From IMG/VR virus record IMGVR_UViG_3300025010_000005, positions 36,705-100,704 of that record: a DNA stretch of 64,000 nucleotides. The stretch is one strand, 5' to 3'. The notes beneath the pieces are model-generated. The model did not search any database. It worked only from the letters and a program-made list of their open reading frames with translations, and was not told the origin of the DNA. The position numbers were made by a program, and so were the translations under genes. This DNA is from a virus. Below, in pieces: positions 1-64,000 of the stretch. Position 1 is the first letter of the stretch; every line of letters starts with the position of its first letter.

Positions 1-89
1 AATTGGCACAACAAGATATGAATAAGAAATTGTTCGGAATCAAATCGGAGAGTAAATATAGCTTCTTCAAAGACTTGAAAGGATAAATT

Positions 90-194
90 ATGCCAATTGT
101 AGAAATGGTTCTTGCTTCCATCGCTGGCGGAGTTATTGGTTGGTTTATTGGAGAAGCTATCTGGCTTGTTTTAGTAACCGTCTTTAAATTTTGA
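90..194 (+). CDS. small membrane peptide (34 aa)
   Basis: AAAGGA SD then ATG at 90; hydrophobic MPIVEMVLASIAGGVIGWFIGEAIWLVLVTVFKF; below ORF-track cutoff. Confidence 0.6.
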   Translation: MPIVEMVLASIAGGVIGWFIGEAIWLVLVTVFKF

Positions 195-206
195 GAGGAG
201 AATAAA

Positions 207-365
207 ATGAGTGGAGAAATTATAAATAAAGTTTTGCCTTGTGGAAATAAAGTCGTTAGCAATGATGGGAAGTTTTGGATATCTTCTTGTTTCGATTTAC
301 CTTGCGCAGAATGTGATATGGAAAACTATAACAAATGTAAACGCGACTTTCAAGTTATTGAATAA
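207..365 (+). CDS. small Cys-rich hypothetical protein (52 aa)
   Basis: GAGGAG SD, ATG 207, CxxC; in tandem small-ORF array. Confidence 0.6.
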   Translation: MSGEIINKVLPCGNKVVSNDGKFWISSCFDLPCAECDMENYNKCKRDFQVIE

Positions 366-427
366 AAGGAGGAGAATAATACATTATATTTGTTTGACTA
401 GAACCAGATAAATAAAGGAGAATAATA

Positions 428-667
428 ATGATTAAACTGTGTTATCAAATTGTTTGGAATGTCATTTACAACAAAGACCATTCGATGCTCATGAATCTCA
501 CAAGCCAGGAATTGGTTAAGGAGATGGTGACCTATTTACAAGACATCGACCAGAAGCTTTCAATTCAAGAATATGCAATTGAACAAATGTTTAGAAGAGG
601 TTGCATCCAATGTGTCATTGCAAAATTTTGTTTGCATTCCCTAAACGTTGAGAAGAAGGAGATTTGA
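428..667 (+). CDS. hypothetical protein
   Basis: AAGGAG SD; overlaps next ORF by 4 nt. Confidence 0.6.
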   Translation: MIKLCYQIVWNVIYNKDHSMLMNLTSQELVKEMVTYLQDIDQKLSIQEYAIEQMFRRGCIQCVIAKFCLHSLNVEKKEI

Positions 668-930
668 TGATGAGTAAACCAGATGTTAAAATTTATAAAG
701 TATTAGATTTTTATAATGTAATGTCTTACATTCGAGAAGAATTTGGCATCGAGTTTTATAATGAATTTGATAATTGGTTTTATTCTAGGCATAATGTTAA
801 CAATGATTCTATGATAAACATTTATGTTGATGATATCAACAACGAGTTTCACAAATTTCTAAAAGAAACATTTCCGGAAGCTTTAAACGGAACACACAAT
901 GATATTATCCGCTTCTGGGTTTCGTGGTAA
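664..930 (+). CDS. hypothetical protein
   Basis: AAGGAG SD; acidic/aromatic phage-type small protein. Confidence 0.75.
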   Translation: MMMSKPDVKIYKVLDFYNVMSYIREEFGIEFYNEFDNWFYSRHNVNNDSMINIYVDDINNEFHKFLKETFPEALNGTHNDIIRFWVSW

Positions 931-942
931 AGGAGAATAAAG

Positions 943-1149
943 ATGGATGAAGAAGATTTGAAAAATTTGGAAAGCTGGTTATCTTATGAAGTGGAACAAA
1001 ATCTTGATAGGTATATGGGAAAGGTTTTAGACCTAATCATAGACTATCGAGAAATTACAAAAGATAGAGATGAATGGGAGAAAATGTATAACAAGTTAAA
1101 AGACAATATTCCAGAACGTTGTACTGGTTGTGATGAGAAGGGATGTTGA
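943..1149 (+). CDS. hypothetical protein
   Basis: AAGGAG SD; C-terminal CxxC. Confidence 0.7.
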   Translation: MDEEDLKNLESWLSYEVEQNLDRYMGKVLDLIIDYREITKDRDEWEKMYNKLKDNIPERCTGCDEKGC

Positions 1150-1260
1150 ATATGGCCCCTGGGCCACAAATATCTAGGGAATAGAATATTCCCCCCTATG
1201 GGTGAAATATCCTTGGGGCGAACGCACTATAATCCTGGAATTTAATATCTACTTCTAATG

Positions 1261-1287
1261 GAGGCCGTATTTTACGGTCTCTTTTTT
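1261..1287 (+). terminator. intrinsic terminator
   Basis: GAGGCCGTA-ttt-TACGGTCTC stem followed by T6. Confidence 0.8.
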
Positions 1288-2131
1288 GCTTGGGACTATA
1301 CTGATCGGTATATTACAGTCTTAGGATTTGAAAAGTGGACCCATATTTCAAATTATTGAGCGTGTTTTTAAATAAAGAAGAAAAAGAGAGAAGATAATAT
1401 TTAGTCAAATGATTGAAGAACGGAAGAAAAAGAGAAGAGAAATAAACATTAAGCGTTAATAACAACATATATTTGAGGTGTGTTGGAGGAATGAGAAGAT
1501 TGAATGAAAATTTTGTTGAGTATTATAAAGAAATGAAAGAATTTTGTATGTTATTTTGTAAGATATATAAGAAAAGAAGAAAAATTGAAAGATAAATATG
1601 TCCGATATGTTTTATTTTGGTTCTGCAAAAGAACTTCCTTCCATCGATTTATGGAATAGAACAAGACAAAAAAAATACACTTAGACTCTTTTTACAAGAA
1701 TTTAAGCGTTATAGTTATTTTATATTATTATTCCCATATATTGATCTGTCTTATGGTCTCCTGCATGGGACTAGTCTCTTAACAATTCTTAATGTTAAGT
1801 TTTGTAAAGCTTCATTCATCGTTACAAACTACCCTCCATAGGACTATTCCCATTAGTTTTAAGGCGTGAATCGCTCAGGTCAAACTTGACCTAAAAATGT
1901 TTTTATCGGCCTTAAATCATTTCTGACAAAACATTCAATATAAGGAAAAAACCGATGTTTTCGTTTTGAAGGATCGAGCGACAAGCATGGCGGAGTCCGA
2001 TGGAGTTGTATATAAGCGAGGCGAAGTCTCTTTTTTTCCTGAAGTCGAGTAAACAAGTCGAGAGTCCAGGACTCTGCTATGTACCATAGTAAAGCTGGAA
2101 AAATTGATCTAATTTTGTTTTCTAAAACCCC

Positions 2132-2160
2132 TTGACAGGAGAAACGATCGGAGTTAATCT
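2132..2160 (+). promoter_or_regulatory. sigma70/sigmaA-type promoter
   Basis: TTGACA-17 nt-TAATCT with AT-rich upstream tract. Confidence 0.75.
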
Positions 2161-2303
2161 TGTTTCAAGTTCAAAGGGACATTGACAATTTGAGGGAAAA
2201 CAAGCGTAACGGCGAAAGCCAACAAAACGCCATGCTATTATGTTATAGCCGTTTTCTCACTCATACCATAGCGCTCCAAGTGAGCGCGGAAAAGGACTAT
2301 CTA

Positions 2304-2921
2304 ATGGCTAAAGCAAATGACAACACCACCACCAAGCAAGCTCAACTCCAAGCCGCTATCGACAACGAAGCGATGATCAAGGCGGCCACTCAAGAGCCTA
2401 ATGAGGCTCAGCAGGAAACGGAAAAGATCATGGCTGTCATCGCCAATCCGATCGAGTTGTTGCGCAACAAGAAAAAAGTGGCTTTGCAGGCGGAAATTGA
2501 CGAATTGAAGGCTTTGATGGTCGATCCTGAAGCGATCGATCAAGCAAGGGAAGACCTCGAATTGGCCGAGTCCAACTATAACACCGCCAAACAAGCCTAC
2601 GATGCCCTCAAGGCCTCCAACCGTGACGCTGAAGTATATTTGAATCAGTTGACGGCCGACATGGGCAAGCTCAATGCTCCCATCTCAGTTCAAAGCGCAC
2701 CCACTGGCTCCCGTCAAAGGACGGATAGCACTCAACTCCTCTCCAAGCTTCCCTCCACGTTCAAGCGTGGCGACATGAAGCAAGCGCTTGCCAACGTCAA
2801 AGGATGTGACGTGGACATGGTGAGTGATAACAGCGTTTCCGGCATGATCTACAAATTGGCGCATGGTGAGCGCCCGGTAATCCAACCCACCAACAACTCC
2901 GGCGAATACTCCAAGGTTTAA
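2304..2921 (+). CDS. GC-rich coiled-coil protein with probable C-terminal winged-helix domain (putative early protein)
   Basis: AAAGGA SD before ATG 2304 (MAKANDN...), preferred over the TTG at 2160; heptad-rich N-terminal region; C-terminal helix-helix-wing pattern; own promoter and terminator. Confidence 0.75.
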   Translation: MAKANDNTTTKQAQLQAAIDNEAMIKAATQEPNEAQQETEKIMAVIANPIELLRNKKKVALQAEIDELKALMVDPEAIDQAREDLELAESNYNTAKQAYDALKASNRDAEVYLNQLTADMGKLNAPISVQSAPTGSRQRTDSTQLLSKLPSTFKRGDMKQALANVKGCDVDMVSDNSVSGMIYKLAHGERPVIQPTNNSGEYSKV

Positions 2922-2924
2922 CGC

Positions 2925-2954
2925 AAGGGACTCCCGAATGGGAGTCCTTTTTTT
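2925..2954 (+). terminator. intrinsic terminator
   Basis: GGGACTCCC-gaat-GGGAGTCCT then T tract. Confidence 0.85.
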
Positions 2955-3057
2955 AACTATATATCCTCACAGACTCCTCACAGAAGTTATACGCTTCCTT
3001 TGTGTTTAAAGTCCGATTCGGGAGTCTTTTTTTTCTGTTTTTCTTGCTTAACATATA

Positions 3058-3086
3058 TTGACAACAGACTATGAACCTGCTATTGT
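3058..3086 (+). promoter_or_regulatory. sigma70/sigmaA-type promoter with extended -10
   Basis: TTGACA-17 nt-TATTGT with TG at -15/-14. Confidence 0.7.
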
Positions 3087-3119
3087 GTAGGAGTGGACGC
3101 AAGGGAAAGGAGAAACGCA

Positions 3120-3278
3120 ATGACAATTAAGGAATTTAAAGCTTTGATGGTCAAGACGGCAGCCGAAAACAAAAACAATAAAATAATATTTAAAGCGTGT
3201 TTCGGGGCGTTAGAGTCCATTAATTTCGAGGTTGACTGGCTGGACGTAATTGAACAGTACAAAGGGAAGGGAGGCTAA
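3120..3278 (+). CDS. small hypothetical early protein (52 aa)
   Basis: AAAGGAG SD, ATG 3120 (MTIKEFKALM...), bracketed by promoter and terminator. Confidence 0.7.
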   Translation: MTIKEFKALMVKTAAENKNNKIIFKACFGALESINFEVDWLDVIEQYKGKGG

Positions 3279-3293
3279 CGCCTCCTTTTTTTT
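3269..3293 (+). terminator. intrinsic terminator
   Basis: GGAGGC-taac-GCCTCC then T8. Confidence 0.85.
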
Positions 3294-3569
3294 GCCTATA
3301 TGTCAATTGACGGGTATATCATGGCACCTTCCATACAATCGCTTTAAACACCTCTCACAGCCTCAGGAAGGCCCCTTACATATGGCCATGCTACAATCTA
3401 TCATCCGACCAGGAGAGGCACCTTTACGACTCAACCAGGGTGCTTCTGCAACACGAGTCCAAAATAGGCCCCCTGTCGCAAAAATTTCGGGAGTCTGCAT
3501 GTGGGTGGGGGCTGGATGGGTGACAATATATTAGTAGTATTTAACCGTTTGTCGGAATCGCTGACCGGA

Positions 3570-3905
3570 TTAAAACAAAGTAATTTCGACTAAGGCAATA
3601 AATTTTAGATCAAAAAATTTACCACTCAATCTTGTTTGTTCTGTTTTTATGTAATTTAATTTCTTCATTCTCCTAATATATCCTGCAATCTGGTTAAATG
3701 TATATTCTTCTTTGTTATAATTAAATTCTAAAAGTATATCTCTATAACTTTTTGGGTCTTCATTCTTTATAATTTGTAAAATTTTAACATATTTTCTGTT
3801 ATAAGCATTATTTTTTAAAGAAATTTTTTGCATATTTGTCTCCTTTATACCGTTAACCACAAACGTTGACCGTAATCGTTTGTCACTTTTTATTTTATAT
3901 ATCAC
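3570..3905 (-). CDS. putative winged-helix DNA-binding protein
   Basis: AGGAG SD; basic; helix TFNQIAGYIRRMKKLNYI followed by a beta wing. Confidence 0.55.
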   Translation of the reverse strand: MIYKIKSDKRLRSTFVVNGIKETNMQKISLKNNAYNRKYVKILQIIKNEDPKSYRDILLEFNYNKEEYTFNQIAGYIRRMKKLNYIKTEQTRLSGKFFDLKFIALVEITLF

Positions 3906-4025
3906 GTCTCCTAATATAACAAATTAGAACTCTACATCTCCTATTTGATGTATTAGATTCATTTAAACATTTTCAGAAATTGTATAAGGTGTATTTGTAC
4001 GTCTCCTGTTACAACTTAACCTTAC

Positions 4026-4053
4026 AAAAAGAAGCCCCCTTTATGGAGGCTTC
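4026..4053 (-). terminator. intrinsic terminator
   Basis: GAAGCC...GGCTTC stem with A tract on the left. Confidence 0.7.
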
Positions 4054-4104
4054 ATCATATCTAAATGAATAAAACTTTTCGGGCAAAGCATATAAACTTC
4101 TGGT

Positions 4105-4527
4105 TTATTTAACTCCAAGAACTCTACGACTATATCTACTTCTATATATGCCTCTGGAAACAACTGCTGATCTTCCCATATTATAGGCACATAAGGTTCT
4201 ATGCCAATCTCCATTGAAGAACAAATTAAGTCTCTTAAGCAATCGAGCGCCAGCGTTAATATTGTCTTGAGGGTTATTCCACTTCTCTCCTTTATAGAAG
4301 TGATCTAATTTAACTTGCATCAATCCATATGCTTGACCAGAAACAACTGTTCTCCTAAAGCTTGATTCATACAAAATAACTCTTTTAATTATCTTCTCTG
4401 GTACTTTATATCTCACTGAAGCAGAATATATCTCTTTATTGTATCTGTCTCTTATATCTCCTGCATACACCTTTTCGGGTAAACAAATATTAAATAGTAA
4501 AACAATTAATAATATATATCTTAGAAT
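4105..4527 (-). CDS. lytic transglycosylase (SLT family) with N-terminal signal peptide, probable ATT start
   Basis: ESS, GLMQ and AYNMG motifs; frame open upstream of GTG 4470 to an ATT 6 nt after AAGGAG, adding LRYILLIVLLFNICLPEKVYA. Confidence 0.85.
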   Translation of the reverse strand: MLRYILLIVLLFNICLPEKVYAGDIRDRYNKEIYSASVRYKVPEKIIKRVILYESSFRRTVVSGQAYGLMQVKLDHFYKGEKWNNPQDNINAGARLLKRLNLFFNGDWHRTLCAYNMGRSAVVSRGIYRSRYSRRVLGVK

Positions 4528-4560
4528 GATTATCTCCTTATTCTCTGGTATATCCGTTAA

Positions 4561-4958
4561 AAATAAAATAAACTCCTAACTATTATCTAGTTAAGAGTCT
4601 TATAAATCCCATATATCTCGTATAGTCTTCTTTTATAGTCTCCTACGTGAGTAGGATAACCAGGAAGGTTAAACTGAACTATCCCGTTGTCCCTCGTCTC
4701 TTTCTTTCATCCTTTGATGGTTTCACGAGGTTTTTTGGAACACCCGTTTATAAACATCAGAAAATGCCGAATAGTATTTTGGCACTATTCAGAAAGAGCG
4801 AGGAACAGCGGATGAAGTTGTACACCTCCACTTGATAGTTCAGATAACCTCTGGTTTTTGTTTGTTCCCAGTATAGGCCGATCTTCACTAGGTACTTGTC
4901 GTTGCCCCTGTCCCTACAGCCCAACGTGTTGAATTCTATTTCAACATTAAACTTGTAC
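4561..4958 (-). ncRNA. candidate ~390-nt structured RNA of unknown family
   Basis: GC-enriched intergenic region with long-range pairing 4658-4704 with 4791-4856, several hairpins, upstream GTAAAATAAT motif (4964-4973) and terminator at 4561-4598. Confidence 0.65.
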
Positions 4959-4969
4959 CATGTATTATT

Positions 4970-5410
4970 TTACATCTCTTTTGCTAATTCATCACATCTC
5001 TCATTGTATTGGTTTCCAGAATGTCCTCTTACATATTGCCATGTAATATCCAAACCTTGAGTCTTCTGGTCTAACTCAATCCAAAGGTCTATATTTTTAT
5101 ATTTGGAGTTAGAATCGAATTGACCAATCCTCTTCCAGTTATGAATCCATTTTGTTATACCACTGATTACATACATGGAATCTGTATGAATCGTTATAGG
5201 GATTGTTTTTATATCTAATTTGTTCATTACCAAGATTGCTGCTTTTAATTCTTCCCTATTATTTGTTGTATATGCAGATCGTTCACCTTTAAATTCTCTT
5301 TTTTGAATTGTAAAGTGTTCGTTTCTAAGTAATAATATTGCAGAATGATTTCCTGAACCGGGATTTCCCAAACATGATCCATCACAATATGCTTCTATTT
5401 TAAAACTCAA
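4970..5410 (-). CDS. rnhA: ribonuclease HI
   Basis: DGSCLGNPG, TNNREEL, TDSMYV, NIDLW, VRGHSG-NERCDELA motifs. Confidence 0.95.
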   Translation of the reverse strand: MSFKIEAYCDGSCLGNPGSGNHSAILLLRNEHFTIQKREFKGERSAYTTNNREELKAAILVMNKLDIKTIPITIHTDSMYVISGITKWIHNWKRIGQFDSNSKYKNIDLWIELDQKTQGLDITWQYVRGHSGNQYNERCDELAKEM

Positions 5411-5453
5411 ATTTCCCCCTAATAAAAAGGCCAGATTTCTCTGGCCAATAAAT

Positions 5454-5696
5454 TTACTTGCTCTGGAATAACATACAATGGCATTGTCCGTTAAACTGTA
5501 TATTATCTTCTGAATCTTTACAAGGGCAAATATATTGTCTTCTACTAACCTCTGGAACTAAATCAATAACAATGCATGGACAATAAGCTCGCTTGTATAT
5601 TTTCTCGTTGTGTGCAAGTCCTTCAACGATTGTGTCATATACTTCTTCGTTTACTGTATATCCTTTTATTTCGGCATACTTCTTTATATTAAGCAT
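5454..5696 (-). CDS. ferredoxin-thioredoxin reductase catalytic subunit-like protein
   Basis: diagnostic CPC...CPC...CHC triad in an 80-aa protein. Confidence 0.9.
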   Translation of the reverse strand: MLNIKKYAEIKGYTVNEEVYDTIVEGLAHNEKIYKRAYCPCIVIDLVPEVSRRQYICPCKDSEDNIQFNGQCHCMLFQSK

Positions 5697-5697
5697 T

Positions 5698-5880
5698 TTA
5701 CCTCTTCATATTATAATTCAATTCTGAGTCTTCATACCAGCAGAGTGTATTATCTCCGAAGATCAACAAGTAAGGTAAGTTATTATTATCACGAAAATCT
5801 ACTCTGTGAACAATTCCAACTCTTCCAACATTATTATCCTTTTGGTTGATAACGACAACTTCATCATCTAATCGAAACAT
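5698..5880 (-). CDS. small SH3/KOW-like hypothetical protein
   Basis: AGGAGG SD; DEVVVI..GRVGIV..YLL.F..WY..EL pattern. Confidence 0.7.
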   Translation of the reverse strand: MFRLDDEVVVINQKDNNVGRVGIVHRVDFRDNNNLPYLLIFGDNTLCWYEDSELNYNMKR

Positions 5881-5896
5881 CTTTGTTTCCTCCTAT

Positions 5897-6190
5897 TTAC
5901 TTCAACTCCACTATATAATCCCGGAGATTATTTAAGTCCCAATAAAGATCTTTGTTTCCGATTCTCGTTTCAATGATGTAACTGCAAGTATCTAATTCTG
6001 TATCAATATCATAACAATGGATTCCACAATAATTTATATCTCCGTAAGTGAACACGATTAAGAAAGAATCTTCTGCTTCTCTAACGTATTCAATATTCAC
6101 TTGTTTCATCTCTGTTAGTTGCGAGAACACGTTAGCCATTTCGCCAAAATCACAATGTTTGATCACACCAAATAAATTTGAGCAATCCAT
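5897..6190 (-). CDS. hypothetical protein
   Basis: GGGAG SD; tight packing in minus-strand operon. Confidence 0.7.
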   Translation of the reverse strand: MDCSNLFGVIKHCDFGEMANVFSQLTEMKQVNIEYVREAEDSFLIVFTYGDINYCGIHCYDIDTELDTCSYIIETRIGNKDLYWDLNNLRDYIVELK

Positions 6191-6192
6191 CT

Positions 6193-6522
6193 TTAAGTTT
6201 CTCCCTTCATCACTTCCAATACTTTTCTAGCAATTTCATCTTTTTCTTTTCTCTCTTCAATTTCTTGAAGTCTAATAACTTCTTTAATATGATTTCTTAA
6301 TTGAACGCATTCTAACCAATCTAATTTAATTTCATAAAATCCAAAATCCCAACCATTTTTTTTATCATATTTATTAAACGTAATCGTTCTAAAAAATAAA
6401 TTAATATTAACCCTAGCTGAAAGTGTTGGAAGATATTCGTCATCTGAATTTATAACATAAAATGTTCCGTGGTCTTGTATATATTTCATTGAATAAAGTA
6501 ATTTAAGATATTGATCTCTCAT
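6193..6522 (-). CDS. hypothetical protein
   Basis: AAGGAG SD; operon packing. Confidence 0.7.
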   Translation of the reverse strand: MRDQYLKLLYSMKYIQDHGTFYVINSDDEYLPTLSARVNINLFFRTITFNKYDKKNGWDFGFYEIKLDWLECVQLRNHIKEVIRLQEIEERKEKDEIARKVLEVMKGET

Positions 6523-6536
6523 ATTTAATTATCTCC

Positions 6537-6824
6537 TTAGTAATAATATGTTGCTATTTCTTTGAGTTTTACTTTGTTACACAAAAACTCATTTAGAAGG
6601 CTTTCTACATTTGTAAAAGGTTTATCAAGTCTATAAACAAACCATCCAATTTTTGCAACATATTTTTCATCTACATCTGGAACATGTCCAATAAGTTGAA
6701 TCAACTTTTTATTGATGCTTTTTGAATCGCATCCGACGTTAACCTCGTAACTGTCAAATGGATCTCCATCTTGTACAAACATTTCTTCGCGAAGTCTTTT
6801 GGTTTTATAAACAATTATCTTCAT
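6537..6824 (-). CDS. hypothetical protein
   Basis: AGGAGG SD; operon packing. Confidence 0.7.
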   Translation of the reverse strand: MKIIVYKTKRLREEMFVQDGDPFDSYEVNVGCDSKSINKKLIQLIGHVPDVDEKYVAKIGWFVYRLDKPFTNVESLLNEFLCNKVKLKEIATYYY

Positions 6825-6832
6825 ATACCCTC

Positions 6833-7078
6833 CTATACATCAATTAAATTATCAAACTCTTTCGTAAGTCTATTTGGCGATCCACCATCTTCTATTACAC
6901 GCAAACATCTCCTTAAAGAATCAACATCAGAACCAGTATCATTGTCTATAAAAACTTTTATTGCTGCTGCTCTGTAAATCAATTGTGCTGGATATTGGCT
7001 ACAATAATTTCTACTAAATCCAAGAAATTCAAACATCTCTTTTTCTTTTTCAGAGTAATCGTATTTCCTTCCGTTCAT
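6833..7078 (-). CDS. hypothetical protein
   Basis: AAAGGA SD; operon packing. Confidence 0.7.
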   Translation of the reverse strand: MNGRKYDYSEKEKEMFEFLGFSRNYCSQYPAQLIYRAAAIKVFIDNDTGSDVDSLRRCLRVIEDGGSPNRLTKEFDNLIDV

Positions 7079-7179
7079 ATTGTTTTCCTTTCATTTAACG
7101 TTTGTCTAAAATTCAATAACGGCCTTATATATATCTTTAGGTACAAAGTGACGTGTAGATTGTATAGCGCCTTTATGAA

Positions 7180-7680
7180 TTACTGTCTAATAAATTCAAG
7201 ATAATCATTCCAAACGTTTAAAACATATACTTGCTTTTGTACAGCATAATTTACTGCGTTATATGTTCCTCCACCTATATCGCCATTCCATAAAGCCAAA
7301 AGGGTATCTCCTTCACCAACAAGTTCATCAACCATCCAGACATTTCGTTTCATCATCTTCCATGGATCATATCCAGGCCCACAAACATAATAAACCTCTT
7401 TTGATTCAGATAAAAGTTTTCTATATAATATCCTTGTTTTTTCTGGCCATACAGATTCTTGTCCTTTAAACGGAACCGCTGCAATAAATGGAATTTCCAA
7501 ACAAATTGCTGCATCTGCAAGAGCCATGTCCCAACCAAGAGCCATACCAGAGATTACTTCCGCTGGCTTTAATTTAGATAAAATACTTTGTGCAAAACAA
7601 ATTAACTTATCATATTCTTCTGTCTCTGGATACGCGTTGTTCAATTTGTTTGGTCTGTGACCTGTTCCTGCTAAAATCAT
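7180..7680 (-). CDS. YspA-like SLOG family protein (DUF1273-like)
   Basis: GTGHRP, ISGMALGWD, KRNVWMVD, GGTYNAVNYA motifs. Confidence 0.9.
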   Translation of the reverse strand: MILAGTGHRPNKLNNAYPETEEYDKLICFAQSILSKLKPAEVISGMALGWDMALADAAICLEIPFIAAVPFKGQESVWPEKTRILYRKLLSESKEVYYVCGPGYDPWKMMKRNVWMVDELVGEGDTLLALWNGDIGGGTYNAVNYAVQKQVYVLNVWNDYLEFIRQ

Positions 7681-7937
7681 TTGCCAAGTACCTCAACAAT
7701 AAGTTTTTTGAATTTAATTCGAATATATTCTCCTTGTTGTAACTCTGCATATAAATCATTTCCTGCCATTCCATATTTTTTTACATTATAAATCGTGCTA
7801 ACTGAATTAGATGTTACATTTAACCTATATTTTCCCTTTTCACACATATCAGAATTTTGTTCGGCCACGCTACACCCAAGCGAAAACAAGAACATTGCAC
7901 CAATAATTAATCTTTTCATATTTACCATCCTTTGCAT
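7677..7937 (-). CDS. putative lipoprotein
   Basis: MKRLIIGAMFLFSLGC lipobox-like signal; true start probably the internal Met. Confidence 0.65.
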   Translation of the reverse strand: MQRMVNMKRLIIGAMFLFSLGCSVAEQNSDMCEKGKYRLNVTSNSVSTIYNVKKYGMAGNDLYAELQQGEYIRIKFKKLIVEVLGK

Positions 7938-8425
7938 TGAAGTGTATAAATCCCGACTTTATTTAGTTCTTCAATATTTCTCTGGTTGTCATCAATCATA
8001 ACTGTCACACCGTAGTCCAGACAAACTTGAGCCTTCCATTTTGCCAACTTTAAGGAAAATTTTTCATCGTCAAGTTGTTTTAACTTTCCACTATCTCTCA
8101 ATTCATCAATATAATTGCTTCTTTCTGCCATAGATTTGAATAGTTGAGTTCCCCAATCTTCGTAGAAATGGCACGTTTTTTCGTCAATTCTTGCAAAAAG
8201 ATGAGGAAAAGTGCACATTTGAAGCAAATCATAGCAAGAATGGTCAATTTCGAGACTTTCTAGGTATTTAATGGTAATTAGTGTTTCAGAAACGGGTCTT
8301 GCGGTAATAACATTGACATAACCAATATCCATGTAAGATTTCATCATGTGTTTATAAAATTTCGGATTACGGTCGATTGTACCATCCAAATCAATACCAA
8401 GAACAAATATTTTCTCTTTATCCAT
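7922..8425 (-). CDS. HAD-superfamily phosphatase/nucleotidase-like protein
   Basis: DLDGT motif I, ITAR motif II, Lys and MIDD motif IV. Confidence 0.8.
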   Translation of the reverse strand: MDKEKIFVLGIDLDGTIDRNPKFYKHMMKSYMDIGYVNVITARPVSETLITIKYLESLEIDHSCYDLLQMCTFPHLFARIDEKTCHFYEDWGTQLFKSMAERSNYIDELRDSGKLKQLDDEKFSLKLAKWKAQVCLDYGVTVMIDDNQRNIEELNKVGIYTLQCKGW

Positions 8426-8661
8426 TAATCTCTCCTGCCATATTGAATAAGTTTAAGAAATTGATTTAACCCCATTTCAAACTTCTCGTTATCCTTCTCA
8501 CTATATAAAATAACCGAGTTCGTTTCTTTTTCATATGAAAACACATGACAGTTTCCGTATATATTATGTTCGTCGTCGTCCTTAAATGAAACACTCATTC
8601 CTGGTGTTGGAAAATAAAGAATATTACTCAATTTTTCTCCTTTTAAAATAATTGTAAACAA
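8425..8661 (-). CDS. hypothetical protein
   Basis: coupled to the next gene (1-nt overlap); start uncertain. Confidence 0.55.
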   Translation of the reverse strand: MFTIILKGEKLSNILYFPTPGMSVSFKDDDEHNIYGNCHVFSYEKETNSVILYSEKDNEKFEMGLNQFLKLIQYGRRD

Positions 8662-8679
8662 TTTTGGAAAGGATTTTTT

Positions 8680-9000
8680 ATGTATCCAAGAAAAACATCT
8701 GATTTGGTAAAAACATATTCGCTTGATTCTAGAATCAGATTAGAAACCGGATTAAATTCTGGTTCACTTCACCTTTACTTTCTTATCAAGAAATATCAAT
8801 ATACTTACAATATCTCTTTGCGTCAATATTCTAAATTAATGGGAATATCATTAAGGGCTGTCGTGAGATTGATAAGACCACTTTATGCTTTGGGTTACAT
8901 CGAAGCAGAGTGTAAAGATCTTCAAACTTCCGGCAAACCAAATGTTATTAGCATTGTAAAGAATATTAGCCTTTCCGATTACGATGAAGATGGAAATTAA
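8680..9000 (+). CDS. winged helix-turn-helix DNA-binding protein
   Basis: AAAGGA SD; SLRQYSKLMGISLRAVVRLIRPLYALGYI HTH. Confidence 0.75.
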   Translation: MYPRKTSDLVKTYSLDSRIRLETGLNSGSLHLYFLIKKYQYTYNISLRQYSKLMGISLRAVVRLIRPLYALGYIEAECKDLQTSGKPNVISIVKNISLSDYDEDGN

Positions 9001-9233
9001 TTTCTTCGCTTTTCAATTAGATATTTAATGAAGTTAGTATATTCTGGTTGGAAACTAAGTTTGTACCAAGTTAACTCACAATCTTCGACAACATCCAAAA
9101 TTGCCATATCTTCGTATTCAGACTTTTTATGCATTTTGACGTACACTTTACTAGAAAATTCTTTCAAAAGTTGCATAAGGAAAAGTTTTTCATAGTCATT
9201 GCGGATTTCAACATAGTCTGTTAGATCGTTCAT
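8997..9233 (-). CDS. hypothetical protein
   Basis: AAAGGA SD. Confidence 0.65.
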   Translation of the reverse strand: MNDLTDYVEIRNDYEKLFLMQLLKEFSSKVYVKMHKKSEYEDMAILDVVEDCELTWYKLSFQPEYTNFIKYLIEKRRN

Positions 9234-9351
9234 AATTCATTTCCTTTCTATATTTGTACTACATTTAATTTTCAAGGTTCTATTTAAAGTAAAATAATAT
9301 TAGATAGAATTTATTTTTGCAAAAAACTCATCAAATGTTATGGAGAGATAA

Positions 9352-10599
9352 ATGACAAATGAGCCATTTAAGTTAACCATCCCGATTACACGAGCGTATA
9401 AAAAAGATGGCAAGATGATGATTGACGGGGTTGCCTCTTCAACCGCTCTTGATACCTATGATACCATATTTGCGCGTAGTTGTCAAGAGAATTTTAGTAT
9501 TCTTATCAACGAGTCAAGTGAATCAGATGACCCTATTCAACTAGAAGCCGAGCATAAAGGCGACGAAGAGCCGATGAATATCCTTGGCCCTATTCAAAGT
9601 GCATGCGTAACTCCAGATGATGAATTATTTATTGTTGGCCGCTTAGATGAAAAGAACCCTAAAGCGGTGTTTTACTATGATTTGTTAACAAATCCAGATC
9701 CAAAACTTGGTAGACCTAGAATGCTTGGCCTATCAATTAATGGTGTTGTCGAAGAGGCTCACTGGGAGTATCGTGAAGATTTACAAAGAAACATTCGAGT
9801 CTTCGATAAAGTCAAATTGCTTAAAGTTGGTATTGTACGTTATCCAAGTAATCCAAATACATATTTGGAAAAAATGATTAGAAGCGTTGATTGGGACGCA
9901 ATTGAGAAAAAGGAGATCGAGTTAATGTCTGATAATATCGAAACTGCTGTTGTGGAGGAAACTGTTGATGTTGAAATTCGTTCTGATGAAGTTGTCTCCG
10001 ATTCAACCGATTCAACCGTTACAGAAACCGAAACCAGTGAAGAAGTAGAACGTGCTTGTAATTGTGATCCCGAAAAAGATTGTACCTGTAATAAAGAAGA
10101 AGTTATTGAAGAAGAACGTGCAATGGATACCAGCGATGTTGCAGTTCAAACAGAAGATGTTGAAGAAACTTGTGATGAACAACGATCTGAAGAAGTTGTA
10201 GAGACAGTTGAAGAAGAAGTTGTTCGTGAAGATAATATCGAAAAAATGGCTGAAATTATGGCAAAGATGATTTGTGAACTTAAAGACGAACTTACTCGCT
10301 CAATTGACGAACTCAAATCTAAAGTGGAAATTATTGAATCTGAAAAATCAGAATTGGTTGAGAGAGTTGCTGTTCTGGAAACCGAAAAGGTTGAATTAGT
10401 AACAAGAATGGCTGTTATGGAAAAAACTCCCACAACTTCTCCTGGCGCTCAATTGGTTGGAAATGTTGTTCGTGCAGAAAAAAGACCTGCTAAGGGTTCA
10501 CAAGCAGAATATGAATTACTTCTTCGCGAAGCAGAGGCTAAAGGCGATAAAGAAACAGTTAAGAAATTAATGATTCTTAATCTATTTAAAACCACCTAG
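9352..10599 (+). CDS. prohead maturation protease fused to acidic scaffold region
   Basis: GVASS..LD, EAEH, GLSING, GIVRYPSNP HK97-like protease motifs; acidic/coiled-coil C-terminal half; lies upstream of capsid. Confidence 0.85.
   Translation: MTNEPFKLTIPITRAYKKDGKMMIDGVASSTALDTYDTIFARSCQENFSILINESSESDDPIQLEAEHKGDEEPMNILGPIQSACVTPDDELFIVGRLDEKNPKAVFYYDLLTNPDPKLGRPRMLGLSINGVVEEAHWEYREDLQRNIRVFDKVKLLKVGIVRYPSNPNTYLEKMIRSVDWDAIEKKEIELMSDNIETAVVEETVDVEIRSDEVVSDSTDSTVTETETSEEVERACNCDPEKDCTCNKEEVIEEERAMDTSDVAVQTEDVEETCDEQRSEEVVETVEEEVVREDNIEKMAEIMAKMICELKDELTRSIDELKSKVEIIESEKSELVERVAVLETEKVELVTRMAVMEKTPTTSPGAQLVGNVVRAEKRPAKGSQAEYELLLREAEAKGDKETVKKLMILNLFKTT
9925..10599 (+). CDS. putative scaffold protein from in-frame internal start
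   Basis: AAGGAG at 9910-9915 precedes in-frame ATG 9925 at the protease/acidic boundary. Confidence 0.6.
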   Translation: MSDNIETAVVEETVDVEIRSDEVVSDSTDSTVTETETSEEVERACNCDPEKDCTCNKEEVIEEERAMDTSDVAVQTEDVEETCDEQRSEEVVETVEEEVVREDNIEKMAEIMAKMICELKDELTRSIDELKSKVEIIESEKSELVERVAVLETEKVELVTRMAVMEKTPTTSPGAQLVGNVVRAEKRPAKGSQAEYELLLREAEAKGDKETVKKLMILNLFKTT

Positions 10600-10610
10600 A
10601 TTGTTGTTAT

Positions 10611-10636
10611 GAGCGGACTTTATGTCCGCTCTTTTT
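10611..10636 (+). terminator. intrinsic terminator
   Basis: GAGCGGAC-tttat-GTCCGCTC then T5. Confidence 0.8.
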
Positions 10637-10757
10637 GATGTAAAATAATAGTATGACTATGGATAGGATGGAGTAATTAACCGTCCGACAAGAGCCTCCC
10701 TACTCTTCCATCTGTCTTTTTTTTATAGGGATTTTTGAAAGACATGGGGAGACAAAT

Positions 10758-11642
10758 ATGCCTATTAAATTTACTACCGAATATTTTAAAAATTTTGTTG
10801 AAAATAAATATCCGGGATATAGCATTATTGACGAATATAAAGGTGTTATTACAGAGATTAATTTTATCCACAACGAGTGTGGAACAATTTTTCTTAAAAA
10901 ACCTCATAGTGCGATCAACAGAAATTGTTTTTGTCCTGTATGTTGTAAAAACACTATATTTGAAAAAGATTTATTTACAAAATGGCTTAAAAAAAATAGA
11001 CCTGATTTTGAGTTTATATCTGAATATACTGATAAAATTCGTAGAGTTGTTTTAAAACATAATTGCGGAAATTTACTAGATGTTAGTTATGGCTCATTTA
11101 GAAGCGGAAAGGGTTGTCCAAAATGTAACGGTGGTGTTAGAAAAACTCACGAAGAATTTACAAAATGGATGCATGAAAATAGAAGCGATTATAAGGTTGT
11201 TGGTGTTTATAAAAACTCATCAACAAAAATTGAAGTCGTTCATGAACAATGTAAAAAATCTTGGTTTGTTTTGCCAGGGGATTTAATTCAATTTGTAAAT
11301 TGTCCTCATTGTCACATAAGTAAAGGCGAACAAGAAGTAGAAAAATATTTAATTAAAAATAATATAAAATATGAGAGAGAATTTAAATTCAAAGATTGTA
11401 AAAACATAAAAGAATTAAAATTTGATTTTTTGGTAAAATATAACGATGAAAATATTTTAATAGAATATCAGGGAATTCAACATTATGAACCAGTAAAACT
11501 TTTTGGTGGAATTAAAAAATTTGAAGCAAGTAAAAAAAGAGATTTAATAAAAAAAGAATATTGCGAACAAAATAATATAAAATTGATTTGTATAAAATAT
11601 AACGAATGTATTAGTAATAAATTAAATAAAGAATTTAATTAA
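10758..11642 (+). CDS. free-standing endonuclease: repeated zinc-ribbon modules plus C-terminal Vsr/PD-(D/E)XK-like nuclease
   Basis: three HxxC..CPxC repeats; SKGE, FDF, IEYQGIQHY, D..K..YC motifs; very AT-rich insertion between protease and capsid genes. Confidence 0.85.
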   Translation: MPIKFTTEYFKNFVENKYPGYSIIDEYKGVITEINFIHNECGTIFLKKPHSAINRNCFCPVCCKNTIFEKDLFTKWLKKNRPDFEFISEYTDKIRRVVLKHNCGNLLDVSYGSFRSGKGCPKCNGGVRKTHEEFTKWMHENRSDYKVVGVYKNSSTKIEVVHEQCKKSWFVLPGDLIQFVNCPHCHISKGEQEVEKYLIKNNIKYEREFKFKDCKNIKELKFDFLVKYNDENILIEYQGIQHYEPVKLFGGIKKFEASKKRDLIKKEYCEQNNIKLICIKYNECISNKLNKEFN

Positions 11643-11772
11643 AATAATATACGTGTTAATCTTTTATTGAATTTCCACTTGAAAAAGTTTTGCGATTCAA
11701 TGTAAGCATAAATTAACATGAGATATGTAGTAGAAGTTTATTATTATTTTTTCTTACGAAAGGAAAAAACAA

Positions 11773-12690
11773 ATGTCTGATAAGTACGAACTAATTTTAA
11801 GAGCGCTCAACACAAGCGCAACAGCTTTACAACCTGAAGATCTTTCCAGATTAATGGAACTTATTACTCCCCGTGATGTTCCAATGTTTTCTCGCCTTGC
11901 TCGTTCCAAAGCAACCGGCCTTCTTCACGAGTGGGTAGAATCTTCATTAACAGCATCTTTCACCGCTGGTGCATATGCTGATGGTGGAATCCCTGCTGGT
12001 CATGATAACACCCACGTTCGTAAAGACAACAAGGTTATGTCTGTTGGTCGTATCGCTTCTGCTACCAACCTAATGCGTGCAGTTGACACCATCGGTGCTT
12101 CTGATGCATTGGCTCTTGAACTAGAAGAAAAAATGGTTGACATTATGCGCGTTATTGAATATTACATCTTCAATGGCGACCGCGACAACACAAGCCCCCA
12201 AGAGATGGACGGCCTTCTAAACATTATCACAACTGGTAATGGCGCTACAGAAATTGATGGCGTTTCTGGTTATCTAACTGAGGCCGTACTTCAGTCTGCT
12301 CTAGTTGGTTGTTATAACAATGGTGGTTCCCCTAACATCATCGTTGCTCGTCCAGAAGTTGCTCAACGTATTGCCAATTTCACAGACGATAAGATTCGTT
12401 TCAACGGTGCTGGTGGTGGTGCTGGTGGTGTTGGAGCCGAAGGTCTTCGTTACCTTAACCCATTTGGCCCTTCCCTAGATGTTATTCCTGTTCGTAGTTC
12501 TTTCCTACCTTCCGGTAATGTTCTAGTCCTAGACTCAAGCAAGATTAAGTTGGCCTTCCTTTCTAACCTAATCGAAATCCTTCCTCTTGCTATTACCACA
12601 GACGCCGAGAGCAAACTACTTAAGGCTTATCTAACTCTAGAATGTCGCGCAGTTGCTCATCACGCTCTTATCAAGAACGTTGCTGATTAA
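11773..12690 (+). CDS. major capsid protein
   Basis: position, size, highly biased codons, HEWVE and MDGL motifs, strong terminator downstream. Confidence 0.9.
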   Translation: MSDKYELILRALNTSATALQPEDLSRLMELITPRDVPMFSRLARSKATGLLHEWVESSLTASFTAGAYADGGIPAGHDNTHVRKDNKVMSVGRIASATNLMRAVDTIGASDALALELEEKMVDIMRVIEYYIFNGDRDNTSPQEMDGLLNIITTGNGATEIDGVSGYLTEAVLQSALVGCYNNGGSPNIIVARPEVAQRIANFTDDKIRFNGAGGGAGGVGAEGLRYLNPFGPSLDVIPVRSSFLPSGNVLVLDSSKIKLAFLSNLIEILPLAITTDAESKLLKAYLTLECRAVAHHALIKNVAD

Positions 12691-12706
12691 GACTAGATTA
12701 AACTTT

Positions 12707-12737
12707 GAAGCCCCTCGAAAGAGGGGCTTCTTTTTTT
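12707..12737 (+). terminator. intrinsic terminator
   Basis: GAAGCCCCTC-gaaa-GAGGGGCTTC then T7. Confidence 0.9.
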
Positions 12738-12785
12738 GTTTGTAAAGTAATTTGTGAGTTTAACTTAAAATAAAAAGGAGTAAAA

Positions 12786-13397
12786 ATGTACATTACTTAC
12801 GAAGAATTTATTAATTCTCCTTATGGTGCAGAATATAATCCTGTATCTGGGTCTATTTTTGAAACAAGTGGAAATGTTGTAGACTTTCTTGAAAGTGTTT
12901 CTTCTATTATTGATTTATATTGTGGAAGAACTTTTGACATTGTTTTATATGAAGAAACTAAATATGGATTAAGTGGAAAATCAATTTTCTTAGACAATAT
13001 TCCTGTAACTGGAATTGTTTCTATTGAATGGTCAACTGGATTTGGCTCTTCTGGTGTGGTTTCACCCACTTCATATTTATTGCTTAAACCAGAAGGTAGA
13101 ATCATTTCTCAATTAAGTTTAAAGCAAGATTTTCTATATACAATCAAATATCACGCCGGATTTTCTGTAATTCCAGATCCAATTAGATACGCAACATTGG
13201 TTCTTGCAAAAACACTTACTCAATCTCTTGAATCTGGATCTCTTGGAATTCCTGATGGTGGAACACTTACATCATTCAAGTTTGGTAAGTTTGCAGAAGA
13301 GTATGCAAACTCTCAACAAAAATATACAGATTACGCCGAGGCGATACCGCCAACTGTCTGCGCCATCCTTAAAAAATATAGATATATGAAGGCATAA
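12786..13397 (+). CDS. head-tail adaptor protein
   Basis: MYIT.EE, IDLYCGRTF, YHAGF..IP..I, ILKKYR motifs; follows capsid gene. Confidence 0.8.
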   Translation: MYITYEEFINSPYGAEYNPVSGSIFETSGNVVDFLESVSSIIDLYCGRTFDIVLYEETKYGLSGKSIFLDNIPVTGIVSIEWSTGFGSSGVVSPTSYLLLKPEGRIISQLSLKQDFLYTIKYHAGFSVIPDPIRYATLVLAKTLTQSLESGSLGIPDGGTLTSFKFGKFAEEYANSQQKYTDYAEAIPPTVCAILKKYRYMKA

Positions 13398-13399
13398 TT

Positions 13400-13792
13400 A
13401 TGAATCCATATTCGTTAAGATCAAAACTACACAAAAGAGTAATGGAAAATCTTGGTATTGCCACAAAAATTCTTAGAGCAAAAGAAGTTGCAAAAGATTT
13501 ATATGGCGAACCAATTGAAACTCCATGGCCTTTTGATGAATATATTTTAAAGATTGTTATTGATTCTGAAAAAATTGATCAAAAAAATTCATCAGTTGGT
13601 TCTGGCGCAGATCCCAAAAAAGAATATATTTATTTTTATTGCGATGGTGATTTTGATATTCGTGTTGGTGATAAATTAGTTTATCCTGCAAATTCTACAA
13701 GTCAATGGTTTGTTGATTTCATTGAACCTGTTGTACTTCGTGGAGTTCCTATTATTTGTGAAGTCAAGGCATATAAAGATGATCGATATTAA
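13400..13792 (+). CDS. head closure/stopper protein
   Basis: DIRVGDKL motif; synteny. Confidence 0.65.
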   Translation: MNPYSLRSKLHKRVMENLGIATKILRAKEVAKDLYGEPIETPWPFDEYILKIVIDSEKIDQKNSSVGSGADPKKEYIYFYCDGDFDIRVGDKLVYPANSTSQWFVDFIEPVVLRGVPIICEVKAYKDDRY

Positions 13793-14411
13793 AGTAATTC
13801 CAAAAACGAGTAATAAAGATTTGCCTCATTTTATTCTTTTACTAAAAGACATTGATTTAAATATGCCAAGAATTGTTAAACTAGTTCTTCGTGAGATCGC
13901 AAGAGCTTCTGTTAGAAAAGCACAATCTTATATTCGCGGAACAAGAAAACCAAAACCTTTCTCTGGTGGCCCAGGAGGTTCTATACCTTGGACTCCATTA
14001 TATAATATTGGCCCCAAAATGGGTGAATCAACAATGTTATGGAACAAAACTTCTCGTAAATCCAAAACAGGTAGTTCTCATCCATTATCTGATGAAGGTG
14101 GTTTGGAAAAGTCATTAAAGTTTTGGGATTTAAAATATGGGACTCATAGTGCGTCTGTAAAAGTTGGTATTTTGGATTCACATTATGCAAAAGTCGGCCT
14201 TAAGCAGGAATATGGTGGATCTAACCCATTAAAAGGACATAAAAGAATTCCTTCAAGACCTTTTCTTTTTCCAGCAATTATGGATGTTAAAAACGATCCA
14301 AGATTGAAATCAAAAATAAAAAATAGAATTACTAGAATGTTAGAGGCATCAAGACAAACTGGTGCTATAAAAATATCAGAAGATATGTTTGAAGGTATAG
14401 GTGAAGAATAA
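13779..14411 (+). CDS. neck/tail completion protein (virion morphogenesis family)
   Basis: QEYGG...IPSRPFLFPA motif; ATG 13779 preferred start. Confidence 0.75.
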   Translation: MIDIKVIPKTSNKDLPHFILLLKDIDLNMPRIVKLVLREIARASVRKAQSYIRGTRKPKPFSGGPGGSIPWTPLYNIGPKMGESTMLWNKTSRKSKTGSSHPLSDEGGLEKSLKFWDLKYGTHSASVKVGILDSHYAKVGLKQEYGGSNPLKGHKRIPSRPFLFPAIMDVKNDPRLKSKIKNRITRMLEASRQTGAIKISEDMFEGIGEE

Positions 14412-15134
14412 ATGAGACATATAGAGGATTTAATCCTGCAAACGTTGGTTAAAATTATTTCGGATGAAGTTAGCATTTCTAGTGGAAATATGTGGCTTCT
14501 TAACCCATCATCTGAATTTGTCAATTCACAAGAAGGCCCGAATAGTGTTTCTAAAGTTTCATATCCTGTTATCGGAATCCATTATATGTCAGATGTTGTT
14601 TACAAATATAACAACTATGGCGAGAATAAATATATTTACGATTCATCTGGAAATGTTACTGAGTACTCTCCGCTTGGTGAAGTTAAAATGCCTTTGGGTA
14701 TTTCGTTATACGCAAAATCAAGAAAAGATATGAGAGAATATGGGGACAAACTATATTCATTCCTTTTAAAAAATAAATTTATCGGTTTACAAAATGATTG
14801 TGTTACTGGTGAATATTTTGCTTTAAAATTTTTGACAAAGAAAGATACTTATGAGGAAATGCCATATCAAGAAATTTATATTATTGAATGTGCATCAAGA
14901 ATTTTTAAAGAGACATTTGCACCTAGAATTGATGAGATTGTGGTTACTATTGATACTGATATAGTTGACGGAGTATCTTGTACAAACGGCCCTGCATACA
15001 TAAATCCAGACGCAGAGATATTCGAACCAGGAACTATGTTGTTATATGACGAAACAGCCGGAGTTTATTATATTTTAGACTTTTTTAGAGATGGAGAAGC
15101 AACCTATATAGCTTCTGGTGCAAATTCGATGTAA
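14412..15134 (+). CDS. tail terminator-like protein
   Basis: YPVIGI motif; immediately upstream of sheath. Confidence 0.6.
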   Translation: MRHIEDLILQTLVKIISDEVSISSGNMWLLNPSSEFVNSQEGPNSVSKVSYPVIGIHYMSDVVYKYNNYGENKYIYDSSGNVTEYSPLGEVKMPLGISLYAKSRKDMREYGDKLYSFLLKNKFIGLQNDCVTGEYFALKFLTKKDTYEEMPYQEIYIIECASRIFKETFAPRIDEIVVTIDTDIVDGVSCTNGPAYINPDAEIFEPGTMLLYDETAGVYYILDFFRDGEATYIASGANSM

Positions 15135-15196
15135 AATAATATATGATGTTTTTTGTAAAATAAAGTAAGACCTTTTTTCTTGAGAGAGGAAACAAA

Positions 15197-16657
15197 ATGT
15201 TTGTAAACAGTTTCAATTCCATGATTACCCCAAACGTATTCCTTCGTGAAGCCGCTCCCGCTGCCGCAATTAGAGGTAGTGGTATCGGAACTATTGGTGT
15301 TGTTGTTCAGTCTATTCGCGGTCTTGTTGGCGTACCTACCGTTGTTTCCGATCTTTCAGACTATACCCGCAAGTTCGGTGACTATGATGTAGCAATCAAA
15401 GACGATTTTATGTATGTTTACAATATGCTAAAGCAAGGCGCTGATAGTTTGATGGTAGTTCGCGCTGTAGACGGAACTGCTGTTGTTGCATCTGGAACAG
15501 TTCAAGGAACTACATTCACACTGAAATCTGGCGGTACTTGGGGCAATGCCGTAACACTTACAATTGCTGCTTCTACCGTTTCAGGTTATGTCGATCTTTC
15601 ATTCAAATATGGCGCTAAAGAACAATATGACTACAAGCAAGTGCAATTCACTTCTACTACTGGAACTCGTTATTTCAAAGATGTTATCGAAGCTGCACCA
15701 GATGATTTCGTAAACGTTTTGGTCGCTGGAACAGTAAATCCTTCTGGTCAAGTTGTTTCCTTCGCTGGTGGAACAAACGGTACAACTGTTGGTTCTGCTG
15801 CTGCTGATAGCATCTATGTTGGTACAAATGCATCTGGTGGACTAACTGGTTTGGTTGCTTTTGAAGCAGAAGATTCAGTCAACTTTGTTTGTTCTGCTCG
15901 TAACACTGATACCGTTAACGCAGCCCTTCTTGCTCACGTTGCAATTGCCGGAGTAACACCTAGAATGGCAATCGTTTCACCTGCATCTGGAAAGACTGTT
16001 TCTGAGATGGTAACTCTTATGGCAACCTACAATCAAGACCAAGTTATCATGACTTACCCTTGGTTGCAAGTTGTTAATCCTTACAACAACAAGAAAGAAT
16101 ATCACGCCCCTAGTTCTTTCTATGCCGGTCTTCTTTCAACACTATCTTATGAACAATCTCCTTCACGCAAACAAATCCTTGGAGTTATTGGTAGCGAGCG
16201 TTCATTAACTAATGCAGAAGTTGACACACTAACTTCTAACCGCGTTTCACCAATCACTCTTATCTCTGGTCAAGGTTTTGTAGTTCGTAATGGCTATAAC
16301 ACTTCCTCAAATCCTGCACGTCAAAATATTACTCGTCGTCGTGCAGTAAACTTCTTTGCAACAGCATTTGAAGCTGGTTCACAACAATTCGTTTCTCGCC
16401 CACACACAGAAGCACTTCGTAACGATATTAAACGTGCTTTTGGTTCATTAATTGAGAATGAACTTGCTGTTGGTAAGATTGGCAATGTTAATGGTGGAAA
16501 AGTTTATGCCGTTAAGTGCGATTCCCAAAACAATCCTAATGAAGTAGTTCGCGCTAATCGTTGTATGGTAGATATTCAAATTAGTTTACTTGCACCAGCG
16601 GACTTCATCGCAGTTACTCTTGACGCAAGTGAAGCCAAAGTAGTTGACACTCAATAA
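15197..16657 (+). CDS. contractile tail sheath protein
   Basis: PNVFLRE, YTRKFG, GTWGN, YPW, VKCDSQNNP, PADFI sheath motifs. Confidence 0.95.
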   Translation: MFVNSFNSMITPNVFLREAAPAAAIRGSGIGTIGVVVQSIRGLVGVPTVVSDLSDYTRKFGDYDVAIKDDFMYVYNMLKQGADSLMVVRAVDGTAVVASGTVQGTTFTLKSGGTWGNAVTLTIAASTVSGYVDLSFKYGAKEQYDYKQVQFTSTTGTRYFKDVIEAAPDDFVNVLVAGTVNPSGQVVSFAGGTNGTTVGSAAADSIYVGTNASGGLTGLVAFEAEDSVNFVCSARNTDTVNAALLAHVAIAGVTPRMAIVSPASGKTVSEMVTLMATYNQDQVIMTYPWLQVVNPYNNKKEYHAPSSFYAGLLSTLSYEQSPSRKQILGVIGSERSLTNAEVDTLTSNRVSPITLISGQGFVVRNGYNTSSNPARQNITRRRAVNFFATAFEAGSQQFVSRPHTEALRNDIKRAFGSLIENELAVGKIGNVNGGKVYAVKCDSQNNPNEVVRANRCMVDIQISLLAPADFIAVTLDASEAKVVDTQ

Positions 16658-16727
16658 ACTTAAATAATTGTTGACAGGTTGCGGGGGTTATTCCCCGCAA
16701 CAAAATCTTATTAAAAGAGGTGTGTAA

Positions 16728-17237
16728 ATGGGAAAAGCGAGAGTTTGCGGTAGCAACGCAAAAATTTATGTTTATGATGAAAAGCAAGGCGAAATTCTTA
16801 TTGGTGAAGTTGATAAATTTAGCGCAAAAGACGCAAGTGATCTTAAAAAATATCGTTCACTCGGAACTGCTAAAATTGGTTCTCAAGCAATTTTTGGTGG
16901 TTGGGAAATTTCTTGTGATGGTGGTAAAGTCGATTGGAAGCTTGCTCAACTTATTCATGCTCAGGATGAAAGAATTGCCAATAGCGACTGTTCTGCACAG
17001 TTTTTCGTGATTCAGACTGTTGATTATTTTGACGGCATCCAAGATGCTTATAGATACGATGAAGTAACATTCCATGGTTACGAACTAGATTCCCCTATCG
17101 AAGAAATGACAGAAAAATTTAATGGTTTTAGTGGCGTTAATCGTGTTCAACTTACTGCTGCCGACGAAAGTTATAAAGAAGCAATTAAAACCAAATATAG
17201 TTCACTCGTTGACTATTTAATCAATAAGAAAGCGTAA
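16728..17237 (+). CDS. tail tube protein, paralog 1
   Basis: follows sheath; shares GEVD.F / GW / GKVDW.LA motifs with next three ORFs. Confidence 0.75.
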   Translation: MGKARVCGSNAKIYVYDEKQGEILIGEVDKFSAKDASDLKKYRSLGTAKIGSQAIFGGWEISCDGGKVDWKLAQLIHAQDERIANSDCSAQFFVIQTVDYFDGIQDAYRYDEVTFHGYELDSPIEEMTEKFNGFSGVNRVQLTAADESYKEAIKTKYSSLVDYLINKKA

Positions 17238-17250
17238 GGAGTGATACAAA

Positions 17251-17751
17251 ATGGGAACACCTAAACCAAGAGTTTTAGGCTCAAGAGCCACAATCAAAAT
17301 TGGTGAAATTAAAATTGGTGAAATCGAAAAGTTTGGTGCAAAAAATCTCAATGAGTTAAAAAAATCTCAACCACTTGGAGATAAGACTGTTACCTCTCAA
17401 GTAATTTTCAAAGGTTGGGATCTTAACTTTGAAGGTGGAAAAGTTGATTGGGATCTAGCCCAAATGATTCATCTTCAAGACAAACAAATTACCTCTGGTG
17501 GACGTTCACCTTTGTTCGAAGTAACCCAAGAGATTCTTTATTATAACAAAACAATTGAATGTTGGACTTATCCAGAAGTTAGCATTCACGGTTACGAAGT
17601 CAATATTCCAATGGAAGAAATCACAGAAAAGTTTGATGGTTTCTGTGGAAAACCAAGAGTTGCTTCTTCTGTTGACACTACAACTGTTGATAGCAAAACT
17701 TCAATTGCAAGATATTTAAAAGATAATTCAAAGGATTATACAGTATTATAA
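17251..17751 (+). CDS. tail tube protein, paralog 2
   Basis: GEIEKF, GWDLNFEGGKVDWDLA. Confidence 0.7.
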   Translation: MGTPKPRVLGSRATIKIGEIKIGEIEKFGAKNLNELKKSQPLGDKTVTSQVIFKGWDLNFEGGKVDWDLAQMIHLQDKQITSGGRSPLFEVTQEILYYNKTIECWTYPEVSIHGYEVNIPMEEITEKFDGFCGKPRVASSVDTTTVDSKTSIARYLKDNSKDYTVL

Positions 17752-17762
17752 GGATGAAATAA

Positions 17763-18341
17763 ATGGGAAAAGCCAGAATTCATGGCACAAATGTTCATCT
17801 TTACTTTATGCCGCAAGTTCCGCTTGCGGCTTTTGAACTAGGTGAAGTGGATGACTTTAAAGCCAAATCAAGAACGAAAATTATTCACTCAAGACCAATT
17901 GGAAGTGTTATAGAAGGTGCTACATTACAATATGGTGGTTGGGATTTAACTTTTGAAATGGGTAAAGTTGATTGGAAACTTTGTCATATGTATTATCTTC
18001 AAGATTTAGAATTAAGAGGAAATATTGTTCCTCCCAAGTATTCGATATTTGAAGAAATTCAACATTATGATGGAAGTATTGAACAATTTATATATCGAGA
18101 TGTTACATTGTTTAATCTTGATATTAGTAGACCATCTCAAGAATCAAAAGAAACGATTCAAGGATTTTCTCCAATTCGTGAAATTGGGCCATTATCTATT
18201 CCTAACCTTGTTGGGATTGATGAACTAAAAATGGAAGCTTATTTTGCTGCCAAACTTGCTTTAGATGCAAACGGTGGCGCTTTAAACGTTGTAAAAAATA
18301 CTACTGGAAGTATTGGAAAATGGATTTCGGGTGGTCAATAA
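17763..18341 (+). CDS. tail tube-like protein, paralog 3
   Basis: GEVDDF, GWDLTFEMGKVDWKL. Confidence 0.7.
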   Translation: MGKARIHGTNVHLYFMPQVPLAAFELGEVDDFKAKSRTKIIHSRPIGSVIEGATLQYGGWDLTFEMGKVDWKLCHMYYLQDLELRGNIVPPKYSIFEEIQHYDGSIEQFIYRDVTLFNLDISRPSQESKETIQGFSPIREIGPLSIPNLVGIDELKMEAYFAAKLALDANGGALNVVKNTTGSIGKWISGGQ

Positions 18342-18991
18342 TGGGATTTTTAGATAATTTAAAAAACAATCTAATCAATGAAGTATTGTCTTCACCAAAA
18401 CCAAGGGTATTATCTTCAAATGTAAAGTTAACAATTAGACCTCAAAATATGGGAATGTCCGAATATGATCAACACGATTCTATCGATGTTGGTGAAATTG
18501 ATACATTCAAAAAAGCAAAAGTTATTGGTGTTGTTAAAAAATTCAAACCTTATGGTGAAAAATTTGAAACAGTTATAACAGAAGATAACGGTTGGGATAT
18601 CTCTTTTACTTGTGGTAAGGTTGATTGGAATCTAGCATATTTTGTTTATATGAATGAAGTTGCGATGTTAGGAAATATAAAGGAAACGGATTCAATTAAT
18701 AGAACCGCATTTGAAAATATAATGGGACGACCTGTTTTTACAATCACAGAAGAAATTAAATTATATAATGGAAAAACAGAGATTTGGGAGTATCAAGATT
18801 TTGTCTTGCTTGGTTACGAATCAAACACAAATGATGACAATCAAGTTATCGTAGAAAGTGTAACTGGATTTGCTTCTCGCAGAGTTGCAATTGGAGATAT
18901 GAATCAAGATTTAGAATTATCTAAAATAAACAGTAGCGTTAGCAAAATTTTGTTAGCGTTGAAAAAGTCAGGAAAATATGGTTTACAATAG
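18341..18991 (+). CDS. tail tube-like protein, paralog 4
   Basis: GEIDTF, GWDISFTCGKVDWNLA; ATG 18341 coupled to upstream stop. Confidence 0.7.
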   Translation: MGFLDNLKNNLINEVLSSPKPRVLSSNVKLTIRPQNMGMSEYDQHDSIDVGEIDTFKKAKVIGVVKKFKPYGEKFETVITEDNGWDISFTCGKVDWNLAYFVYMNEVAMLGNIKETDSINRTAFENIMGRPVFTITEEIKLYNGKTEIWEYQDFVLLGYESNTNDDNQVIVESVTGFASRRVAIGDMNQDLELSKINSSVSKILLALKKSGKYGLQ

Positions 18992-19000
18992 GAGGTTCTA

Positions 19001-19312
19001 GTGTTAGAGAAGACTTTAAAAGATGGCACAAAGATTGTTATGAAAGAACTTTCTGCTCTCGAAGAAATGCTCGCCATTGAAATTATCAGCAAAGATATTG
19101 ATGAAAGCAATGATATTAAAAATGGAATGCAACATCGCTTCGTAAGTTGTCTACTTTCAATCGTTAAAGTAGATGATGAAGATTTTATTGGCCCAACCAA
19201 TTTAGAAGAAGCTTATGCTTTGCTTGCAAATCTTCCTAGTAGAAAATGGAAACAAATTTTGGAAGTCCACGATGAGGTAAACTCAGACGAAGATGAGCTA
19301 AAAAAAAATTAA
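19001..19312 (+). CDS. tail assembly chaperone (G-like)
   Basis: AGGAGG SD; acidic ~100 aa between tube and tape measure; ends in an A9 run. Confidence 0.75.
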   Translation: MLEKTLKDGTKIVMKELSALEEMLAIEIISKDIDESNDIKNGMQHRFVSCLLSIVKVDDEDFIGPTNLEEAYALLANLPSRKWKQILEVHDEVNSDEDELKKN

Positions 19313-19475
19313 TAGTTTAGCAGATAATTCTGTTTTTAAACAGTGTGTTTCCCTGGTTCAAGCTGGGTTTCCTTATAAAGTAGTTTTTGGAAATGAAAAA
19401 CCAATGAACAGGATTTGGCGAAACGCTTCAATTATTGTGTTGAATGAATTAAATGGAACAGATGACGAGGATTAA
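19308..19475 (+). CDS. frameshifted chaperone extension (T-like frame)
   Basis: 55-codon open frame (INSLADNSVFKQCVSLVQAGFPY...) reached by +1/-2 shift from the A9 run; stop embedded in terminator. Confidence 0.6.
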   Translation: MNSLADNSVFKQCVSLVQAGFPYKVVFGNEKPMNRIWRNASIIVLNELNGTDDED

Positions 19476-19490
19476 TCCTCGTCTTTTTTT
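19464..19490 (+). terminator. intrinsic terminator
   Basis: GACGAGGA-ttaa-TCCTCGTC then T7. Confidence 0.8.
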
Positions 19491-19533
19491 ATTGTGAATG
19501 TATAATAATTTTTGAATGTAAAAGGAGTAAACA

Positions 19534-20157
19534 ATGATTAAGATTACAGATGCAAATGATGATAAACAATCGTTTACATTTTTAACAAGGGAATATCCAG
19601 AAGAAATTAAATTTGATAAAAAAGCAACAATTAATCATATTGAATATGCTGGAGGATTCCAAACAAATCAATTAATTGGAGTATATAATCAACCTCTTGA
19701 TTGGTCTGGATTGTTTTATGGAACATATAATGGTGAAAAAGGAACAATCTTAGCAAACCACAAAGCAAATACACTTCAAGGATTTGTTGGTAAAGTTGTT
19801 AACATAGAAATTAATGAACATAAAAAAATGTATCTAGTTGAATCTGTAGAATTGAAAGTAAAAAATCCAACAAATGTTGAATACTCGATTAAATTAGTTC
19901 CTCATCAAACAATGGAAAAAATTAAAATAGATGCAAATTCTACAATGAGAGTTGAATTTAAACCAGAGGATATTTCTAATGCTGCCGCTAACGCTGGAAA
20001 AAAGGGTGGTAAATTAAATTCAAAAGATGCTAAAAAAAAGGTTAAAGATGCCAATAAAGAAATTGCAAAAAAAACTGGCGGACATGATAAAGAATTTTCA
20101 GAAGGAACAAATCCTAAACCAAAAACACCAAAAAAAAGAAATACTATTTATTTATAA
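19534..20157 (+). CDS. tail/baseplate tube-initiator-like protein
   Basis: beta-rich N-terminal domain with PEEI...GG...WSG pattern; Lys-rich tail; synteny. Confidence 0.55.
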   Translation: MIKITDANDDKQSFTFLTREYPEEIKFDKKATINHIEYAGGFQTNQLIGVYNQPLDWSGLFYGTYNGEKGTILANHKANTLQGFVGKVVNIEINEHKKMYLVESVELKVKNPTNVEYSIKLVPHQTMEKIKIDANSTMRVEFKPEDISNAAANAGKKGGKLNSKDAKKKVKDANKEIAKKTGGHDKEFSEGTNPKPKTPKKRNTIYL

Positions 20158-20167
20158 GGGGAAATAA

Positions 20168-22744
20168 ATGTCAGACTTTCAATATGATATTTCTGTAGTA
20201 TTAAAAGCATTAGGTTTAAAAGAGACTTCAAAAGAGGCTCAAAATCTTCTTGGAAATTTAAATCAACTTAGTGGTGTCAAACTAAAAAATATCACTTCTA
20301 TGACAACCGGGCAAGAAAAGCCATTTATGACTTATAATCTTGCAATTAGGGATGCAATCGCTCATAAAAAAGCCCTAAATGCAATGTCTGGTCTTAAAGA
20401 AGATCCATCTCGTATGTTCAGAATGACAATTGATCCAAAACCCTTTGAACAAGAACAACAAAGAATTCAAAAAGAAAAACAACAATTGGAAAAAATCCGT
20501 CAAATGAAAGAAGATATGTATAAAAAACTCTTCATTCAGGCGGAAAATAAAACTGCAAAAGAAATTGAATTAGCACAAAAAGAACGACAAGCAAAAGAAA
20601 ATATGTATCGCGGCATGTTTGCTATTATCGATCAGCAAGAACGAAAAGCTGCCGAGAAAAGCAGACAACGATCTGAAAAAAAATTAGAACAAGATCGAGT
20701 AAATACTAGAAAACAGCAAATAACATATACAAATATGTTTAAAAAAATTGAAGCAGATCAAGAAAGATCCATTAATAAAATGGTCTCTCATGGTCTTAAA
20801 CTTGTTAAATTTAATCAAGATTCAGAATTTAATATTTTTAAAGCAAAATTAAAAACAAAAAATATTACAGATCAACTTGCTGGTGCATCTGCTCGTTTAG
20901 GAACTCAAGATGCCACAACACAATCTAAGATTCGTGTAGCAATTTCCAATTCAAATGCCGCATTACAACAAGCAACTTCTTTATATCAAAGATATTCAGA
21001 AGCAAGAATTCGTGGCGACGAACAAGCGGCAAGAATGCATAGACACGAAGCGGAAGTATTTGTTTCTACCGCTAGAAGTGCTGCAAATGAAGCAACAAGA
21101 TTAGCAAATAGACAAATAAGAGGAAACCAACAAGTATCCTCTTCTTATAGAGGATTGACTCAAAGCGTTCAAGGATTATATCATCAAATGAGAACGCTAA
21201 ACCATGCATTTTACGCTTTTGGTGGATATTTAGCAATTAATACACTCAAAAGAGTTGATGGTTATTTTGTTAACGCCGGTAGAAGCGCTTTAAAATATGC
21301 TGACAATGTAAATAAAGCGCAATTATCAATGACCGCTTTAGGTATCGTTAAAACAGGTAAAAGTGAAGAACAAATTGATACGTTTGGAAATACAGAAGAT
21401 AAAAAAACGTTAACAAGAGCAAGAAAGTTTTCAAAAGAAATGCATGCGCTACTTCAAGATGAAGCCGCAAAAACAGGTCAAGACTTCAATGAAGTTTATG
21501 GCGTTGTAAAAACACTTTTGCCCGATATGATGAATAAATTTAAGGGAAAAGGAAACTATCTTCTTGAGCATGGCGAAGAAGTTAAAGGATTAACTAAAGA
21601 CTATGTTGAATTACTAAGTGCTTTGAAAATGGTTGATCCTCGTGGTGGAGATTTATTTTATCAAGCATTCCCAATTCAAAAAATGTTAACTGGTAGTGGA
21701 AAAGAGGATGGTGAAAATGCCGCACAAAACTTCCGTTCAGCGTTAAATAGATTAAATATTCGTGTTCTTGAAAAAGATCAAAAACTAATTACAAAATATG
21801 CAACCCAAGGCAAAATGAGACAAGCCATGGATGAAGTTATGCGAATTATGAAAGCCTCTGGTGTTTCTGCTGCAACACTGGGAACTATGATGAGCAAAAC
21901 AATGGAGCCAAACGTTGCTGGTACAATTTCATCATTGATGAGAATTAGAAATGTAATTACTGGGCCAACTTATGGAGCTTTCACGGAGTTCTTTAAAACA
22001 GTAAATCGTGGTTTTAGAGAAATTATGATGAACGACGGTTTTAACAAGCACCTAGAAAAAGTCGGTAAATCTATTAAAGAATTTATTCTTAAAGATTTGC
22101 ATATATTTACAAGAATGATGGATAGATTTGACGCAAACGGAATGTCTGGATGGAAAAAATTAATTGATGGAGCGGCAGAGTTTGGTAAAGCGATTTGGAA
22201 TATTAACGTAAATATTCTGGAATTTTTTGCAGGTCTTTTTGGTATATCTAAAAATACAAGTATTGAAGGATACACAAAAGATTTAAAAACATTAAATGTA
22301 GAGTTGGTTAAATCGAGAGATGCTGCGCGAGAACTTGGAAATAAATTTCATACAGCTTTTAGTTGGATTCAAAAAATTGTTGATCTAGTTGGAATAGAGA
22401 CTTTAACTGGAGCTATAGTTGGTGGTGCGGTAACGGGCGGAAATCCTTTTGGAATCGTTGGAGGTGCTGCGATTGGTGGTGCTGTTAAACGAAGTAATCA
22501 AGATGAAGAAATGCTTAAAAAAGGCGATTGGTTAGATAAATTAAAATGGCACATCGAAAATATGTTTACGCCATCGCTTATGCCAAGAGTAACTCCTTAC
22601 GGGGAAAAGAAAAATGAACAAAAAACAAATAATGCTAAAAAAGAAAATAAAGGAACTACAATATCAATCGGAAGTATTACAATTAACGAACAAAAAAATG
22701 CAAAACAATTCGTTGATGGTTTAAATGGATATGGGGTTGCTTAA
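20168..22744 (+). CDS. tape measure protein
   Basis: long helical A/K/Q-rich protein with Gly-rich hydrophobic segment; synteny. Confidence 0.85.
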   Translation: MSDFQYDISVVLKALGLKETSKEAQNLLGNLNQLSGVKLKNITSMTTGQEKPFMTYNLAIRDAIAHKKALNAMSGLKEDPSRMFRMTIDPKPFEQEQQRIQKEKQQLEKIRQMKEDMYKKLFIQAENKTAKEIELAQKERQAKENMYRGMFAIIDQQERKAAEKSRQRSEKKLEQDRVNTRKQQITYTNMFKKIEADQERSINKMVSHGLKLVKFNQDSEFNIFKAKLKTKNITDQLAGASARLGTQDATTQSKIRVAISNSNAALQQATSLYQRYSEARIRGDEQAARMHRHEAEVFVSTARSAANEATRLANRQIRGNQQVSSSYRGLTQSVQGLYHQMRTLNHAFYAFGGYLAINTLKRVDGYFVNAGRSALKYADNVNKAQLSMTALGIVKTGKSEEQIDTFGNTEDKKTLTRARKFSKEMHALLQDEAAKTGQDFNEVYGVVKTLLPDMMNKFKGKGNYLLEHGEEVKGLTKDYVELLSALKMVDPRGGDLFYQAFPIQKMLTGSGKEDGENAAQNFRSALNRLNIRVLEKDQKLITKYATQGKMRQAMDEVMRIMKASGVSAATLGTMMSKTMEPNVAGTISSLMRIRNVITGPTYGAFTEFFKTVNRGFREIMMNDGFNKHLEKVGKSIKEFILKDLHIFTRMMDRFDANGMSGWKKLIDGAAEFGKAIWNINVNILEFFAGLFGISKNTSIEGYTKDLKTLNVELVKSRDAARELGNKFHTAFSWIQKIVDLVGIETLTGAIVGGAVTGGNPFGIVGGAAIGGAVKRSNQDEEMLKKGDWLDKLKWHIENMFTPSLMPRVTPYGEKKNEQKTNNAKKENKGTTISIGSITINEQKNAKQFVDGLNGYGVA

Positions 22745-22745
22745 A

Positions 22746-23132
22746 ATGAATGAAGAATTATATACGACCGAAAATTATAATAATTTAGTCTCACTTAAAG
22801 ATTACCTTCAATCTACAATCAATGAATTTTATGTAAATTATGATAACTTTGTTTTTGATGATAAACTTATTATTGCAGAAATAATTGACGAATATAAAAC
22901 TATTATTTTTGAGTTAGAAAAGTTTATCATCATCTATAACCAAATTCAAACAGATATTAAAATTAAGAATCAATATACGGTAATTTATGGTGACACGCTT
23001 CCAAGAGTTGCATTAAAATCAACTGGAAATGTTAACAACTGGAAGGCTATTTATAAATTTAATAATTTAAAAGATATATTTTTAACACCGGGAGACACAC
23101 TAGATATACCAGAGGAATCTTATTATGAGTAA
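22746..23132 (+). CDS. LysM/Tail-X-like baseplate protein
   Basis: YTVIYGDTL..VA....G....W.AI...N....LTPGDTLDIP. Confidence 0.85.
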   Translation: MNEELYTTENYNNLVSLKDYLQSTINEFYVNYDNFVFDDKLIIAEIIDEYKTIIFELEKFIIIYNQIQTDIKIKNQYTVIYGDTLPRVALKSTGNVNNWKAIYKFNNLKDIFLTPGDTLDIPEESYYE

Positions 23133-24306
23133 TGTTGGATATATCCCTATCGTTTTTGCCATTCTTGGCAAACAATATGTTATGTGTACATCATATGACT
23201 TTGTTATTAATAATAAGAATGAAACTTCGACTTGTAATTTAACAATTCCTCTGGAAAACGTTGACACCACTATCTTCGCGTCTGATAGTGAATTTAGTAA
23301 TATTGTTCCTGTTGAAATTTATAGTGGATATTTTAACGATATTGACCAAGTTAATATTATCTATAAAGATATTGCAGAAGGAAAAATTGGAAAACAATTT
23401 AAGAAAAGATTCTCTGGTTATGTCTCTCAACCCGAATGGAAATTTGGAAAAGAGAGATTGTTAAATCTTGCTTGTTTGGATTGGACTGGATTCCTTCGTG
23501 AATTTAAGTTTGCAGACAATGTTGAGTCCAACTCAACTGAATGTAGTGCAATTGTTAATGTTATCAAATCCAGAGTCAAGGGAATTAATATTACAATGGA
23601 TAAACCACCTGGAAGTTATCTTCTTGGAGACAACGATAATAAGAGTAATAAACAAACCTATAATGCCTCTGGTAAAAGTTTATACGATGTTTTAAAAGAT
23701 GTTGCAAACAAACTTGGTTACATTATTACGGTAGATGGAAATAACGTTCACCTTGGAAAATCTGGAACAATTGTTAACACTTGGCATTTTGATTACAGCA
23801 ATGAACATACAGATACAACAAAAACTTGTTTTGATGATCTTTGTTTTAGATTTGGTGAAAAGGGTAGAACGGACAAAGCAAATTTGGTCATTCGTGTTCT
23901 TGGTAGCGATCACACAAAAAAGGGTAAAGAAAAAAAGATCGAAGTCATTTATCCAGAAGGAACTAGAATAACTAAAGACACTCAGGTAAAGACTGTTAAG
24001 ATTTATCTTGATATTAAAGCATCAGAAGCCAATGCTATTGCTAAAAACGAATATCATCGTAACGCAAAACGCGCAATCACAGGAACAATCAGTATTCCTT
24101 TTGCAAATAACGATATTAATATTTTGGATGCAATTGTTATAGATAGCAAGCAAGACGGTTTAAATGTTTTAAAAGATTATATATTTGGAATTAATAGCAT
24201 CACGGAAACATTTGACGATAACGGATATTCACAATCAATTGAGTTTGAAAGTGATAAAACATTAACCAAAAGACCTGTAGTTAAATTACAAACAAAGAAG
24301 AAGTAG
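23125..24306 (+). CDS. baseplate hub (gpD/gp27-like)
   Basis: size, FSGYV and ACLDW patterns, synteny. Confidence 0.75.
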   Translation: MSNVGYIPIVFAILGKQYVMCTSYDFVINNKNETSTCNLTIPLENVDTTIFASDSEFSNIVPVEIYSGYFNDIDQVNIIYKDIAEGKIGKQFKKRFSGYVSQPEWKFGKERLLNLACLDWTGFLREFKFADNVESNSTECSAIVNVIKSRVKGINITMDKPPGSYLLGDNDNKSNKQTYNASGKSLYDVLKDVANKLGYIITVDGNNVHLGKSGTIVNTWHFDYSNEHTDTTKTCFDDLCFRFGEKGRTDKANLVIRVLGSDHTKKGKEKKIEVIYPEGTRITKDTQVKTVKIYLDIKASEANAIAKNEYHRNAKRAITGTISIPFANNDINILDAIVIDSKQDGLNVLKDYIFGINSITETFDDNGYSQSIEFESDKTLTKRPVVKLQTKKK

Positions 24307-24316
24307 GTGATTTACT

Positions 24317-24943
24317 TTGACTGACGCTTATAGTCCAATTAGACGAATTTTCGAAGAAACAGATAAGAAGATTGAGGATACGAGGTGGATTGCTACCGCA
24401 ATCGTTCTTGAGGTTCGTAAAGAAGATAGAAAAATTCGTGTTGCAATTCTTCCCGATTTGATTGAATCAAATTGGATTAGAGTTTATTATTTGAACGCTG
24501 GAGATAATTATCTCTCTGGGCCTTTGCCAGAAATTGATACTGAGGTTGTCTGTCTTTTCATTGGCGGAAACCCTAATGCGTGTTTTGTCCTTGCTGGTGG
24601 ATTTCTGCAAGATGTAGACAAACCAGAGGATATTGAAGACGACTTTACCTTTCCAATTCAAGACAAGTATGGTAACAAAATAGTCATGAGTTCTAAAGGA
24701 ATCGTTATCACTTCAAAACTTGTTCAGATTGGTGACAAAGATTTGTCTGATAACGATAATGTTGCAAGAAAAAGCGATTTAGACGCCTTGATTTCAGAAT
24801 TTAATTCTCATAAATTATTAATGAAGTCTCATTATCATATTGGAAATATGGGCGCTCCGACGATATTAGATCCTACAATTGCTAGTCAAATTGTTGATAC
24901 CGATAAATCTGTTTGCAGCAAAACAGTAAAAGCAAAGGATTAA
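24317..24943 (+). CDS. baseplate central spike (gpV-like)
   Basis: OB-fold ESNWI..LPEIDTEVVCLFIGG; HxH iron-binding motif (SHYH). Confidence 0.85.
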   Translation: MTDAYSPIRRIFEETDKKIEDTRWIATAIVLEVRKEDRKIRVAILPDLIESNWIRVYYLNAGDNYLSGPLPEIDTEVVCLFIGGNPNACFVLAGGFLQDVDKPEDIEDDFTFPIQDKYGNKIVMSSKGIVITSKLVQIGDKDLSDNDNVARKSDLDALISEFNSHKLLMKSHYHIGNMGAPTILDPTIASQIVDTDKSVCSKTVKAKD

Positions 24944-24947
24944 ATTT

Positions 24948-25250
24948 ATGCCATTAATCAAAGCAACCTTATATGAGAATATGAAAAGCACAATGAAGCC
25001 AGCAATTATAAGCGCATTAGAAGCATCAATGTCAAAAAAGGAGCCAATGACTATCGAACAATCTGCAGAAGCATTAGCGGAAGCATTATCAGAAACCATT
25101 GCAAAAACAATTTCAGATAAAATTGATGATTATATTAAAGCGGCGACCGTAACTGTTACGGTCTCTACAATTACTGGTGTTACTGGTTGCAGTACCGGAC
25201 CTGGAACAATTGTCTCTGGTGCTGGTACCGGAACAGCCGTTATTTCTTAA
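24948..25250 (+). CDS. putative spike-tip/baseplate protein
   Basis: follows spike; IDDYIKAATV and Gly/Thr-rich C-terminus. Confidence 0.55.
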   Translation: MPLIKATLYENMKSTMKPAIISALEASMSKKEPMTIEQSAEALAEALSETIAKTISDKIDDYIKAATVTVTVSTITGVTGCSTGPGTIVSGAGTGTAVIS

Positions 25251-25259
25251 GAGGTAAAA

Positions 25260-25691
25260 ATGAATAGATACGGAAATGATATTATTCTAAAAGATGGTGA
25301 TTTTGTTACAACAAATAATGGAGATTTATTTACTTGTAGCGATTATGAAAAAACAGTTACAACTGAAGAATCTCAACCCAAATTTGAAGGATATTACAAT
25401 GTTTTATTTTCTTTGACTGATAGACTTTTAACTTTAAAGGGTGATAATATCTTTCATGAACAGTACGGAAGTGATTTATACAATCTTTTATCCAGACCAA
25501 ACTCGAACGATTTAAGCCAATCTTTGAGAAATTCAATTAGTGAATGTCTTCTTAAGGACGACAGGGTTAAAGAAATTTCAAGTATTGTTGTTGAACAAAA
25601 AGATAACAAAGTATTTATTTCTGCTGATATTGTATTAATTGGAAGTGATGAAATATCACGATTTGTTTTTCCAAGTTTTATTGTGTCGTAA
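25260..25691 (+). CDS. baseplate wedge/sheath initiator (gpW/gp25-like)
   Basis: RLLTLKG..FHEQYGS, LLKDDRV. Confidence 0.85.
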   Translation: MNRYGNDIILKDGDFVTTNNGDLFTCSDYEKTVTTEESQPKFEGYYNVLFSLTDRLLTLKGDNIFHEQYGSDLYNLLSRPNSNDLSQSLRNSISECLLKDDRVKEISSIVVEQKDNKVFISADIVLIGSDEISRFVFPSFIVS

Positions 25692-25697
25692 ATGAAG

Positions 25698-25751
25698 CCC
25701 CTCGAAAGAGGGGTTTTTCCATTATATGAATGTATAATAATTTTTGATGTT
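25698..25751 (+). repeat. 54-bp direct repeat copy 1 (terminator plus late-promoter-like motif)
   Basis: identical to 30011-30064. Confidence 0.9.
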
Positions 25752-25768
25752 CAAGAGAGGATGAATCA

Positions 25769-26908
25769 ATGCCAGAACGTAAAATTTATACGAACGCAGA
25801 AATCGTTCAAAAAATTATAACTGAGATTGGGAATAAATCAACAAATTTAACCGATATGGGTGAAGGTTCAAACATTCGTTCACTCGTTGATGCTTTTGCT
25901 TATTATGTAGAATATATGCAACTTCAAATTAACAATGCTTTTGAAAGTTTTAAAATGAGTAAAGCAAACGGGACAGATTTAGACAATCGTGTTAAAGATT
26001 TTGGAATTATTAGAAATTCTTCTACTCCCGCTTATGGTAATATTAAATTTGGTAGAAATACAGGAGCGCCTGCCGCTTTCGTTATATCTGCCGGATCTCA
26101 AGTTTCAACTGTTCCAGATGTATTTGGTAATACAATTGACTATACTTTAGATAGTGATTTAACATTTGCTTCTGGTGCGTTAGCCGCTACAGGTCAAGTT
26201 ACTTGTACCGTTGACGGAATCATTGGAAATGTACCTTCTGGTTATATAACAAATATTACAAGTTCAATTCCTGGTGTAGATTATGTAATTAACGAAGTGG
26301 CATATTATCCCGGTGCTAATGAAGAAACAGACGAAGCCTTAAAAAAGAGAGTTCCAATTTTTCTTAATGGTTTAAAAATGGGAAATGAAGACGCCATTAA
26401 GTCTGCCGTTTCTGCCATTCCAGGCGTTACAATTGTAAGAGTTATTGAAGAACTTGGTCAAATTAATGTTTTCGTTTCAACTCAATCTGGTGTTTTAACA
26501 GATCAACAAAAACAAGATATGTTAACCGTTGCGGACAAAGCTGCTGCATTTGGAATTACTGTTAGTTTAACAACACCAACAATTGAACCAATCACAATTT
26601 CATGTGATATTTCGTATGATGAAGATAATTATATTGAGAATGAATTAGCCGTAATTATTAAAGAAAAAATTAATAGTTTGGTTATTGCAAACTCAGAGAT
26701 TAAAACAATTAATGGAATTTCCAAGCCAGTATTAAAACTTTCAGATATTATTGTAATGGTCAATTCAATTCCGGGTGTTGTTGATATTTCTGATGTTAAG
26801 ATAAATAACATTGCATCAAATTATGTTGCAACTCAAATTTATAATGTTTTGAGATTTTCAAACAACGATTATACATCTGGAATCACATTAACAATGACTG
26901 GTGAATAA
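25769..26908 (+). CDS. baseplate J-like wedge protein
   Basis: GSNIRSL, ANGTDLD, GIIGNV, GANEETDEAL..R, IPGV. Confidence 0.95.
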   Translation: MPERKIYTNAEIVQKIITEIGNKSTNLTDMGEGSNIRSLVDAFAYYVEYMQLQINNAFESFKMSKANGTDLDNRVKDFGIIRNSSTPAYGNIKFGRNTGAPAAFVISAGSQVSTVPDVFGNTIDYTLDSDLTFASGALAATGQVTCTVDGIIGNVPSGYITNITSSIPGVDYVINEVAYYPGANEETDEALKKRVPIFLNGLKMGNEDAIKSAVSAIPGVTIVRVIEELGQINVFVSTQSGVLTDQQKQDMLTVADKAAAFGITVSLTTPTIEPITISCDISYDEDNYIENELAVIIKEKINSLVIANSEIKTINGISKPVLKLSDIIVMVNSIPGVVDISDVKINNIASNYVATQIYNVLRFSNNDYTSGITLTMTGE

Positions 26909-26910
26909 TT

Positions 26911-27486
26911 ATGGGAAATTTAAGTGTTGATGATATTGTCCAAAGAATTATGTTGGTTTTGCCAAGTAAATTTGATAAAGCTAATGACACAGATTTATAT
27001 GCTTTTTGGTATGGAATTGCTGCTGCGTTAGAAATTGATTCGGATTTGATTGATGAATTGTTCAAACAAACAAACCTTATTGGTTTAGCCAATGCTTCCA
27101 GTGGATATGTTGATGAATATATTAATAGTCTTGCTAATATAGGAAGATTAACTGACGAAACAGATGAAGATTATAAAGAAAGATATTCGAGCGTATTATA
27201 TAAATATAATTGTTCATCTGATGGAATTGCTTCGATTGTTTTAGATTTATATGGTCAAAATCCAGATGGTATGGTTTCAGCAAAAACAAGAGGAGCTTTT
27301 TTAGATTCAGAATATTATTATGATGACGCAAAATATATGTCGTTTTATGGTATGGATGGATTAGAATATCAAGGATATGTAATTCTAAACACAAAACCAA
27401 GTGATACCGTAATTGATAGATTGTGTAGTACAATTAATGCGGTAAAAGCATCTGGAATTTACGTTTATATTGTTTTCCCTTCGTAA
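26911..27486 (+). CDS. baseplate I-like wedge protein
   Basis: ETDEDYKER, VKASGI; follows J. Confidence 0.75.
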   Translation: MGNLSVDDIVQRIMLVLPSKFDKANDTDLYAFWYGIAAALEIDSDLIDELFKQTNLIGLANASSGYVDEYINSLANIGRLTDETDEDYKERYSSVLYKYNCSSDGIASIVLDLYGQNPDGMVSAKTRGAFLDSEYYYDDAKYMSFYGMDGLEYQGYVILNTKPSDTVIDRLCSTINAVKASGIYVYIVFPS

Positions 27487-27495
27487 GAGGTAAAG

Positions 27496-30003
27496 ATGAA
27501 AAAAATTAATTTAACTTCAAGACAAGAAATTAAAAGCGATCAAGTAAATAAAATTCAAGATTATACAGAAGATATTTTAAAATATATTTCTCGTGACGCT
27601 CTTAATATCCAAAATGGTGTAATTAATGGATTAACTTTTTCCGTAGTTAGTGGATCTACCGGGAGTATATCTTCTGGTGCTTTGTTTTATGATGGAAAAA
27701 TCTGCGAATTGGCATCTGCGAACAACCTTGTTTTTACTTTGCCAGTTTCAGGTACAAGAATTGATACTGTTTCTGCAACTTATATTGAACAATCTGAAAC
27801 AATTTTAAGTGGTAGAGTTATGACCGATGTTACAAATAGAATCGATCAAATTCAATCTTTTGATTCAGAAAAAGTTGATAGAATTACTTTAACAATTCAT
27901 CAAAATACATTGCCAACCGCAATTCCCGCTGGAAAGTTTGCCTTGGTTGCCGTAACACTTTCTACAACTGGAATTACATATATTGATGAATCTTGTAAAA
28001 CTTTTATTAACCAAACAGATTCAATTTCAACTGGAACAATTTCTTCGACAAATTTTAATGTTAAAAATTTAATAAGTAATTCAATTAATTTAAACTCTTT
28101 TGATGTTCTTGATGAAAATCTTAATTTTTCAGAAGATATTGGATCACCTGCGAGTTTAACTAGATCTAGTGAGGCGAGTTATATGACAACAATGGGTGAA
28201 TTTACAACAGCAGCGAGTGGAATTCCCAGATTCGGGCTTCCTGGGCCGATAGCGCGGAGGAATCTAATCACAGACTCTGTTAATCCATGCTCCTCATACT
28301 GGCAAAATCGCCTTATTACGTCAGCTTCGGGAAATCAGGCACCGGATGGCAGCTTAACAGCAGTATTGATGCTAGAAACTAACACAACCGGAATACACGA
28401 AACATACCAGAGTTTGGGTGCGTTTTTGGCGGGAGGATATAGCGGAAATAGTATTTACGTAAAGCCAAATGGGCGAACCAAGGTGAAGTTGAGTTCTTTT
28501 TCAGTTGGCACATCCGCAATATTCACACTAACAGGCACTGGGTCAATAAGCTCTATTGCCAGCGGGATAACGGCTGCTATTACGCTTGTGGATTTTGGCT
28601 ATTACCGAATATCCATATCTAGCGCAACTGTAACCACGACGAACTACCTCGAATTAATGCTGCTCGATACTGATGGTAATTCCAGCTATGCGGGTGATGT
28701 TGCCAAGGGCGTTTACATTTGGGGGCCGCAGGGTGAAAAAAGCGCAAATATTACCCCCTATCAGGCCACCAATGCAACTGGCGTCGATTCCATCGAATAC
28801 GCCAAAAATCCCGGCTTAGTTCTGGAGGGGGCTGCAAGCCAATATCTCACCAATCCCGACACCCCGGCAACCCAGACGGTTTCGCTGGCGGCAGGAACCT
28901 ACACCCTGAGCATGGATGGGGCGGGGGGCGTGAGCTGTTTGTTTCCGTCCATCGTAACAGGCGATTCAAGCACATTCACGGGCGGAATCGGTGCGTGGTA
29001 TTTGGATTATCCGGCAAACGCGACCTTCGTCTCATCGGGCGGAACTGGGCTTCTCACTGTAGTTGTTGAGTCAAATCCGCGACCCATGCTCGATCTGACA
29101 ACCGAGATCGGAAAAACCTACAGAGTAGTTTATGACATTGTTTCCGTGGATGGTCCCAACGGGGTTGGAATGGGGTGTGAAGGATCATCGCTGAGATCGC
29201 AGGCTGCCGGAACGGGTAAAACGTTCGATTTTACCGCCACAGCGATAACATCAGTCCTATGGGCCATCCCCGAAAACGGCAATGTCGGTAATACGTTTGC
29301 TATTGACAATATTTCCGTTCGCGAGGTAGCATCATCCACCGGATCCACCCCCGCGACTTTCACCCTGGCCGCTCCTGCTTCGGTCGATTTCACCGTGATC
29401 GGCACCGTTTCCAAATTCAACCTGACAAATCTTCCATTTAGAAGTTCTCACATTTCTGGAGCATCAAGAGCTGCTGACATTTGTGCAACTCCTTCTGGAA
29501 CAGTTGATTTAACATGGGCGCAAAATGGTTATATTGAGTTCGATTGTATTCCTCCTACAATAAGCACGGGTAAAAACTATCCAATGTTTGGAAAAATTGG
29601 AGTTGGAACACAAACAAAAAAAGATCTTGTTTTCTGGCGTTATGGAGACGATCCAGTATACAGTTTTGCAAGTTATTTCGAAAGAGGCACAAACTCTTCA
29701 ACTGGTATTGGTGGAGTTGCAGGTAGAACAGTTCTTATGGCAACAATAAATATTTGGAATGGTGTAAAGCATAAAATTAAGTTAGAATGGTTTAATTATA
29801 TTTTAAACAATATACGTTATATGTATAACAAAATATATATCGATAATGTTTTAATTGCATCTCAAGATGTTTCTGCTTTATATAGCGCAACAGCTTGGAC
29901 AATTCCAGACAGCATTTGTCTATCAGATGGTGATGTTTTCGCAACATTATCAAATGTGATAGTTGGTACACCACAACTTCCAATTGGAGCAACGTTAGGT
30001 TAA
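27496..30003 (+). CDS. tail fiber/receptor-binding protein 1 (mosaic, with GC-rich internal modules)
   Basis: baseplate-anchor N-terminus; RNLITDS...WGPQ.E...TPY module; paralogous to next gene. Confidence 0.8.
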   Translation: MKKINLTSRQEIKSDQVNKIQDYTEDILKYISRDALNIQNGVINGLTFSVVSGSTGSISSGALFYDGKICELASANNLVFTLPVSGTRIDTVSATYIEQSETILSGRVMTDVTNRIDQIQSFDSEKVDRITLTIHQNTLPTAIPAGKFALVAVTLSTTGITYIDESCKTFINQTDSISTGTISSTNFNVKNLISNSINLNSFDVLDENLNFSEDIGSPASLTRSSEASYMTTMGEFTTAASGIPRFGLPGPIARRNLITDSVNPCSSYWQNRLITSASGNQAPDGSLTAVLMLETNTTGIHETYQSLGAFLAGGYSGNSIYVKPNGRTKVKLSSFSVGTSAIFTLTGTGSISSIASGITAAITLVDFGYYRISISSATVTTTNYLELMLLDTDGNSSYAGDVAKGVYIWGPQGEKSANITPYQATNATGVDSIEYAKNPGLVLEGAASQYLTNPDTPATQTVSLAAGTYTLSMDGAGGVSCLFPSIVTGDSSTFTGGIGAWYLDYPANATFVSSGGTGLLTVVVESNPRPMLDLTTEIGKTYRVVYDIVSVDGPNGVGMGCEGSSLRSQAAGTGKTFDFTATAITSVLWAIPENGNVGNTFAIDNISVREVASSTGSTPATFTLAAPASVDFTVIGTVSKFNLTNLPFRSSHISGASRAADICATPSGTVDLTWAQNGYIEFDCIPPTISTGKNYPMFGKIGVGTQTKKDLVFWRYGDDPVYSFASYFERGTNSSTGIGGVAGRTVLMATINIWNGVKHKIKLEWFNYILNNIRYMYNKIYIDNVLIASQDVSALYSATAWTIPDSICLSDGDVFATLSNVIVGTPQLPIGATLG

Positions 30004-30010
30004 AACGAAA

Positions 30011-30064
30011 CCCCTCGAAAGAGGGGTTTTTCCATTATATGAATGTATAATAATTTTTGATGTT
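30011..30064 (+). repeat. 54-bp direct repeat copy 2
   Basis: identical to 25698-25751. Confidence 0.9.
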
Positions 30065-30087
30065 TTACAATCAAGAGCGAGGCAATA

Positions 30088-32100
30088 ATGAAAAAGTATT
30101 ATTTATTTTCAAACAAAGAATTTAAGGCAACAGATTTAAGTAAAATAAATGATTCTGTTGAAACTGGATTAAAACAATATTCTGATTTAGTATTAATGAA
30201 CAGTAATGGAATTATTTATGGACTCAATATTACTCAAAATTCAAGTGGTTCAATTACAATTTCTTCTGGTGCTGTTTTATATGATGGCATTTTCGGAATG
30301 ATTGAATCAACTGGTAGAGTTATTAATCTTACTGTTCCTACAAGTGGATCTCAGATTTACACAATTAGCGTTTCATATCTTGAAACTTTAGATACTGCTG
30401 TTTCGGGATATACTTCTGTACTTGTTACAGATAAAAATAGAACAAAAATTACTATGGATTCAAGTACCAGAAGATTTGGTTCACTTTCGTCTTTTGTTAG
30501 AACATCAGAAGTTGTTGCTGATGGTGAATATGTTTTAGCTTCTGTAACTTTAACATCTGGTGGAATTGCAAAAATTGATGGATCAAATCGACAATACTCG
30601 AAACCTAATTTTGATAGATTAAATTTGCAATCACAAACATCTTTCAAAATTGAAACAAATCAATCAATAATTACGTCAATTTTAACTGATACAATTCAGG
30701 CTGAAAATATTGAGTTGATTGATTCTGTTGGAAACTTTTCATATGATAATTCATATGGTTTGTTATTTAATAGAAACAGTGTTGCGCCGTCTGGAAATGT
30801 TTCTGCGCCTGAACATACTCCAAGAATTATTAATAATGGTATTTGTTTTGAACCTGAATATACAAATTTTCTTTTAAATTCAGATACTCCAATTTCTCAA
30901 TCAATTACTTTGGTTGCAGGAACTTACACATTCAATATGGTTGGCGAAGGATCTGTTGAATTGCGCGGTTCTGTTGACGGATATATTTCTACAGTATCAA
31001 ACTCTGGAATGATCACTTTTAAATTAAATTCTACTAATATTGTTTCGTTTACAATTGACGGTGTTGTTACAAAATTTAGTTGCACAGATACGGCATCAAT
31101 GGTAACATATTTACCAATTTTATCACAAATAGTAACAAAGAAAAGAGAAAATTGTCAAATTTATTACCCGCAAAATGAGTTAAAATATTCTGCAGAATTA
31201 CAAAAACCGATTTGGGAATCGAGTGGGATTGTTGTTGATTATAATGGAGATTATACTTCTACAATTAATACAACACTAACTTCTGGTTATATTTCAAATA
31301 ATGCACAATGTTTTACTGACGCAACAAGAACTTTCTTTGTCAAACTAAAAGGTGGAACTTTTGTTGGTGTCATTAAAATTCAATTACTTTCTATCGATGG
31401 AAATACTTTAAAAGCGGAAACAATAATTAATACAACCGAATTATCCAATACAGAATATAAAACATTTACTGTTAGTTCAGCAAACGATGGTAATGATTTA
31501 AGATGTAGAATTTATTATATTATGTCAACTGATGGACATTTCTTTGTTGGAAAAACCGCTTTAACTCAAGGAATACTAACTGATTTTGAACTAACAAATT
31601 CTGTTGCCGTTCATAAAAGTTCAACTCTTCAATTTCCAGATGATGTTGAACAAAACGGATTCATTGAATTTGATTCGATTTTACCTTCCATTTCAAATGG
31701 AAAAACTTATTATATTTTCGGAAATCAATATTTGGGATTATATAGAAATTCCACAACACCAATTTCCAGTAATATTATATCGTTTGTTAATTCAAATAAT
31801 GGAAATGGGAGTGAAATAAATTCATTCGATTGTGGAAATATTTGGGATGGACTAAAACATTCATTTAAAATTGAATGGAGAAATTATACTCTTAATGGAT
31901 TAAGATATATGCAAAAACTTGTTTATATTGATGACGTTTTAAAATATTGTACAGATGTTTCCTCAATTTCTAATGCAACACTTTGGAGTCCTAAAGTTGC
32001 TTTATCAATTTCAGACGGTGATGTATTTGGAACAATTAGCAATGTTAAATTCGGATTTCCAAGTTTACCAGAGGGTTCAGTTGCACAAATTCACGTTTAG
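30088..32100 (+). CDS. tail fiber/receptor-binding protein 2
   Basis: shares N-terminal, DTP..Q...L.AGTYT and QNG.IEFD...SDGDVF blocks with 27496-30003. Confidence 0.8.
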   Translation: MKKYYLFSNKEFKATDLSKINDSVETGLKQYSDLVLMNSNGIIYGLNITQNSSGSITISSGAVLYDGIFGMIESTGRVINLTVPTSGSQIYTISVSYLETLDTAVSGYTSVLVTDKNRTKITMDSSTRRFGSLSSFVRTSEVVADGEYVLASVTLTSGGIAKIDGSNRQYSKPNFDRLNLQSQTSFKIETNQSIITSILTDTIQAENIELIDSVGNFSYDNSYGLLFNRNSVAPSGNVSAPEHTPRIINNGICFEPEYTNFLLNSDTPISQSITLVAGTYTFNMVGEGSVELRGSVDGYISTVSNSGMITFKLNSTNIVSFTIDGVVTKFSCTDTASMVTYLPILSQIVTKKRENCQIYYPQNELKYSAELQKPIWESSGIVVDYNGDYTSTINTTLTSGYISNNAQCFTDATRTFFVKLKGGTFVGVIKIQLLSIDGNTLKAETIINTTELSNTEYKTFTVSSANDGNDLRCRIYYIMSTDGHFFVGKTALTQGILTDFELTNSVAVHKSSTLQFPDDVEQNGFIEFDSILPSISNGKTYYIFGNQYLGLYRNSTTPISSNIISFVNSNNGNGSEINSFDCGNIWDGLKHSFKIEWRNYTLNGLRYMQKLVYIDDVLKYCTDVSSISNATLWSPKVALSISDGDVFGTISNVKFGFPSLPEGSVAQIHV

Positions 32101-32146
32101 GTTTATAAAGTAATTTTTGATACTTTAAAATGAAGGAGAAACAAAC

Positions 32147-34534
32147 ATGTCTTTTAATGGCAGTTTTTGGGGTCTTACAGAAGGACTCCGCCCAAAACAT
32201 ATTAACTCTGTTGTAAATTATCTAAAAAATCTATCTTTGGGTATTGAAATTCTAAAACTTCAAACGCTTAATACTTATGATATTAATGCGGAATACATTA
32301 CTTTGCTTAATACTCCAACAGCAACAGGTCACGTTGTTCACAAGGGATATATTGATGGACTTATTGCCGGTATTGCCACTGGTGCAACATCATGGGCTTC
32401 TGGTGGTGTAGGAAATGATATTAAAAATACAAACTCTGGAATGGTTTGGTTAGGTAGAGCAACTGATAATACTTCTGGAGCAAAACTTCAAGTTGCTGGC
32501 AAAGGTTATTTCGAAGACAATTTGATGGTAGGAAACTCTTCTGGTGTTACCAAATTCGTTGTAACTGTTGGAGGAAATACAACTGTTGGTGGTTGGCTTG
32601 GCGTAACAGATATTTCAAATTTAAATGGTGGTATTGCTGTAGACACAAACAAATTTACAGTTTCTTCTGGTGGTAATGTCGGAATTGCCGGTTCACTTTC
32701 TGCTTCTGGAGCAATTACTTTTGGTTCAAATCTTGGTGTTACCGGCATTTCAACCTTAAGCGGTCTTTTAAATGCCAATGGTGGAATTGCTATCGGAACA
32801 GATAAATTTACTGTATCAAATCTTGGTGTTACAAATGTTGGCGGAAAATTAACAACTGTTGCTTCTGCTGCCGTTGCTGGTGCTGGATTTAATATTCCAC
32901 CTGGAATTGTACCAGATACTCCTATAAACGGCGATATTTGGTCAACAACTTCTGGTGTTTTTGCAAGGGTTAACGGTGCGACAATTCAGTTTGGTGATGC
33001 TTCTGCTAACGGAACTGTAACAAGCGGTTCAATTACTTCTTTACCTACGGGTATTACTGGAAGTATTGCAAATCCAACAACTACTCCAGCTTTAACACTT
33101 TCATGGGCAACAACTGGAATGACAAATTATAACGTTCTTCAAGTTAATGGCTCTGGTGCTGCTTCATTTGCAGCACTAGCAAACAGTCATCTTCCGGTTG
33201 TTGACGCTCAACATGGTGGAACTGGACAAAGCGTTTATGCAATTGGTGATATTTTATATGCAAATAGTACAACAACACTTACTAAGTTAGCAAAACCACT
33301 TGTTAATACAAACAACTCAACAAAATCTTATGTTTTAGGTTTTAATGCAAATGCGCCAGTTTATACATATGGACCTAGTAAACAATCAATTGTTATAGCA
33401 ACATCAAATTCACCATCAGAATATAAAGCTACAGCAGATTTTTTGTGTACAGGAACAAACGATCAACTTGGAATTAACGCGATGATTTCTATTGCCAATG
33501 GTGCAAATATATTGTTATCGCCTGGAACTTATAACATTAGTGCTAGTATTATGATGTATGGTAGTGTTAAACTACAAGGTCACGGTGATTTAACAAAAAT
33601 TGCAACTACATCAACAATAGATATGGTTGTGTGTCAATCATCAACTTATTCAGCAAATGATTGTGTTATTTCTGATATTCATTTCATTAACACATCTTCT
33701 TATGCAACTTCCGCAATTAAGTGTGTTGGTGTTACCAATATTCTTATTGAAAGATGTAAATTTGAGAATTTAACAAAAGTAGATTGTTCTGCTATTTTGT
33801 TTGACACGACATTCAATTCAAAAATTATAAATAATTATTTTACTAATATTGGATCAACTGGAACTACAACTGCTTCTGCAATCTCTTTGACAAACGGCGG
33901 AAACAACAATATCATTTCAAATAACAAAATTAAAGTTGTTTATGGTTGGTCGATTTATTTAAGTGATTCGCATAAAAATAATATAGTTTCAAATAATATT
34001 ACTGAATGTTATGGTATTGGAATTTGTTTAAGCACCACATCTGCGTATAATATATTAGAATCGAATTATATTAATATAATTGGAGCACTTGATGGAATTT
34101 CTTCAGGAACTGGTGATGGAAATATTATAAATGGAAATAACATTATAAAAACATCACCTGGAGTTGGCGGAAGTGGAATATCGTTAAATGGTATTGCTGG
34201 TACAGATTATTCAAACGAAAATATAATTACCTCAAATCGTATATTTGGGTTCGAAACCGGAATAAAATTATATTATTCTAATTATATTATAATTAATTCA
34301 AACAAAATAACATCAACAACAGGACCTTGTATTTATGGTACTTATTCCACAGCAAATATTGTTACATCAAATAATACAAATACAAGTACTGGAATAGGAT
34401 TTAATGATATTATATTGAGTGCTGGTTGTGATTATAATTTTATTGGATCTAATATTTATAATGTTGGCATAACAGCAGACGGAGAAAATAGTTCTACAAC
34501 AGCTTATATTTCTGCAAACAATATATTAATTTAA
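32147..34534 (+). CDS. tail spike with right-handed beta-helix (pectin lyase-like) domain
   Basis: Gly-rich repeats, ADFLCTGTNDQ..IN, LSPGTY, many I..N.I beta-helix repeats. Confidence 0.85.
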   Translation: MSFNGSFWGLTEGLRPKHINSVVNYLKNLSLGIEILKLQTLNTYDINAEYITLLNTPTATGHVVHKGYIDGLIAGIATGATSWASGGVGNDIKNTNSGMVWLGRATDNTSGAKLQVAGKGYFEDNLMVGNSSGVTKFVVTVGGNTTVGGWLGVTDISNLNGGIAVDTNKFTVSSGGNVGIAGSLSASGAITFGSNLGVTGISTLSGLLNANGGIAIGTDKFTVSNLGVTNVGGKLTTVASAAVAGAGFNIPPGIVPDTPINGDIWSTTSGVFARVNGATIQFGDASANGTVTSGSITSLPTGITGSIANPTTTPALTLSWATTGMTNYNVLQVNGSGAASFAALANSHLPVVDAQHGGTGQSVYAIGDILYANSTTTLTKLAKPLVNTNNSTKSYVLGFNANAPVYTYGPSKQSIVIATSNSPSEYKATADFLCTGTNDQLGINAMISIANGANILLSPGTYNISASIMMYGSVKLQGHGDLTKIATTSTIDMVVCQSSTYSANDCVISDIHFINTSSYATSAIKCVGVTNILIERCKFENLTKVDCSAILFDTTFNSKIINNYFTNIGSTGTTTASAISLTNGGNNNIISNNKIKVVYGWSIYLSDSHKNNIVSNNITECYGIGICLSTTSAYNILESNYINIIGALDGISSGTGDGNIINGNNIIKTSPGVGGSGISLNGIAGTDYSNENIITSNRIFGFETGIKLYYSNYIIINSNKITSTTGPCIYGTYSTANIVTSNNTNTSTGIGFNDIILSAGCDYNFIGSNIYNVGITADGENSSTTAYISANNILI

Positions 34535-34548
34535 GAAAGAAATAATAT

Positions 34549-35250
34549 ATGAATTTAGAAGAGAAAATAATAAAATTAACGTCATCATTTGAGGGTTCAG
34601 GATTTAACACATTAACAGGCAATTTTGATGGAGCTGGAATAAGTTTTGGAATTATTCAATTCAATTTTGGAATGGGAACACTTCAACCTTTGATTAGAGA
34701 GTTTTATAAACAAGGGCCGGGAACATTTAGAAGATTATGTACAATCAATGGTAAAAGTTATAGTCATGATCTTTTGGTTGTATGTGAAAAAAATATGCCA
34801 AATCAAATTGGGCTTAATTGGTCTAAAACAATTCAAAAGAAAAATCTTTTGGGTAAATGGAAGATTAATCCTGAATGGGTTCAAATCTTTACTAACCTAG
34901 CTAGTAATGAAGTTTATAAACATATTCAATTAAAATTTGTCGAAGACAATTATATGGCTAGAGCGAAAAAAGATTGTAAAAAGTTTGGTATTTTAACAGA
35001 AAGGGCTTTGTCTTTATTCTTTGATATTGCAGTTCAAAATGGAGGTTTTAAACCATATCACAAACTATTGATGAAAGAACACACACTTGCTGAAGTTGCA
35101 AAAGCGGTAGCACAAAAATCAAATATTAAATGGCAAAAAGATGTTCTCGATAGAAAAATGTGCATTGTAAATGGATATGGTTTTGTTCATGGAAGACAAT
35201 ATATTATAAACGTTCAATATCAAATTGGTGATAGACCCATTTCATTGTAA
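34549..35250 (+). CDS. endolysin (lysozyme-like peptidoglycan hydrolase)
   Basis: FEG...GNFDGAGISFGIIQFN and FDIAVQNG motifs; next to holin-like genes. Confidence 0.75.
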   Translation: MNLEEKIIKLTSSFEGSGFNTLTGNFDGAGISFGIIQFNFGMGTLQPLIREFYKQGPGTFRRLCTINGKSYSHDLLVVCEKNMPNQIGLNWSKTIQKKNLLGKWKINPEWVQIFTNLASNEVYKHIQLKFVEDNYMARAKKDCKKFGILTERALSLFFDIAVQNGGFKPYHKLLMKEHTLAEVAKAVAQKSNIKWQKDVLDRKMCIVNGYGFVHGRQYIINVQYQIGDRPISL

Positions 35251-35283
35251 AATAATTCTTGTTATAATGTAAAATGAAAAGAG

Positions 35284-35667
35284 GTGATTATGGTCGGGGA
35301 CATTTATGTAGACACCAAAGTATTATATGACTACATCGACCAGAGGATGAAAATCACCGAAGGAATGATTAAGGAATATAGAGAAGACACAGTAGAACAT
35401 ATTTTAAGACTTGAAGAAAAGGTTGACAATTCAATTAAAACTATTTATGACACAAAGGAAAAAGGAGTTGTAAATAGAATTTTTATTGATTCTTTAACCA
35501 AAGATGTTAACGAAATAAAAGCAAATGTTACCGTAGCAAAAATAGAATTGATTAAAGCAGTTGTCCCGAAACTCTTACTTGGCGTTACAATTTATGGGTT
35601 GGGTTTAATATCGTCTGCTTCTGGTATGCATCTTAATGTTGGCGATATTGTTAGTATGTTTAAATAA
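35284..35667 (+). CDS. lysis-cassette membrane protein (coiled coil plus C-terminal TM)
   Basis: coiled coil then hydrophobic LLLGVTIYGLGLI. Confidence 0.65.
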   Translation: MIMVGDIYVDTKVLYDYIDQRMKITEGMIKEYREDTVEHILRLEEKVDNSIKTIYDTKEKGVVNRIFIDSLTKDVNEIKANVTVAKIELIKAVVPKLLLGVTIYGLGLISSASGMHLNVGDIVSMFK

Positions 35668-35679
35668 TAGGAGAATAAA

Positions 35680-36009
35680 ATGCAAGATATTCTTAATCTA
35701 GTTTCCGCTCATTGGGAAGTTATCGTTCTTATCCTTACCTCTTGTACTGTTTTGTTTAATGCACTTCAGAAGAAAGCATATGGCGAGTTTGTTAAAGAAG
35801 CACTTGTTATGGTTAAAAAAGTTGCTGTGATGGAACTTTCAAATGTTGAAAAAAGGGATGCAGTAATTGACTCTGTTTATATTTCTGTTCCTTCATGGGT
35901 TAGTTCGATCATTACAAGAGATCAAGCAAAACTTTTAGTTGAACAAGCTTATCAAGTTTTAAAGGTTGATTTAAAGGATGAAGAGTTAAAAAAAACACGA
36001 GCCGTATAA
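35680..36009 (+). CDS. holin (single N-terminal TM, LL-H-like)
   Basis: N-terminal TM; SNVEKRDAVI and LVEQAY patterns. Confidence 0.7.
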   Translation: MQDILNLVSAHWEVIVLILTSCTVLFNALQKKAYGEFVKEALVMVKKVAVMELSNVEKRDAVIDSVYISVPSWVSSIITRDQAKLLVEQAYQVLKVDLKDEELKKTRAV

Positions 36010-36149
36010 ACTTTGATGATGTGGTTTTAAACGCGGCAAAAGAATTCTTAAAAGACAAAATCATCGACGTAACAAGCGGAGTTGTAACTGATATAGACAT
36101 TCAAGAAGGTAGTGTTCACTGGTTCGTAGAAATTAAAAGTCCGTACATT

Positions 36150-36180
36150 AAAAAGCCCCTCGAATGAGGGGCTTTTCTTT
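36150..36180. terminator. bidirectional terminator between convergent arms
   Basis: AAAAAGCCCCTC-gaat-GAGGGGCTTTT. Confidence 0.85.
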
Positions 36181-36626
36181 TATTTAATTGCTTTACCTTT
36201 GAAAATTACATGACAAATATGGTCTCCACCCATTGGTGTTGTTCGCCAATCAATTGCTTCAAACAAAGCTTTAATTCCATATAAATCTCTGCATGGGCCA
36301 GCCATGTAATATCTAAATGATACTTCGTTCCAGAAAGCATAATGTGTAGGATCACAATCTCCGCCCCTTCCATCCGTTGAAGGAGTAAATGTATCAATGA
36401 TTCCATTTGGTTTTAGGATTCGATAAATTTCTTCCATAATATGAATACGCTTGTCGTTGTGAAGGTGTTCAAGAAAATCAGAAGCTTTTACTTCATCGAA
36501 AGTATTATCTTCAAATGGAAGTCTTTCATTGCAATCTGCAACAACATCAACTCCTGGAAGTTGCCTATTATCAAGATTTACATATCCTTCGATGGGACGG
36601 TATCCACAACCTAAATTTAATTTCAC
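36180..36626 (-). CDS. class I SAM-dependent methyltransferase (Methyltransf_11-like)
   Basis: LNLGCG, LPFEDNTFD, FLEH, EIYRILKPNG, DPTH. Confidence 0.9.
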   Translation of the reverse strand: MKLNLGCGYRPIEGYVNLDNRQLPGVDVVADCNERLPFEDNTFDEVKASDFLEHLHNDKRIHIMEEIYRILKPNGIIDTFTPSTDGRGGDCDPTHYAFWNEVSFRYYMAGPCRDLYGIKALFEAIDWRTTPMGGDHICHVIFKGKAIK

Positions 36627-37273
36627 TTATAAATCTCCTTACACGCTAACCTTGCAGAATTATATTTTTCGGCATTAAACCTTGGATTAACAACATGCAT
36701 TGCCCAAGGATTTTCCTGTTTTGGAACGACTATTTTCAATCCTTTCTTTTGAAATTCTTTGCATTGAGAAACGTCATAGAAATCGAATCCCTTAATTTGT
36801 TCATTCCAATCAATATCATATTGAGTTATCATCATTAATCCATCAATTGATTCAACTTCTTCATAATCACCATTTGGTTGTTCGAAAATAAGATTATTCA
36901 AAGAACCTCTATGTTCTGTAACTTTACCGTAACACTCGCCCTCCCACCAAGTATAATTTCCTGGCAATTTTTTACAACCACACATTCCAATCATACCGAT
37001 TGTTTCGTCTTCAAATATTTTAAAAATATCATAAATAAAATTCTTGTTTAAAATTCCAACATCTTGATGTAGATAAATTTTATATTTTGCGTCCGACTCT
37101 TTCATTAAAATATTATAAGCTTTTGTTATATCTTGAACATTTTCTGCTGTTAAAAGATTTGTATAAAATCCGTTAGGAGTATTTAATCGTTGTAAAGATT
37201 TTGCCGATTCTTCTAATAACAACCTATTATTTGTACAACATAAAAAATCAATCTTATTTAGATTCATCTTCAA
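36623..37273 (-). CDS. GT-A glycosyltransferase (Glyco_tranf_2_5-like)
   Basis: AYN, YLHQDV, IGMIG, IDGLMM, FDFYDVSQC. Confidence 0.85.
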   Translation of the reverse strand: MKMNLNKIDFLCCTNNRLLLEESAKSLQRLNTPNGFYTNLLTAENVQDITKAYNILMKESDAKYKIYLHQDVGILNKNFIYDIFKIFEDETIGMIGMCGCKKLPGNYTWWEGECYGKVTEHRGSLNNLIFEQPNGDYEEVESIDGLMMITQYDIDWNEQIKGFDFYDVSQCKEFQKKGLKIVVPKQENPWAMHVVNPRFNAEKYNSARLACKEIYK

Positions 37274-37967
37274 TTAACTTTCTGTATGCTTCTGCTGAAC
37301 CAGCGGTGTATTCATTAATCTTGTTTGGAACACTAAAAAGAGTTTTACTTGTTAAATGAGTTACTTTGCTTTCTGTTACCAAGGCATGTTTCATTCCAAG
37401 TTGTTGCATTTTATTTGCAATCCAATTATCCGCGCTCCAAAAAATCAATTCCTCTGGTAATGGGAATATTTTATCAATTGCGTCTCTGGTAAATGTTAAA
37501 CACCATCCAGCAAAACTTCCTCCAACATCAAATCCTTCGTAAACACTTTGTGGTTCCATATGTTTGTGCAAAAACCAACCTGGACTTAAAGGTGAGATTG
37601 AATCATATTTCATCAATTCAAACGATTTTAATTGTTCTGAAAACCATCCTTTGTGGAAAATTAAATCGTTATTCACCAAAACAACGTAATCATATTGTTT
37701 GTGTTTAAAATAAATTTCTTCATATGCAATTTTTAACATTCCTATATTGTTATATTTTGAATAATTAAATTCATCTTTGATTATTGGATAATATATAACA
37801 TTTTCATAACTCATTGGTTTTTCTAGCATATTATAATTTGATTCAATTAGAAATACATCAAATTCGTGTTCTGTTTCACTGTCATGTAAAGAATTGATTG
37901 CATTCTGGGTCATTTGTTTTAAATCATTGTTTAGTGTATTACAAAGAATTATTACAGCGATATTCAT
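37254..37967 (-). CDS. family 2 glycosyltransferase
   Basis: FNYSKYNNIG, VLVNNDL, WSAD, VTH. Confidence 0.85.
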   Translation of the reverse strand: MNIAVIILCNTLNNDLKQMTQNAINSLHDSETEHEFDVFLIESNYNMLEKPMSYENVIYYPIIKDEFNYSKYNNIGMLKIAYEEIYFKHKQYDYVVLVNNDLIFHKGWFSEQLKSFELMKYDSISPLSPGWFLHKHMEPQSVYEGFDVGGSFAGWCLTFTRDAIDKIFPLPEELIFWSADNWIANKMQQLGMKHALVTESKVTHLTSKTLFSVPNKINEYTAGSAEAYRKLIEDESK

Positions 37968-38384
37968 TTATTTTTCTCCATTCAGAAATTTTTTAATTTT
38001 TTCATTATTTTCATCAATTTCTTTTTGCTTTTTTGCTTTTTCTAAATTTTTATAACAATAATCTATTTTTTTATCTAACTCTTTATGGTCACTTCCTTTA
38101 ACTTTAAAAGAATAAATTTCTTCATAATATGATCTTCCGAATGAATAGTTTTTGAATGTAAAACATATAACATCATCTGAAAAGAGTCCTCGATCAATAA
38201 CAAACATTTTTGTTCTATTGTAATTTATAAACTTATTTCTATTCCTAGTTAGGTTGCAAATGCTATCACCACAAAGTTCTTCATAATTATCATAATAGTA
38301 TTTCCAATCTGAATTGTTACTTCCATCGCTATTATGATGATTGATTACATTCCAAAACAATTTCTCTAGTTCGTGGTTTTTCAT
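37968..38384 (-). CDS. hypothetical protein
   Basis: GGAGG SD; abuts neighbours. Confidence 0.7.
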   Translation of the reverse strand: MKNHELEKLFWNVINHHNSDGSNNSDWKYYYDNYEELCGDSICNLTRNRNKFINYNRTKMFVIDRGLFSDDVICFTFKNYSFGRSYYEEIYSFKVKGSDHKELDKKIDYCYKNLEKAKKQKEIDENNEKIKKFLNGEK

Positions 38385-39176
38385 TTATACCTCCCAAAGT
38401 TTCGGCTTGTTAATGTTCTCTACCAACTTATTATAATGTTTTAAAGCATGATTGATATACGGTGCAACATCTTCTCCTTCCATTGAAGAATTAAATTTAA
38501 ATTGACCGCCAACCTCATTCATTCTCAACATATCCGGTGCAATTCCTCTGTTAACATAATGAAGATCCAGTGAATAAATTTTATGTTTGGCTTTTTCTGG
38601 AACAAGATATTTTCCATATCCATTATTCAAACCGGCTAGATATATTTGAAGACTTACCATTCCATGTTCCATACCATAAATGCCAAAATCTTCATTATAC
38701 CTTCTAAAAGAGTCAATTGCTTCTCTAGTGAAGAACAACATGCATCCAGCGCAGTTGTCAAATTCTTCTACGCCATTTCGTGTTGAAATAAGTTTTAAAT
38801 TTCCAACTTCAATCATAAACATCATATGATTGATTCCAGTTTGATTGCTTAACCGAATGTATTCTTTTTCCCATCCATAATATGAAGGAAAACAATCATC
38901 ATCCATTAAAAAGACGTAATCATAATTTTTTAGGTTATCAAGACAAACATTTTTTGATCCCGCAACTCCAAGACGCTCAGTATTGTATAAGTATAAAACT
39001 TCTTCTCTTGAAGATAAACATACACCGCAATTTTTTATTCGCTTGTCTGAATCACTATTGTCGTCAACTACAATTAGTTTTGTTTCAGCTTTAGGCCAAT
39101 ATGTAAGAAAATGTCTCATTGCAATTGATAAAACTTCAGGTCGATTCCTGGTCGTGACTCCGATGCCAATTTTCAT
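38385..39176 (-). CDS. family 2 glycosyltransferase
   Basis: TTRNRP, VVDDNS, GVAGSKN, FLMDDD, YGMEH. Confidence 0.9.
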   Translation of the reverse strand: MKIGIGVTTRNRPEVLSIAMRHFLTYWPKAETKLIVVDDNSDSDKRIKNCGVCLSSREEVLYLYNTERLGVAGSKNVCLDNLKNYDYVFLMDDDCFPSYYGWEKEYIRLSNQTGINHMMFMIEVGNLKLISTRNGVEEFDNCAGCMLFFTREAIDSFRRYNEDFGIYGMEHGMVSLQIYLAGLNNGYGKYLVPEKAKHKIYSLDLHYVNRGIAPDMLRMNEVGGQFKFNSSMEGEDVAPYINHALKHYNKLVENINKPKLWEV

Positions 39177-39181
39177 AAAAT

Positions 39182-39739
39182 TTATTCTCCTTTTAAAAAT
39201 TTGGTAATTTTATTTATTTCAACTATATTTTCACATTTATTTGGAAAATTTAAAGTAGCAAAATTTTTATGTAAAATTCTAGCAATTTGATCATATGCCA
39301 AAGCTGCCCGTATTTCATCATCAAATAAACCAATATGAATTGATTTATAATTCACCATAATACTACTTCCCCACTTTTTGCCTTTTGCGTGCCAACAAAC
39401 GCCTTTAAATTTCGATGTAGTATTTTTTGTCTTTCTTGCTTTGATTCCAATATTTTTTCCATTTTCTGATTTTGTACATTTTCTTAAATTAACTAAGGTA
39501 TTATCTGTTCTGATATGATTTATATGATCTGTACAAATTTCACTACTAAATAAAAGAATATCTAATATTTGCCTGTGCATATAAATTATTTCTGGATAAT
39601 TTGCATTTTCTTTATTGATTTTTGTTCTTATAACGTATCCAGATTCGTTAATTCTCCAATTATATTTATTTAATTCCTCGTATTTATCGTCGTCCACTAA
39701 AGCAATTTTATCAGAATTTGTTAATTTAATTTCTTTCAT
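39182..39739 (-). CDS. HNH-AP2 homing endonuclease
   Basis: MHRQI, DHINH..DN...NLR, SKFKGV, AALAYD. Confidence 0.9.
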   Translation of the reverse strand: MKEIKLTNSDKIALVDDDKYEELNKYNWRINESGYVIRTKINKENANYPEIIYMHRQILDILLFSSEICTDHINHIRTDNTLVNLRKCTKSENGKNIGIKARKTKNTTSKFKGVCWHAKGKKWGSSIMVNYKSIHIGLFDDEIRAALAYDQIARILHKNFATLNFPNKCENIVEINKITKFLKGE

Positions 39740-39873
39740 TCATTTAATTTCCCTTTCATCAAAAATTAACTTCATACAGCTTGTGCAAACATAATCAATT
39801 ACATAAAGAGTTCCGAACCAATGTTTATAAGGAATTACTTTATTTACATGAGTTCCACAACTTTCACAATACA

Positions 39874-40347
39874 TCATTTTATCAACCTCTTTGCATTCTC
39901 AAAATCTTCTGGTGAAGGAGTTGGACGATAATAAACATCAAAGTTTGGATACATCAAACTTTCAACACTGTCATTGTGATCAAGTCCGATTGCGTGACCA
40001 AGTTCGTGATACATAAGAGCTTTTAAATCATCATTATTATATTCACCAAACACAACAATTTTTTCTCTTCCGTCCCAACTTTCATACTGAGCCATTCTTC
40101 TTAAACCATTCAAGTATGGAGCATTTTCGTTTTCAAATTCAAAATACAAACCTCGACCGTTTACGTTAAAGTATTTTTTATCAACTCCTTTATTCCATCC
40201 CCATAAAGCTTCTTTAATTGTTGAAGCTTTTTCCTCACTCATACCTGATAAATTAACATTTTTTTGTACGTTAGGGCTTTGTCCAGAAATCAGGGAGCAG
40301 CCTTCAATAATTATTAGGGCAACTATACCCATTAAATATTTTCTCAT
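39874..40347 (-). CDS. matrixin-like zinc metalloprotease, putative lipoprotein
   Basis: HELGHAIGLDH plus SLMYP Met-turn; signal ending IIEGC. Confidence 0.9.
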   Translation of the reverse strand: MRKYLMGIVALIIIEGCSLISGQSPNVQKNVNLSGMSEEKASTIKEALWGWNKGVDKKYFNVNGRGLYFEFENENAPYLNGLRRMAQYESWDGREKIVVFGEYNNDDLKALMYHELGHAIGLDHNDSVESLMYPNFDVYYRPTPSPEDFENAKRLIK

Positions 40348-40406
40348 AATATAATCCTTGCCACAAAAAAGGAGCGATCTTTAACGACCGCTCCATTATA
40401 CTATAT

Positions 40407-41873
40407 CTATGCAGATTTGTCAACCTTTTTTGGTTTTTTTTCTGCAACCTCTTTAAGTTTTCCTCCTAAACCGGACCCACTTTTCATATCAGTTTGTTCC
40501 TTTTGTGCCTTTTCAAATATAGTCTCGACCTTAGCACCCGTATCTGGATCAATTCCAACAATGTCACCAAATTTACTACTTCCATTGTTGGTTGCGATAA
40601 GTAGTGTGTTTCCTGCGATTTCATTATCAAGCAAAGGCATTGAAAGAAGTTTACGAGCTTCATTTGGTTTAATGCCGTAAGCGGAAATTGCGTTGATTGA
40701 TTCTATGGCATTTCCCATGTCAAATCTAGTTTTTGCGCCAGCTTCAATTTTAAGTTCTTTCCATCCAAGAATTTGACGGAAAAGTTTGTGAGTGATTTTA
40801 TCAAATACAATTTTTTGGAATACGTCGAGCGTATTCGTATAGAAAGCAAGTTCTTCTGATTTGATAACTTCAAGGTTTGAGTTTCCATCGTCTGAACGAA
40901 TACCAGCGATTGAAAGAGGAACACCAGCGGCGATAAGACAATCATCTTTTCCAGCATCACTCAATTTCTTAAAATCAAAATCTGTGAATCTATTTCCGTC
41001 CTTAATTAATTTCATGTCACCTTCAAGAATCATTGTTCTGCCAAAGTTTTCAGGTTTGGTGAACATTTCTTTGATGAACTCTCTGTTTCGTTGAGCAACA
41101 TCGGCATCTGCGTCTTGAGTGAAAATTGCACCCGCTGTCATTCCAAGTTCAAACCAGGAATTTAGAGCTTTTTGGGCGTTAAGGTTTGTTGCAATATTTA
41201 CAAGTTGAGAAACAAATAATGGTTTTCCGTAAACGAAACTTTTTGGATTGGTTGTCTTGAAGTGGACAATTTCTTCTTCAAGATAAATTCTTGGTTCACC
41301 AACAATGTCATTCTGAACATATCCAAAATGCATAATATTTCTATCATCGTAATAAGGAATAACGTAGATTGTCTCTGGTGGTAGAGTCCAAAGTGAATTA
41401 AGTGAACCATCTCTATTCCTAATAATTTGAACGTATGCGTTTCCGTAAAGCCCAAGATTTTCAAAAATAGTTTTAAAGAATTCAATTCCAGTTTGGTGAA
41501 GATTTGGATAGGTAAGTAATTCTGTCATATCTGCAATTCTACTATCCCATATCTTTGTTTGACCTTTTTTAATATCACCAACGGTTACAATTCTAAACAT
41601 AGGAACTGTAGATACACAAGTTCCACCAATAACACGAACTGTTAAATCAACCCAAGGAGAATTATCTGCAAGTTCGGTAAACAACGACATTGGATGAACT
41701 GGAAGAACACCCATTTCTGAGTTATATTCGTGAGTTGCAATTTGCTTTACATTTGGTTTTCTTGTTGGATTTTGAGTTTCTGGTTGAGGAATTACAGTAA
41801 TAGAGCGTTTAGTTTGCAACTCTCTATCTTTTGCTTCCATATCTAATCTCATAATTTCATTAATATCTTCCAA
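40407..41873 (-). CDS. portal protein
   Basis: YPN, GNAYVQI, EIVHFK, YGKP, AGVP, PNEARK motifs. Confidence 0.92.
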   Translation of the reverse strand: MEDINEIMRLDMEAKDRELQTKRSITVIPQPETQNPTRKPNVKQIATHEYNSEMGVLPVHPMSLFTELADNSPWVDLTVRVIGGTCVSTVPMFRIVTVGDIKKGQTKIWDSRIADMTELLTYPNLHQTGIEFFKTIFENLGLYGNAYVQIIRNRDGSLNSLWTLPPETIYVIPYYDDRNIMHFGYVQNDIVGEPRIYLEEEIVHFKTTNPKSFVYGKPLFVSQLVNIATNLNAQKALNSWFELGMTAGAIFTQDADADVAQRNREFIKEMFTKPENFGRTMILEGDMKLIKDGNRFTDFDFKKLSDAGKDDCLIAAGVPLSIAGIRSDDGNSNLEVIKSEELAFYTNTLDVFQKIVFDKITHKLFRQILGWKELKIEAGAKTRFDMGNAIESINAISAYGIKPNEARKLLSMPLLDNEIAGNTLLIATNNGSSKFGDIVGIDPDTGAKVETIFEKAQKEQTDMKSGSGLGGKLKEVAEKKPKKVDKSA

Positions 41874-41886
41874 TTTTATCTCCTTG

Positions 41887-43317
41887 CTAGATTAAATAAA
41901 ATCTACTTAACATTGTTGTATTATTTTTTGCAGCCACAGCACAGATAAATGAACTAGGAATATCATCATGACCACTTCCTGCTGCCGCAATTTTGTTTGT
42001 CACGGTATTAACTGAAAGGTTAACAAATTCACTAATAATTTGATCTACATTTGGGGCAGAAATTTGTTCCTTTTCAATCATAAGTCTAAGATTTGAATAC
42101 ATTTGAAGTTTTGATGCATTTGTAAATAAAACAGGAAAAACTCTATCTCTTATTTTTGTTTTGTTTAACATCTGACCAACTGCAAGTCCAAGACCACCAG
42201 TGGTATCAAAGCCAACTTTTTTTGCTCCAAATACTTGCGCGATAAGACTAACATAAGCCGTTTGTAATTGAAGTTCTGTATTTTTAGCAAATTGCTTCAT
42301 TGCAATCATTTCCCAAACTTCGTCACTTCTAATACCAAAAACAGTAACCATAGAACCGTCGATTGTGATAGCGGGATCATATCCAATATAAATTCCTTTT
42401 GGATATCTAAATTTCATTTCATCTTTAAACCCGTTATCAGGAACGTTATCCTCATTCATCTCTGAAATAAATTTAAGATCAATTAATTCTAGAGTATCAT
42501 CAATCATTTTTTCCATAATGAAATCATAAGGAAACATTGAATCGCTAATATCGTCAAGAAATTGACATTCATATTCTTGAAGAAACTGTCTTGGATGCAT
42601 TCCCAAACGAAGGTCATCAATTACAGCGGCGATGTGAGGAACGTCAGACCAGTGGATTCTGATAATTTGTTTTGCCCTGGCTCCAATAATATCGCCATGA
42701 TCATCTTTCTTTGGATTACAAAGATCATAAAACATATTATTTTTACCCTTTGGGGAACTTGCTGTAATGATCGAATATCCTTTTGAAATACAAGGATAAA
42801 TAGCTTCCCAAATTTCATCGCCTTCTTTTCTACCGAAGGTTCCATATTCATCAAGGAAAACGTCGCCAGTGAATCCTCGACAAGAGTCTGGATTGGTTGG
42901 TAGTGAATAAACAACCGAACCATTTGAGAATTTAATTTGTTCTTCCGTGTCTTTAACTAATTCCGGTCTCATAAATTCAGGCATTGTACTAATGAAATAT
43001 TTGATTTTGTTCAATACACGAACAGACTGTTTTTGTGAACGAGATACAATAAGCAATTCTGGTGTTTGACCAAAATATGCTTTATGAAGTGATTTTGCCT
43101 GAATAGCTGTTGAAATTCCAATCTGTCGTGATTTAACAACAGCAACAACATTATCAGTTTTTTTTAATAGATTTAAAAACTGAATTTGTTTAGAATATAA
43201 TGTTTGTTCAGTCCCATCTGGTTCATAAAAACATTTGGTAAATGCTTTTACAAATCCGGCAGCATCATGAGAAAATCTATCATTTAGTTTTGTGAGAATA
43301 TCTTTTTCTTTACTCAT
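41887..43317 (-). CDS. terL: terminase large subunit
   Basis: KSRQIGIST Walker A, VFLDE Walker B, IGYDPA and GHDD nuclease motifs. Confidence 0.95.
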   Translation of the reverse strand: MSKEKDILTKLNDRFSHDAAGFVKAFTKCFYEPDGTEQTLYSKQIQFLNLLKKTDNVVAVVKSRQIGISTAIQAKSLHKAYFGQTPELLIVSRSQKQSVRVLNKIKYFISTMPEFMRPELVKDTEEQIKFSNGSVVYSLPTNPDSCRGFTGDVFLDEYGTFGRKEGDEIWEAIYPCISKGYSIITASSPKGKNNMFYDLCNPKKDDHGDIIGARAKQIIRIHWSDVPHIAAVIDDLRLGMHPRQFLQEYECQFLDDISDSMFPYDFIMEKMIDDTLELIDLKFISEMNEDNVPDNGFKDEMKFRYPKGIYIGYDPAITIDGSMVTVFGIRSDEVWEMIAMKQFAKNTELQLQTAYVSLIAQVFGAKKVGFDTTGGLGLAVGQMLNKTKIRDRVFPVLFTNASKLQMYSNLRLMIEKEQISAPNVDQIISEFVNLSVNTVTNKIAAAGSGHDDIPSSFICAVAAKNNTTMLSRFYLI

Positions 43318-44029
43318 TTGGTTTCTCGGTTACATCTTCTGAATCAATATCTATCACAGGATATTTAAATGCGTCATCTTCAAGAAAGTCCTCAATTTTG
43401 TTGTATTTCTTTTTACTATTTTCTTGAACATGATTCAAAATCAGGACTGTTAAATCCTTGTTATTAATGTCTTCTTTTTTATCAACCAATGCGTCTAACC
43501 TTGTTGACCATTTTAAAGCCAATTCGCTTAATTCCTGAATTCTCATTCCATCGAGATCGCCATTAACTATTTTATCAATCATTGCATCTGTAATGCTTTG
43601 AGCAATACGTTTGCTTGCTTTGATTCTATTTCCTCTATCGGATAAACCTTCTCGATGGGTTGCATCTGTTACTGCCGCCATAAAAGGAACAATCTTATGC
43701 CAATCCATAATTGTTTCATAACAAACTCCAAGTTTGTTTGCAGTCTCAGAATTTGAATATCCAGCGCCAAGCAATTTAACTGCTTCTTTTTGTTTGTCAG
43801 ATAACTGAACTTGCGTTTGGAGTTGTAATTCCATCATTGCTCGTTCAGCAACATCGTTTGCTAACTTGGTTAATTGTTGTGTTTTTTCTTTAATAATATC
43901 TTTTTTTAACTGATCCATATCAGACTTGGAGATGTTCGTTTTTTTGGAAACATCCTTTTTTGTCTCTTTTTTTGCAATTTTTTCAGATATTTCTTTCTTT
44001 TTTGTAGTTTTTTTACCTTTTTCTGCCAT
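43310..44029 (-). CDS. terminase small subunit (HTH)
   Basis: LSDKQKEAVKLLGAG..SETANKLGV..TI..W HTH; directly upstream of TerL. Confidence 0.75.
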   Translation of the reverse strand: MAEKGKKTTKKKEISEKIAKKETKKDVSKKTNISKSDMDQLKKDIIKEKTQQLTKLANDVAERAMMELQLQTQVQLSDKQKEAVKLLGAGYSNSETANKLGVCYETIMDWHKIVPFMAAVTDATHREGLSDRGNRIKASKRIAQSITDAMIDKIVNGDLDGMRIQELSELALKWSTRLDALVDKKEDINNKDLTVLILNHVQENSKKKYNKIEDFLEDDAFKYPVIDIDSEDVTEKPNE

Positions 44030-44109
44030 TTTTATTCTCCTTCACTTATTATTATATAAAATATGTGCAAAGCAATAAAAAGAAAAGGGCGCTTTCGCGC
44101 CCCGTTCAA

Positions 44110-44745
44110 CTAAATGATTTCGTCAACAACACCAAGTTTTAATGCTTCCTCTGCAAACATATACCAATCGGTTTTCCGTTCATTTACAATTTTGAGTTTG
44201 TCTGCATCAATGCTTGTAGATGAAAGAACCAAATCGTCTCCGATTTGTTGAAGTTGAGCCATATGCTCTACGTTCTCGATGATTTCGTTTAACTTACCCA
44301 TTGCTCCACCAGAGATTTGATGATACATTAATGTTGAATACTTCTGACAGAAACGTCTGTGTCCAGCACACAGAATCATAAATCCACATGACATTGCTTT
44401 TCCCAAAGCACAGGTGAAGATTGGAGTTGACGAAGATTGAATTGCCGAGATAATTGAGAAACATTCATAAACATTTCCGCCGAAAGTGTTGAGATAAAGA
44501 ACGATTGGATGTTCTTCTCGCTTATATCCAACCTTTTCCATCTCCGCGTCATCATCTTCCTGGTTGAATTTCTCGATTTGCATTACAACAGTTTCAATCA
44601 ACTTCTCGGTGATTTCCTCGTTAATTAAAATTTCTCTGTCTTTGAGCATTTCATCTTTAAGACTGCCACCCAAAAGTAAGAATGAATCCTCTGAACCTTT
44701 AATTTCCTTTGAGTCTTGTTTCTGCGATTTTGAAATATGTTTCAT
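44110..44745 (-). CDS. clpP: ClpP-like protease
   Basis: LNTFGGNV, AMSCG (Ser), MYHQ (His), DWY (Asp), AEEALKLGVVDEI. Confidence 0.92.
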   Translation of the reverse strand: MKHISKSQKQDSKEIKGSEDSFLLLGGSLKDEMLKDREILINEEITEKLIETVVMQIEKFNQEDDDAEMEKVGYKREEHPIVLYLNTFGGNVYECFSIISAIQSSSTPIFTCALGKAMSCGFMILCAGHRRFCQKYSTLMYHQISGGAMGKLNEIIENVEHMAQLQQIGDDLVLSSTSIDADKLKIVNERKTDWYMFAEEALKLGVVDEII

Positions 44746-45453
44746 CTAGTTCCATCCCCACATATTTTCTATTCTCTAGCTTCGCTGCTAAAGGAATACT
44801 GCCTGATCCTGCAAACGTGTCAAGTACAACATCTCCTTCATTACTATATGTTCTTACTAAATAGCGACAAAGCTCTAAAGTTTTTTGTGTCGGATGAAGT
44901 TTATTTTTTTCATCTAACCCATAACATAAAACATCTTTAGGGTAATTAGTAAACTCTTGTTTATATTCTTTTCCCCTCAAAATAGATTTATGTGGCATCA
45001 TTGATTCGCCACCAACCGTCATCGAGTTTTTACAAGTTCTATCAACTCGAATTAAACCTTGTGGATTATAAATAGATTGCGGCGTTCCAAAAACGCAAAT
45101 GTCCTCAACAAGTTTAAGAGGACGAAGTTTGGCGTTAAGGAATCCTGTAGGTCTATTTTTCATCCAAGTCCAACGGTACTTAAATTGTTTTATATTACTC
45201 AGAATAACTTTGCTTGTAAATGGTTCTCCGGCAAACATTAAAACAACACCATTTGGTTTAAGAATACGATTGTAATTTTCCCAAAGCAAATCTAAATCCA
45301 ATTCATATTCAAACTTACACTTTGTTGTGTTATAGGGTGCTTTTACGGAGGATCAGTTAAGATTAGGTCCACGGAATTGTCTTCCATTTGACTCATCATT
45401 TTAAAACAGTCCTCGTTGTAAATCTCATTGATCCTCAGTAAAACCACCCCCAT
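44699..45453 (-). CDS. beta-class N6-adenine/N4-cytosine DNA methyltransferase split at the DPPY motif (recoded gene or pseudogene)
   Basis: 5' frame ...NEIYNEDCFKMMSQMEDNSVDLILTDPP-stop (45453-45343); 3' frame YNTTKC...RILKPNG...HPTQK...DTFAGSGS from 45334; 11-nt gap. Confidence 0.85.
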
Positions 45454-45501
45454 TCGATTTTTTACACATATTGTTATCTCTGCTTTCTGTTTTAATTATT
45501 T

Positions 45502-45598
45502 AAAAAATGGTTTGTTCCTCGTCAGGAACCAGGCACGTCCAAAAAGCCTGCGCTTAACGTGGTGCGCCGGAGGGAATCTCACAGAGGCGTGTTAAGCA
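45502..45598. ncRNA. GC-rich three-hairpin element upstream of the methyltransferase
   Basis: GCTTAAC/GTTAAGC, CAGGC/GCCTG and GTTCCT/AGGAAC stems; U6 tract on minus strand. Confidence 0.5.
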
Positions 45599-45614
45599 AT
45601 TTAAAATATGTCAC

Positions 45615-45905
45615 TTAATATACAATTGTTTCTATTGTTGGTTTTCCAAATTTATATTTTCCGTTGATCCATTTGCCAAAAGTTATAGACTTTTGTTTTG
45701 TTGAAAGAGTTGTCTTGTTTAAATCAACTCCAAAATAATAAATTTTAAAAACACGACCAAGGCAACAAATTGAAAAATATAAACCAATTAATTTATGATT
45801 TAACTTATTTCTTATTAATGCAATATTGATTTCTGTTAACCAACAAAATTTTGCCAATTTATCACTATATATTCCGATTGTTAAATCATTTCTTTTATAT
45901 TTCAT
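45615..45905 (-). CDS. hypothetical protein
   Basis: AAGGAG SD; coupled to upstream stop. Confidence 0.65.
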   Translation of the reverse strand: MKYKRNDLTIGIYSDKLAKFCWLTEINIALIRNKLNHKLIGLYFSICCLGRVFKIYYFGVDLNKTTLSTKQKSITFGKWINGKYKFGKPTIETIVY

Positions 45906-47002
45906 TACAATAAATTCTCCTTAAACCATTCATATCGTTGCTTATTTACTTTATCCAAATCGTACCATTCAATTACTGTATCAAGTGATTTAGAACCAAG
46001 ATCATGTCTTAAGTTTTTATCTTGAATCAATGCTTCAATGTGTTTTTCCCAAATTTGACGTTTATTGTTTTTAACCAGAAGATTTGCTCCATCAGACATA
46101 TAGTTGAATCTTTCATACGGAGCGATCTTTGTCGAAACAGACGGTACACCCCAAATTCCAGCTTCAAGACATTTTAGTTCTGACTTTGATTCGTTGAAAG
46201 CAGAATTAACTACTGGCGTTAAGTTAATGTCGAACATACTTGGAATTTTGAAATGTTCTTCAAATTTAACGTGAGGAATATACATCTTCTGTGCTTCTGG
46301 AATATCAAATAAATCAAGAAATTCGGGGTTTGAACAAAGGGCGAAGATTGCATTAGGGTTGCGCTTAAACACGCCTTGTAGATTTTTGGCGATAGTCATA
46401 AGGCTACTATAATGTGTTGATGAACCAGTCCAACCAATAATAACTTTATCCTCTGGTAATTCATTTCGTCTTGAATCAACACCAATATATTTATTGATAT
46501 CAATTGCATTTGGAATAACTGTGATATTTGGATTGTGTTGTTTATACAATTCTTTTAATTCTGGAGTTGAACAGAAAATATGGTCACACATTTTTAAAGA
46601 CTTAATGAAGATGATTAATGCTTTTGATCCATTATGCCAAACTTTATGTGCTGGTGAAGTTGGATCAATATGAATGAGATCGTCGTCAATATCTTGATAA
46701 ATTTTCTTTCCTTGTTCTTTAAGAAACTTCATTACAGCAAGAATCTTTTCATCAGAGACTCGTTGAAAAACTATCGCATCATATTTCATTAAATCTTTTG
46801 CAAAATCTTGAATTGCAACACCAAACTCAATTTTATATTCACCAAACTCGATTTTAGTTCCATTTTTTAATTCATCATTGTAAAGATCAAACTCTATGTC
46901 ACCTTTTCCATTATAACGTTCCATGAGTCTTTTTACTGGTTGAATTATTCGATATTCTCCACAAGCGAACTTGTCCGCAGGAATATATAATACTTTTTTC
47001 AA
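45905..47002 (-). CDS. GT-B fold glycosyltransferase (GT4-like)
   Basis: YRI..P, DIDDD, STPEL, VIPNAID, IGWTGS..H, FNESKSELKCLEAG..GVP. Confidence 0.9.
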   Translation of the reverse strand: MKKVLYIPADKFACGEYRIIQPVKRLMERYNGKGDIEFDLYNDELKNGTKIEFGEYKIEFGVAIQDFAKDLMKYDAIVFQRVSDEKILAVMKFLKEQGKKIYQDIDDDLIHIDPTSPAHKVWHNGSKALIIFIKSLKMCDHIFCSTPELKELYKQHNPNITVIPNAIDINKYIGVDSRRNELPEDKVIIGWTGSSTHYSSLMTIAKNLQGVFKRNPNAIFALCSNPEFLDLFDIPEAQKMYIPHVKFEEHFKIPSMFDINLTPVVNSAFNESKSELKCLEAGIWGVPSVSTKIAPYERFNYMSDGANLLVKNNKRQIWEKHIEALIQDKNLRHDLGSKSLDTVIEWYDLDKVNKQRYEWFKENLL

Positions 47003-47758
47003 TTAATCACCTCCAACTTGTTTAAAATTTAATTTATACATTTTCATATTCAATTTGTTTTCAATAACATAATTATCATATGCTCTTGCAGCATCAATTT
47101 CATTTTCATGATAACCTAAATGAACTTTTTGTTTGTTATGTTGAATTTGAGAAACCCACATTTTATAACTATTTCTGTATGAAACTCCATTAAATTTAGA
47201 TGTAGTGTTCAATTTTCTATTTAAAACACTGTTTATGTTTATAATACTTTCAAATTTATCTTTAAAATTTGGTTCTGCAAATTCTCCATATAAGTGCCGT
47301 GCCATTTGATCATATGCCAAAGCTGCAATCTCTTCTGAAACAAATCTACCAATATTTATATAACTATTGTTGAATCCTATAACACTCATCCAAACTTTGT
47401 TTTTTTTATCAAAAGAAACTCCTTTAAAAACGGAGGTTGTATTATTGTTTTTTCTAGCGCTAACAAGTTGATTTCTACTATTTTCTGTATTATTACAAAT
47501 TCTTAAATTTATAATACAGTTGTCATTTTTTATGTGATTAATATGATCAACGCAAACTTTTCTTCCACTATTAATAACATTCATAATTTGTCTATGCATT
47601 AATATTATTGATGGTATATTTTTATTTTCATTAACCTGTCTATCTCTAACTACATAACCAAAATGACTAAGCCTCCATCTATACTTATTTAATTCTTCAA
47701 ATTTATCATCATCTACTAACGCAAACTTATCAGAATTAATCAAAATTATCTGTTTCAT
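47003..47758 (-). CDS. HNH-AP2-AP2 homing endonuclease
   Basis: MHRQI, DHINH, two GV..W..I..G...AA.AYD AP2 repeats. Confidence 0.9.
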   Translation of the reverse strand: MKQIILINSDKFALVDDDKFEELNKYRWRLSHFGYVVRDRQVNENKNIPSIILMHRQIMNVINSGRKVCVDHINHIKNDNCIINLRICNNTENSRNQLVSARKNNNTTSVFKGVSFDKKNKVWMSVIGFNNSYINIGRFVSEEIAALAYDQMARHLYGEFAEPNFKDKFESIININSVLNRKLNTTSKFNGVSYRNSYKMWVSQIQHNKQKVHLGYHENEIDAARAYDNYVIENKLNMKMYKLNFKQVGGD

Positions 47759-48155
47759 TTTTTTCCTTTTCTTTATTTTCTTGTTCTTCTTTTTGAATAA
47801 TTAAAACCGCTGGGTCATTACTTGCATTATCTGGTGCATAATCATAGGTTTCGCCAAATAATACAGAACCAACCTTAATTTCATGCCACCCCTGGAATTG
47901 ATCCGAATATGGAGTTAAAATTCCATGTTCACGAGTTTCTTGTGCTGATTCATTTAAAAGATGTTTGTTATCTTCAAGCCATTTAAAAACTTCATCTTTA
48001 TGCTTGCTTTTTTCATATTCTTTTTTTAACATCTTATAAAGATTGTCGGCTTTTAAAGTTGAACCGTCTCTCGGTTGTTTCGTTCTGGATCTGCGACGTT
48101 CTGACATGATCAGTTTTGTTCGCTCGCTGTGTTTGCGTTTTGGTTTTTCAGTCAT
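47736..48155 (-). CDS. NUMOD3-motif DNA-binding protein
   Basis: KHSERTKLIMS motif at N-terminus. Confidence 0.6.
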   Translation of the reverse strand: MTEKPKRKHSERTKLIMSERRRSRTKQPRDGSTLKADNLYKMLKKEYEKSKHKDEVFKWLEDNKHLLNESAQETREHGILTPYSDQFQGWHEIKVGSVLFGETYDYAPDNASNDPAVLIIQKEEQENKEKEKNETDNFD

Positions 48156-48156
48156 A

Positions 48157-48966
48157 TTAATCGCCTAATTTCTTAATAATGTTATTTATAACGTCAATTT
48201 TTTTATCATTTAGATTCGACCAAAAATAATCATCAATGCCTTCAATTAATACTTCTTTTAATATTTCAACTTCAGTTTTTGATAAAGTTACGGAATTAAG
48301 AGTATATTCGTCGAAAACGGAATAAGTTTTTGGAAATAATCTTCTAATAATGTCCGCAATTGCTTTTGCATATTCTCTACATTCCCATTGTGCATCATCA
48401 TCAAGTCGTTGATTAAGAAAGAAAAGCCAATCTCTAAGATTTCCAGTAAAAATTCCCTTTGTATAATTTCCAACTGGTTGTACAAATCTAGCTGTTTCCC
48501 TGGCAACACCATTATCCAACATTGTTTTATATTCTTGACGAGATTTATCATAACTCTCTTGAATATGTTTAATTGCTTCAACTCTTACTGATTCGCTTAA
48601 AATACCTTCTGAAAGTTGTTTGTTTGATTTTGATTGAGGTTTAATGTTATCAAAATCTGGAATATAATATTCATCAATTGATTCAGAATAACGTGCAGAG
48701 AATTCATTGAAACGAAGTCCTGTGTGACGAGCAATTTGTCTCATAATTGCTATTGGAAGTTTGATTTCAACTAAAACATTACAAAAATGAAATGGTGAAA
48801 TGTGACCTTTACTCCAAAGATATTCACGAAGTTTGTCATCTTTATCAATATCAATTCCAGTTGGATTTTGTGTTGATTGCCTTGCGGCAATTAATGGAGT
48901 GTTGTCGTCTCCAAAATGCCCAAAATATTTGACATATCCTTTATCGAGAACCTTATATTCATTCAT
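48157..48966 (-). CDS. thyX: FAD-dependent thymidylate synthase
   Basis: GHISPF, RQIARH...NEFSARY, RETAR, AQWECR. Confidence 0.95.
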   Translation of the reverse strand: MNEYKVLDKGYVKYFGHFGDDNTPLIAARQSTQNPTGIDIDKDDKLREYLWSKGHISPFHFCNVLVEIKLPIAIMRQIARHTGLRFNEFSARYSESIDEYYIPDFDNIKPQSKSNKQLSEGILSESVRVEAIKHIQESYDKSRQEYKTMLDNGVARETARFVQPVGNYTKGIFTGNLRDWLFFLNQRLDDDAQWECREYAKAIADIIRRLFPKTYSVFDEYTLNSVTLSKTEVEILKEVLIEGIDDYFWSNLNDKKIDVINNIIKKLGD

Positions 48967-48997
48967 TTATTTATCTCCTTCAATTTCTATTAAGAAT

Positions 48998-49026
48998 ATT
49001 CTAACACACATTGTTCTACTTGTCAA
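48998..49026 (-). promoter_or_regulatory. sigma70/sigmaA promoter for thyX arm
   Basis: minus-strand TTGACA-17 nt-TAGAAT with TG. Confidence 0.8.
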
Positions 49027-49049
49027 GTGTTTTTTAAAAAAGATTTTTC

Positions 49050-49078
49050 TTGACAAATTCAATCACTTATGCTATAGT
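49050..49078 (+). promoter_or_regulatory. sigma70/sigmaA promoter with no downstream ORF
   Basis: TTGACA-17 nt-TATAGT with TG. Confidence 0.75.
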
Positions 49079-49232
49079 ATATGATGGGAGATCCTGTGTG
49101 CCAAAATCGCATAAAGATCAAAGGATTATATATTCTTTTCTTCGAACCAGGAAGTTATTTGTTTATAAAACTATTGCGCCGAAAGGCGCAAATATTCTCT
49201 TATATATTCTGATATAAATATCCAAATATCTA

Positions 49233-49261
49233 TTGACAACTGTATAAATATATGATATAAT
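49233..49261 (+). promoter_or_regulatory. consensus sigma70/sigmaA promoter with no downstream ORF
   Basis: TTGACA-17 nt-TATAAT. Confidence 0.8.
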
Positions 49262-49348
49262 TAAACCTGTTATATGGCGAGCGAAGCGAGCTATATAACT
49301 AATATATACTATATATTCTTCTTATACTCTTCTTATATATACATGATC

Positions 49349-49379
49349 AAAAATAAAGAGTCTAAAAAGACTCTTTTTT
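49349..49379. terminator. bidirectional terminator
   Basis: AAAGAGTC-taaaaa-GACTCTTT with A/T tracts on both sides. Confidence 0.65.
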
Positions 49380-49594
49380 CTATTTATATATTTTTAAAAT
49401 TAGATACTATTCGATCCCCTTCATCATACTGATGATTCCCTTTGTTCACGGCCATTGCCTTTCTGCAAGGCCGGACATTGTTAAAGCATTTATGCTGTTT
49501 TAACATCATCCTTTAATTTTATCATACTTTTTAGTCAAAGTAAACTAAGAGAAGGTTAAGGATTTTAAGCTGTTGACAACTACTAAAAAATGTG

Positions 49595-49623
49595 TTGACA
49601 AATATGTTAATCTATGATATGAT
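49595..49623 (+). promoter_or_regulatory. sigma70/sigmaA promoter
   Basis: TTGACA-17 nt-TATGAT with TG. Confidence 0.8.
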
Positions 49624-49651
49624 TCTCTTGTCGGTTAAATAGGAGGTATCA

Positions 49652-49873
49652 ATGCACTCAAATGTATATGAAAATCTTAATGAGAAGGTGACTGATTTTA
49701 CAAGCGTTTGCTACCATGAACGCGATGATCGATGGATCAGTGTTGTTAAGTTTCGCGGTGACAGTCTTTGTCTAGGTTCATACAAGAATAAAGATGATGC
49801 GATTGCCTGTTGTAAAGAAGGTCAGCGAAAATATTACAAAAAATCTATCTCAGTTGTAAAGGATAAAAAATGA
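49652..49873 (+). CDS. stand-alone AP2-domain protein
   Basis: AGGAGG SD; V.Y..RDDRW...V......LGSY....DA AP2 pattern without a nuclease domain. Confidence 0.7.
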   Translation: MHSNVYENLNEKVTDFTSVCYHERDDRWISVVKFRGDSLCLGSYKNKDDAIACCKEGQRKYYKKSISVVKDKK

Positions 49874-50033
49874 ATAAAGAAGTTTGGGAAATAATTCAAC
49901 ATTTAAAAGATCAAATTCGAAGACGAGAATTACACGGACAAACATTTAGTTGTGGTTTAGAATTTGAGGATGCAAAAAAATTAGTAGATTTTTGTGAGAA
50001 GCTTATGGATAGTTACTCTTAAAGGAATAATTT

Positions 50034-50543
50034 ATGTTTGATGCAAAGATAACAGTATTTAACAAGTATTTTCAAGCAGTAGGAATTGTTGGTGTGGAGA
50101 GAGCAATTACTTTGATTTATCTTGGAAAAGCAAATTCTATTAAGGATTCAGACAAAGTTATTCGTTCGGTCAGTATGGCAATTTCGATTCCCATTGCAAT
50201 TATGGTTCCAAACATGAAATACGTTAATCTTAAAACTCAACTTTGTACAAAAGAAGGCGTTAAAAAGAGAGATAATTTTACATGTTTGAATTGTGGTTGT
50301 AGAGACAAAAAGAAATTAACAATCGATCATTATATTCCTCAATCAAAGTTTGAACGTATTAAAAAAGATCAACATCTTGATTATGATATGTTTAGTTGGG
50401 AAAATCTTATTTGCCTCTGTCGCAAGTGTAATTCATCTAAAAGTAGTCATTCAGTTGAGGATTTAGGTTGGAATATCCCTAAACCCAAAACACCTCTGGT
50501 TAATCTTGATATTAATTGGACTGAAATTTATGGAGATGATTGA
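50034..50543 (+). CDS. HNH endonuclease (McrA-like)
   Basis: RDNFTCLNCG, TIDHYIP, WENLICLCRKCN. Confidence 0.9.
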   Translation: MFDAKITVFNKYFQAVGIVGVERAITLIYLGKANSIKDSDKVIRSVSMAISIPIAIMVPNMKYVNLKTQLCTKEGVKKRDNFTCLNCGCRDKKKLTIDHYIPQSKFERIKKDQHLDYDMFSWENLICLCRKCNSSKSSHSVEDLGWNIPKPKTPLVNLDINWTEIYGDD

Positions 50544-50842
50544 TGAAACGAACAAAGGACTATTTGTTGACTTGGTGGGGTAAAGATAAAAACAATGTTT
50601 GGATTTGGAACCAGAGATATATAAAGGTTGAAATGGTTGGTTCTTATTTAGCTTTTTTACTAGATAAATGGTTTAATAAAAATAAATTGAAATTCTTTTA
50701 TCATATAACTCCGTATTCCGAAATTAAATTAGTTTCAAATACGAACCAATTTTTAAATGTTAAGGTTTATGAAGTTGATCCACCAATTTATTATCAACTT
50801 ATGAATCAAAAAATCCTATGTGCAAAAGTAATAGAGTATTGA
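50540..50842 (+). CDS. hypothetical protein
   Basis: GGAG SD; operon packing. Confidence 0.6.
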   Translation: MMKRTKDYLLTWWGKDKNNVWIWNQRYIKVEMVGSYLAFLLDKWFNKNKLKFFYHITPYSEIKLVSNTNQFLNVKVYEVDPPIYYQLMNQKILCAKVIEY

Positions 50843-50856
50843 AAGGAATTGTAAAG

Positions 50857-51144
50857 ATGTGTGAAGGTTGTAACGGAATCGAAAAATCCTCACTATACTT
50901 GACATTGTTCGCAAAATGTGATATGCTTGATATTGAAAATCCGGCAAGTGGAGGCAGATACCGAACGGAAGTAATTATTGACAATATCCAAACCGCTTCA
51001 ATTATGGCAGACTTTGTTTCTGAATATTTTGGTATTGAAGCTATGGTTACTGTGGGAAAGAATTACGAAGACTCTGAGATGGTTTACTGGAATAAAAGTT
51101 ATGCTGACAATCTTATGCCAGGATATGAAGAAGATGAGGTGTAA
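50857..51144 (+). CDS. hypothetical protein
   Basis: AAAGGA SD before ATG 50857; acidic. Confidence 0.65.
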   Translation: MCEGCNGIEKSSLYLTLFAKCDMLDIENPASGGRYRTEVIIDNIQTASIMADFVSEYFGIEAMVTVGKNYEDSEMVYWNKSYADNLMPGYEEDEV

Positions 51145-51459
51145 GTGGGACATTATGATAATTCGCAAATAAAATGTTCTCATTGTGGGTCTGAATATGG
51201 AACTTGGAGTTTTGCATCGTTTGAACTTCATCAAAAGGAATGTGAAAAGTTAAAGGAGTCATTTACAGAAAAATACAATAAAATTGTAAAGTTTGTAAAA
51301 CAAAGTGGTTCTAAATATTTTCTTATTGTTACTAAAGATACTAACGCTGTAATGATGAACAAAGATCAAATTTATAATTTAAACGCAAATTACAAATGGA
51401 GAAATTATTGTGAACGAGATGTTGTCGTTATTCCAATTGATTGGAAGCATGTTTTTTGA
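51145..51459 (+). CDS. hypothetical zinc-finger protein
   Basis: GAGG SD; CxxC...HxxxC. Confidence 0.65.
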   Translation: MGHYDNSQIKCSHCGSEYGTWSFASFELHQKECEKLKESFTEKYNKIVKFVKQSGSKYFLIVTKDTNAVMMNKDQIYNLNANYKWRNYCERDVVVIPIDWKHVF

Positions 51460-51602
51460 GAGAAGCGATATGATTCAAAATATTGTTAACTACGTTAATG
51501 GTTTTATGATGTGTTGGGGTTATGTCAGTGTTATGTGTTTTATTGTTATGGCGATAATTTATGTCAACGCACCGACAGAAGTTATCAACGTCGAGGAGAA
51601 CG

Positions 51603-52631
51603 ATGGATAAAAAGAAGATTTATGACTTTTGCAAGATTCTAGTTGATTCAAAACAAGATTGGTTTGCAATTCATAAGGAAGCAGTAAAGAATGATATTGT
51701 CACTAAATATGTTGATTGTAACGAGCTTCGCAATATTTATCGAGACTGTGCTGCCGAACTTGCTTGTGGACTATCTTTACCAGAAGTTAAAGATTATGGA
51801 ACATATGAAAAATCTTTTTTCTCTTTTATCAATAAAAAGCCAAGTAGATTTCCAGTAAGGAAAAAGGTGGAGAACTCCAGCAATCGAGAAACAATTTTGG
51901 TTATTGCTGATTTACATGTTCCTTATGAAGATAAAGTCAGACTAAAAAAGATTGTTGACGAATGGGCAGGAAAAGCAGATAAATTAGTTATTGCTGGAGA
52001 TTTTCTTAACGGAAGTCAATTATCTCGTTATCCAAAGATGATTGTTGAAAATTTTAAAGAAGAGGTTGCTAAAGGTAGACTTGTATTGGAATATCTAGCT
52101 TCCAAGTTTAATGAAGTAGTTCTTCTTGATGATAACCATATTTCATCACGTTGGAGTAAATTCATTTCAAATACAGTAACACCTGATTTATTCTTCTTAA
52201 CGGTTCATCCTTATGATTACCTTTGTGCTGGACTTCCTAATGTTATAAGAGCAGGAAACACATTCGAGAAATTTCAGGAACAAGTTGGTTGGATGTATGT
52301 AATTGGTGACTGTGTTATCGCTCATGGCGAAGTTAGTTCTGTTGTTGAGATGAAGCCAGTTCGTCGTGTTCAAGAATATTATGGAAAATGGCGTCATGCC
52401 CTAAATCTACCAGAAGGTAGAGTATTTATTCAGGGACACAATCATTCTTGCGGTCTTTTCCATGACACAGACGGTGCCGTAATTTTTCCGGGAGCGTTAG
52501 TTTCATTAGACGGCGTTCATTATGCAATGGGGCCTGAAATGAGAGGAAGACCTCCTATTCCTGGTTATTGCGTAATTGTACAAGAAGATGGCAAAACTAT
52601 ACTTGAAGAAATTATTGTAAAGAGGGTTTGA
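51603..52631 (+). CDS. calcineurin-like metallophosphoesterase
   Basis: ADLH, AGDF, DNH, AHG, GHNH motifs; GAGGAG SD before ATG 51603. Confidence 0.9.
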   Translation: MDKKKIYDFCKILVDSKQDWFAIHKEAVKNDIVTKYVDCNELRNIYRDCAAELACGLSLPEVKDYGTYEKSFFSFINKKPSRFPVRKKVENSSNRETILVIADLHVPYEDKVRLKKIVDEWAGKADKLVIAGDFLNGSQLSRYPKMIVENFKEEVAKGRLVLEYLASKFNEVVLLDDNHISSRWSKFISNTVTPDLFFLTVHPYDYLCAGLPNVIRAGNTFEKFQEQVGWMYVIGDCVIAHGEVSSVVEMKPVRRVQEYYGKWRHALNLPEGRVFIQGHNHSCGLFHDTDGAVIFPGALVSLDGVHYAMGPEMRGRPPIPGYCVIVQEDGKTILEEIIVKRV

Positions 52632-52819
52632 TGTTTAAATTTTTTAAGAAGAAAAAAACACTTGACAGCGAGACTCAAATGTTATATAATAGTCTTGTTA
52701 ATTGGATTGAGTGGTTGGGATCAACAGAATTACCTTCAAAGCCTTATGCTCAATTTGGTTTAGGAAAAAGAGATATTTTAAAGATTTTACAATTGATGGA
52801 GGAACGCGGATATGAATAA
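52628..52819 (+). CDS. hypothetical protein
   Basis: GAGG SD; overlaps upstream stop. Confidence 0.55.
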   Translation: MMFKFFKKKKTLDSETQMLYNSLVNWIEWLGSTELPSKPYAQFGLGKRDILKILQLMEERGYE

Positions 52820-53002
52820 CAATTTTCTAAAGGCTTGTGCGTTGTTTGGAACTTTTGCAATCTTAAATATTGATTCGCATTTGGTTAACAATGTCACAAC
52901 CACAAATATTAATCTATTAATTCAGTGTTGGATTTTGGTTCAGTATGCAATTGACGTATTTGATGTATTTGGAAAGAATAAAAAGTAATTTTAAAAAAGG
53001 TA

Positions 53003-53031
53003 TTGACAACTTAAATTATTTGTGTTATGAT
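53003..53031 (+). promoter_or_regulatory. promoter of tRNA cluster
   Basis: TTGACA-17 nt-TATGAT with TG. Confidence 0.8.
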
Positions 53032-53083
53032 GTATTTGTTGAGTTGAAAAACAACTTAATTAAAATAATTATGTGACACAGTT

Positions 53084-53118
53084 GCCGGATTAACTCAGTT
53101 GGTCAGAGTTCCTGATTT
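53084..53118 (+). pseudogene. 5' half of a split tRNA (probably Thr-UGU)
   Basis: GCCGGAT-TA-ACTC-AGTTGGTCA-GAGT-T-CCTGA-TTT: acceptor strand, D arm, anticodon stem 5' strand. Confidence 0.75.
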
Positions 53119-53171
53119 ACATTTCGCCAATGTCATTCTCATATATAAAGTTATTAATAGAGGTATTATAT

Positions 53172-53789
53172 ATGAGAATGACAAAAAGCGAAGCTGGTAA
53201 ATTAGGACAACAAAAAAGTTTAGAAACTCATAAAAGAAAAAAAGAAGTTCGTATTCAAGAATATTTACAAAATCCAAATAAATGTACGTTTTGTGGAGAA
53301 AATTTAAAGTACGAAAAAAGAAAAAATAAATTTTGTTCTAGATCATGTCAGGCAAAATATTCAAACGCCAGAAGGTATAAATGTTTACAAAAACAAAACT
53401 GTATTTGTTGTGAAAAAACTTTATCAAGAAATAATGGAACTGGTTATTGCGTTGATTGTTTTGCAAAAACAAGGCGAAAACAAGTATCGGAAGATTGGTT
53501 GAATGGTACAAAAGAATATATTTCAGAGCAATTACCTAAATTTGTAAAAAGATTTATTGTTGAATATTATAAAAATACTTGTGGTAAATGTAATTTATCT
53601 ATTTGGAATAACAAACCAATACCTTTAGAAATAGATCACATTGATGGAAATCCATTGAATCATGATTTTAAAAATTTACGATTAATATGTCCTAATTGTC
53701 ATGCTCAAACCGACACATATAAAGCCAAAAATGCTGGAAACGGTAGGGCATATAGAAGAGAACGATATAAAGAAGGAAAAAGTTACTAA
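53172..53789 (+). CDS. zinc-finger HNH homing endonuclease
   Basis: CxxC, FCSRSC, LEIDHIDGN...NLRLICPNCHAQT; GAGG SD before ATG 53172. Confidence 0.92.
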   Translation: MRMTKSEAGKLGQQKSLETHKRKKEVRIQEYLQNPNKCTFCGENLKYEKRKNKFCSRSCQAKYSNARRYKCLQKQNCICCEKTLSRNNGTGYCVDCFAKTRRKQVSEDWLNGTKEYISEQLPKFVKRFIVEYYKNTCGKCNLSIWNNKPIPLEIDHIDGNPLNHDFKNLRLICPNCHAQTDTYKAKNAGNGRAYRRERYKEGKSY

Positions 53790-53795
53790 TTTAAT

Positions 53796-53867
53796 GCTCC
53801 AATAAGCATAACGGTAGTGCCTTCGTTTTGTACGCGAAAGGTGTGGGTTCAATTCCTGCTTGGAGCT
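53796..53867 (+). tRNA. tRNA-Thr(UGU)
   Basis: GCTCCAA/TTGGAGC acceptor; loop TT-TGT-AC; TTCAATT T loop. Confidence 0.8.
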
Positions 53868-53904
53868 TTGTAGGGAGTCGTCAGTTCGAATCTGACTCTC
53901 GGCT
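53868..53904 (+). pseudogene. 3' half of the split tRNA
   Basis: TTGTA-GGGAGTC-GTCAG-TTCGAAT-CTGAC-TCTCGGC; CGGC pairs with GCCG at 53084. Confidence 0.75.
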
Positions 53905-53934
53905 CTAAGAACATTGAAAATTGAATAAAAGAAT

Positions 53935-54005
53935 GCCGAATTAGTATAATGGTAGTGCAAAAGACTTTGAATCTTTGAGCATAGGTTCGATTCCTATATT
54001 CGGTG
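53935..54005 (+). tRNA. tRNA-Gln(UUG)
   Basis: cloverleaf; AAAGA-CTTTGAA-TCTTT. Confidence 0.9.
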
Positions 54006-54105
54006 CTAGTACAACTAACTCTTGGGAGTATTAAATTGGTGGAAGGCCAATTCTGTAGTGAGATTCAGTCATCAGGCCCGAGGGAACTCACAACGTTGTA
54101 CATCA

Positions 54106-54183
54106 GGGAACGAAGTTATACGGTTTAACAAGCGTCTGTAAAACGCCCGCTTCGGCTAGTTGGTTCAACTCCAACCGTTCCCA
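54106..54183 (+). tRNA. tRNA-Tyr(GUA)
   Basis: cloverleaf; CTGTAAA loop; variable arm. Confidence 0.88.
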
Positions 54184-54185
54184 CT

Positions 54186-54259
54186 GTGTCGGTAATCTAA
54201 AGGTAGGATAACAGATTGTGAATCTGTGTATGGCAGTTCAATTCTGCTCCGACACCCCA
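54186..54259 (+). tRNA. tRNA-His(GUG)
   Basis: ACAGA-TTGTGAA-TCTGT; C73; encoded CCA. Confidence 0.9.
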
Positions 54260-54295
54260 AGTTTGGCGGTTTCTACGTTAAAACCGTCACCTTAT

Positions 54296-54365
54296 AGCGG
54301 GGAGAATTGGTATTCAAGATGGTCTCATAAGCCATTCCTCGACAGTTCGATTCTGTCCTCCGTTA
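54296..54365 (+). tRNA. tRNA-Met(CAU)
   Basis: ATGGT-CTCATAA-GCCAT; short D arm. Confidence 0.8.
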
Positions 54366-54457
54366 CTGACAACATTTGTTAGGATTGTAAACAATGGTTC
54401 AACTCCATTATCTGCTACTTGACATAAGAGAATCCGTAAAGTCGGCCTTTTATGTTT

Positions 54458-54536
54458 TTCCAATAGATAGGTCATAAAGTCGGGAAGAGATTTGATCACC
54501 TCTGTCGCCTCAAGGTTCAATTCCTTGCTATTGGAA
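54458..54536 (+). other. atypical tRNA-like element (possible degenerate Ile-GAU)
   Basis: 9-bp terminal stem, perfect T arm CAAGG-TTCAATT-CCTTG, enlarged anticodon loop, no D stem. Confidence 0.5.
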
Positions 54537-54540
54537 TATC

Positions 54541-54616
54541 TCAAACGTAGCTCAGTTGGTTAGAGCGTCCGCCTGTTAAGCGGAAGGTTTCGCGGGTTCA
54601 AGTCCCGTCGTTTGAG
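54541..54616 (+). tRNA. tRNA-Asn(GUU)
   Basis: TCCGC-CTGTTAA-GCGGA. Confidence 0.92.
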
Positions 54617-54685
54617 CCTAACGGAGAGTTATTATTGAAGTGGAATAACTCAATTGTCAGTAGGACTGGGACTGGCAAGCCAATT

Positions 54686-54759
54686 CTAGGCGTAACTCAG
54701 CTTGGTAGAGAGGTCGCTTTGGAAGCGATCAGTCGCACGTTCGAATCGTGCCGTCTAGA
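54686..54759 (+). tRNA. tRNA-Pro(UGG)
   Basis: GTCGC-TTTGGAA-GCGAT. Confidence 0.9.
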
Positions 54760-54765
54760 CTAAAT

Positions 54766-54836
54766 GCGTCATTCATCTAACGGAAGGATATGGAGTTTCT
54801 ACCTCCAGAATAAGGGTTCGATTCCTTTATGACGTA
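54766..54836 (+). tRNA. tRNA-Arg(UCU)
   Basis: TGGAG-TTTCTAC-CTCCA. Confidence 0.88.
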
Positions 54837-54841
54837 CCTTT

Positions 54842-54915
54842 GCTATCGTATCAGAATTGGCATATGAGCTTGACTTAAAATCAAGAATTTGCGGGTTCAA
54901 CTCCCGCCGATAGCA
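54842..54915 (+). tRNA. tRNA-Leu(UAA), short variable loop
   Basis: CTTGA-CTTAAAA-TCAAG. Confidence 0.88.
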
Positions 54916-54919
54916 CTAT

Positions 54920-54990
54920 ACAACCATGGTCTAAAGGAAGGGCGCAACGCTACGAACGTTGAAATATGGGTTCGATTCCTATTGGTTGTA
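54920..54990 (+). tRNA. tRNA-Arg(ACG)
   Basis: CAACG-CTACGAA-CGTTG. Confidence 0.88.
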
Positions 54991-54994
54991 TCGC

Positions 54995-55068
54995 GCCGAT
55001 GTATCCGAATTGGCATAGGAGCCACTCTTAGAAAGTGGAATTTGGAGGTTCGACTCCTCTCATCGGCA
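54995..55068 (+). tRNA. tRNA-Leu(UAG), short variable loop
   Basis: CCACT-CTTAGAA-AGTGG. Confidence 0.88.
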
Positions 55069-55073
55069 CCTTT

Positions 55074-55149
55074 GCTTCCATAGCTCAGTTGGTAGAGCAT
55101 CTGCCTGAAGAACAGAAGGTCTCTGGATCGATACCAGATGGAAGCACCA
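55074..55149 (+). tRNA. tRNA-Phe(GAA)
   Basis: CTGAAGA loop; encoded CCA; variant T loop ATCGATA. Confidence 0.88.
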
Positions 55150-55151
55150 AT

Positions 55152-55222
55152 GGCACCGTAATTTAATGGAGAATACCACATTGTCACTGTGGAGAACGAG
55201 GGTTCAAGTCCCTTCGGTGTCG
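55152..55222 (+). tRNA. tRNA-Asp(GUC)
   Basis: CCACA-TTGTCAC-TGTGG. Confidence 0.9.
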
Positions 55223-55289
55223 CCTTGCAATAAACAACTGTGATCGACTGGTTCAATCTTTGCGAAAGCCTTTTGTTTATTGTGTTTAA

Positions 55290-55360
55290 GCCACTATCGT
55301 CTAATGGTCGGACGCTAGACTTTCAATCTGGAAATCGGGGTTCAATTCCCCGTAGTGGTG
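55290..55360 (+). tRNA. tRNA-Glu(UUC)
   Basis: CTAGA-CTTTCAA-TCTGG. Confidence 0.9.
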
Positions 55361-55498
55361 CCTTTTTGTTGGAGAAGCAATGAATATAAAAGAAATATTT
55401 GAAAAAGCAAATAATAAGATTAATGAGTTACAACAAATGGATAAAAGAAAACTTATTATAGTTGAGAATGGAAATGGTTGTTATTCAATAAAAATTTT

Positions 55499-55569
55499 GC
55501 GGTATTAATCTAATGGTAAAATGCTAGTTTTCCAAACTGGACATGAGAGTTCGATTCTCTCATACCGCA
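55499..55569 (+). tRNA. tRNA-Gly(UCC)
   Basis: CTAGT-TTTCCAA-ACTGG. Confidence 0.88.
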
Positions 55570-55597
55570 CCTTTGCAGTAACTTAGTTTGCTGCCAT

Positions 55598-55668
55598 GCA
55601 GTAGTAATTAAATGGTAGAATGCAACGTTGCCAACGTTGATATGAAGGTTCGATTCCTTTCTATTGCA
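55598..55668 (+). tRNA. tRNA-Gly(GCC)
   Basis: CAACG-TTGCCAA-CGTTG. Confidence 0.88.
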
Positions 55669-55774
55669 CCTTTGGAGGAAACATGTTTGAATGTGATATT
55701 TATTTGGTTGACGATCTTGAGGAGGGAATGTTTCAAGATTGTGATGATGAAGAATATAATGAATGGTATTTATT

Positions 55775-55846
55775 GGGGGGTTAGTGCTAGTGGTAACACA
55801 CAAGTCCTGCAAACTTGAATCAGGGGTTCGACTCCCCTACCTTCCA
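55775..55846 (+). tRNA. tRNA-Ala(UGC)
   Basis: CAAGT-CCTGCAA-ACTTG; G3:U70. Confidence 0.88.
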
Positions 55847-55851
55847 CCTGT

Positions 55852-55926
55852 GAGTATGATGCCGATGTTGGTAAAGGCCACAGTCTGCAAAACTGTGTTA
55901 CGAAGGTTCGATTCCTTTCATACTCT
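55852..55926 (+). tRNA. tRNA-Cys(GCA)
   Basis: ACAGT-CTGCAAA-ACTGT; U73. Confidence 0.9.
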
Positions 55927-55931
55927 CCTAT

Positions 55932-56004
55932 GGCCGATTGGCGCAATTGGTAGCGCAAGTTCCCTACAAGAACGAGGTTGAAGGTTCGAGTCCTTCATTG
56001 GTCA
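55932..56004 (+). tRNA. tRNA-Val(UAC)
   Basis: GTTC-CCTACAA-GAAC. Confidence 0.85.
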
Positions 56005-56008
56005 CTAT

Positions 56009-56082
56009 GTTGGTGTAACTTAATGGAAAGTAACTGTCTCTTAAACAGTTCGATGGTGGTTCAAACCCACTCACCAATACCA
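56009..56082 (+). tRNA. tRNA-Lys(CUU)
   Basis: ACTGT-CTCTTAA-ACAGT; encoded CCA. Confidence 0.88.
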
Positions 56083-56083
56083 T

Positions 56084-56156
56084 GGGCGCGTAATTCAATG
56101 GCTAGAATAACAGTCTTTTAAACTGTGAAATGGGGGTTCGAATCCTCTCACGCCCA
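56084..56156 (+). tRNA. tRNA-Lys(UUU)
   Basis: ACAGT-CTTTTAA-ACTGT. Confidence 0.9.
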
Positions 56157-56253
56157 CCTTGAAAACTCATGATCAGACCATAGATCCCTCGGAGAGTATA
56201 CGCTCCATATGGCCATCAAAGGCGTCTAAAGAGGATAATTGAGTTTTCATCCC

Positions 56254-56326
56254 GCCGATATATTCGAATGGCAGAGAAGTCAGTTTCAAAAACTGAAATT
56301 TGTCGGTTCAAGTCCGACTATCGGCA
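56254..56326 (+). tRNA. tRNA-Leu(CAA), short variable loop
   Basis: TCAGT-TTCAAAA-ACTGA. Confidence 0.85.
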
Positions 56327-56330
56327 CCTT

Positions 56331-56417
56331 GGAACATTGACAGAGTTTGGTATTGTACCTGATTGCTAATCAGTGGTCAACAGAAATGTTGCGTTGGTTC
56401 AAATCCAACATGTTCCG
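56331..56417 (+). tRNA. tRNA-Ser(GCU)
   Basis: TTGCTAA loop; long variable arm; G73. Confidence 0.9.
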
Positions 56418-56426
56418 CCTTTTTTT

Positions 56427-56510
56427 GGAGTGTGTCCGGGTGGTGAGGAAGCTGTCTTGAAAACAGTTGGTTATAATGACTTGTGGGTTCGAATCCTATG
56501 CACTCCGCCA
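56427..56510 (+). tRNA. tRNA-Ser(UGA)
   Basis: GCTGT-CTTGAAA-ACAGT; variable arm; CCA. Confidence 0.88.
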
Positions 56511-56515
56511 AATTT

Positions 56516-56597
56516 GCGTCTGTAGCCTAATGGTATGGCAGCGGTCTCCAAAACCGTGTTGGAAACGACAATGAAGGTTCGACTCCTTCCAGATGCG
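56516..56597 (+). tRNA. tRNA-Trp(CCA) with long variable arm
   Basis: GCGGT-CTCCAAA-ACCGT; 15-nt variable region; G73. Confidence 0.85.
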
Positions 56598-56601
56598 CCT
56601 C

Positions 56602-56628
56602 GCCCCTCTTTTTGAGGGGCTTTTTTTT
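56602..56628 (+). terminator. terminator of tRNA cluster
   Basis: GCCCCTC-ttttt-GAGGGGC then T8. Confidence 0.9.
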
Positions 56629-56633
56629 GTATC

Positions 56634-56662
56634 TTGACAACTAGATGTAATTATGCTATACT
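56634..56662 (+). promoter_or_regulatory. sigma70/sigmaA promoter
   Basis: TTGACA-17 nt-TATACT with TG. Confidence 0.8.
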
Positions 56663-56694
56663 GTTATATGTAATTGAGAAAGGAAAAAAAAAGA

Positions 56695-56916
56695 ATGACA
56701 CCTATTTGTGAAATATGCGGTTGTGAATTAGAAATTGTCGATGGAAAGGTTATGCCTTGTTCTAATTATGGTTGTCCCGGCGTACAATATGCATTACCAC
56801 ATAAAGAAAAAGTCAAGCATCCTTCTGGTGGAACCAAAAAACCAATGAATATGGTTAGACAAGATAGACGAAAGAAAAATAAATCTGCAAGAAAGGCAAG
56901 AAGAAAAAATGCTTAG
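56695..56916 (+). CDS. small zinc-binding basic protein
   Basis: AAAGGA SD; CxxC...CxxxxC and Arg/Lys-rich tail. Confidence 0.65.
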   Translation: MTPICEICGCELEIVDGKVMPCSNYGCPGVQYALPHKEKVKHPSGGTKKPMNMVRQDRRKKNKSARKARRKNA

Positions 56917-57214
56917 AAAATTTTTATTGTATGTTCTACCGTATAAATTGGTTGTATGGCTAACCAAAACTCGTTGTGCTGGATCTGCTTTAATTGGAAA
57001 ATATGACAGCAGAGGTACGGAAAAACAATACAAAATTTGGTTTATTGATGAAGACAACTTATTATTACAACGAGAATGGGAAATCAATAAAACAGAAAAA
57101 CAAAAGAAAAAAGAACAAAGTAATTTGGAAAGAAAATTAAATAAAGCAGAGAGAAAATCAAATAAAAGTCATAGAGAATATTTGATGCTCAAAAACAAGG
57201 CGGAGAAAGGATAA
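56909..57214 (+). CDS. hypothetical protein
   Basis: operon packing. Confidence 0.65.
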   Translation: MLRKFLLYVLPYKLVVWLTKTRCAGSALIGKYDSRGTEKQYKIWFIDEDNLLLQREWEINKTEKQKKKEQSNLERKLNKAERKSNKSHREYLMLKNKAEKG

Positions 57215-57219
57215 ATCTT

Positions 57220-57582
57220 ATGTCTCGTTCTTATCAACACAAGCCAATCATTTGTTGGGTTTCTTGTGCGTCTGAAAAGAAGGACAAAAAGGAATGGCAT
57301 TCCAAAATGCGTTGTCATGTTAGAAACGAGATTTTTAAACAAACCAGAGATGATGAATATGAAATTCTTCACCCTCACGAGAACCTTGTTGGAAATCCAT
57401 GGTCAATGGGAAAAGATGGTGGAAGACATTGGGTTAATAACGTTAGAAAACAAAGAATTATTGATTGGCATATTAAAAGATATAATCGAAAGGCTTTAAC
57501 GGGAAGAGAGTCTTATTTTCTTGATAACCATAAACTAAAGAAATATCGTGACTTGAGATATATGAAACAAAGGAAAATTTAA
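57220..57582 (+). CDS. hypothetical basic protein
   Basis: AAAGGA SD. Confidence 0.7.
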   Translation: MSRSYQHKPIICWVSCASEKKDKKEWHSKMRCHVRNEIFKQTRDDEYEILHPHENLVGNPWSMGKDGGRHWVNNVRKQRIIDWHIKRYNRKALTGRESYFLDNHKLKKYRDLRYMKQRKI

Positions 57583-57588
57583 TGAAAT

Positions 57589-57780
57589 TTGAAGTTAAGA
57601 AATAGACATTCACAAAAACCAGAGGAAGTTATAAATCGTATCGAATTAATGTACCCAGATTTCAAAAAGATTGAATTATTTTGTCGTTATCCAAGAGAAA
57701 ATTGGAGATGTATTGGAAATGAAATAACTGGAAATGATATTAGAATGGATTTAAAATTAGTGTCGTTAGCAAAGGAGTAA
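57589..57780 (+). pseudogene. C-terminal fragment of an MT-A70-family adenine methyltransferase
   Basis: HSQKP...IE.....KIELFCR....NW...GNE matches the MT-A70 C-terminus; no DPPW half upstream. Confidence 0.7.
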
Positions 57781-57782
57781 AA

Positions 57783-58565
57783 GTGAAGTTAGAAGATTTA
57801 TTTAGTGCAACACCTTCAAAACGTGAATATGAAAAACCAAAAGATATTTTAATTCCAATCATTCAGGACATTCTTGAAAAAGAAAACCTTATTGAGTATG
57901 AAGCAAAAGACGAACCAATTTTTAGGGCATCTGGAATTGGTTATTGCGAACGAGCTACTTTATATAAGATGCAAGGTTATCAAGATATTAAGAAATTCAA
58001 TGAAGTTTGTATGTTAAATCTTGGAACCGCAATGCATGAAGTGTTACAGGGATACTTAAAGAAAGTTCCAGGTTTGGTTTTATCAATGGAAGATGAACTT
58101 AAATCTGACGAAATGCCTGTTACCGCACATCAAGATGGCGTTCTTAACATTAACGGTAAAAAATATCTTCTTGAAATTAAAACGTGTAATGTGACCGCTT
58201 TCCAGATTCTAACAATGTATCCAAAACCTTATAACAGTCATAAAAATCAAGTAACTATGTATATGAAGATGTTGGGAGTTACAGACACAATCTTTTTATA
58301 TGTAAACAGAAACGCAATGTTTACACCAGAATTTGATAAAGAATACAAAGGACATACTTTTAATCCTGTATTTCTTGAAATTCATTATAAATTCGATGAT
58401 AATTTATATAGCGAAATAAAAGATAAAGTTTCTTCAATGATTGAACATTTTACAAACGGAACAATGCCTTTATATGAAAAAAGATTAAGTGAATGTGGTC
58501 GTTGTCAATTCTTGGAGCAATGCAAATTAGATAGAAAAGAGGATAGAAAACGTGAAAAAAATTAA
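57783..58565 (+). CDS. Cas4-like PD-(D/E)XK exonuclease
   Basis: ASGIGYC, GTAMH, DG..EIKT, QVTMY, C-terminal CxxC..C. Confidence 0.88.
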   Translation: MKLEDLFSATPSKREYEKPKDILIPIIQDILEKENLIEYEAKDEPIFRASGIGYCERATLYKMQGYQDIKKFNEVCMLNLGTAMHEVLQGYLKKVPGLVLSMEDELKSDEMPVTAHQDGVLNINGKKYLLEIKTCNVTAFQILTMYPKPYNSHKNQVTMYMKMLGVTDTIFLYVNRNAMFTPEFDKEYKGHTFNPVFLEIHYKFDDNLYSEIKDKVSSMIEHFTNGTMPLYEKRLSECGRCQFLEQCKLDRKEDRKREKN

Positions 58566-59289
58566 ATTATCTAACTCACATTTAATGGCTTTTGTGGATG
58601 ACGATAAGTTTGAAGAATTAAATAAATATAAATGGTGTTTAAACTCTAATGGATATATTATTAGAAGTAAAATAAAATCTGATCCAGAAAATTATCCAAA
58701 AACAATTTATATGCATAGACAAATAATGAATGTTATTATAAACAGCAAATATATTTGTATAGATCATATCAATCATATTATATGCGATAACACAGCATGT
58801 AATTTGAGAAAATGTAATAAAGCAGAAAATAGTAGAAACAAAAATTTATGCGTTGTAAAAAATACAAATTCTAAATTTAAAGGTGTTAAGTATAACGTTG
58901 GATCAAAAAAATGGTTCGGAAGAATTAAATTTGAAAATAAAATGATTCACATTGGAAGTTTTGAAACAGATATTGAGGCAGCCTTGGCATATGACCAAAT
59001 GGCAAGATATTTATATAAAGATTTTTCAAGCCCTAATTTTAAAAATAAAAATGAAAAAATTATTGATGTTGAAAAAGTTTTACATAAAAAAGAATTTATG
59101 AGTTCTAAATATCATGGCGTATACTGGAATAAAAGTAATAAAAATTGGGGCGCAGGAATTAGAATTAATAATAAAGGAAAATACCTTGGATCGTTTTCGA
59201 GTGAAATAGAGGCAGCAAAATGTGTTGATAACTTTATCATTGAAAATAAATTAGACAGAAAACTAAATTTTGAAAGAAAGAATCTATAA
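58552..59289 (+). CDS. HNH-AP2-AP2 homing endonuclease
   Basis: MHRQI, DHINH, two AP2 repeats; paralog of 39182 and 47003 genes. Confidence 0.9.
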   Translation: MKKIKLSNSHLMAFVDDDKFEELNKYKWCLNSNGYIIRSKIKSDPENYPKTIYMHRQIMNVIINSKYICIDHINHIICDNTACNLRKCNKAENSRNKNLCVVKNTNSKFKGVKYNVGSKKWFGRIKFENKMIHIGSFETDIEAALAYDQMARYLYKDFSSPNFKNKNEKIIDVEKVLHKKEFMSSKYHGVYWNKSNKNWGAGIRINNKGKYLGSFSSEIEAAKCVDNFIIENKLDRKLNFERKNL

Positions 59290-59333
59290 TAATTTCTGTA
59301 GCGGTGCAGGATATTTTTAGAAAGGCCAACGAT

Positions 59334-60086
59334 ATGAGTGGCAAACGCAGCAAGAAAGTTCAAATTCAAAAAGATATTTATATGGAGCAAGAAGATCAAA
59401 AAAATCTTCCACTAAGCAAAGTTGGTGTTGAACAATTACGGTTGATTAATAAACTAAAATATAAAAATGATAACCAGAAGTTGGCCTGTGAAGTTATTGA
59501 TAACAACGTTTTAACCTTCCTTGGTGGCCCTGCTGGATCAGCAAAGTCATTTCTTGCCGTTGCAAAAGCTGTTGCGGCACTTAAAGAAGGAAAAGTTAGA
59601 AAGATTTATCTTTCAAGACCAGTCGTTGAAGCAGGTACTACATTAGGTTTCCTTCCTGGTGGTCTTAATGATAAACTTGAGCCATACATTCGTCCTATTT
59701 ATGATTGTCTTGAATATTTCGTTGGTTCAGAGGGTGTTGCAAAGTTAATCGAGTCTAAGATTATTGAAGTTGTTCCAATCACAATGATGAGAGGTAGAAC
59801 ACTTTCTGATGCTTTCATTATCCTTGATGAAATGCAAAATGCTTCAAAAGAACAGCTTAAACTAGCATTAACTCGTATTGGCTTCGGTTCACAATGTTGT
59901 GTTACTTATGACTTCGCTCAATGTGATATTTCTAAGTCTGTAAGTTGTGTAAATGACATTCTTAATTTTGAAGGTGCAAAAGATGTTGGTTTCTTCAAGT
60001 TTAAGAATGAAGATATTTGTAGAGCAGAAATCGTTAAAACTGTTTTGGAGGTTTACAAACAACATGAAGAAGATTCAAAAAACTGA
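59334..60086 (+). CDS. phoH: PhoH-like ATPase
   Basis: GPAGSAKS, SRPVVE, LGFLPG, MRGRTL, ILDEMQN, LTRIG. Confidence 0.95.
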   Translation: MSGKRSKKVQIQKDIYMEQEDQKNLPLSKVGVEQLRLINKLKYKNDNQKLACEVIDNNVLTFLGGPAGSAKSFLAVAKAVAALKEGKVRKIYLSRPVVEAGTTLGFLPGGLNDKLEPYIRPIYDCLEYFVGSEGVAKLIESKIIEVVPITMMRGRTLSDAFIILDEMQNASKEQLKLALTRIGFGSQCCVTYDFAQCDISKSVSCVNDILNFEGAKDVGFFKFKNEDICRAEIVKTVLEVYKQHEEDSKN

Positions 60087-60315
60087 GTTTATACACGATA
60101 CCAATAAAGACGTATATTTGTTTAAAAATGAAAACGGTAATTTTGTTATTAATTCGAGTCAATATACAACAACATCATTAGCAGAATTAAAGGATTTAAT
60201 TTTAGATATTTTATCAGAAGAAGATCCAAATTTAGCGACATTAAAGGAAATTAAACCTCCTGTGGCTTTGCCAAAAATTCAGCAAGTCAATAAACCTCCA
60301 CTTTGGGTTGGATAA
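60064..60315 (+). CDS. hypothetical protein
   Basis: GGAGG SD before an internal ATG (MKKIQKTEF...), start approximate. Confidence 0.6.
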   Translation: MKKIQKTEFIHDTNKDVYLFKNENGNFVINSSQYTTTSLAELKDLILDILSEEDPNLATLKEIKPPVALPKIQQVNKPPLWVG

Positions 60316-60328
60316 CACCTTCAATATT

Positions 60329-60354
60329 AAAAGCCCCCGAAAGGGGGCTTTTTT
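60329..60354 (+). terminator. intrinsic terminator
   Basis: AAAAGCCCCC-gaaa-GGGGGCTTTT. Confidence 0.85.
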
Positions 60355-60393
60355 GTGTCTATAATAATTATTAGAATTAGAAAGGACACAATA

Positions 60394-60831
60394 ATGAAAG
60401 TGTTAGTAATCGATCCGGCACTAACTATTTATAGTTATACAATATTTGAAGATGATAAGGTAATTTTTTATAAGACGATTGACTTGACAAAAGGAAAAAA
60501 GAAGCTAACTCAAGAGTCCAGACTTTGGGCTATATTTGAGGAATTGACAAATAACAAGTTATGTGATACAATAGATTTGATGATTGTGGAACGTCAATTT
60601 GTTGATATAATGGGTCAAATAGTCGGAGCCATTAGAGCATTTGCTGGAAAAACAGATATTAAAACTATTATGATGGTTCCATCTTCTTGGAGAAAGAAAC
60701 TTACTGGAAAAGGAAATGCAAGCGAAGATCTTGTATTAGAAACTGTAAAGAAAGTTTATGACGTTGAGGGATTATCAGAGCATGATATCGATTGTTTGGC
60801 CATGTATTTGGCCTGGAAAAATGGTAAATAA
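60394..60831 (+). CDS. RuvC-like Holliday junction resolvase
   Basis: VLVIDP, MIVE, PSSWRK..GKGNA, HDIDCLA. Confidence 0.85.
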   Translation: MKVLVIDPALTIYSYTIFEDDKVIFYKTIDLTKGKKKLTQESRLWAIFEELTNNKLCDTIDLMIVERQFVDIMGQIVGAIRAFAGKTDIKTIMMVPSSWRKKLTGKGNASEDLVLETVKKVYDVEGLSEHDIDCLAMYLAWKNGK

Positions 60832-60833
60832 CA

Positions 60834-61121
60834 ATGACATTAAAATTAACAGAAGACGAGGTAAAAGCCGCCTCCGAAATTCTCGGGTTGTATCTTAAAG
60901 ACGAAACGTTTGAATATAATACAGAATATGAGAAAGCAAAAAACGAACATAAACTTTTAACTCAAATACAAGAAATTAATATCTATGTAGAATATTTAAC
61001 AATTGTTATTGATTATATTTATGATGCATTAAACGGTCTCAAAAAAATTCGTTATCAATTGCAAAATAAATCAATTCAATTATCAAGAGAATATTTAGAA
61101 GATTTATATAAAAAGGAGTGA
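60834..61121 (+). CDS. hypothetical helical protein
   Basis: operon packing. Confidence 0.65.
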   Translation: MTLKLTEDEVKAASEILGLYLKDETFEYNTEYEKAKNEHKLLTQIQEINIYVEYLTIVIDYIYDALNGLKKIRYQLQNKSIQLSREYLEDLYKKE

Positions 61122-61124
61122 TAA

Positions 61125-61475
61125 GTGTTAAACGAAATTAAACAAATCTGTAAAGACAAATCTTATTGCGAAATCAGAATGATTGATGATGAAATACTCT
61201 CTGGTTTTATTGTTCGTACAAGGGATGAATACTTTCATATTATTCAATTAGAACCAACGATTAGAAATGGTGAGTTAGATTTTGTTCAAGTAAAGGGTTG
61301 TTATACTTCTGATTATGTAACAAAAATAACGTTTGATATTTCTCATAGATTAGATCTAGAAGATTTTAAAACTGTTATGTGGATTCGAGATAATATTTTA
61401 TACAAAGAAAAAGAGATCGATAAGAAGAAAAAACTTCTTGAGAAAAAGGTTGACAAAAAGGTTAATATTAAATAA
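61125..61475 (+). CDS. hypothetical protein
   Basis: AAGGAG SD. Confidence 0.7.
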   Translation: MLNEIKQICKDKSYCEIRMIDDEILSGFIVRTRDEYFHIIQLEPTIRNGELDFVQVKGCYTSDYVTKITFDISHRLDLEDFKTVMWIRDNILYKEKEIDKKKKLLEKKVDKKVNIK

Positions 61476-61497
61476 CTTCATTAAGAAATGTAAAGTA

Positions 61498-61526
61498 TTG
61501 ACATCTATCAATATTTATGCTATCAT
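61498..61526 (+). promoter_or_regulatory. sigma70/sigmaA promoter
   Basis: TTGACA-17 nt-TATCAT with TG. Confidence 0.7.
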
Positions 61527-61559
61527 TGATAAATCAAGGGTAGCATTTTTTATGAGGAG

Positions 61560-61805
61560 TTGAAAGTGGCTAGTAAATCTTATCGTAAGAATGGAGTGAA
61601 GAAAGAATATAACGAAAGAAGTTATATTCATCTTTCAGAAATTACCCATCCTTCTGGAAGTGGTTTTGAAGAATCTATTAAGAATACGAGAGTGAGGAAC
61701 AATCGAACAAATGTATTTCTAAACGAACTAGATCACGATCAACTTGAATTGGAAATGGAATTATCGGAAAACGTTTTCCTAGATAATGTATATGAGGAGT
61801 GGTAA
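61560..61805 (+). CDS. hypothetical protein
   Basis: GAGGAG SD. Confidence 0.65.
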   Translation: MKVASKSYRKNGVKKEYNERSYIHLSEITHPSGSGFEESIKNTRVRNNRTNVFLNELDHDQLELEMELSENVFLDNVYEEW

Positions 61806-62188
61806 ATATGGTAATTACAGAAGATCTACTAAAGAAGTATCCCCTAGATCGTTGCGAGATTTCGGAGTTTAATACAAAGGTTGTTGGCACTTCATTCCGA
61901 GATGCAAAAGATATTGATGCAGTTGAAGACGATGATTGGGTTCTGATCGTACCAGAAATTGATAACCCTTACGATCCGTTCGCTTGTATGGTTATTCATG
62001 ATAAAACAAATGCTCATATTGGTTATTTGTCGAAAGTAAATTCAATTGGCTCCAATCTATCAGAAGAAGTTTGTAAGAACATTAAAAATGGTGATCTTTA
62101 CGTTGGAAAGGTAGAGACAACTGGCGGAACTCAAGGCAAAACCAAAGGACTTAATCTTAATATTCGCAGACTTCACATTAAAGGATAA
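61799..62188 (+). CDS. HIRAN domain protein
   Basis: VVGTSFR, PEIDNPYDPFA, HIGYL. Confidence 0.88.
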   Translation: MVNMVITEDLLKKYPLDRCEISEFNTKVVGTSFRDAKDIDAVEDDDWVLIVPEIDNPYDPFACMVIHDKTNAHIGYLSKVNSIGSNLSEEVCKNIKNGDLYVGKVETTGGTQGKTKGLNLNIRRLHIKG

Positions 62189-62191
62189 ATT

Positions 62192-62512
62192 ATGAAAGAA
62201 GCAGTAGAATATTTTCTAGCAGATCCAATTTCAAAAACTACAACCGATTATCGTTGTTTGCAAGTGACACTACTTTATAAGATTCTTCAACAATTGGAAA
62301 AATTAAATTTAAAGAATATTGAAGTAGATTACATGCCAATGGTTGAACTTATTGAACCTCATAAATCTGTTATGGAACAAATAAATGAAAAGATGAGTAA
62401 TGGAACTTTGTTTGCGTCAGAGGTAGAAAAAGATAGCATAAAACCCGCATCAAAAACTAAATCAAATTCAAAACCCAAACAAGTAAAGCAAACGAAAGCA
62501 AAAAAGAGGTAG
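62192..62512 (+). CDS. hypothetical protein
   Basis: AAAGGA SD. Confidence 0.65.
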   Translation: MKEAVEYFLADPISKTTTDYRCLQVTLLYKILQQLEKLNLKNIEVDYMPMVELIEPHKSVMEQINEKMSNGTLFASEVEKDSIKPASKTKSNSKPKQVKQTKAKKR

Positions 62513-62515
62513 AAA

Positions 62516-62788
62516 GTGACAGAAAAAATTACTTTCAAGGATTCAGAAGAAGCCATTGACGCCTATTTCAATGAGTTTATCGAATTTCCAACCAGAGAAA
62601 GTTGTAAAGAATTCTTCACTACTATTTGCAAAAACCATCCAAACGGCATTGATATAGAATATTTTGCATCTCTTTTTAAAAATTATCTTGCAGATTTAAC
62701 CATTCAGACAATGGTACAAAATGGTCTTATTAAGGAAGTTTGGAGCGAAGAAAAGGGGTTGTGTTATAAATCTTTAGCCGAAGATTAA
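62516..62788 (+). CDS. hypothetical protein
   Basis: GAGG SD. Confidence 0.65.
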   Translation: MTEKITFKDSEEAIDAYFNEFIEFPTRESCKEFFTTICKNHPNGIDIEYFASLFKNYLADLTIQTMVQNGLIKEVWSEEKGLCYKSLAED

Positions 62789-62829
62789 AATAATTCTTAC
62801 TCACGTTGCGCGGCACAATATCCGAACCT

Positions 62830-62856
62830 GAGCCTTCGTCGGAAGGCTCTTTTTTT
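62830..62856 (+). terminator. intrinsic terminator immediately upstream of the RNR gene
   Basis: GAGCCTTC-gtcg-GAAGGCTC then T7. Confidence 0.8.
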
Positions 62857-62873
62857 ATCTTTTGGAGGAAATT

Positions 62874-64000
62874 TTGGGTCTTTTTAAAACAGAATTAGCA
62901 TATAAAACATGGAAAAGTAAATATCAATATGGAAATGAAACAGAATTAGAAACGTTTGAACGTGTGGCAAAGTCAGCATCTTTAATTGAAAAAAAAGAAG
63001 ATCAAGAATATTGGTACAATAGGTTTATTAACACACTTATAAGATTTGAAAAGGGTGAAGCCATTGGTCTTAAATGCACACCAGGCGGACGAATTACTGC
63101 CAATGTTGGGACGCATTATAAATCAACAACTATTGCCAATTGTTTTATAAATGGCCCTGTATCTGATGCAAAAGTAAATTATACCAGAAAAGTTCCAAAT
63201 ACTGATCTGGAAATTCCTTGTGAGATTGTTGGGGAGAACACTCCAGATAATCTTGTTAACATTATGTTAACTATTCTTGAACAAGCAGAAACGCTTAAAT
63301 CAGAAGGTGGATATGGAATCAACTTTGATTTTATTCGCCCTCGTAGTTCCATTATCGAAGGTATTGGTATTAAACACCCAGGAGTTGTTTCATATATGAC
63401 ACTTTGGGATAAAGTTGCTGAAATTATTGTTCAAAGTGATGCAGACGGATATGATGACAAACTAAAAAATTATATTCCAAATATCACAATGATTCAATCG
63501 GAAAAATTAAAGAAAATGGCCAGAAAAGGTGCAATGCTCTCCGCTCTATCAATCTCTCATCCTGATATTGAAGAATATATTAGAGCAAAACAATCCTCTG
63601 GTAAACTTACAAAATTTAATATGTCTGTTTTGGTAGATGATGAGTTTATGGAAGCTATAGAATATGATAAATTCTATAATCTTAGATTCAATGGAAAAAT
63701 ATACAAAGTTGTAAAAGCCAGAGAATTATATGATTTGATTATGGAATCAACATATAATAAAGCAGAGCCAGGAATTTTATTTCAAGACAATATGTCCGCA
63801 AATAATCCAATTGAATATCTAGGAACTGCTAATTGTACAAATCCATGCGGAGAAATTCCTGGAAATCCACACACTTCAACAGTTTGTAATCTAGGTAGCA
63901 TAAATCTAACTCAATATGTTAAATCAGATAGAACATTCGATTTTGTCATGTATCAAGAGGACATTAAGGTTTTCACAAGAATGATGGATAATTTTTGTGA
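62874..64000 (+). CDS. ribonucleotide reductase large subunit (class II NrdJ-like or class I alpha), truncated by window end
   Basis: GGAGG SD, TTG start; TPGGR, NCF, GGYGINF..IRP, FNMSV, AEPGILF, TNPCGE, CNLGSINL; no ATP cone. Confidence 0.92.
   Translation, partial: MGLFKTELAYKTWKSKYQYGNETELETFERVAKSASLIEKKEDQEYWYNRFINTLIRFEKGEAIGLKCTPGGRITANVGTHYKSTTIANCFINGPVSDAKVNYTRKVPNTDLEIPCEIVGENTPDNLVNIMLTILEQAETLKSEGGYGINFDFIRPRSSIIEGIGIKHPGVVSYMTLWDKVAEIIVQSDADGYDDKLKNYIPNITMIQSEKLKKMARKGAMLSALSISHPDIEEYIRAKQSSGKLTKFNMSVLVDDEFMEAIEYDKFYNLRFNGKIYKVVKARELYDLIMESTYNKAEPGILFQDNMSANNPIEYLGTANCTNPCGEIPGNPHTSTVCNLGSINLTQYVKSDRTFDFVMYQEDIKVFTRMMDNFC

Follow-up and report, generated by a model that had tools for sequence, protein, structure and literature searches.

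An element of about 395 nt on the minus strand, lying between the genes of an RNase HI and a lytic transglycosylase in an apparently virulent phage, is a real, lineage-specific, non-coding RNA candidate, as judged from single-sequence evidence. Our best explanation, which we hold tentatively and with somewhat less than even confidence, is that it represents a late, terminator-ended leader RNA with a layout like that of the lambda 6S RNA and StxS, and that it doubles as the 3' UTR of the upstream RNase H transcript. This layout, in which the element would be late leader and 3' UTR at the same time, was not weighed in the initial annotation of the region, which described a structured RNA of an unrecognised class. 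All coordinates refer to the analysed window, i.e., a stretch of 64,000 nt (bases 36,705-100,704 of the virus record), unless they are marked as genome coordinates.

The virus record is complete (100,704 bp with direct terminal repeats) and describes an AT-rich phage (GC 0.335) with a contractile-tail structural module, an array of 22 tRNA genes and a group I intron (genome 23834-24121; RF00028, 96.8 bits, E 8.7e-25). The tRNA array is located at 53.8-56.6 kb and thus not near the structured element. About 600 nt upstream of this array, we observed a perfect 18-bp inverted repeat with a 17-nt loop (53131-53183), which is part of a strongly structured stretch (z -7.6). The phage is uncultured and, given its direct terminal repeats and its own polymerase, appears virulent. 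No close cultured relative was found among 50,697 phage records, the tail sheath being at most about 29% identical (about 25% over the full length).

All genes neighbouring the structured element are encoded on the minus strand. Upstream, we find the RNase HI gene (4970-5410; Pfam RNase_H, E 1.4e-37), which is directly preceded by a terminator (5429-5446). An 80-aa protein encoded at 5454-5696 (-) matches the ferredoxin-thioredoxin reductase catalytic beta chain (Pfam E 8.4e-17). Downstream follows the lytic transglycosylase gene (4105-4545 on the minus strand including its ribosome-binding site; Pfam SLT, E 2.7e-16), which is ended by a strong terminator (4031-4053). Its ribosome-binding site AAGGAG covers 4540-4545 (-). 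The first canonical start codon, GTG at 4470, would lose the signal peptide. The reading frame stays open 5' of this GTG and reads ILRYILLIVLLFNICLPEKVYA-GD; judged from the sequence, translation probably starts at a non-canonical ATT (4528-4530), six bases past AAGGAG, giving a signal peptide. Between the terminator 4031-4053 and the next gene (ATG 3834), three copies of AGGAGAYGT are found at about 3906-4012 (-), about 40-55 nt apart, which could represent tiny-ORF starts or sites resembling operators or iterons. The small proteins encoded nearby do not match any PHROG.

Since the transglycosylase most likely starts at ATT 4528-4530, the gap between both genes spans about 4531-4969. No credible ORF was found therein, i.e., all ORFs are at most 62 aa long and lack both a ribosome-binding site and a Pfam match, which agrees with the earlier view of the region as non-coding. 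A small peptide or type I toxin was rejected because no ORF combines a usable ribosome-binding site with a hydrophobic product. The GC enrichment that had been claimed is real, though modest: the GC content is 0.39 for the element and 0.41 for its central rod compared to 0.32 in each flanking gene.

The initial annotation had placed a promoter motif in front of the element on the minus strand, which is confirmed as a motif match. The 14-nt motif GATGTAAAATAATA is found at 4963-4976 (-), where it shares bases with the final codon and the TAA stop of the RNase H gene. Three exact copies are present in the window while 0.01 are expected; the others are located at 10637, before the HNH/capsid unit, and at 15128, before the sheath gene. 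For the 12-mer ATGTAWAATAAT, six copies are found (0.14 expected), of which the other five precede plus-strand genes of the structural module. Motifs of this module are located about 24-108 nt upstream of plus-strand genes. These statistics support GATGTAAAATAATA as a putative late promoter without -35 element and with a predicted transcription start at about 4957-4961. Instances of the form (G)ATGTAWAATAAT(A) are observed at 9289, 10637, 15128, 19498, 25730, 30043 and 35247, all on the plus strand. A further copy (genome 22985, plus strand) is located inside the group I intron of the polymerase, just 5' of the intron ORF. Furthermore, a cassette of terminator plus late promoter is present before two different structural genes (25702-25751 and 30015-30064), identical over the 50 nt compared.

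At the other end of the element, a terminator scan identified the intrinsic terminator that had been claimed (4561-4600, minus strand). It comprises a 13-bp AU-rich stem (4570-4600) with a GAUAA loop and a U-rich tract, has an energy of -15.1 kcal/mol and a pair probability of 0.97, and is more pronounced on the minus (z -5.1) than on the plus strand (z -3.4). About 15 nt separate it from the ribosome-binding site of the transglycosylase. No promoter-like site was found on the minus strand within 4546-4973, including the interval between terminator and ribosome-binding site. From this arrangement, three transcripts are predicted: an RNase H message that ends with the element as 3' UTR, a late transcript of nothing but the element, and a read-through transcript into the transglycosylase that ends at the terminator 4031-4053. 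Since a terminator followed by a ribosome-binding site is also found before RNase H, the gene block is apparently expressed by read-through.

A different picture is observed for the leader 10650-10775, which connects a late promoter with a free-standing HNH endonuclease gene. It is not unusually stable (z -0.5), and its CCUCCCU pairs with the HNH ribosome-binding site GGGGAGA. This predicted anti-Shine-Dalgarno pairing suggests translational masking, i.e., a different mechanism, and together with the low stability led us to reject the HNH leader as a parallel of the element.

The minus strand of the 413-nt stretch 4561-4973 folds with -139.8 kcal/mol, compared to -90.6 ± 5.9 kcal/mol for shuffled sequences (z -8.36; 0/100 shuffles as good), and its centroid is identical to the minimum-energy fold. 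When local structures are ranked by an RNALfold z-score scan of both strands of the 100.7-kb genome, the core 4657-4856 (-) comes first with z -9.63, followed by terminator clusters with z of about -7.8. Folding from the predicted transcription start reproduces this structure, the probabilities of its helices being 0.76-1.00. The helix that closes the 413-nt fold from 5' to 3' end has to be read as an artefact of the chosen ends, as it pairs promoter bases with the U tract of the terminator. Two further screens did not report the rod: it is not among the 25 longest pairs of an ungapped inverted-repeat finder, probably because of its bulges, and it escaped a genome scan in 200-nt windows because of the same geometry.

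The core domain (4657-4857, minus strand; -84.1 kcal/mol, z -9.63) consists of the rod arms 4658-4705 and 4791-4856 around a branched interior. The rod comprises 42 bp in six segments, 41 of them Watson-Crick and one G-U, arranged in stems of 22 and 20 bp with pair probabilities of 0.92-1.00. Respective outer pairs are 4851-4856/4658-4663, 4845-4850/4666-4671 and 4834-4843/4674-4683, while the inner pairs are 4809-4811/4684-4686, 4799-4807/4688-4696 and 4791-4798/4698-4705. The rod of over 40 bp with a 22-nt asymmetric bulge, as initially described, is thus recovered. The bulge corresponds to an insert within the 5' arm of the rod (4812-4833), which itself folds into a 6-bp hairpin with two G-U pairs (pair probability 0.83). 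This hairpin is specific to the minus strand (-5.7 vs. -1.2 kcal/mol on the plus strand).

The interior of the rod (4708-4790, minus strand) is formed by a hairpin (4769-4790) and a two-tier stem (4708-4766) that is capped by a hairpin (4725-4747). Pair probabilities range from 0.76 to 0.97, and the structure is significant on the minus strand (z -3.5, 0/200 shuffles as good), compared to z -1.8 on the plus strand. Both terminal loops of the interior contain CCAAAA. The core is preceded by a 5' domain of three hairpins (4864-4946, minus strand) located at 4927-4946, 4900-4926 and 4864-4895, the last of which requires two G-U pairs. Here, pair probabilities are 0.88-0.98 and the z-score is -3.3 (0/200 shuffles as good; plus strand -1.7). 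On the 3' side (4604-4656, minus strand), we find a hairpin at 4641-4656 and a weaker one at 4604-4630, which are not significant when considered alone (z -1.5). That is, all hairpins reported earlier (4641-4656, 4867-4892, 4927-4946) as well as the terminator stem 4570-4600 reappear, with pair probabilities of 0.76-1.00.

The two pseudoknots proposed alongside did not fare as well, since both are mutually exclusive alternative pairings and not feasible tertiary contacts. TTCATCC/GGATGAA can form as an alternative pairing, albeit a much weaker one, while its pseudoknot version would have to cross the 20-bp inner rod with its ends about 20 bp apart. An H-type pseudoknot of TGCC/GGCA is infeasible, because GGCA abuts the hairpin without any linker and the UG of UGCC lies within the stem; it represents an alternative hairpin instead.

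Next to its stability, the fold differs between the strands. For the whole stretch, the minus strand reaches -139.8 kcal/mol compared to -117.2 kcal/mol for the plus strand; for the core 4657-4856, z-scores are -9.6 and -6.34, respectively. The rod is symmetric and therefore cannot tell the strand. Outside of it, the minus strand folds better in every sub-domain. This advantage arises because G-U pairs of the minus strand (14 vs. 8 on the plus strand) turn into A-C mismatches in the complementary strand or at the DNA level. The folding models thus support an RNA-level structure that is read on the minus strand.

None of the known RNA families explains the element. Using Rfam 15 with gathering thresholds, the whole window contains 22 tRNAs only. 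With permissive filters and E<=10, the region 4400-5100 yields one meaningless lncRNA match (E 8.8). Families without match comprise 6S, GOLLD, ROOL, OLE, raiA, HEARO, phi29 pRNA, Y RNA, riboswitches and small ribozymes, i.e., also the five (6S, ROOL, GOLLD, HEARO, raiA) that had been named as worth checking, for which nothing is found at E<=10. This negative result is meaningful because Rfam does detect the phage's group I intron, at 96.8 bits. The earlier statement that hallmarks of tmRNA, RNase P and group I/II introns are absent is likewise in line with Rfam at E<=10.

Further candidates were tried and rejected. A tmRNA or tRNA-like RNA is not found by ARAGORN in 4000-5500. A group I intron is not supported, as RF00028 does not match the element at E<=10 and the element is intergenic, not within a gene. 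Retron msr-msd, DGR and group II intron RNAs need a partner reverse transcriptase, which is absent from the complete 100.7-kb genome (PF00078; control genomes matched). A phage-encoded RNase III partner can be dismissed since no RNase III gene is encoded by the phage. Miniature inverted-repeat transposable elements of the Correia/ERIC/RUP type were rejected because the element is single-copy in the phage. Exact searches with two 20-mers of the rod arms gave no match for the first in 2.9 million viral contigs and 185,579 species genomes; the second, searched in genome contigs only, has two matches with unrelated flanks in 185,579 species genomes, which is about chance level. For an antisense target within the phage genome, the longest complementarity is 14 nt (E 0.13). 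Finally, nothing convincing was found in the fold for a 3'-end antiterminator or a switch that sequesters the ribosome-binding site.

Concerning function, a 6S-like decoy, scaffold or ribozyme had been suggested, to which we find no pointer: the fold is without a central open-promoter-like bubble, GNRA loops and receptors. A near-perfect 42-bp duplex, as modelled here, is what one typically finds in RNase III substrates or simple rods and not in a compact catalytic fold.

The homolog search that had been proposed as a check returned no homolog of the element. A blastn search against the 50,697 phage records was empty, and the RNA had no BLAST match in G001-G005, the phage records that are related or bear an RNase H. 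A single-sequence covariance model (R1; 201 positions, 75 pairs) found no homolog in G001, G002, G003, G005, G006, G007 and 72 loci. A loop-pattern scan of viral contigs provided six matches, none of which fits the covariance model. With the RNase H protein as query, viral and metagenome contigs (241 million metagenome records) yielded bacterial-type proteins only (at most 51% identity), and the transglycosylase protein has no relative among the viral contigs. The RNase H cluster itself comprises three entries from 13 contigs with one protein sequence, the entries differing only in the call of the N-terminus. Given no homolog and a single RNase H sequence, covariation is impossible at present and the "class" consists of one sequence. 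An unrecognised class, as put forward earlier, is thus not demonstrable, with related phages being without the element.

Related records (G001, G005, G006 and G007; G006 is 94% complete) were found via head protease and sheath. A gene-by-gene comparison of G001, G005 and G006 with the phage reveals common structural and replication genes with 25-62% amino-acid identity and nothing in common with window positions 1 to about 8,600. All four records are without RNase H, transglycosylase and the RNA (based on BLAST and covariance model). G006 has 46 other ORFs in common with the phage while a counterpart of 1 to about 8,600 is absent. This minus-strand block contains the ferredoxin-thioredoxin reductase-like gene, RNase H, the RNA, the transglycosylase and a GTPase-like gene. 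Judged by these comparisons, the block, element included, is a lineage-specific accessory region. In G006 (IMGVR_UViG_3300021425_000014), 53.4-61.2 kb harbours several very stable intergenic elements, i.e., terminators flanked by CAATACAATAC-type repeats, without Rfam match. We rejected these as analogues of the element, as only terminator clusters with CAATACAATAC repeats were found.

The leader reading combines these observations as follows. The element would act at the transcript level as a promoter-proximal late leader that is ended by its terminator. In early read-through transcripts, the RNase H message would carry this sequence as a structured 3' UTR. At late times, transcription would mostly halt at the terminator, such that a stable RNA of about 395 nt accumulates, and the fraction that reads through would provide transglycosylase mRNA at a low dose. 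Host RNase III would probably enter at the long duplex, severing the leader from the message. Support comes from the copy of the promoter motif, the predicted terminator and the downstream gene with its strong ribosome-binding site, for which no promoter motif was found.

Several points argue against the leader reading. Attenuation needs a terminator only, which leaves 400 nt of the most stable structure of the genome unexplained. Furthermore, no other leader of a late promoter (about 24-108 nt) was found to carry such an element. In the modelled read-through fold, the ribosome-binding site of the transglycosylase does not appear to be clearly hidden. Finally, the predicted helices are without evolutionary support, and the near-complete G006 lacks the whole block. 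Since attenuation does not need a structure of 400 nt, a trans-acting RNA stays a serious rival.

In that case, the element would be a stand-alone phage RNA of a new kind, expressed late from its own promoter and ended by its own terminator, with the transglycosylase as an incidental neighbour. We regard this as possible, though rather unlikely. For example, the 42-bp rod might be a scaffold, or a decoy that occupies a host enzyme acting on double-stranded RNA or a defence sensor; the repeated CCAAAA loops might titrate away a host factor; or either the rod or the loops might bind a host or phage factor. Next to the promoter motif and the terminator, such a role would fit the most stable and best-defined fold of the genome, its GC enrichment within an AT-rich phage, a size much larger than attenuation demands, the CCAAAA common to two loops, the location in an accessory block specific to the lineage, as is common for host-interaction genes, and the lack of a match to any known family. 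On the other hand, no searched set contains a homolog and thus neither covariation nor a class is available, complementarity to the phage's own genome never exceeds 14 nt, the tertiary-motif hallmarks of large ornate RNAs are missing, and host RNase III would probably cut a 42-bp duplex. Alternatively, the element may be an intercistronic element for processing and stability of the early or middle polycistronic transcript, i.e., a structured 3' UTR that protects the RNase H message plus an RNase III site at which the transglycosylase message is cut off, as in early mRNAs of T7, with the late-promoter motif being irrelevant. Its location between two co-oriented genes of a terminator-punctuated operon is in accordance with this, as are the near-perfect duplex of 22 + 20 bp, long enough for RNase III by general knowledge of substrate lengths, and a phage without RNase III of its own, such that the host enzyme would serve. 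Nevertheless, we consider it improbable: the RNase III sites described in phages consist of a hairpin of about 60-100 nt, whereas the element is a multi-domain structure of 400 nt, and a match to the 14-mer promoter is expected by chance only 0.01 times.

The symmetry of the rod raises the question of a DNA-level element, i.e., a cruciform inverted repeat at which replication originates or recombination takes place, or else a miniature inverted-repeat transposable element. With 41/42 Watson-Crick pairs, the rod forms equally on both strands and in DNA, and the plus strand is significantly structured as well (z -6.3). The non-rod parts, however, favour the minus strand via their G-U pairs. In addition, the element is single-copy in the phage and its arm 20-mers show zero and two chance matches in 185,579 species genomes, the region is GC-enriched instead of AT-rich and without iterons, and it is not located at a point of transcription divergence, all of which renders this explanation very improbable. 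Alternatively, the near-perfect arms might point to a recent origin, i.e., to an inverted duplication that is young and without function, or to what is left of acquired DNA in decay, transcribed by position only. Its absence from all relatives and the lack of diversity among the 13 contigs of the RNase H cluster (one protein sequence) would be compatible. Yet the GC content is kept at 0.39-0.41 against a background of 0.32, the flanking domains outside of the duplication are also significantly structured (on one strand only), and promoter and terminator bracket the element precisely. We therefore give a functionless origin little credence.

Coming back to the leader reading, the closest known systems are found in lambdoid phages. 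Here, late transcripts from PR' stop at tR', which yields a short abundant RNA, and the late genes, including those for lysis, need read-through; in Stx phages, the short transcript is processed into StxS, a stable RNA of 74 nt (PMC7547250). Like for lambda 6S RNA and StxS, a putative late promoter is followed by a predicted intrinsic terminator within a few hundred nt, a likeness that concerns the layout as read from motifs, without sequence similarity between these RNAs and the element. A late promoter directly upstream is characteristic of the lambdoid layout; by motif match, the 14-mer directly upstream of the element is identical to the sheath and HNH/capsid copies. The first gene downstream of the element encodes a murein transglycosylase; lambda R is a transglycosylase, too. 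While lambda 6S RNA has a length of 194 nt, the element spans about 395 nt and is extremely structured. Furthermore, its promoter is one of several late promoters, in contrast to the single late promoter of lambdoids, and the phage, unlike lambdoids, appears virulent such that a lysogenic role does not apply.

Other systems share individual features. RNAs of the DapZ/MicL type are derived from 3' UTRs via an internal promoter, have 80-300 nt, bind Hfq and use a short seed. The element resembles them in that its promoter is located at the extreme end of the upstream coding sequence and its terminator is common with the upstream mRNA. It differs by being larger and rod-like and by having no target found in the phage genome. 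Phage RNase III sites (T7 early region, lambda N leader, sib) are single hairpins with characteristic internal loops. They are intercistronic and feature a long double-stranded stem with two or more helical turns, as does the element; the double-stranded stem of about 20 bp or more that defines such sites is found in the predicted 22 + 20 bp stems. In contrast to these sites, its duplex is set in a branched 200-nt domain with extra hairpins. Finally, the element is large, non-coding and phage-borne, which links it to GOLLD, ROOL, OLE, raiA, HEARO and 6S RNA, of which GOLLD and ROOL are often found in phages. However, it is smaller and without multi-junction ornate architecture, and it lacks the central bubble of 6S RNA. 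It is conceivable, though we have our doubts, that it is late and trans-acting and represents a new kind of large non-coding RNA of phages, of which no other member has been sequenced so far.

Only few large structured phage RNAs are known, and their roles are mostly unknown. As a single orphan sequence from an uncultured phage, the element has the value of a well-defined candidate and not of an established class. If it is indeed late and terminator-bounded before the gene of a secreted wall hydrolase, it would provide a tractable case. It might then reveal how the dose of a dangerous lysis-type enzyme is set in a virulent phage, or prove to be a trans-acting RNA of a new type.

What the first reader, a model, noticed from the sequence alone, without database searches (positions are those of the whole stretch)
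44699..45453. DNA methyltransferase split at its catalytic DPP|Y by an 11-nt stop-containing insert that pairs with the gene's own ribosome-binding site
Seen: the minus strand reads GAT CCT CCG [TAAAAGCACCC] TAT AAC. Removing 45345-45335 restores D-P-P-Y and an intact protein of about 245 aa with no other lesions (HPTQK and DTFAGSGS preserved). The downstream frame is closed by a TGA at 45355-45353, so any recoding must occur at the Asp-Pro-Pro codons. A simple -1 shift would give DPSVKAPY or DPPVKAPY and destroy the motif, whereas a hop from CCG (stop in the A site) to CCC rebuilds it exactly. The 5' region GGGTGGTTTTACTGAGGATCAATGAGATT (45449-45421) pairs with AATCTTAACTGATCCTCCGTAAAAGCACCC (45364-45335): 25 Watson-Crick pairs, 1 G-U, 3 mismatches, 1 bulge, ending exactly at the last base of the insert. 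The insert is therefore an anti-SD for the GGGGTG SD, and the likely start is a weak CTG inside the stem. Known: stop-hopping between matched codons occurs in T4 gene 60. Inference: a structure-controlled translational bypass (or micro-splicing) switch that throttles a methyltransferase; the phage tRNA-Pro(UGG) could serve both Pro codons. Alternative: an inactivating quasi-palindrome template-switch mutation.
Basis: partly seen in the sequence, partly recalled or inferred. Interest (0 to 1): 0.9.

Follow-up and report, generated by a model that had tools for sequence, protein, structure and literature searches.

The report
Possible ribosome-hop gap in phage methylase
A groundwater phage's only DNA-methylase gene is cut inside its catalytic DPPY motif by 11 extra bases that start with a stop codon; dozens of related phage methylase genes have a similar break at the same motif under the same RNA helix, so ribosomes may hop over it, a very rare decoding trick, though this copy could also be dead.

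Summary
On the minus strand the gene reads Asp-Pro-Pro (CCG at 45348-45346), then TAA, five more bases and CCC, then Tyr. Skipping 11 bases restores DPPY and an otherwise intact beta-class N6/N4 methyltransferase. Contigs from two samples carry the insert without variation. A 27-bp helix (z -6) pairs codons 2-11 with the take-off region and the whole insert.

This is not an isolated lesion. In IMG/VR, dozens of genes of this family carry short stop-containing gaps at the same motif. About 30 lie between P and Y, and some of those are Pro-stop-Pro. Others follow YG, and some of those change frame. All three stop codons occur. Most gaps sit beside one HNH endonuclease family. Their downstream frames are nearly always intact, and a covarying long-range helix starts 16 nt before the take-off codon, as here. 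Sixty-eight uninterrupted relatives lack such a helix.

Best reading (0.5): an orphan, longer variant of this gap class, decoded by a peptidyl-tRNA-Pro hop from CCG to CCC. Main rival (0.33): a dead gene, with the insert made by a template switch. No decoding data exist.

The anti-SD and CTG-start idea is not supported. This scan has reported the same class before on other DNA.

The parts
45346..45453 (-). Methyltransferase segment 1: ATG 45453 to the take-off Pro codon CCG (45348-45346), 36 codons ending ...VDLILTDPP
   Evidence: N-terminus matches family N-termini in tblastn (up to 67% over 27 aa)
45338..45345 (-). Proposed undecoded gap of 8 nt, starting with the stop TAA (45345-45343); together with the landing codon it forms the 11-nt insert 45345-45335
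45335..45337 (-). Proposed landing codon CCC (Pro), directly 5' of the Tyr codon TAT 45334-45332
   Evidence: analogous Pro-stop-Pro-Tyr in L118, L166, L197
44699..45334 (-). Methyltransferase segment 2: Tyr of DPPY to the stop TAA 44701-44699 (211 codons plus stop), no further lesion
   Evidence: PF01555, 90.8 bits, no stops inside
45421..45450 (-). 5' arm of the long-range helix (codons 2-11 of the gene)
45334..45364 (-). 3' arm of the helix: starts 16 nt 5' of the take-off codon, runs through take-off codon, stop and gap, and ends at the landing codon plus 1 nt
   Evidence: same 16-nt register as the class consensus
45615..45905 (-). 96-codon ORF of no known family directly upstream. Its last 21 residues resemble the stretch before the catalytic DH of the HNH endonucleases that sit upstream of gap-bearing methylase genes. 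Possible relic, weak evidence
   Evidence: E 1e-4 pairwise; hhalign E 0.004; same site hit in about 18 loci, each weak; not significant in a genome-wide control; no relatives by phmmer
54686..54760 (+). Phage tRNA-Pro(UGG), the only Pro tRNA ARAGORN finds in the window; able in principle to pair with both CCG and CCC; anticodon loop has A at position 37

Best explanation
The locus is an orphan, longer variant of a recurrent class of short, stop-containing coding gaps at catalytic motif IV (DPPY) of phage beta-class N6/N4 DNA methyltransferase genes. In that class the gap usually travels with an HNH homing-endonuclease gene just upstream of the methylase gene. Inference, by analogy with T4 mobA and gene 60: the gap breaks the nuclease's target in the conserved DPPY-coding DNA, so the carrier is spared. 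The gene then stays useful only if ribosomes skip the gap. Proposed decoding here: with peptidyl-tRNA-Pro on CCG (45348-45346) and TAA in the A site, the tRNA unpairs, the mRNA slides 11 nt, and the tRNA re-pairs on CCC (45337-45335). Decoding resumes at TAT and gives ...ILTDPPYNTTK... and a full-length enzyme of about 247 aa. Ribosomes that do not hop terminate after 36 residues. The long-range helix is proposed to help. Its 3' arm begins 16 nt before the take-off codon, so it starts to re-form behind the ribosome just as the ribosome reaches the stop. Further zipping could draw the mRNA forward, and here the complementarity ends at the landing codon. Because the helix begins right after the SD-less ATG, it should also damp initiation, so output is probably low. 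Shown: the sequence, the helix, and the class with its conserved features. Inferred: the hop itself, its efficiency, the role of the helix, and descent from an HNH cassette.
For: 1) Same site and same layout elsewhere. Of 82 IMG/VR loci of this family, 5 have stop-containing micro-inserts at the motif and no lesion elsewhere. Motif searches and HNH-anchored loci add about 30 loci with a gap between P and Y and about 25 after YG. Pro-stop-Pro-Tyr occurs in L118/L119/L179/L191, L166/L173 and L197. 2) Stop-codon reassignment and readthrough cannot explain the class. TAA, TAG and TGA all occur, and gaps of 4, 5, 7 and 8 nt change frame (L125, L098, L100, L033). L033 has the same 11-nt step as the window. 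3) Downstream frames are kept: 31 of 31 that do not run off their contig are complete, and 19 of 21 further P|Y loci are intact. dN/dS downstream of the gap is 0.16-0.21 between L141 and L143-146, which share one gap. 4) The helix marks gap-bearing alleles. Fold z is -3.2 to -8.0 in 8 gap-bearing loci, with the window at -6.1. Of 30 HNH-linked gap loci, 22 have z below -4. The 68 uninterrupted loci have median +0.2 and minimum -3.2, and 3 uninterrupted HNH-linked loci have -0.6 to +1.2. 5) The helix covaries in 16 P|Y loci: 87% of cells paired against 34-55% when slid, 34 double-change cells, 0 of 500 shuffles as high. Its 3' arm starts 16 nt before the take-off codon, as in the window. 6) In the window the rest of the gene is intact and is the genome's only PF01555 gene. 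7) Gap and helix persist without an adjacent HNH gene in L084, L085 and L087, so an orphan state is not unusual. 8) Published work proposes that pairing of mRNA leaving the ribosome drives forward bypassing in T4 gene 60 (bioRxiv 10.1101/2024.12.09.627546). Stop-hops between matched codons are documented with synthetic constructs (PMC5009743).
Against: No decoding data exist for this locus or for any member of the class. The window's gap is unique: no other 11-nt P|Y gap was found, and it has no recognisable HNH neighbour. The nearest relative of the protein is only 52% identical, so selection on this copy cannot be measured. Take-off and landing codons are synonymous but not identical. The small local hairpin that covers take-off codon and stop in the P|Y class is absent here. 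The protein departs from 18 of 73 columns that are at least 90% conserved, against 7 or fewer in 31 homologues. Most changes are conservative, but HPTQKP becomes HPTQKT and GSGSTG becomes GSGSIP. This fits either an outlying lineage or relaxed constraint. The ATG has no SD although the phage uses them. Ten of 11 inserted bases being the complement of the other arm is what a template-switch mutation would leave. Because the cassette is mobile, intact downstream frames in the class may partly reflect recent invasions rather than selection. A later check of one earlier scan report put the hop reading at 28/100.
Confidence: 0.5

Rival explanations
1. Dead gene. A pre-existing imperfect inverted repeat in the 5' part of the gene provoked a replication template switch that copied about 11 nt from the other arm. 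Alternatively a decayed homing cassette left the insert behind. Ribosomes simply terminate at TAA and the phage lives without this methylase.
For: Ten of 11 inserted bases are the in-register complement of the 5' arm. A 15-bp core repeat remains when the insert is removed (dG -33.9, z -2.3). Template switching is known to build and extend hairpins (PMC8794818). There is no SD at the ATG. The protein has 18 of 73 departures at conserved columns. No HNH partner was found. All known copies are identical, so nothing shows selection. Two class members, L178 and L187, do carry further lesions.
Against: The break falls at the one junction (P|Y) where about 30 other phage genes carry stop-containing gaps, with a stop directly after Pro and a Pro codon directly before Tyr. 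The helix is in the same register as the class helix, and no uninterrupted relative has one as strong. The copy is not exact: one mismatch lies inside the insert and one at its 5' edge. No second lesion occurs in 247 codons.
Confidence: 0.33
2. A shift into the -1 frame at CCU CCG UAA (a shifty stop) gives a full-length protein with four extra residues, DPP-VKAP-Y or DPS-VKAP-Y.
For: The -1 frame is open from 45352 onward. A stop in the A site favours P-site slippage (PMC5009743).
Against: There is no slippery heptamer. Re-pairing of tRNA-Pro on UCC is poor. Four extra residues would split motif IV, and no family member in the alignment shows such an insertion. The class includes in-frame gaps that need no shift.
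Confidence: 0.06
3. The gap is removed or circumvented in another way: RNA-level excision, two polypeptides that assemble, or re-initiation after the stop.
For: Only that the long helix brings the gene's 5' end and the gap together.
Against: No known bacterial or phage activity excises 3-11 nt from mRNA. No start codon with an SD lies near the resume point; the first ATG, GTG or TTG is 11 codons downstream, at 45301. A split inside the catalytic loop is unlikely to work.
Confidence: 0.04
4. Assembly or sequencing artefact.
For: The genome is a metagenome assembly.
Against: The sequence is identical in contigs from two samples at 127x and 56x. The downstream ORF is identical on 8 contigs from three pipelines. 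An 11-nt structured insert is not a typical error.
Confidence: 0.02

Closest known systems
Phage T4 gene 60 translational bypass with the MobA HNH homing-endonuclease element (reviewed in PMC5009743, PMC7026636; homologues in bioRxiv 10.1101/2022.08.31.505936)
   Same: A stop follows the take-off codon directly, and the landing codon is for the same amino acid directly 5' of the resume codon. The gap interrupts a conserved part of an enzyme gene. In the related methylase loci an HNH gene lies just upstream, and the element supplies the gene's 5' part up to the gap, as MobA does. mRNA structure 5' of the gap is implicated.
   Different: The gap is 8 nt (an 11-nt step), not 50. Pro codons are used, not Gly GGA, and they are not identical. 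There is no compact take-off stem-loop and no GAG 6 nt before the landing site. The host gene is a methyltransferase, not a topoisomerase. This copy has no HNH neighbour. Nothing here has been tested at the bench.
HNH-linked stop-containing gaps at DPPY in phage methyltransferase genes, reported earlier by this scan on other DNA (e1-5374537, e1-5787852, e1-372592, e1-372232, e1-5652095, e1-5481964, e1-1935048, e1-5690572); I found no paper on them in the held library
   Same: Same enzyme family and same motif. The stop follows the take-off codon directly, a long-range helix is present, and the remainder of the gene is intact. I re-derived these features independently.
   Different: Most earlier reports concern Gly-stop-Gly gaps after DPPYG. 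Here the gap lies between P and Y. It is longer than the 6-nt P|Y gaps, changes frame, starts with TAA, and is itself part of the helix. It lacks the HNH gene.
Synthetic 'stop-hops' between matched codons in E. coli, and the proposed 10-nt bypasses in the Streptomyces phage Hau3 terminase gene (as reviewed in PMC5009743)
   Same: A short-distance hop of peptidyl-tRNA over a stop or slow codon to a matching codon.
   Different: The synthetic hops are inefficient and lack a dedicated structure. The Hau3 case uses UUA and is also untested. Neither involves a long-range helix.
Quasi-palindrome template-switch mutations (PMC8794818, PMC7202029)
   Same: The inserted bases extend an imperfect inverted repeat and are almost exactly templated by the other arm.
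   Different: That mechanism explains how the bases arose, not whether they are decoded. The copy is not exact (10 of 11), and the site coincides with a recurrent gap site.

Membership tests
Beta-class N6/N4 DNA methyltransferase (Pfam PF01555) | Significant match to the family profile | tested here: met
   1.2e-25, 91 bits against a cut-off of 26.7; 90.8 bits in the six-frame genome search; phrog_67 at 1.8e-48
Beta-class N6/N4 DNA methyltransferase (Pfam PF01555) | Contiguous motif IV (D/N/S)PP(Y/F) followed later by motif I FxGxG | tested here: not met
   Motif I DTFAGSGS is present, but motif IV is split DPP | 11 nt | Y in the DNA. It is contiguous only if 11 nt are skipped
T4 gene 60-type programmed translational bypass | Stop codon immediately 3' of the take-off codon | tested here: met
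   CCG then TAA
T4 gene 60-type programmed translational bypass | [quoted passage not shown] | tested here: inconclusive
   CCG and CCC are synonymous but not identical. A UGG-anticodon tRNA could pair with both at two of three positions or better. The phage encodes one
T4 gene 60-type programmed translational bypass | Compact take-off stem-loop with the take-off codon in its 5' side | tested here: not met
   The fold shows only the long-range helix. The P|Y class members do have a small hairpin over take-off codon and stop
T4 gene 60-type programmed translational bypass | SD-like GAG about 6 nt 5' of the landing codon | tested here: not met
   The gap holds no GAG or GGAG
T4 gene 60-type programmed translational bypass | Nascent-peptide signal and a demonstrated bypass product | not testable with these tools
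   Needs translation assays or mass spectrometry
HNH-linked motif-IV coding gaps of phage methyltransferases (this scan's class) | Short stop-containing insert at or next to DPPY in an otherwise intact PF01555 gene | tested here: met
   class examples
HNH-linked motif-IV coding gaps of phage methyltransferases (this scan's class) | Long-range helix pairing the 5' end of the ORF with the take-off region | tested here: met
   z -6.0 to -6.2. The 3' arm starts 16 nt before the take-off codon, as in the class consensus. The helix is absent from 68 uninterrupted loci
HNH-linked motif-IV coding gaps of phage methyltransferases (this scan's class) | HNH endonuclease gene of the A2 family directly upstream | tested here: inconclusive
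   There is no intact HNH gene. The upstream 96-aa ORF has a 21-residue likeness at the right place, but it scores 5 bits and ranks 11th in a genome-wide control. L084, L085 and L087 also lack the gene
HNH-linked motif-IV coding gaps of phage methyltransferases (this scan's class) | Gap form shared with other members (6 nt at P|Y; 3-9 nt after YG) | tested here: not met
   The 11-nt P|Y insert has no counterpart in IMG/VR with the prefixes searched. An 11-nt step exists only at the YG site (L033)
Quasi-palindrome template-switch mutation | New bases are the complement of the opposite arm, next to a pre-existing repeat | tested here: met
   10 of 11 bases in register. A 15-bp core remains without the insert
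Quasi-palindrome template-switch mutation | An ancestral or sister allele without the insert | tested here: inconclusive
   None was found in viral or metagenome contigs or among 5.8 billion proteins, but the phage has no close relatives on record

The most novel reading that the evidence does not exclude
The long-range helix acts as a measuring spring. As the ribosome stalls on Pro-stop, re-pairing of the emerging 3' arm with codons 2-11 pulls the mRNA forward until the complementarity runs out, 11 nt on, at the landing Pro codon. An RNA helix behind the ribosome would then set both the drive and the length of a natural ribosome hop. It would also throttle the phage's only DNA methylase by masking its start region. 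The phage's own tRNA-Pro(UGG) has A37 and so cannot carry the frame-keeping m1G37, and it may be the hopping tRNA.
Probability: 0.2. Interest if true: 0.9.

Novelty: new variant of a known kind. Interest (0 to 1): 0.72.

Why it matters
By the reviews read here, translational bypassing shown at the bench in bacteria and phages rests essentially on T4 gene 60; the mitochondrial and Streptomyces-phage cases were inferred or remain untested. A family of short natural stop-hops in phage methylase genes would give many compact test cases of under 150 nt. They vary naturally in gap length, frame, stop codon and landing codon, which suits tests of what makes a ribosome take off, slide and land. This locus adds the case in which the helix extends through the gap to the landing codon. 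That is the cleanest layout for testing the recent proposal that mRNA pairing behind the ribosome drives forward movement. It also bears on annotation. Such genes are called as fragments or pseudogenes: PHROGs holds fragment families phrog_12862 and phrog_18293. It bears as well on how homing endonucleases colonise conserved catalytic motifs without killing the gene. If this copy is simply dead, it is still a clear natural example of hairpin growth by template switching.

Tried and rejected
I could not fetch the six other contigs that carry the identical downstream ORF, nor the contigs of the 50-52% identical homologues.
- Megablast of the locus against GenBank phages found no match.
- An exact-pattern search for an uninterrupted or differently interrupted allele of this phage found nothing in IMG/VR or JGI metagenome contigs.
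- No RNA holder is listed among public runs. All four holders are Logan contigs from one study and may be the source data, so expression, RNA ends and rare variants could not be examined.
- Rfam found nothing in 44600-46000 at E up to 1. The GC-rich stretch 45502-45598 flagged by another note does not fold better than shuffles (z -1.5).
- phmmer of the 96-aa upstream ORF against 1.8 billion representatives found only itself and two low-complexity hits.
- The HNH-relic idea failed a genome-wide six-frame control (5 bits, rank 11), so I keep it only as a hint.
- TGA reassignment in the related phages is rejected, because all three stops and frame-changing gaps occur.
- dN/dS within the P|Y subgroup could not be done: no pair lies between 75% and 99.5% identity downstream of the gap.
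- Searches for another 11-nt P|Y gap gave only 6-nt gaps plus chance hits.
- I did not run structure prediction, fold search or complex prediction, because no question here turned on a fold.
Full report
**What is in the sequence**

The window is part of a 100,704-bp IMG/VR phage genome with direct terminal repeats. It comes from a groundwater metagenome, has 34% G+C and carries 25 tRNA genes.

On the minus strand an ORF starts at ATG 45453 and reads 36 codons, ending ...VDLILTDPP. The last Pro codon is CCG at 45348-45346 and is followed by TAA at 45345-45343. Eleven bases after that CCG, directly behind a CCC codon (45337-45335), a second frame reads YNTTKCKF... for 211 codons, down to the stop at 44701-44699.

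That second part matches Pfam N6_N4_Mtase at 1.2e-25. Homologues of 229-285 residues read ...DLILTDPPYGTT... without interruption.

The other frame available at the break is closed by TGA at 45355-45353. It would insert VKAP between PP and Y.

Logan contigs from two samples of one study carry the stretch unchanged at word depth 127x and 56x. The downstream ORF is identical on eight contigs from three sources. These may include the source data. They exclude a one-off assembly slip, but contigs hide rare variants.

**The helix**

RNAfold pairs 45450-45421 with 45364-45334. This gives 27 base pairs in four blocks at -46.1 kcal/mol and z -6.0, and no shuffle of 200 does as well.

The 5' arm is codons 2-11. 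The 3' arm runs from 16 nt before the take-off codon, through that codon, the stop and the gap, to the landing codon.

Ten of the 11 inserted bases are the in-register complement of the 5' arm. Without the insert a 15-bp core remains (-33.9 kcal/mol, z -2.3).

**The locus is not alone**

Notes from this scan report short stop-containing gaps next to DPPY in phage methylase genes on other DNA. I tested this independently.

- Of 82 IMG/VR loci of the same family, five have a stop-containing micro-insert at the motif and no lesion elsewhere.
- Two of the five (L018, L038) have it exactly between P and Y, as a stop plus a Leu codon.
- Three have it after YG. One of these (L033) has an 8-nt gap that changes frame with an 11-nt step, as in the window.
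- A motif search found five contigs with the P|Y form. Two further searches found 21 more P|Y loci and one more Pro-stop-Pro.

An HNH endonuclease ORF of about 188 aa lies directly upstream in L021 and L065, and in L086 and L088. This HNH family has 385 relatives. I used it to fetch 80 loci. Of those with a recognisable methylase N-terminus downstream, 35 carry a gap at the motif and four are uninterrupted (L127, L128, L133, L140).

The gaps use TAA, TAG and TGA. After YG the layout is Gly-stop-(0 or 1 codon)-Gly, or a frame-changing gap of 4, 5, 7 or 8 nt. Between P and Y it is a stop plus CTT, CTA, CTG, TTA, TCA or a Pro codon. L118/L119, L166 and L197 are Pro-stop-Pro-Tyr.

Reassigned stops and readthrough therefore cannot explain the class.

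**Signs that the class is maintained**

- Downstream frames are complete in all 31 HNH-anchored loci that do not run off the contig, and in 19 of 21 further P|Y loci.
- In the one lineage with suitable divergence (L141 against L143-146, same gap), dN/dS downstream of the gap is 0.16-0.21.
- Gap-bearing alleles fold unusually well over the 140 nt around the stop. Eight loci give z -3.2 to -8.0, with the window at -6.1.
- Of 30 HNH-linked gap loci, 22 have z below -4 and 27 below -2.8.
- The 68 uninterrupted family loci have a median of +0.2, a minimum of -3.2 and none below -4. Three uninterrupted HNH-linked loci give -0.6 to +1.2.
- In each gap-bearing locus the structure is a long-range helix between the first codons of the gene and the codons just before the gap.
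- In an alignment of 16 P|Y loci this helix covaries. Eighty-seven per cent of cells pair, against 34-55% with the partner slid. There are 34 double-change cells against 2-16, and no shuffle of 500 reaches the observed score.
- Its 3' arm starts 16 nt before the take-off codon, the same register as in the window.

**How the window differs from the class**

- Its P|Y gap is 11 nt, not 6, and so it changes frame.
- The helix continues through the gap instead of ending near the take-off codon.
- The small hairpin that covers take-off codon and stop in the P|Y class is missing.
- No HNH gene is present.

The upstream 96-aa ORF (45905-45615) ends with 21 residues that resemble the stretch just before the catalytic DH of the HNH family. 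The pairwise E-value is 1e-4 and hhalign gives 0.004. The same site is hit in about 18 loci, each weakly. In a six-frame control over the whole genome the match scores 5 bits and ranks 11th, and phmmer finds no relatives. I treat it as a hint of a decayed cassette, no more. Orphan gaps with a helix but without an HNH gene also occur in L084, L085 and L087.

**Mechanism proposed**

Peptidyl-tRNA-Pro on CCG faces TAA, unpairs, and re-pairs on CCC 11 nt downstream. Decoding resumes at TAT.

When the P site holds the take-off codon, only the first few bases of the 3' arm have left the ribosome. Further pairing with the free 5' arm needs the mRNA to move forward. This matches the proposal that pairing of exiting mRNA drives unidirectional bypassing in gene 60 (bioRxiv 10.1101/2024.12.09.627546). 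Here the complementarity ends at the landing codon.

All of this is inference. The same helix starts right after an ATG that lacks an SD, although 45 of 77 long ORFs in this phage have one against an 8% background. Initiation should therefore be weak.

The phage tRNA-Pro(UGG) has an ordinary 7-nt anticodon loop, but with A at position 37. It cannot carry m1G37, the modification that suppresses frameshift errors at proline codons (PMC8643618). The phage tRNA-Leu(UAG) also has A37, so this is not specific to Pro.

**The main rival**

A template switch on a pre-existing imperfect repeat would leave almost exactly these bases (PMC8794818), and the gene may simply be dead.

In favour of this reading:
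- There is no SD.
- There is no HNH gene.
- The protein departs from 18 of 73 highly conserved columns, against 7 or fewer in 31 homologues. The departures include HPTQKT for HPTQKP and GSGSIP for GSGSTG.
- Every copy on record is identical.

Against it:
- The site and the Pro-stop...Pro-Tyr layout coincide with those of the class.
- The helix register is shared with the class.
- There is no second lesion in 247 codons.
- The copy is inexact.

Origin by template switch and present-day decoding by hopping are compatible.

I put the hop at 0.5, a dead gene at 0.33, a -1 shift at 0.06, other routes at 0.04 and an artefact at 0.02.

**Comparison with what is known**

The nearest published system is T4 gene 60 with MobA (PMC5009743, PMC7026636, bioRxiv 10.1101/2022.08.31.505936). 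That system has a mobile HNH element that brings its own copy of the gene's 5' part, and a stop-initiated gap that ribosomes bypass.

The methylase gaps share that logic, but they are 3-11 nt long, sit in a different gene, and use Gly or Pro codons. I found no paper on them in the held library. This scan has reported the class before on other DNA, and a later check of one such report rated the hop reading at 28/100.

Noticed in passing
window 45615-45905 (-): A 96-aa ORF of no known family sits directly upstream of the methylase gene. Its C-terminal 21 residues resemble the segment before the DH catalytic motif of the HNH family found upstream of gap-bearing methylase genes. D and H are replaced and the ORF ends there. 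It may be a decayed homing endonuclease, but the match is not significant genome-wide.
   Followed up: partly
window 45502-45598 (-): A GC-rich stretch of about 100 nt in an AT-rich genome lies between the 96-aa ORF and the methylase gene. It ends in a hairpin followed by a U tract. Its fold is no better than shuffles (z -1.5) and Rfam has no match. It may simply be the terminator of the upstream unit.
   Followed up: partly
window 54686-54760 and 54995-55070 (+): The phage tRNA-Pro(UGG) and tRNA-Leu(UAG) both have A at position 37, where bacterial tRNAs that read CCN and CUN codons normally have G37 (methylated by TrmD). If so, these phage tRNAs would lack the frame-keeping m1G37.
   Followed up: partly
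window 44699-44745 (-): The ClpP-family prohead protease ORF, counted from its first ATG, overlaps the methylase 3' end by 47 nt. The true start is probably further downstream, after the methylase stop.
   Followed up: no
window about 50283-50447 (+) and 53580-53708 (+): There are two HNH-domain ORFs elsewhere in the window (170 and 231 codons open). Neither belongs to the methylase-linked HNH family. The second lies in the split tRNA-Thr region noted by another reader.
   Followed up: no
L134:2096-2125: In this HNH-linked methylase gene the stop follows the Tyr codon directly (TAT, then the 4 nt TAAC, then GGA). [quoted passage not shown] It is an odd member of the class.
   Followed up: no
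L178 and L187 (P|Y gap loci): In these two loci the frame downstream of the 6-nt gap is broken again, after 32 and 94 codons. Some gap-bearing genes are therefore decaying or carry a second gap.
   Followed up: no
L086 versus L088: These loci share nearly the same HNH gene, methylase N-terminus, gap and first 55 or so codons after it, and then have quite different target-recognition regions. This looks like one cassette recombined into two different recipient genes.
   Followed up: partly
L191, L179, L054: These contigs each carry three to five methylase N-termini of this family within a few kb, that is, tandem arrays of related methylase genes.
   Followed up: no
PHROGs phrog_12862 and phrog_18293: These two PHROG families correspond to the N-terminal and C-terminal halves of this methylase family. 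Fragmented calls of such genes are therefore common enough in phage annotation to have formed families of their own.
   Followed up: no

Follow-up and report, generated by a model that had tools for sequence, protein, structure and literature searches.

On the current view, a homing endonuclease gains entry to a conserved gene only inside a self-splicing intron or an intein, or else adjoins the gene that it targets. The systems nearest to the locus described here are the intronless homing of the SegB type and the tRNA-Thr of Lak megaphages with its 'intron that may encode a tRNA'. SegB of phages T4 and T6 is encoded by a free-standing gene in a phage tRNA cluster and spreads by intronless homing (PMC2330249; PMC13096335). 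It attacks tRNA genes in relatives that lack the nuclease, and on repair the nuclease gene is copied along with the tRNA genes on its flanks, which overwrite those of the recipient; RNA structure or processing is believed to hold its expression down (PMC2330249; PMC13096335). [quoted passage not shown] 2004, as cited in PMC2330249 and PMC10644984). In Lak megaphages, tRNA-Thr(TGT) genes exist in variants with and without an 'enigmatic intron', which possibly contains a tRNA gene of its own (Devoto et al. 2019, PMC6784885). In bacteria, mobile group I introns with homing endonucleases occupy the anticodon loops of tRNA genes (PMC2330249).

Here we describe a locus at the head of the tRNA cluster of a groundwater phage, where an HNH endonuclease gene and a complete tRNA-Thr(UGU) gene lie between two fragments of what appears to have been another tRNA-Thr(UGU) gene. 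All coordinates refer to the window, i.e. the whole 64,000-nt stretch of viral DNA that was analysed. An earlier note on this DNA cited T4 SegB as a known free-standing homing endonuclease of phage tRNA clusters, which is correct (PMC2330249), and took the present architecture to be undescribed. Our literature search agrees, as it found no published description of a half-tRNA/HNH/tRNA/half-tRNA arrangement and only a partial precedent in the Lak megaphages (PMC6784885). We consider it probable that a mobile HNH and tRNA-Thr(UGU) cassette broke a resident tRNA-Thr(UGU) gene and supplies its replacement, without splicing.

Two halves of a probable broken tRNA-Thr gene

We used a profile HMM built from ten tRNA-Thr(UGU) genes of other phages, none of them from the window, to examine the two putative half genes. 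With nhmmer, positions 53084-53118 matched model positions 1-35 (E = 9.7e-6) and positions 53867-53905 matched model positions 33-75 (E = 5.3e-5), both on the plus strand and in the correct order, and the two are therefore complementary parts of one cloverleaf that is broken in the anticodon loop. All four parts named in the earlier note (5' half, HNH gene, complete tRNA-Thr(UGU) and 3' half) are present where it had located them, except that the 3' half, a real fragment given there as 53868-53904, is now delimited to 53867-53905, with TTT at both junctions. Chance resemblance of the halves to tRNA is ruled out by two complementary profile matches at E ~1e-5 each.

On direct reading, the 5' half consists of the acceptor strand GCCGGAT, a D arm (ACTC/AGTTGGTCA/GAGT), the 5' strand of the anticodon stem (CCTGA) and the loop bases TTT, ending at tRNA position 33 or 34. 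The 3' half starts with TTTGTA (loop and TGT anticodon), followed by a 4-nt deletion and the GG of the 3' anticodon stem, and continues with the variable loop GAGTC, the T arm (GTCAG/TTCGAAT/CTGAC), the acceptor strand TCTCGGC and a discriminator T. The T at 53867 is common to the end of the new tRNA and the start of this half. The TGT anticodon retained in TTTGTA is that of the inserted tRNA, and the 4 nt missing directly after it, which appear as a gap in the profile alignment, are A38 together with three bases on the 3' side of the anticodon stem. Because of this deletion, ARAGORN calls no tRNA when the halves are simply joined; only once the 4 nt are put back does it call a tRNA-Thr(tgt), 75 nt long and with a CCTGA/TCAGG stem free of mismatches. 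The earlier claim that the joined halves form a slightly decayed tRNA with a TGT anticodon thus holds for the anticodon and for the decay but not for the plain join. At a lowered threshold, ARAGORN reports a 'tRNA' whichever way the halves are joined, with few exceptions; this indicates a mutual fit of the acceptor, D and T arms, says nothing about isotype and carries little weight.

The old acceptor strands pair at 5/7 positions (four Watson-Crick pairs and one G-U) and are mismatched at the other two; with these two mismatches and the loss of 4 nt from its anticodon stem, the old tRNA-Thr(UGU) gene is dead. The incomplete acceptor pairing may reflect decay, or the halves may stem from two diverged alleles (e.g. 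the donor's flank). With the anticodon remnant left out, the 5' half matches tRNAs for Val, Lys and Ile besides Thr and the 3' half matches Cys besides Thr, and neither half alone is isotype-specific. The combination of the old D arm and T arm belongs to tRNA-Thr(UGU) in 5/6 viral contigs and in 37/52 bacterial matches.

These features bear on an alternative in which the locus is a scar of recombination, its fragments being remnants of two different tRNA genes or the result of module exchange between phages with different cluster heads, and the HNH gene and tRNA-Thr just happening to be placed between them, with no targeted cleavage of tRNA-Thr. The limited isotype specificity of each half and the 5/7 acceptor pairing are compatible with such an origin, and nuclease genes reportedly sit at boundaries of phage genetic exchange. 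Nevertheless, both breaks fall at the same three anticodon-loop bases, which two independent deletions would rarely produce, and the remnant GG fits the CCTGA stem of the 5' half. We regard this origin as very unlikely, and we infer that both halves come from one gene.

The inserted cassette

Because TTT is present at both junctions, the insert is 751 bp long (53119-53869) with limits that can slide by up to 3 nt. Its non-coding DNA amounts to 53 nt, 6 nt and the inner tRNA.

The inner tRNA is a complete 72-nt tRNA-Thr(UGU) on the plus strand (53796-53867; called by ARAGORN, and scoring 53.7 bits against the Rfam tRNA model) with a perfect acceptor stem (GCTCCAA/TTGGAGC) and no encoded CCA. 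Sequence comparison finds it different from the old gene in all stems, consistent with the earlier description of the two as unrelated. It is the sole tRNA-Thr among the 26 tRNAs of the complete 100.7-kb genome; the rest of the cluster, 24 further ARAGORN calls beginning with tRNA-Gln, follows on the same strand (53935-56599). The 16-mer in its D arm is common, occurring mostly in tRNA-Met(CAU) (84/120 matches), and a search for the donor with this 16-mer found no close tRNA-Thr relative.

The HNH gene (53172-53789, plus strand) is intact, encodes 205 aa and is present in a single copy in the whole genome. The product carries Cys-rich modules resembling zinc ribbons at the N terminus and, at the C terminus, an HNH motif, EIDHIDGNPLNHDFKNLRLICPNCHAQT, preceded by CGKC; the DH, N, CPNCH and Cys pairs are kept in 10/10 aligned sequences, nine of which are homologs. 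The protein matches three PHROG HNH endonuclease families (10822, E = 1.9e-25; 14736, E = 1.1e-21; 1271, E = 2.1e-18), and its Pfam scores are below the cut-offs for both HNH_3 (21.1 bits, cut-off 24.8) and HNH (15.7 bits, cut-off 21.4), so that Pfam by itself would not assign it to HNH. Pfam and PHROG scans found HNH families only and no GIY-YIG domain, and a search of the PDB returned spurious matches and no solved structure related by sequence.

A sigma-70-like promoter (53003-53031, plus strand; TTGACA, 17 nt, TG-n-TATGAT; 11/12 matches) lies ~50 nt upstream of the 5' end of the old tRNA, and no terminator-like site was found in 52600-54300. Both the entire tRNA cluster and, now, the HNH gene are probably under the control of this promoter, so that the nuclease would be transcribed from the promoter of the tRNA operon. 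Between the 5' half and the HNH gene is a 53-nt leader (53119-53171, plus strand) with a GAGG ribosome-binding site at 53160-53163. A hairpin formed by 53131-53148 and 53166-53183 (-29.6 kcal/mol, z = -8.05, with 0/200 shuffles folding as well) buries both this site and the start codon (ATG) of the HNH gene. The leader also gave a self-complementary match. The hairpin probably holds translation of the nuclease low, as translation is kept low in other phage homing endonucleases.

A search of 52500-54600 with cmscan (permissive filters, E up to 10) detected no group I intron or any other intron family, nor, apart from tRNA, another Rfam family. A group I intron was rejected on this result and for want of room, the insert having only 53 + 6 nt outside the inner tRNA and the HNH gene; the earlier note had likewise seen no space for an intron core. 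Might the insert nevertheless be removed from the RNA, by a ribozyme or by tRNA processing and RtcB, with the halves joined into a second tRNA-Thr? The boundary of the insert falls exactly at a tRNA, and RNase P and RNase Z would cleave at the ends of that tRNA; an RtcB RNA ligase is among the proteins of the phage (188 bits), and the tRNA-Thr(TGT) 'introns' of Lak megaphages may encode a tRNA (PMC6784885). Set against this, there is no match to a ribozyme of group I or any other kind, the join of the halves is 4 nt short in the anticodon stem and is not called a tRNA, and if the inner tRNA were cut at its ends, the 5' half would still be linked to ~680 nt of leader and HNH mRNA. In addition, RNase P and RNase Z leave 5'-phosphate and 3'-OH ends, which RtcB does not join, and since the old gene is decayed, splicing would not rescue its tRNA. 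We therefore consider such an intron-like element extremely improbable. The T4-type RNA ligase family PF09511 has no match in the phage, a result that is uninformative as the control genomes have no match either.

Homologs of the nuclease and nested copies in other phages

We examined 36 non-redundant full-length homologs of the HNH protein (33-44% identity) for the nearest tRNA gene within 300 nt. For 20/36 this is a tRNA-Thr, for 7/36 it is another isotype and for 9/36 there is none; more distant homologs that share only the C-terminal part are mostly beside Leu, Thr or Lys tRNAs. The HNH clade is tied to tRNA-Thr genes. Structurally unorthodox tRNA-Thr genes, with long variable arms of 85-92 nt and reduced D arms, occur beside its nucleases. 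Two homologs (L096 and L172) lie beside a tRNA-Thr with the anticodon arm CCTGA..CCAGG, almost the arm of the window's old gene, so the anticodon arm by itself cannot separate cut from uncut genes across the clade.

The nested pattern that the earlier note had proposed to seek in other phage genomes does recur, in metagenomic phages. In at least three homologs (L166, L175 and L188), the HNH gene and a tRNA-Thr(UGU) lie between the halves of a broken tRNA gene. L175 has the same order as the locus of the window (5' half, HNH, tRNA-Thr, 3' half), with acceptor halves that pair at 6/7 positions, while in L188 the tRNA-Thr precedes the HNH gene (acceptor pairing 7/7) and in L166 the cassette is inverted inside the old gene (acceptor pairing 7/7). 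The break points are at the anticodon in all four loci, including that of the window. Recurrence of the nesting with this HNH clade, at anticodon-loop breaks in three other phages, argues further against a recombination scar.

The closest homolog is that of L166 (44% identity), where an 819-bp cassette has taken the place of 11 nt (TGTAAACTGCC, positions 34-44) in a tRNA-Thr(tgt), and in five related viral contigs (L296-L300) the tRNA-Thr(UGU) at the same site is uninterrupted. The tRNA-Pro upstream of this site recurs in L296-L298, the 3' flank is shared, and the flanks of L166 are 96-99% identical to those of L297. These contigs form a filled-versus-empty site pair for the closest homolog, and L166 compared with L297 is a clean insertion into one gene, as a scar would not predict. 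The empty-site relatives at such flank identity indicate recent mobility in the clade. The tRNA and HNH unit of L166 also aligns with that of L095 as one block (67% DNA identity) in a different phage background.

Uninterrupted relatives, which the earlier note had called for, were thus found for L166, but none was found for the phage of the window. Exact 25- and 27-mers of both halves had no match in IMG/VR, nor did the predicted intact junction in JGI metagenomes. When contigs of four groundwater runs were compared with 51000-57000, two runs, which may be where the sequence came from, contained an identical locus and the other two no more than short stretches, including a near-identical one (54137-54300); none of these contigs credibly joined the two sides of the insert, a result that is uninformative in both directions. 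The neighbouring gene for a 356-aa phosphoesterase-like protein has a single relative in IMG/VR (L009, 40% identity, with no tRNAs nearby), and two Logan contigs (P0002 and P0003) encode relatives that are 50-52% identical. Among INPHARED phages, no DNA relative of the locus was found, the matches being to the HNH domain only.

Alternatively, the insertion might be old and by now inert or domesticated, the cassette having entered tRNA-Thr anciently and its nuclease no longer homing. The HNH gene might then serve another purpose, for example amplifying or exchanging tRNA and anti-defence genes as SegB does, or would simply not have decayed yet. The 4-nt deletion and the two acceptor mismatches suggest that time has passed since insertion, no cassette-free variant was found in the contigs of the four groundwater runs, and SegB, as a counter to defences that target tRNAs, drives the segmental amplification of tRNA genes (PMC13096335). 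However, the reading frame is full length with all conserved motif residues, the sibling cassette of L166 has its closely similar empty-site relatives, and the tight translational hairpin is retained. Active phage homing endonucleases keep such a hairpin. Overall, an inert insertion appears unlikely to us, and the enzyme may be active at present.

A possible cut-and-rescue element

The reading of the locus as a mobile HNH and tRNA cassette, first put forward in the earlier note, gains support from the complementary halves, the decay of the old gene, the precedent of T4 SegB (PMC2330249), the absence of a ribozyme, the sole tRNA-Thr, the tie of the clade to tRNA-Thr, the nested copies and the empty sites of L166. 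Support for this mobile 'split-and-replace' reading comes mainly from comparison. The first gene of the tRNA operon would formerly have been an ordinary tRNA-Thr(UGU), whose anticodon loop would now hold a 751-bp mobile cassette of leader, free-standing HNH gene and differently built tRNA-Thr(UGU). In a mixed infection with a relative that lacks the cassette, the HNH enzyme may cut or nick that relative's uninterrupted tRNA-Thr(UGU) at the anticodon or close to it, and the break would be repaired from the cassette-bearing genome, with the halves and flanks as homology, so that the cassette is copied in. No intron would be needed because the accompanying tRNA makes good the loss of the target. 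The enzyme is thus predicted to cleave the intact allele, and the carried tRNA gene, which differs from the old one in all stems, is presumably uncut. The outcome would resemble a natural cut-and-rescue drive on an RNA gene.

More tentatively, and with somewhat more doubt than confidence, we suggest that an HNH clade specialised on the anticodon region of phage tRNA-Thr spreads as such a drive, destroying the resident gene and putting in its own, and that repeated rounds make the unorthodox tRNA-Thr genes, which would act as immunity alleles. If this clade-wide reading is true, homing endonucleases would be a principal force behind the turnover and diversification of tRNAs in phage tRNA clusters.

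The locus would represent a third way into a conserved gene, namely to enter the gene itself, break it and bring a spare. If the mechanism holds, it would account for the fragments of tRNAs in phage tRNA clusters and for their duplicate or odd tRNAs, provide a set of natural nucleases with probable specificity for the tRNA-gene sequences of a single isotype and constitute a natural counterpart of engineered cleave-and-rescue gene drives. For annotation, it matters that tRNA finders miss the half genes and that loci of this kind could pass for tRNA introns.

Comparison with known systems

Like SegB, the nuclease of the window stands free inside a phage tRNA cluster, a likeness in mode of action and not in family, as SegB is a GIY-YIG enzyme and the window enzyme an HNH enzyme. 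SegB lies between tRNA genes and recognises the T-loop common to many of them, whereas the window cassette lies inside one target gene, which it splits at the anticodon, and its clade is tied to one isotype (Thr). Unlike SegB, the cassette also carries a whole replacement with the same anticodon. With the T5 and BF23 enzymes, as these are summarised in later papers, it has in common an HNH endonuclease encoded among phage tRNA genes. T5-like phages do contain C-terminal homologs of the window protein inside their tRNA clusters (in SP76, between tRNA-Ala and tRNA-Leu), but these share the HNH domain only, at about 30-47% identity over 60-150 residues.

The Lak megaphages, compared here by description only, resemble the present locus in having a tRNA-Thr(TGT) that is broken close to its anticodon by inserted DNA with a tRNA-like gene in it; their insert is described as an intron, with no endonuclease gene reported and no homing or replacement reading offered (PMC6784885). 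With mobile group I introns the present locus shares an insertion in a tRNA anticodon loop that carries a homing endonuclease. In contrast to those introns, however, it has no ribozyme core and the interrupted gene has decayed; function is restored at this locus by a second gene and in group I introns by splicing.

Organization of the split tRNA locus

At the head of the tRNA cluster, direct reading of 52800-54200 gave the order that an earlier note had proposed, namely a half tRNA, an HNH gene, a complete tRNA and a second half, and ARAGORN, Rfam, PHROG and profile-HMM results agree with it. On the plus strand, a near-consensus promoter (TTGACA-17-TGnTATGAT, a sequence match at 53003-53031) is followed by the 5' half of an old tRNA gene, probably tRNA-Thr(UGU) (53084-53118; acceptor GCCGGAT, TA, D arm ACTC-AGTTGGTCA-GAGT, T, stem CCTGA, loop TTT), a 53-nt cassette leader, an HNH ORF (53172-53789), a spacer of 6 bases and a complete replacement tRNA-Thr(tgt) (53796-53867; ARAGORN; Rfam 53.7 bits). 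The old 3' half (TTGTA-GGGAGTC-GTCAG-TTCGAAT-CTGAC-TCTCGGC-T) abuts the replacement tRNA, and tRNA-Gln comes next, also on the plus strand, from 53935. Both halves stood as real; the insert, which had been taken to end with the replacement tRNA, was corrected to 751 bp (53119-53869), its position being free by 3 nt because TTT is present at both junctions.

The ORF matches PHROG HNH families (E 2e-25 to 2e-18) and, slightly below the cut-off, Pfam HNH_3, and its DH...N...CPNCH motif and Cys pairs are kept among homologues. A permissive Rfam scan of the insert found no group I intron or other Rfam family, in line with the earlier exclusion of such an intron. The replacement tRNA is the sole tRNA-Thr of the genome and is unrelated to the old gene in its stems, none of which the two have in common. 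Its D-arm 16-mer AGCATAACGGTAGTGC (53804-53819) is widespread in phage contigs, with tRNA-Met(CAU) accounting for 84 of 120 matches and tRNA-Thr for only 3.

The source genome is a complete IMG/VR phage (100.7 kb, direct terminal repeats, 34% G+C; the window is its bases 36705-100704), which groundwater metagenome runs contain in full. ARAGORN predicts 25 tRNA genes in a single plus-strand cluster (53796-56599), and one further tRNA, Ile-UAU, lies elsewhere in the genome. The Rfam tRNA model did not match one call in the cluster, a 71-nt tRNA-Met(cat) at 54296-54366 (acceptor AGCGGGG, anticodon at position 31), with E values as high as 10 allowed. This call could be false, or it could represent an initiator or tRNA-Ile2 variant or a tRNA of aberrant structure. 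Three tRNA-Leu calls (54842-54916, 54995-55070 and 56254-56328) are only 75-76 nt long and miss the long variable arm normal in bacterial tRNA-Leu. Upstream of the window's first base, the whole-genome contig encodes an RtcB-type RNA ligase (G000:C1:20537-21604, locus L246; 188 bits, 397-aa open frame). For a phage that carries 26 tRNAs, this suggests a role in mending tRNAs that anticodon nucleases of the host have cleaved.

Identity and decay of the old gene

A profile HMM was built from ten tRNA-Thr(UGU) genes that other phages carry and run on the whole window. The 5' fragment corresponds to profile positions 1-35 (E 9.7e-6) and the 3' fragment to positions 33-75 (E 5.3e-5), on the same strand and in the correct order. 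The two thus complement each other as parts of a single cloverleaf, with the anticodon-loop TTT as the site of the break. Without the anticodon remnant, the 5' half is matched about equally by Val, Lys, Ile and Thr tRNAs, and the 3' half by Cys and Thr tRNAs. A pattern of the old gene's D and T arms at tRNA spacing hit six contigs in IMG/VR (tRNA-Thr(tgt) in 5, tRNA-Met in 1) and, in bacterial genomes taken at one per species, matched 52 times over 49 stretches, with tRNA-Thr(tgt) in 37 of the matches. Given these counts and the retained TGT, Thr(UGU) is the best reading of the old gene.

Right after TTTGTA the alignment shows a 4-nt gap, corresponding to the loss of A38 plus three bases from the 3' side of the anticodon stem; the leftover GG of the 3' half is compatible with CCTGA of the 5' half. 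Given the plain join, ARAGORN calls no tRNA; once 4 nt are restored, it predicts a tRNA-Thr(tgt) of 75 nt whose anticodon stem pairs perfectly. In the old acceptor stem, 5 of the 7 positions pair. Thus the joined halves do keep TGT, as first described, but are more than slightly decayed: the 4-nt loss, the missing call and the imperfect acceptor make the old gene a pseudogene that excision could not rescue. Removal of the insert at the RNA level with religation of the halves might draw on the phage's RtcB, but we regard it as highly improbable, since the joined halves are defective, the insert holds no ribozyme and processing at the inner tRNA would not free the 5' half.

Nuclease relatives and tRNA-Thr

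HNH-domain homologues are frequent in tRNA-rich phages, lying between tRNA-Ala and tRNA-Leu in T5-like SP76, adjoining tRNA-Leu in Yersinia phage fHe-Yen9-04 and between tRNA-Phe and tRNA-Thr in Enterococcus phage iF6. In SP76 (L003), two adjacent tRNA-Ala(tgc) genes (2036-2196) directly precede the nuclease ORF, the end of which overlaps the start of tRNA-Leu(tag); these tRNAs are missing from the record's annotation.

Full-length relatives (33-44% identity) gathered from IMG/VR and JGI metagenomes comprised 36 non-redundant sequences. The nearest tRNA within 300 nt was Thr in 20 (13 UGU, 4 GGU, 3 CGU) and another isotype in 7; for the other 9, several of which lie on short contigs, no tRNA was present in that range. 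The cassettes come in two orders, as the tRNA-Thr either immediately precedes or immediately follows the nuclease gene. Some neighbouring tRNA-Thr(UGU) genes measure 85-92 nt and have an extended variable arm, unusual for tRNA-Thr (L167:1820-1904, L175:1498-1584, L102:2352-2440, L184:215-306 and L112:248-332), and others have reduced D arms (L166, L095, L176, L188 and L192); these odd tRNAs are possibly nuclease-resistant redesigns. In three further contigs (L129, L130 and L131), a Thr-like tRNA is split by a short insert of about 81 nt into 2785-2822 (profile 1-42) and 2904-2941 (36-73), beside a distant HNH homologue and tRNA-Leu(tag); in the related L135 the corresponding tRNA-Thr(agt) is unbroken.

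Nested copies and an empty site

Profile searches of the HNH homologue loci for partial tRNA matches revealed nesting in other phages. Locus L175 has a 5' half (685-713), HNH (835-1494), a tRNA-Thr(tgt) of 87 nt whose variable arm is long (1498-1584) and a 3' half from GTAATCAGG at 1600, its acceptor halves pairing 6/7. L188 has the other order (5' half 1489-1520, tRNA-Thr(tgt) 1521-1594, HNH 1872-2513, 3' half 2522-2563; pairing 7/7). In L166, whose HNH protein is the homologue nearest to the enzyme studied here (44% identity across residues 7-204), both halves are on the minus strand and pair 7/7, with tRNA-Thr(tgt) and HNH between them on the plus strand. L095 shares the first 24 nt of its 5' half with L166 and has a more decayed 3' half; L208 shows a weaker trace, one 3' half alone. 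Break points in four loci fall, on at least one side, at anticodon-loop positions 33-35.

A 30-mer of the L166 5' half retrieved five IMG/VR contigs (L296-L300) in which ARAGORN finds tRNA-Thr(tgt) uninterrupted, with tRNA-Pro directly upstream in L296-L298, as in L166. By BLAST and alignment, L166 and L297 are collinear at 96-99% identity on both sides, and an 819-bp cassette (139-957) in L166 stands in place of 11 nt (TGTAAACTGCC, positions 34-44 of the intact gene). The tRNA and HNH of L166 align with those of L095 as a unit (67% identity) in a different background. A second replacement adjoins the split gene (L166:1082-2079 versus L297:326-438), where a stretch of L297 with tRNA-Leu(caa) gives way to about 1 kb holding a 182-aa minus-strand ORF (1495-2043).

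The uninterrupted relatives sought by the earlier note thus exist for the sibling element but were not found for this phage: exact searches with either half in IMG/VR and with the predicted intact junction in JGI metagenomes returned no such allele, and in the runs containing the phage, which may be its source, the interrupted form alone was seen. Logan contigs are the sole place where relatives sharing a similar neighbouring gene turned up. A recombination scar joining halves of two different genes is unlikely because the break points coincide and the nesting recurs. An origin of both halves in a single gene is suggested by these shared break points, by what is left of the stem and by the acceptor strands, which pair in part. 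Decay, resection or conversion tracts left by diverged donors may account for the acceptor mismatches and for the small deletions at the junctions, which amount to 4 nt in this phage and 11 nt in L166.

Proposed mechanism

Intronless homing into the target gene itself would be the simplest mechanism and is probably the explanation. The idea of a mobile replacement cassette, as first put forward, finds support in sequence comparison, above all in the filled and empty sites of the sibling element and in the association with tRNA-Thr seen across the clade. The enzyme would cut an intact tRNA-Thr gene near the anticodon, and repair would copy the cassette from the donor, with the halves and flanks as homology; the carried tRNA, presumably not a substrate, would offset the loss of the target. 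Cleavage, this immunity and present activity of the enzyme are what we infer. The alternative that the cassette is inert or domesticated, for which the decay of the old gene and the help that SegB-like enzymes give phages by tRNA gene amplification (PMC13096335) both speak, seems to us rather unlikely.

The nuclease would be read from the tRNA operon promoter, and no terminator lies between that promoter and the gene. A hairpin (-29.6 kcal/mol, z -8) covers the ribosome-binding site and ATG, and such a buried start is consistent with phage homing endonucleases usually being expressed at a low, controlled level, a point taken up for SegB and for the T5 enzymes in PMC2330249.

Comparison with known systems

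In mode of action, SegB of T4/T6 is the closest known system. HNH genes are present in the tRNA arrays of T5 (F-Tfl enzymes). SegB is a free-standing tRNA-cluster nuclease. It cleaves tRNA genes in relatives that lack the nuclease, and transfers its own gene and neighbouring tRNA genes into those relatives (PMC2330249). Unlike the HNH cassette, it is a GIY-YIG enzyme, is encoded between genes and recognises the T-loop that tRNA genes have in common. Cluster M mycobacteriophages have HNH genes linked to tRNA repertoire diversity, as PMC5966550 cites Pope et al. (2014). Lak megaphages are reported to have a tRNA-Thr(TGT) 'intron' that possibly encodes a tRNA, along with insert-free variants (PMC6784885); this insert may be a nuclease-less relative of the present arrangement. 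The full-text literature searched contained no paper on a homing endonuclease with a same-anticodon replacement tRNA nested in the tRNA gene replaced, in keeping with the first impression that the architecture is undescribed. The cassette probably belongs with the free-standing homing endonucleases, as a variant form.
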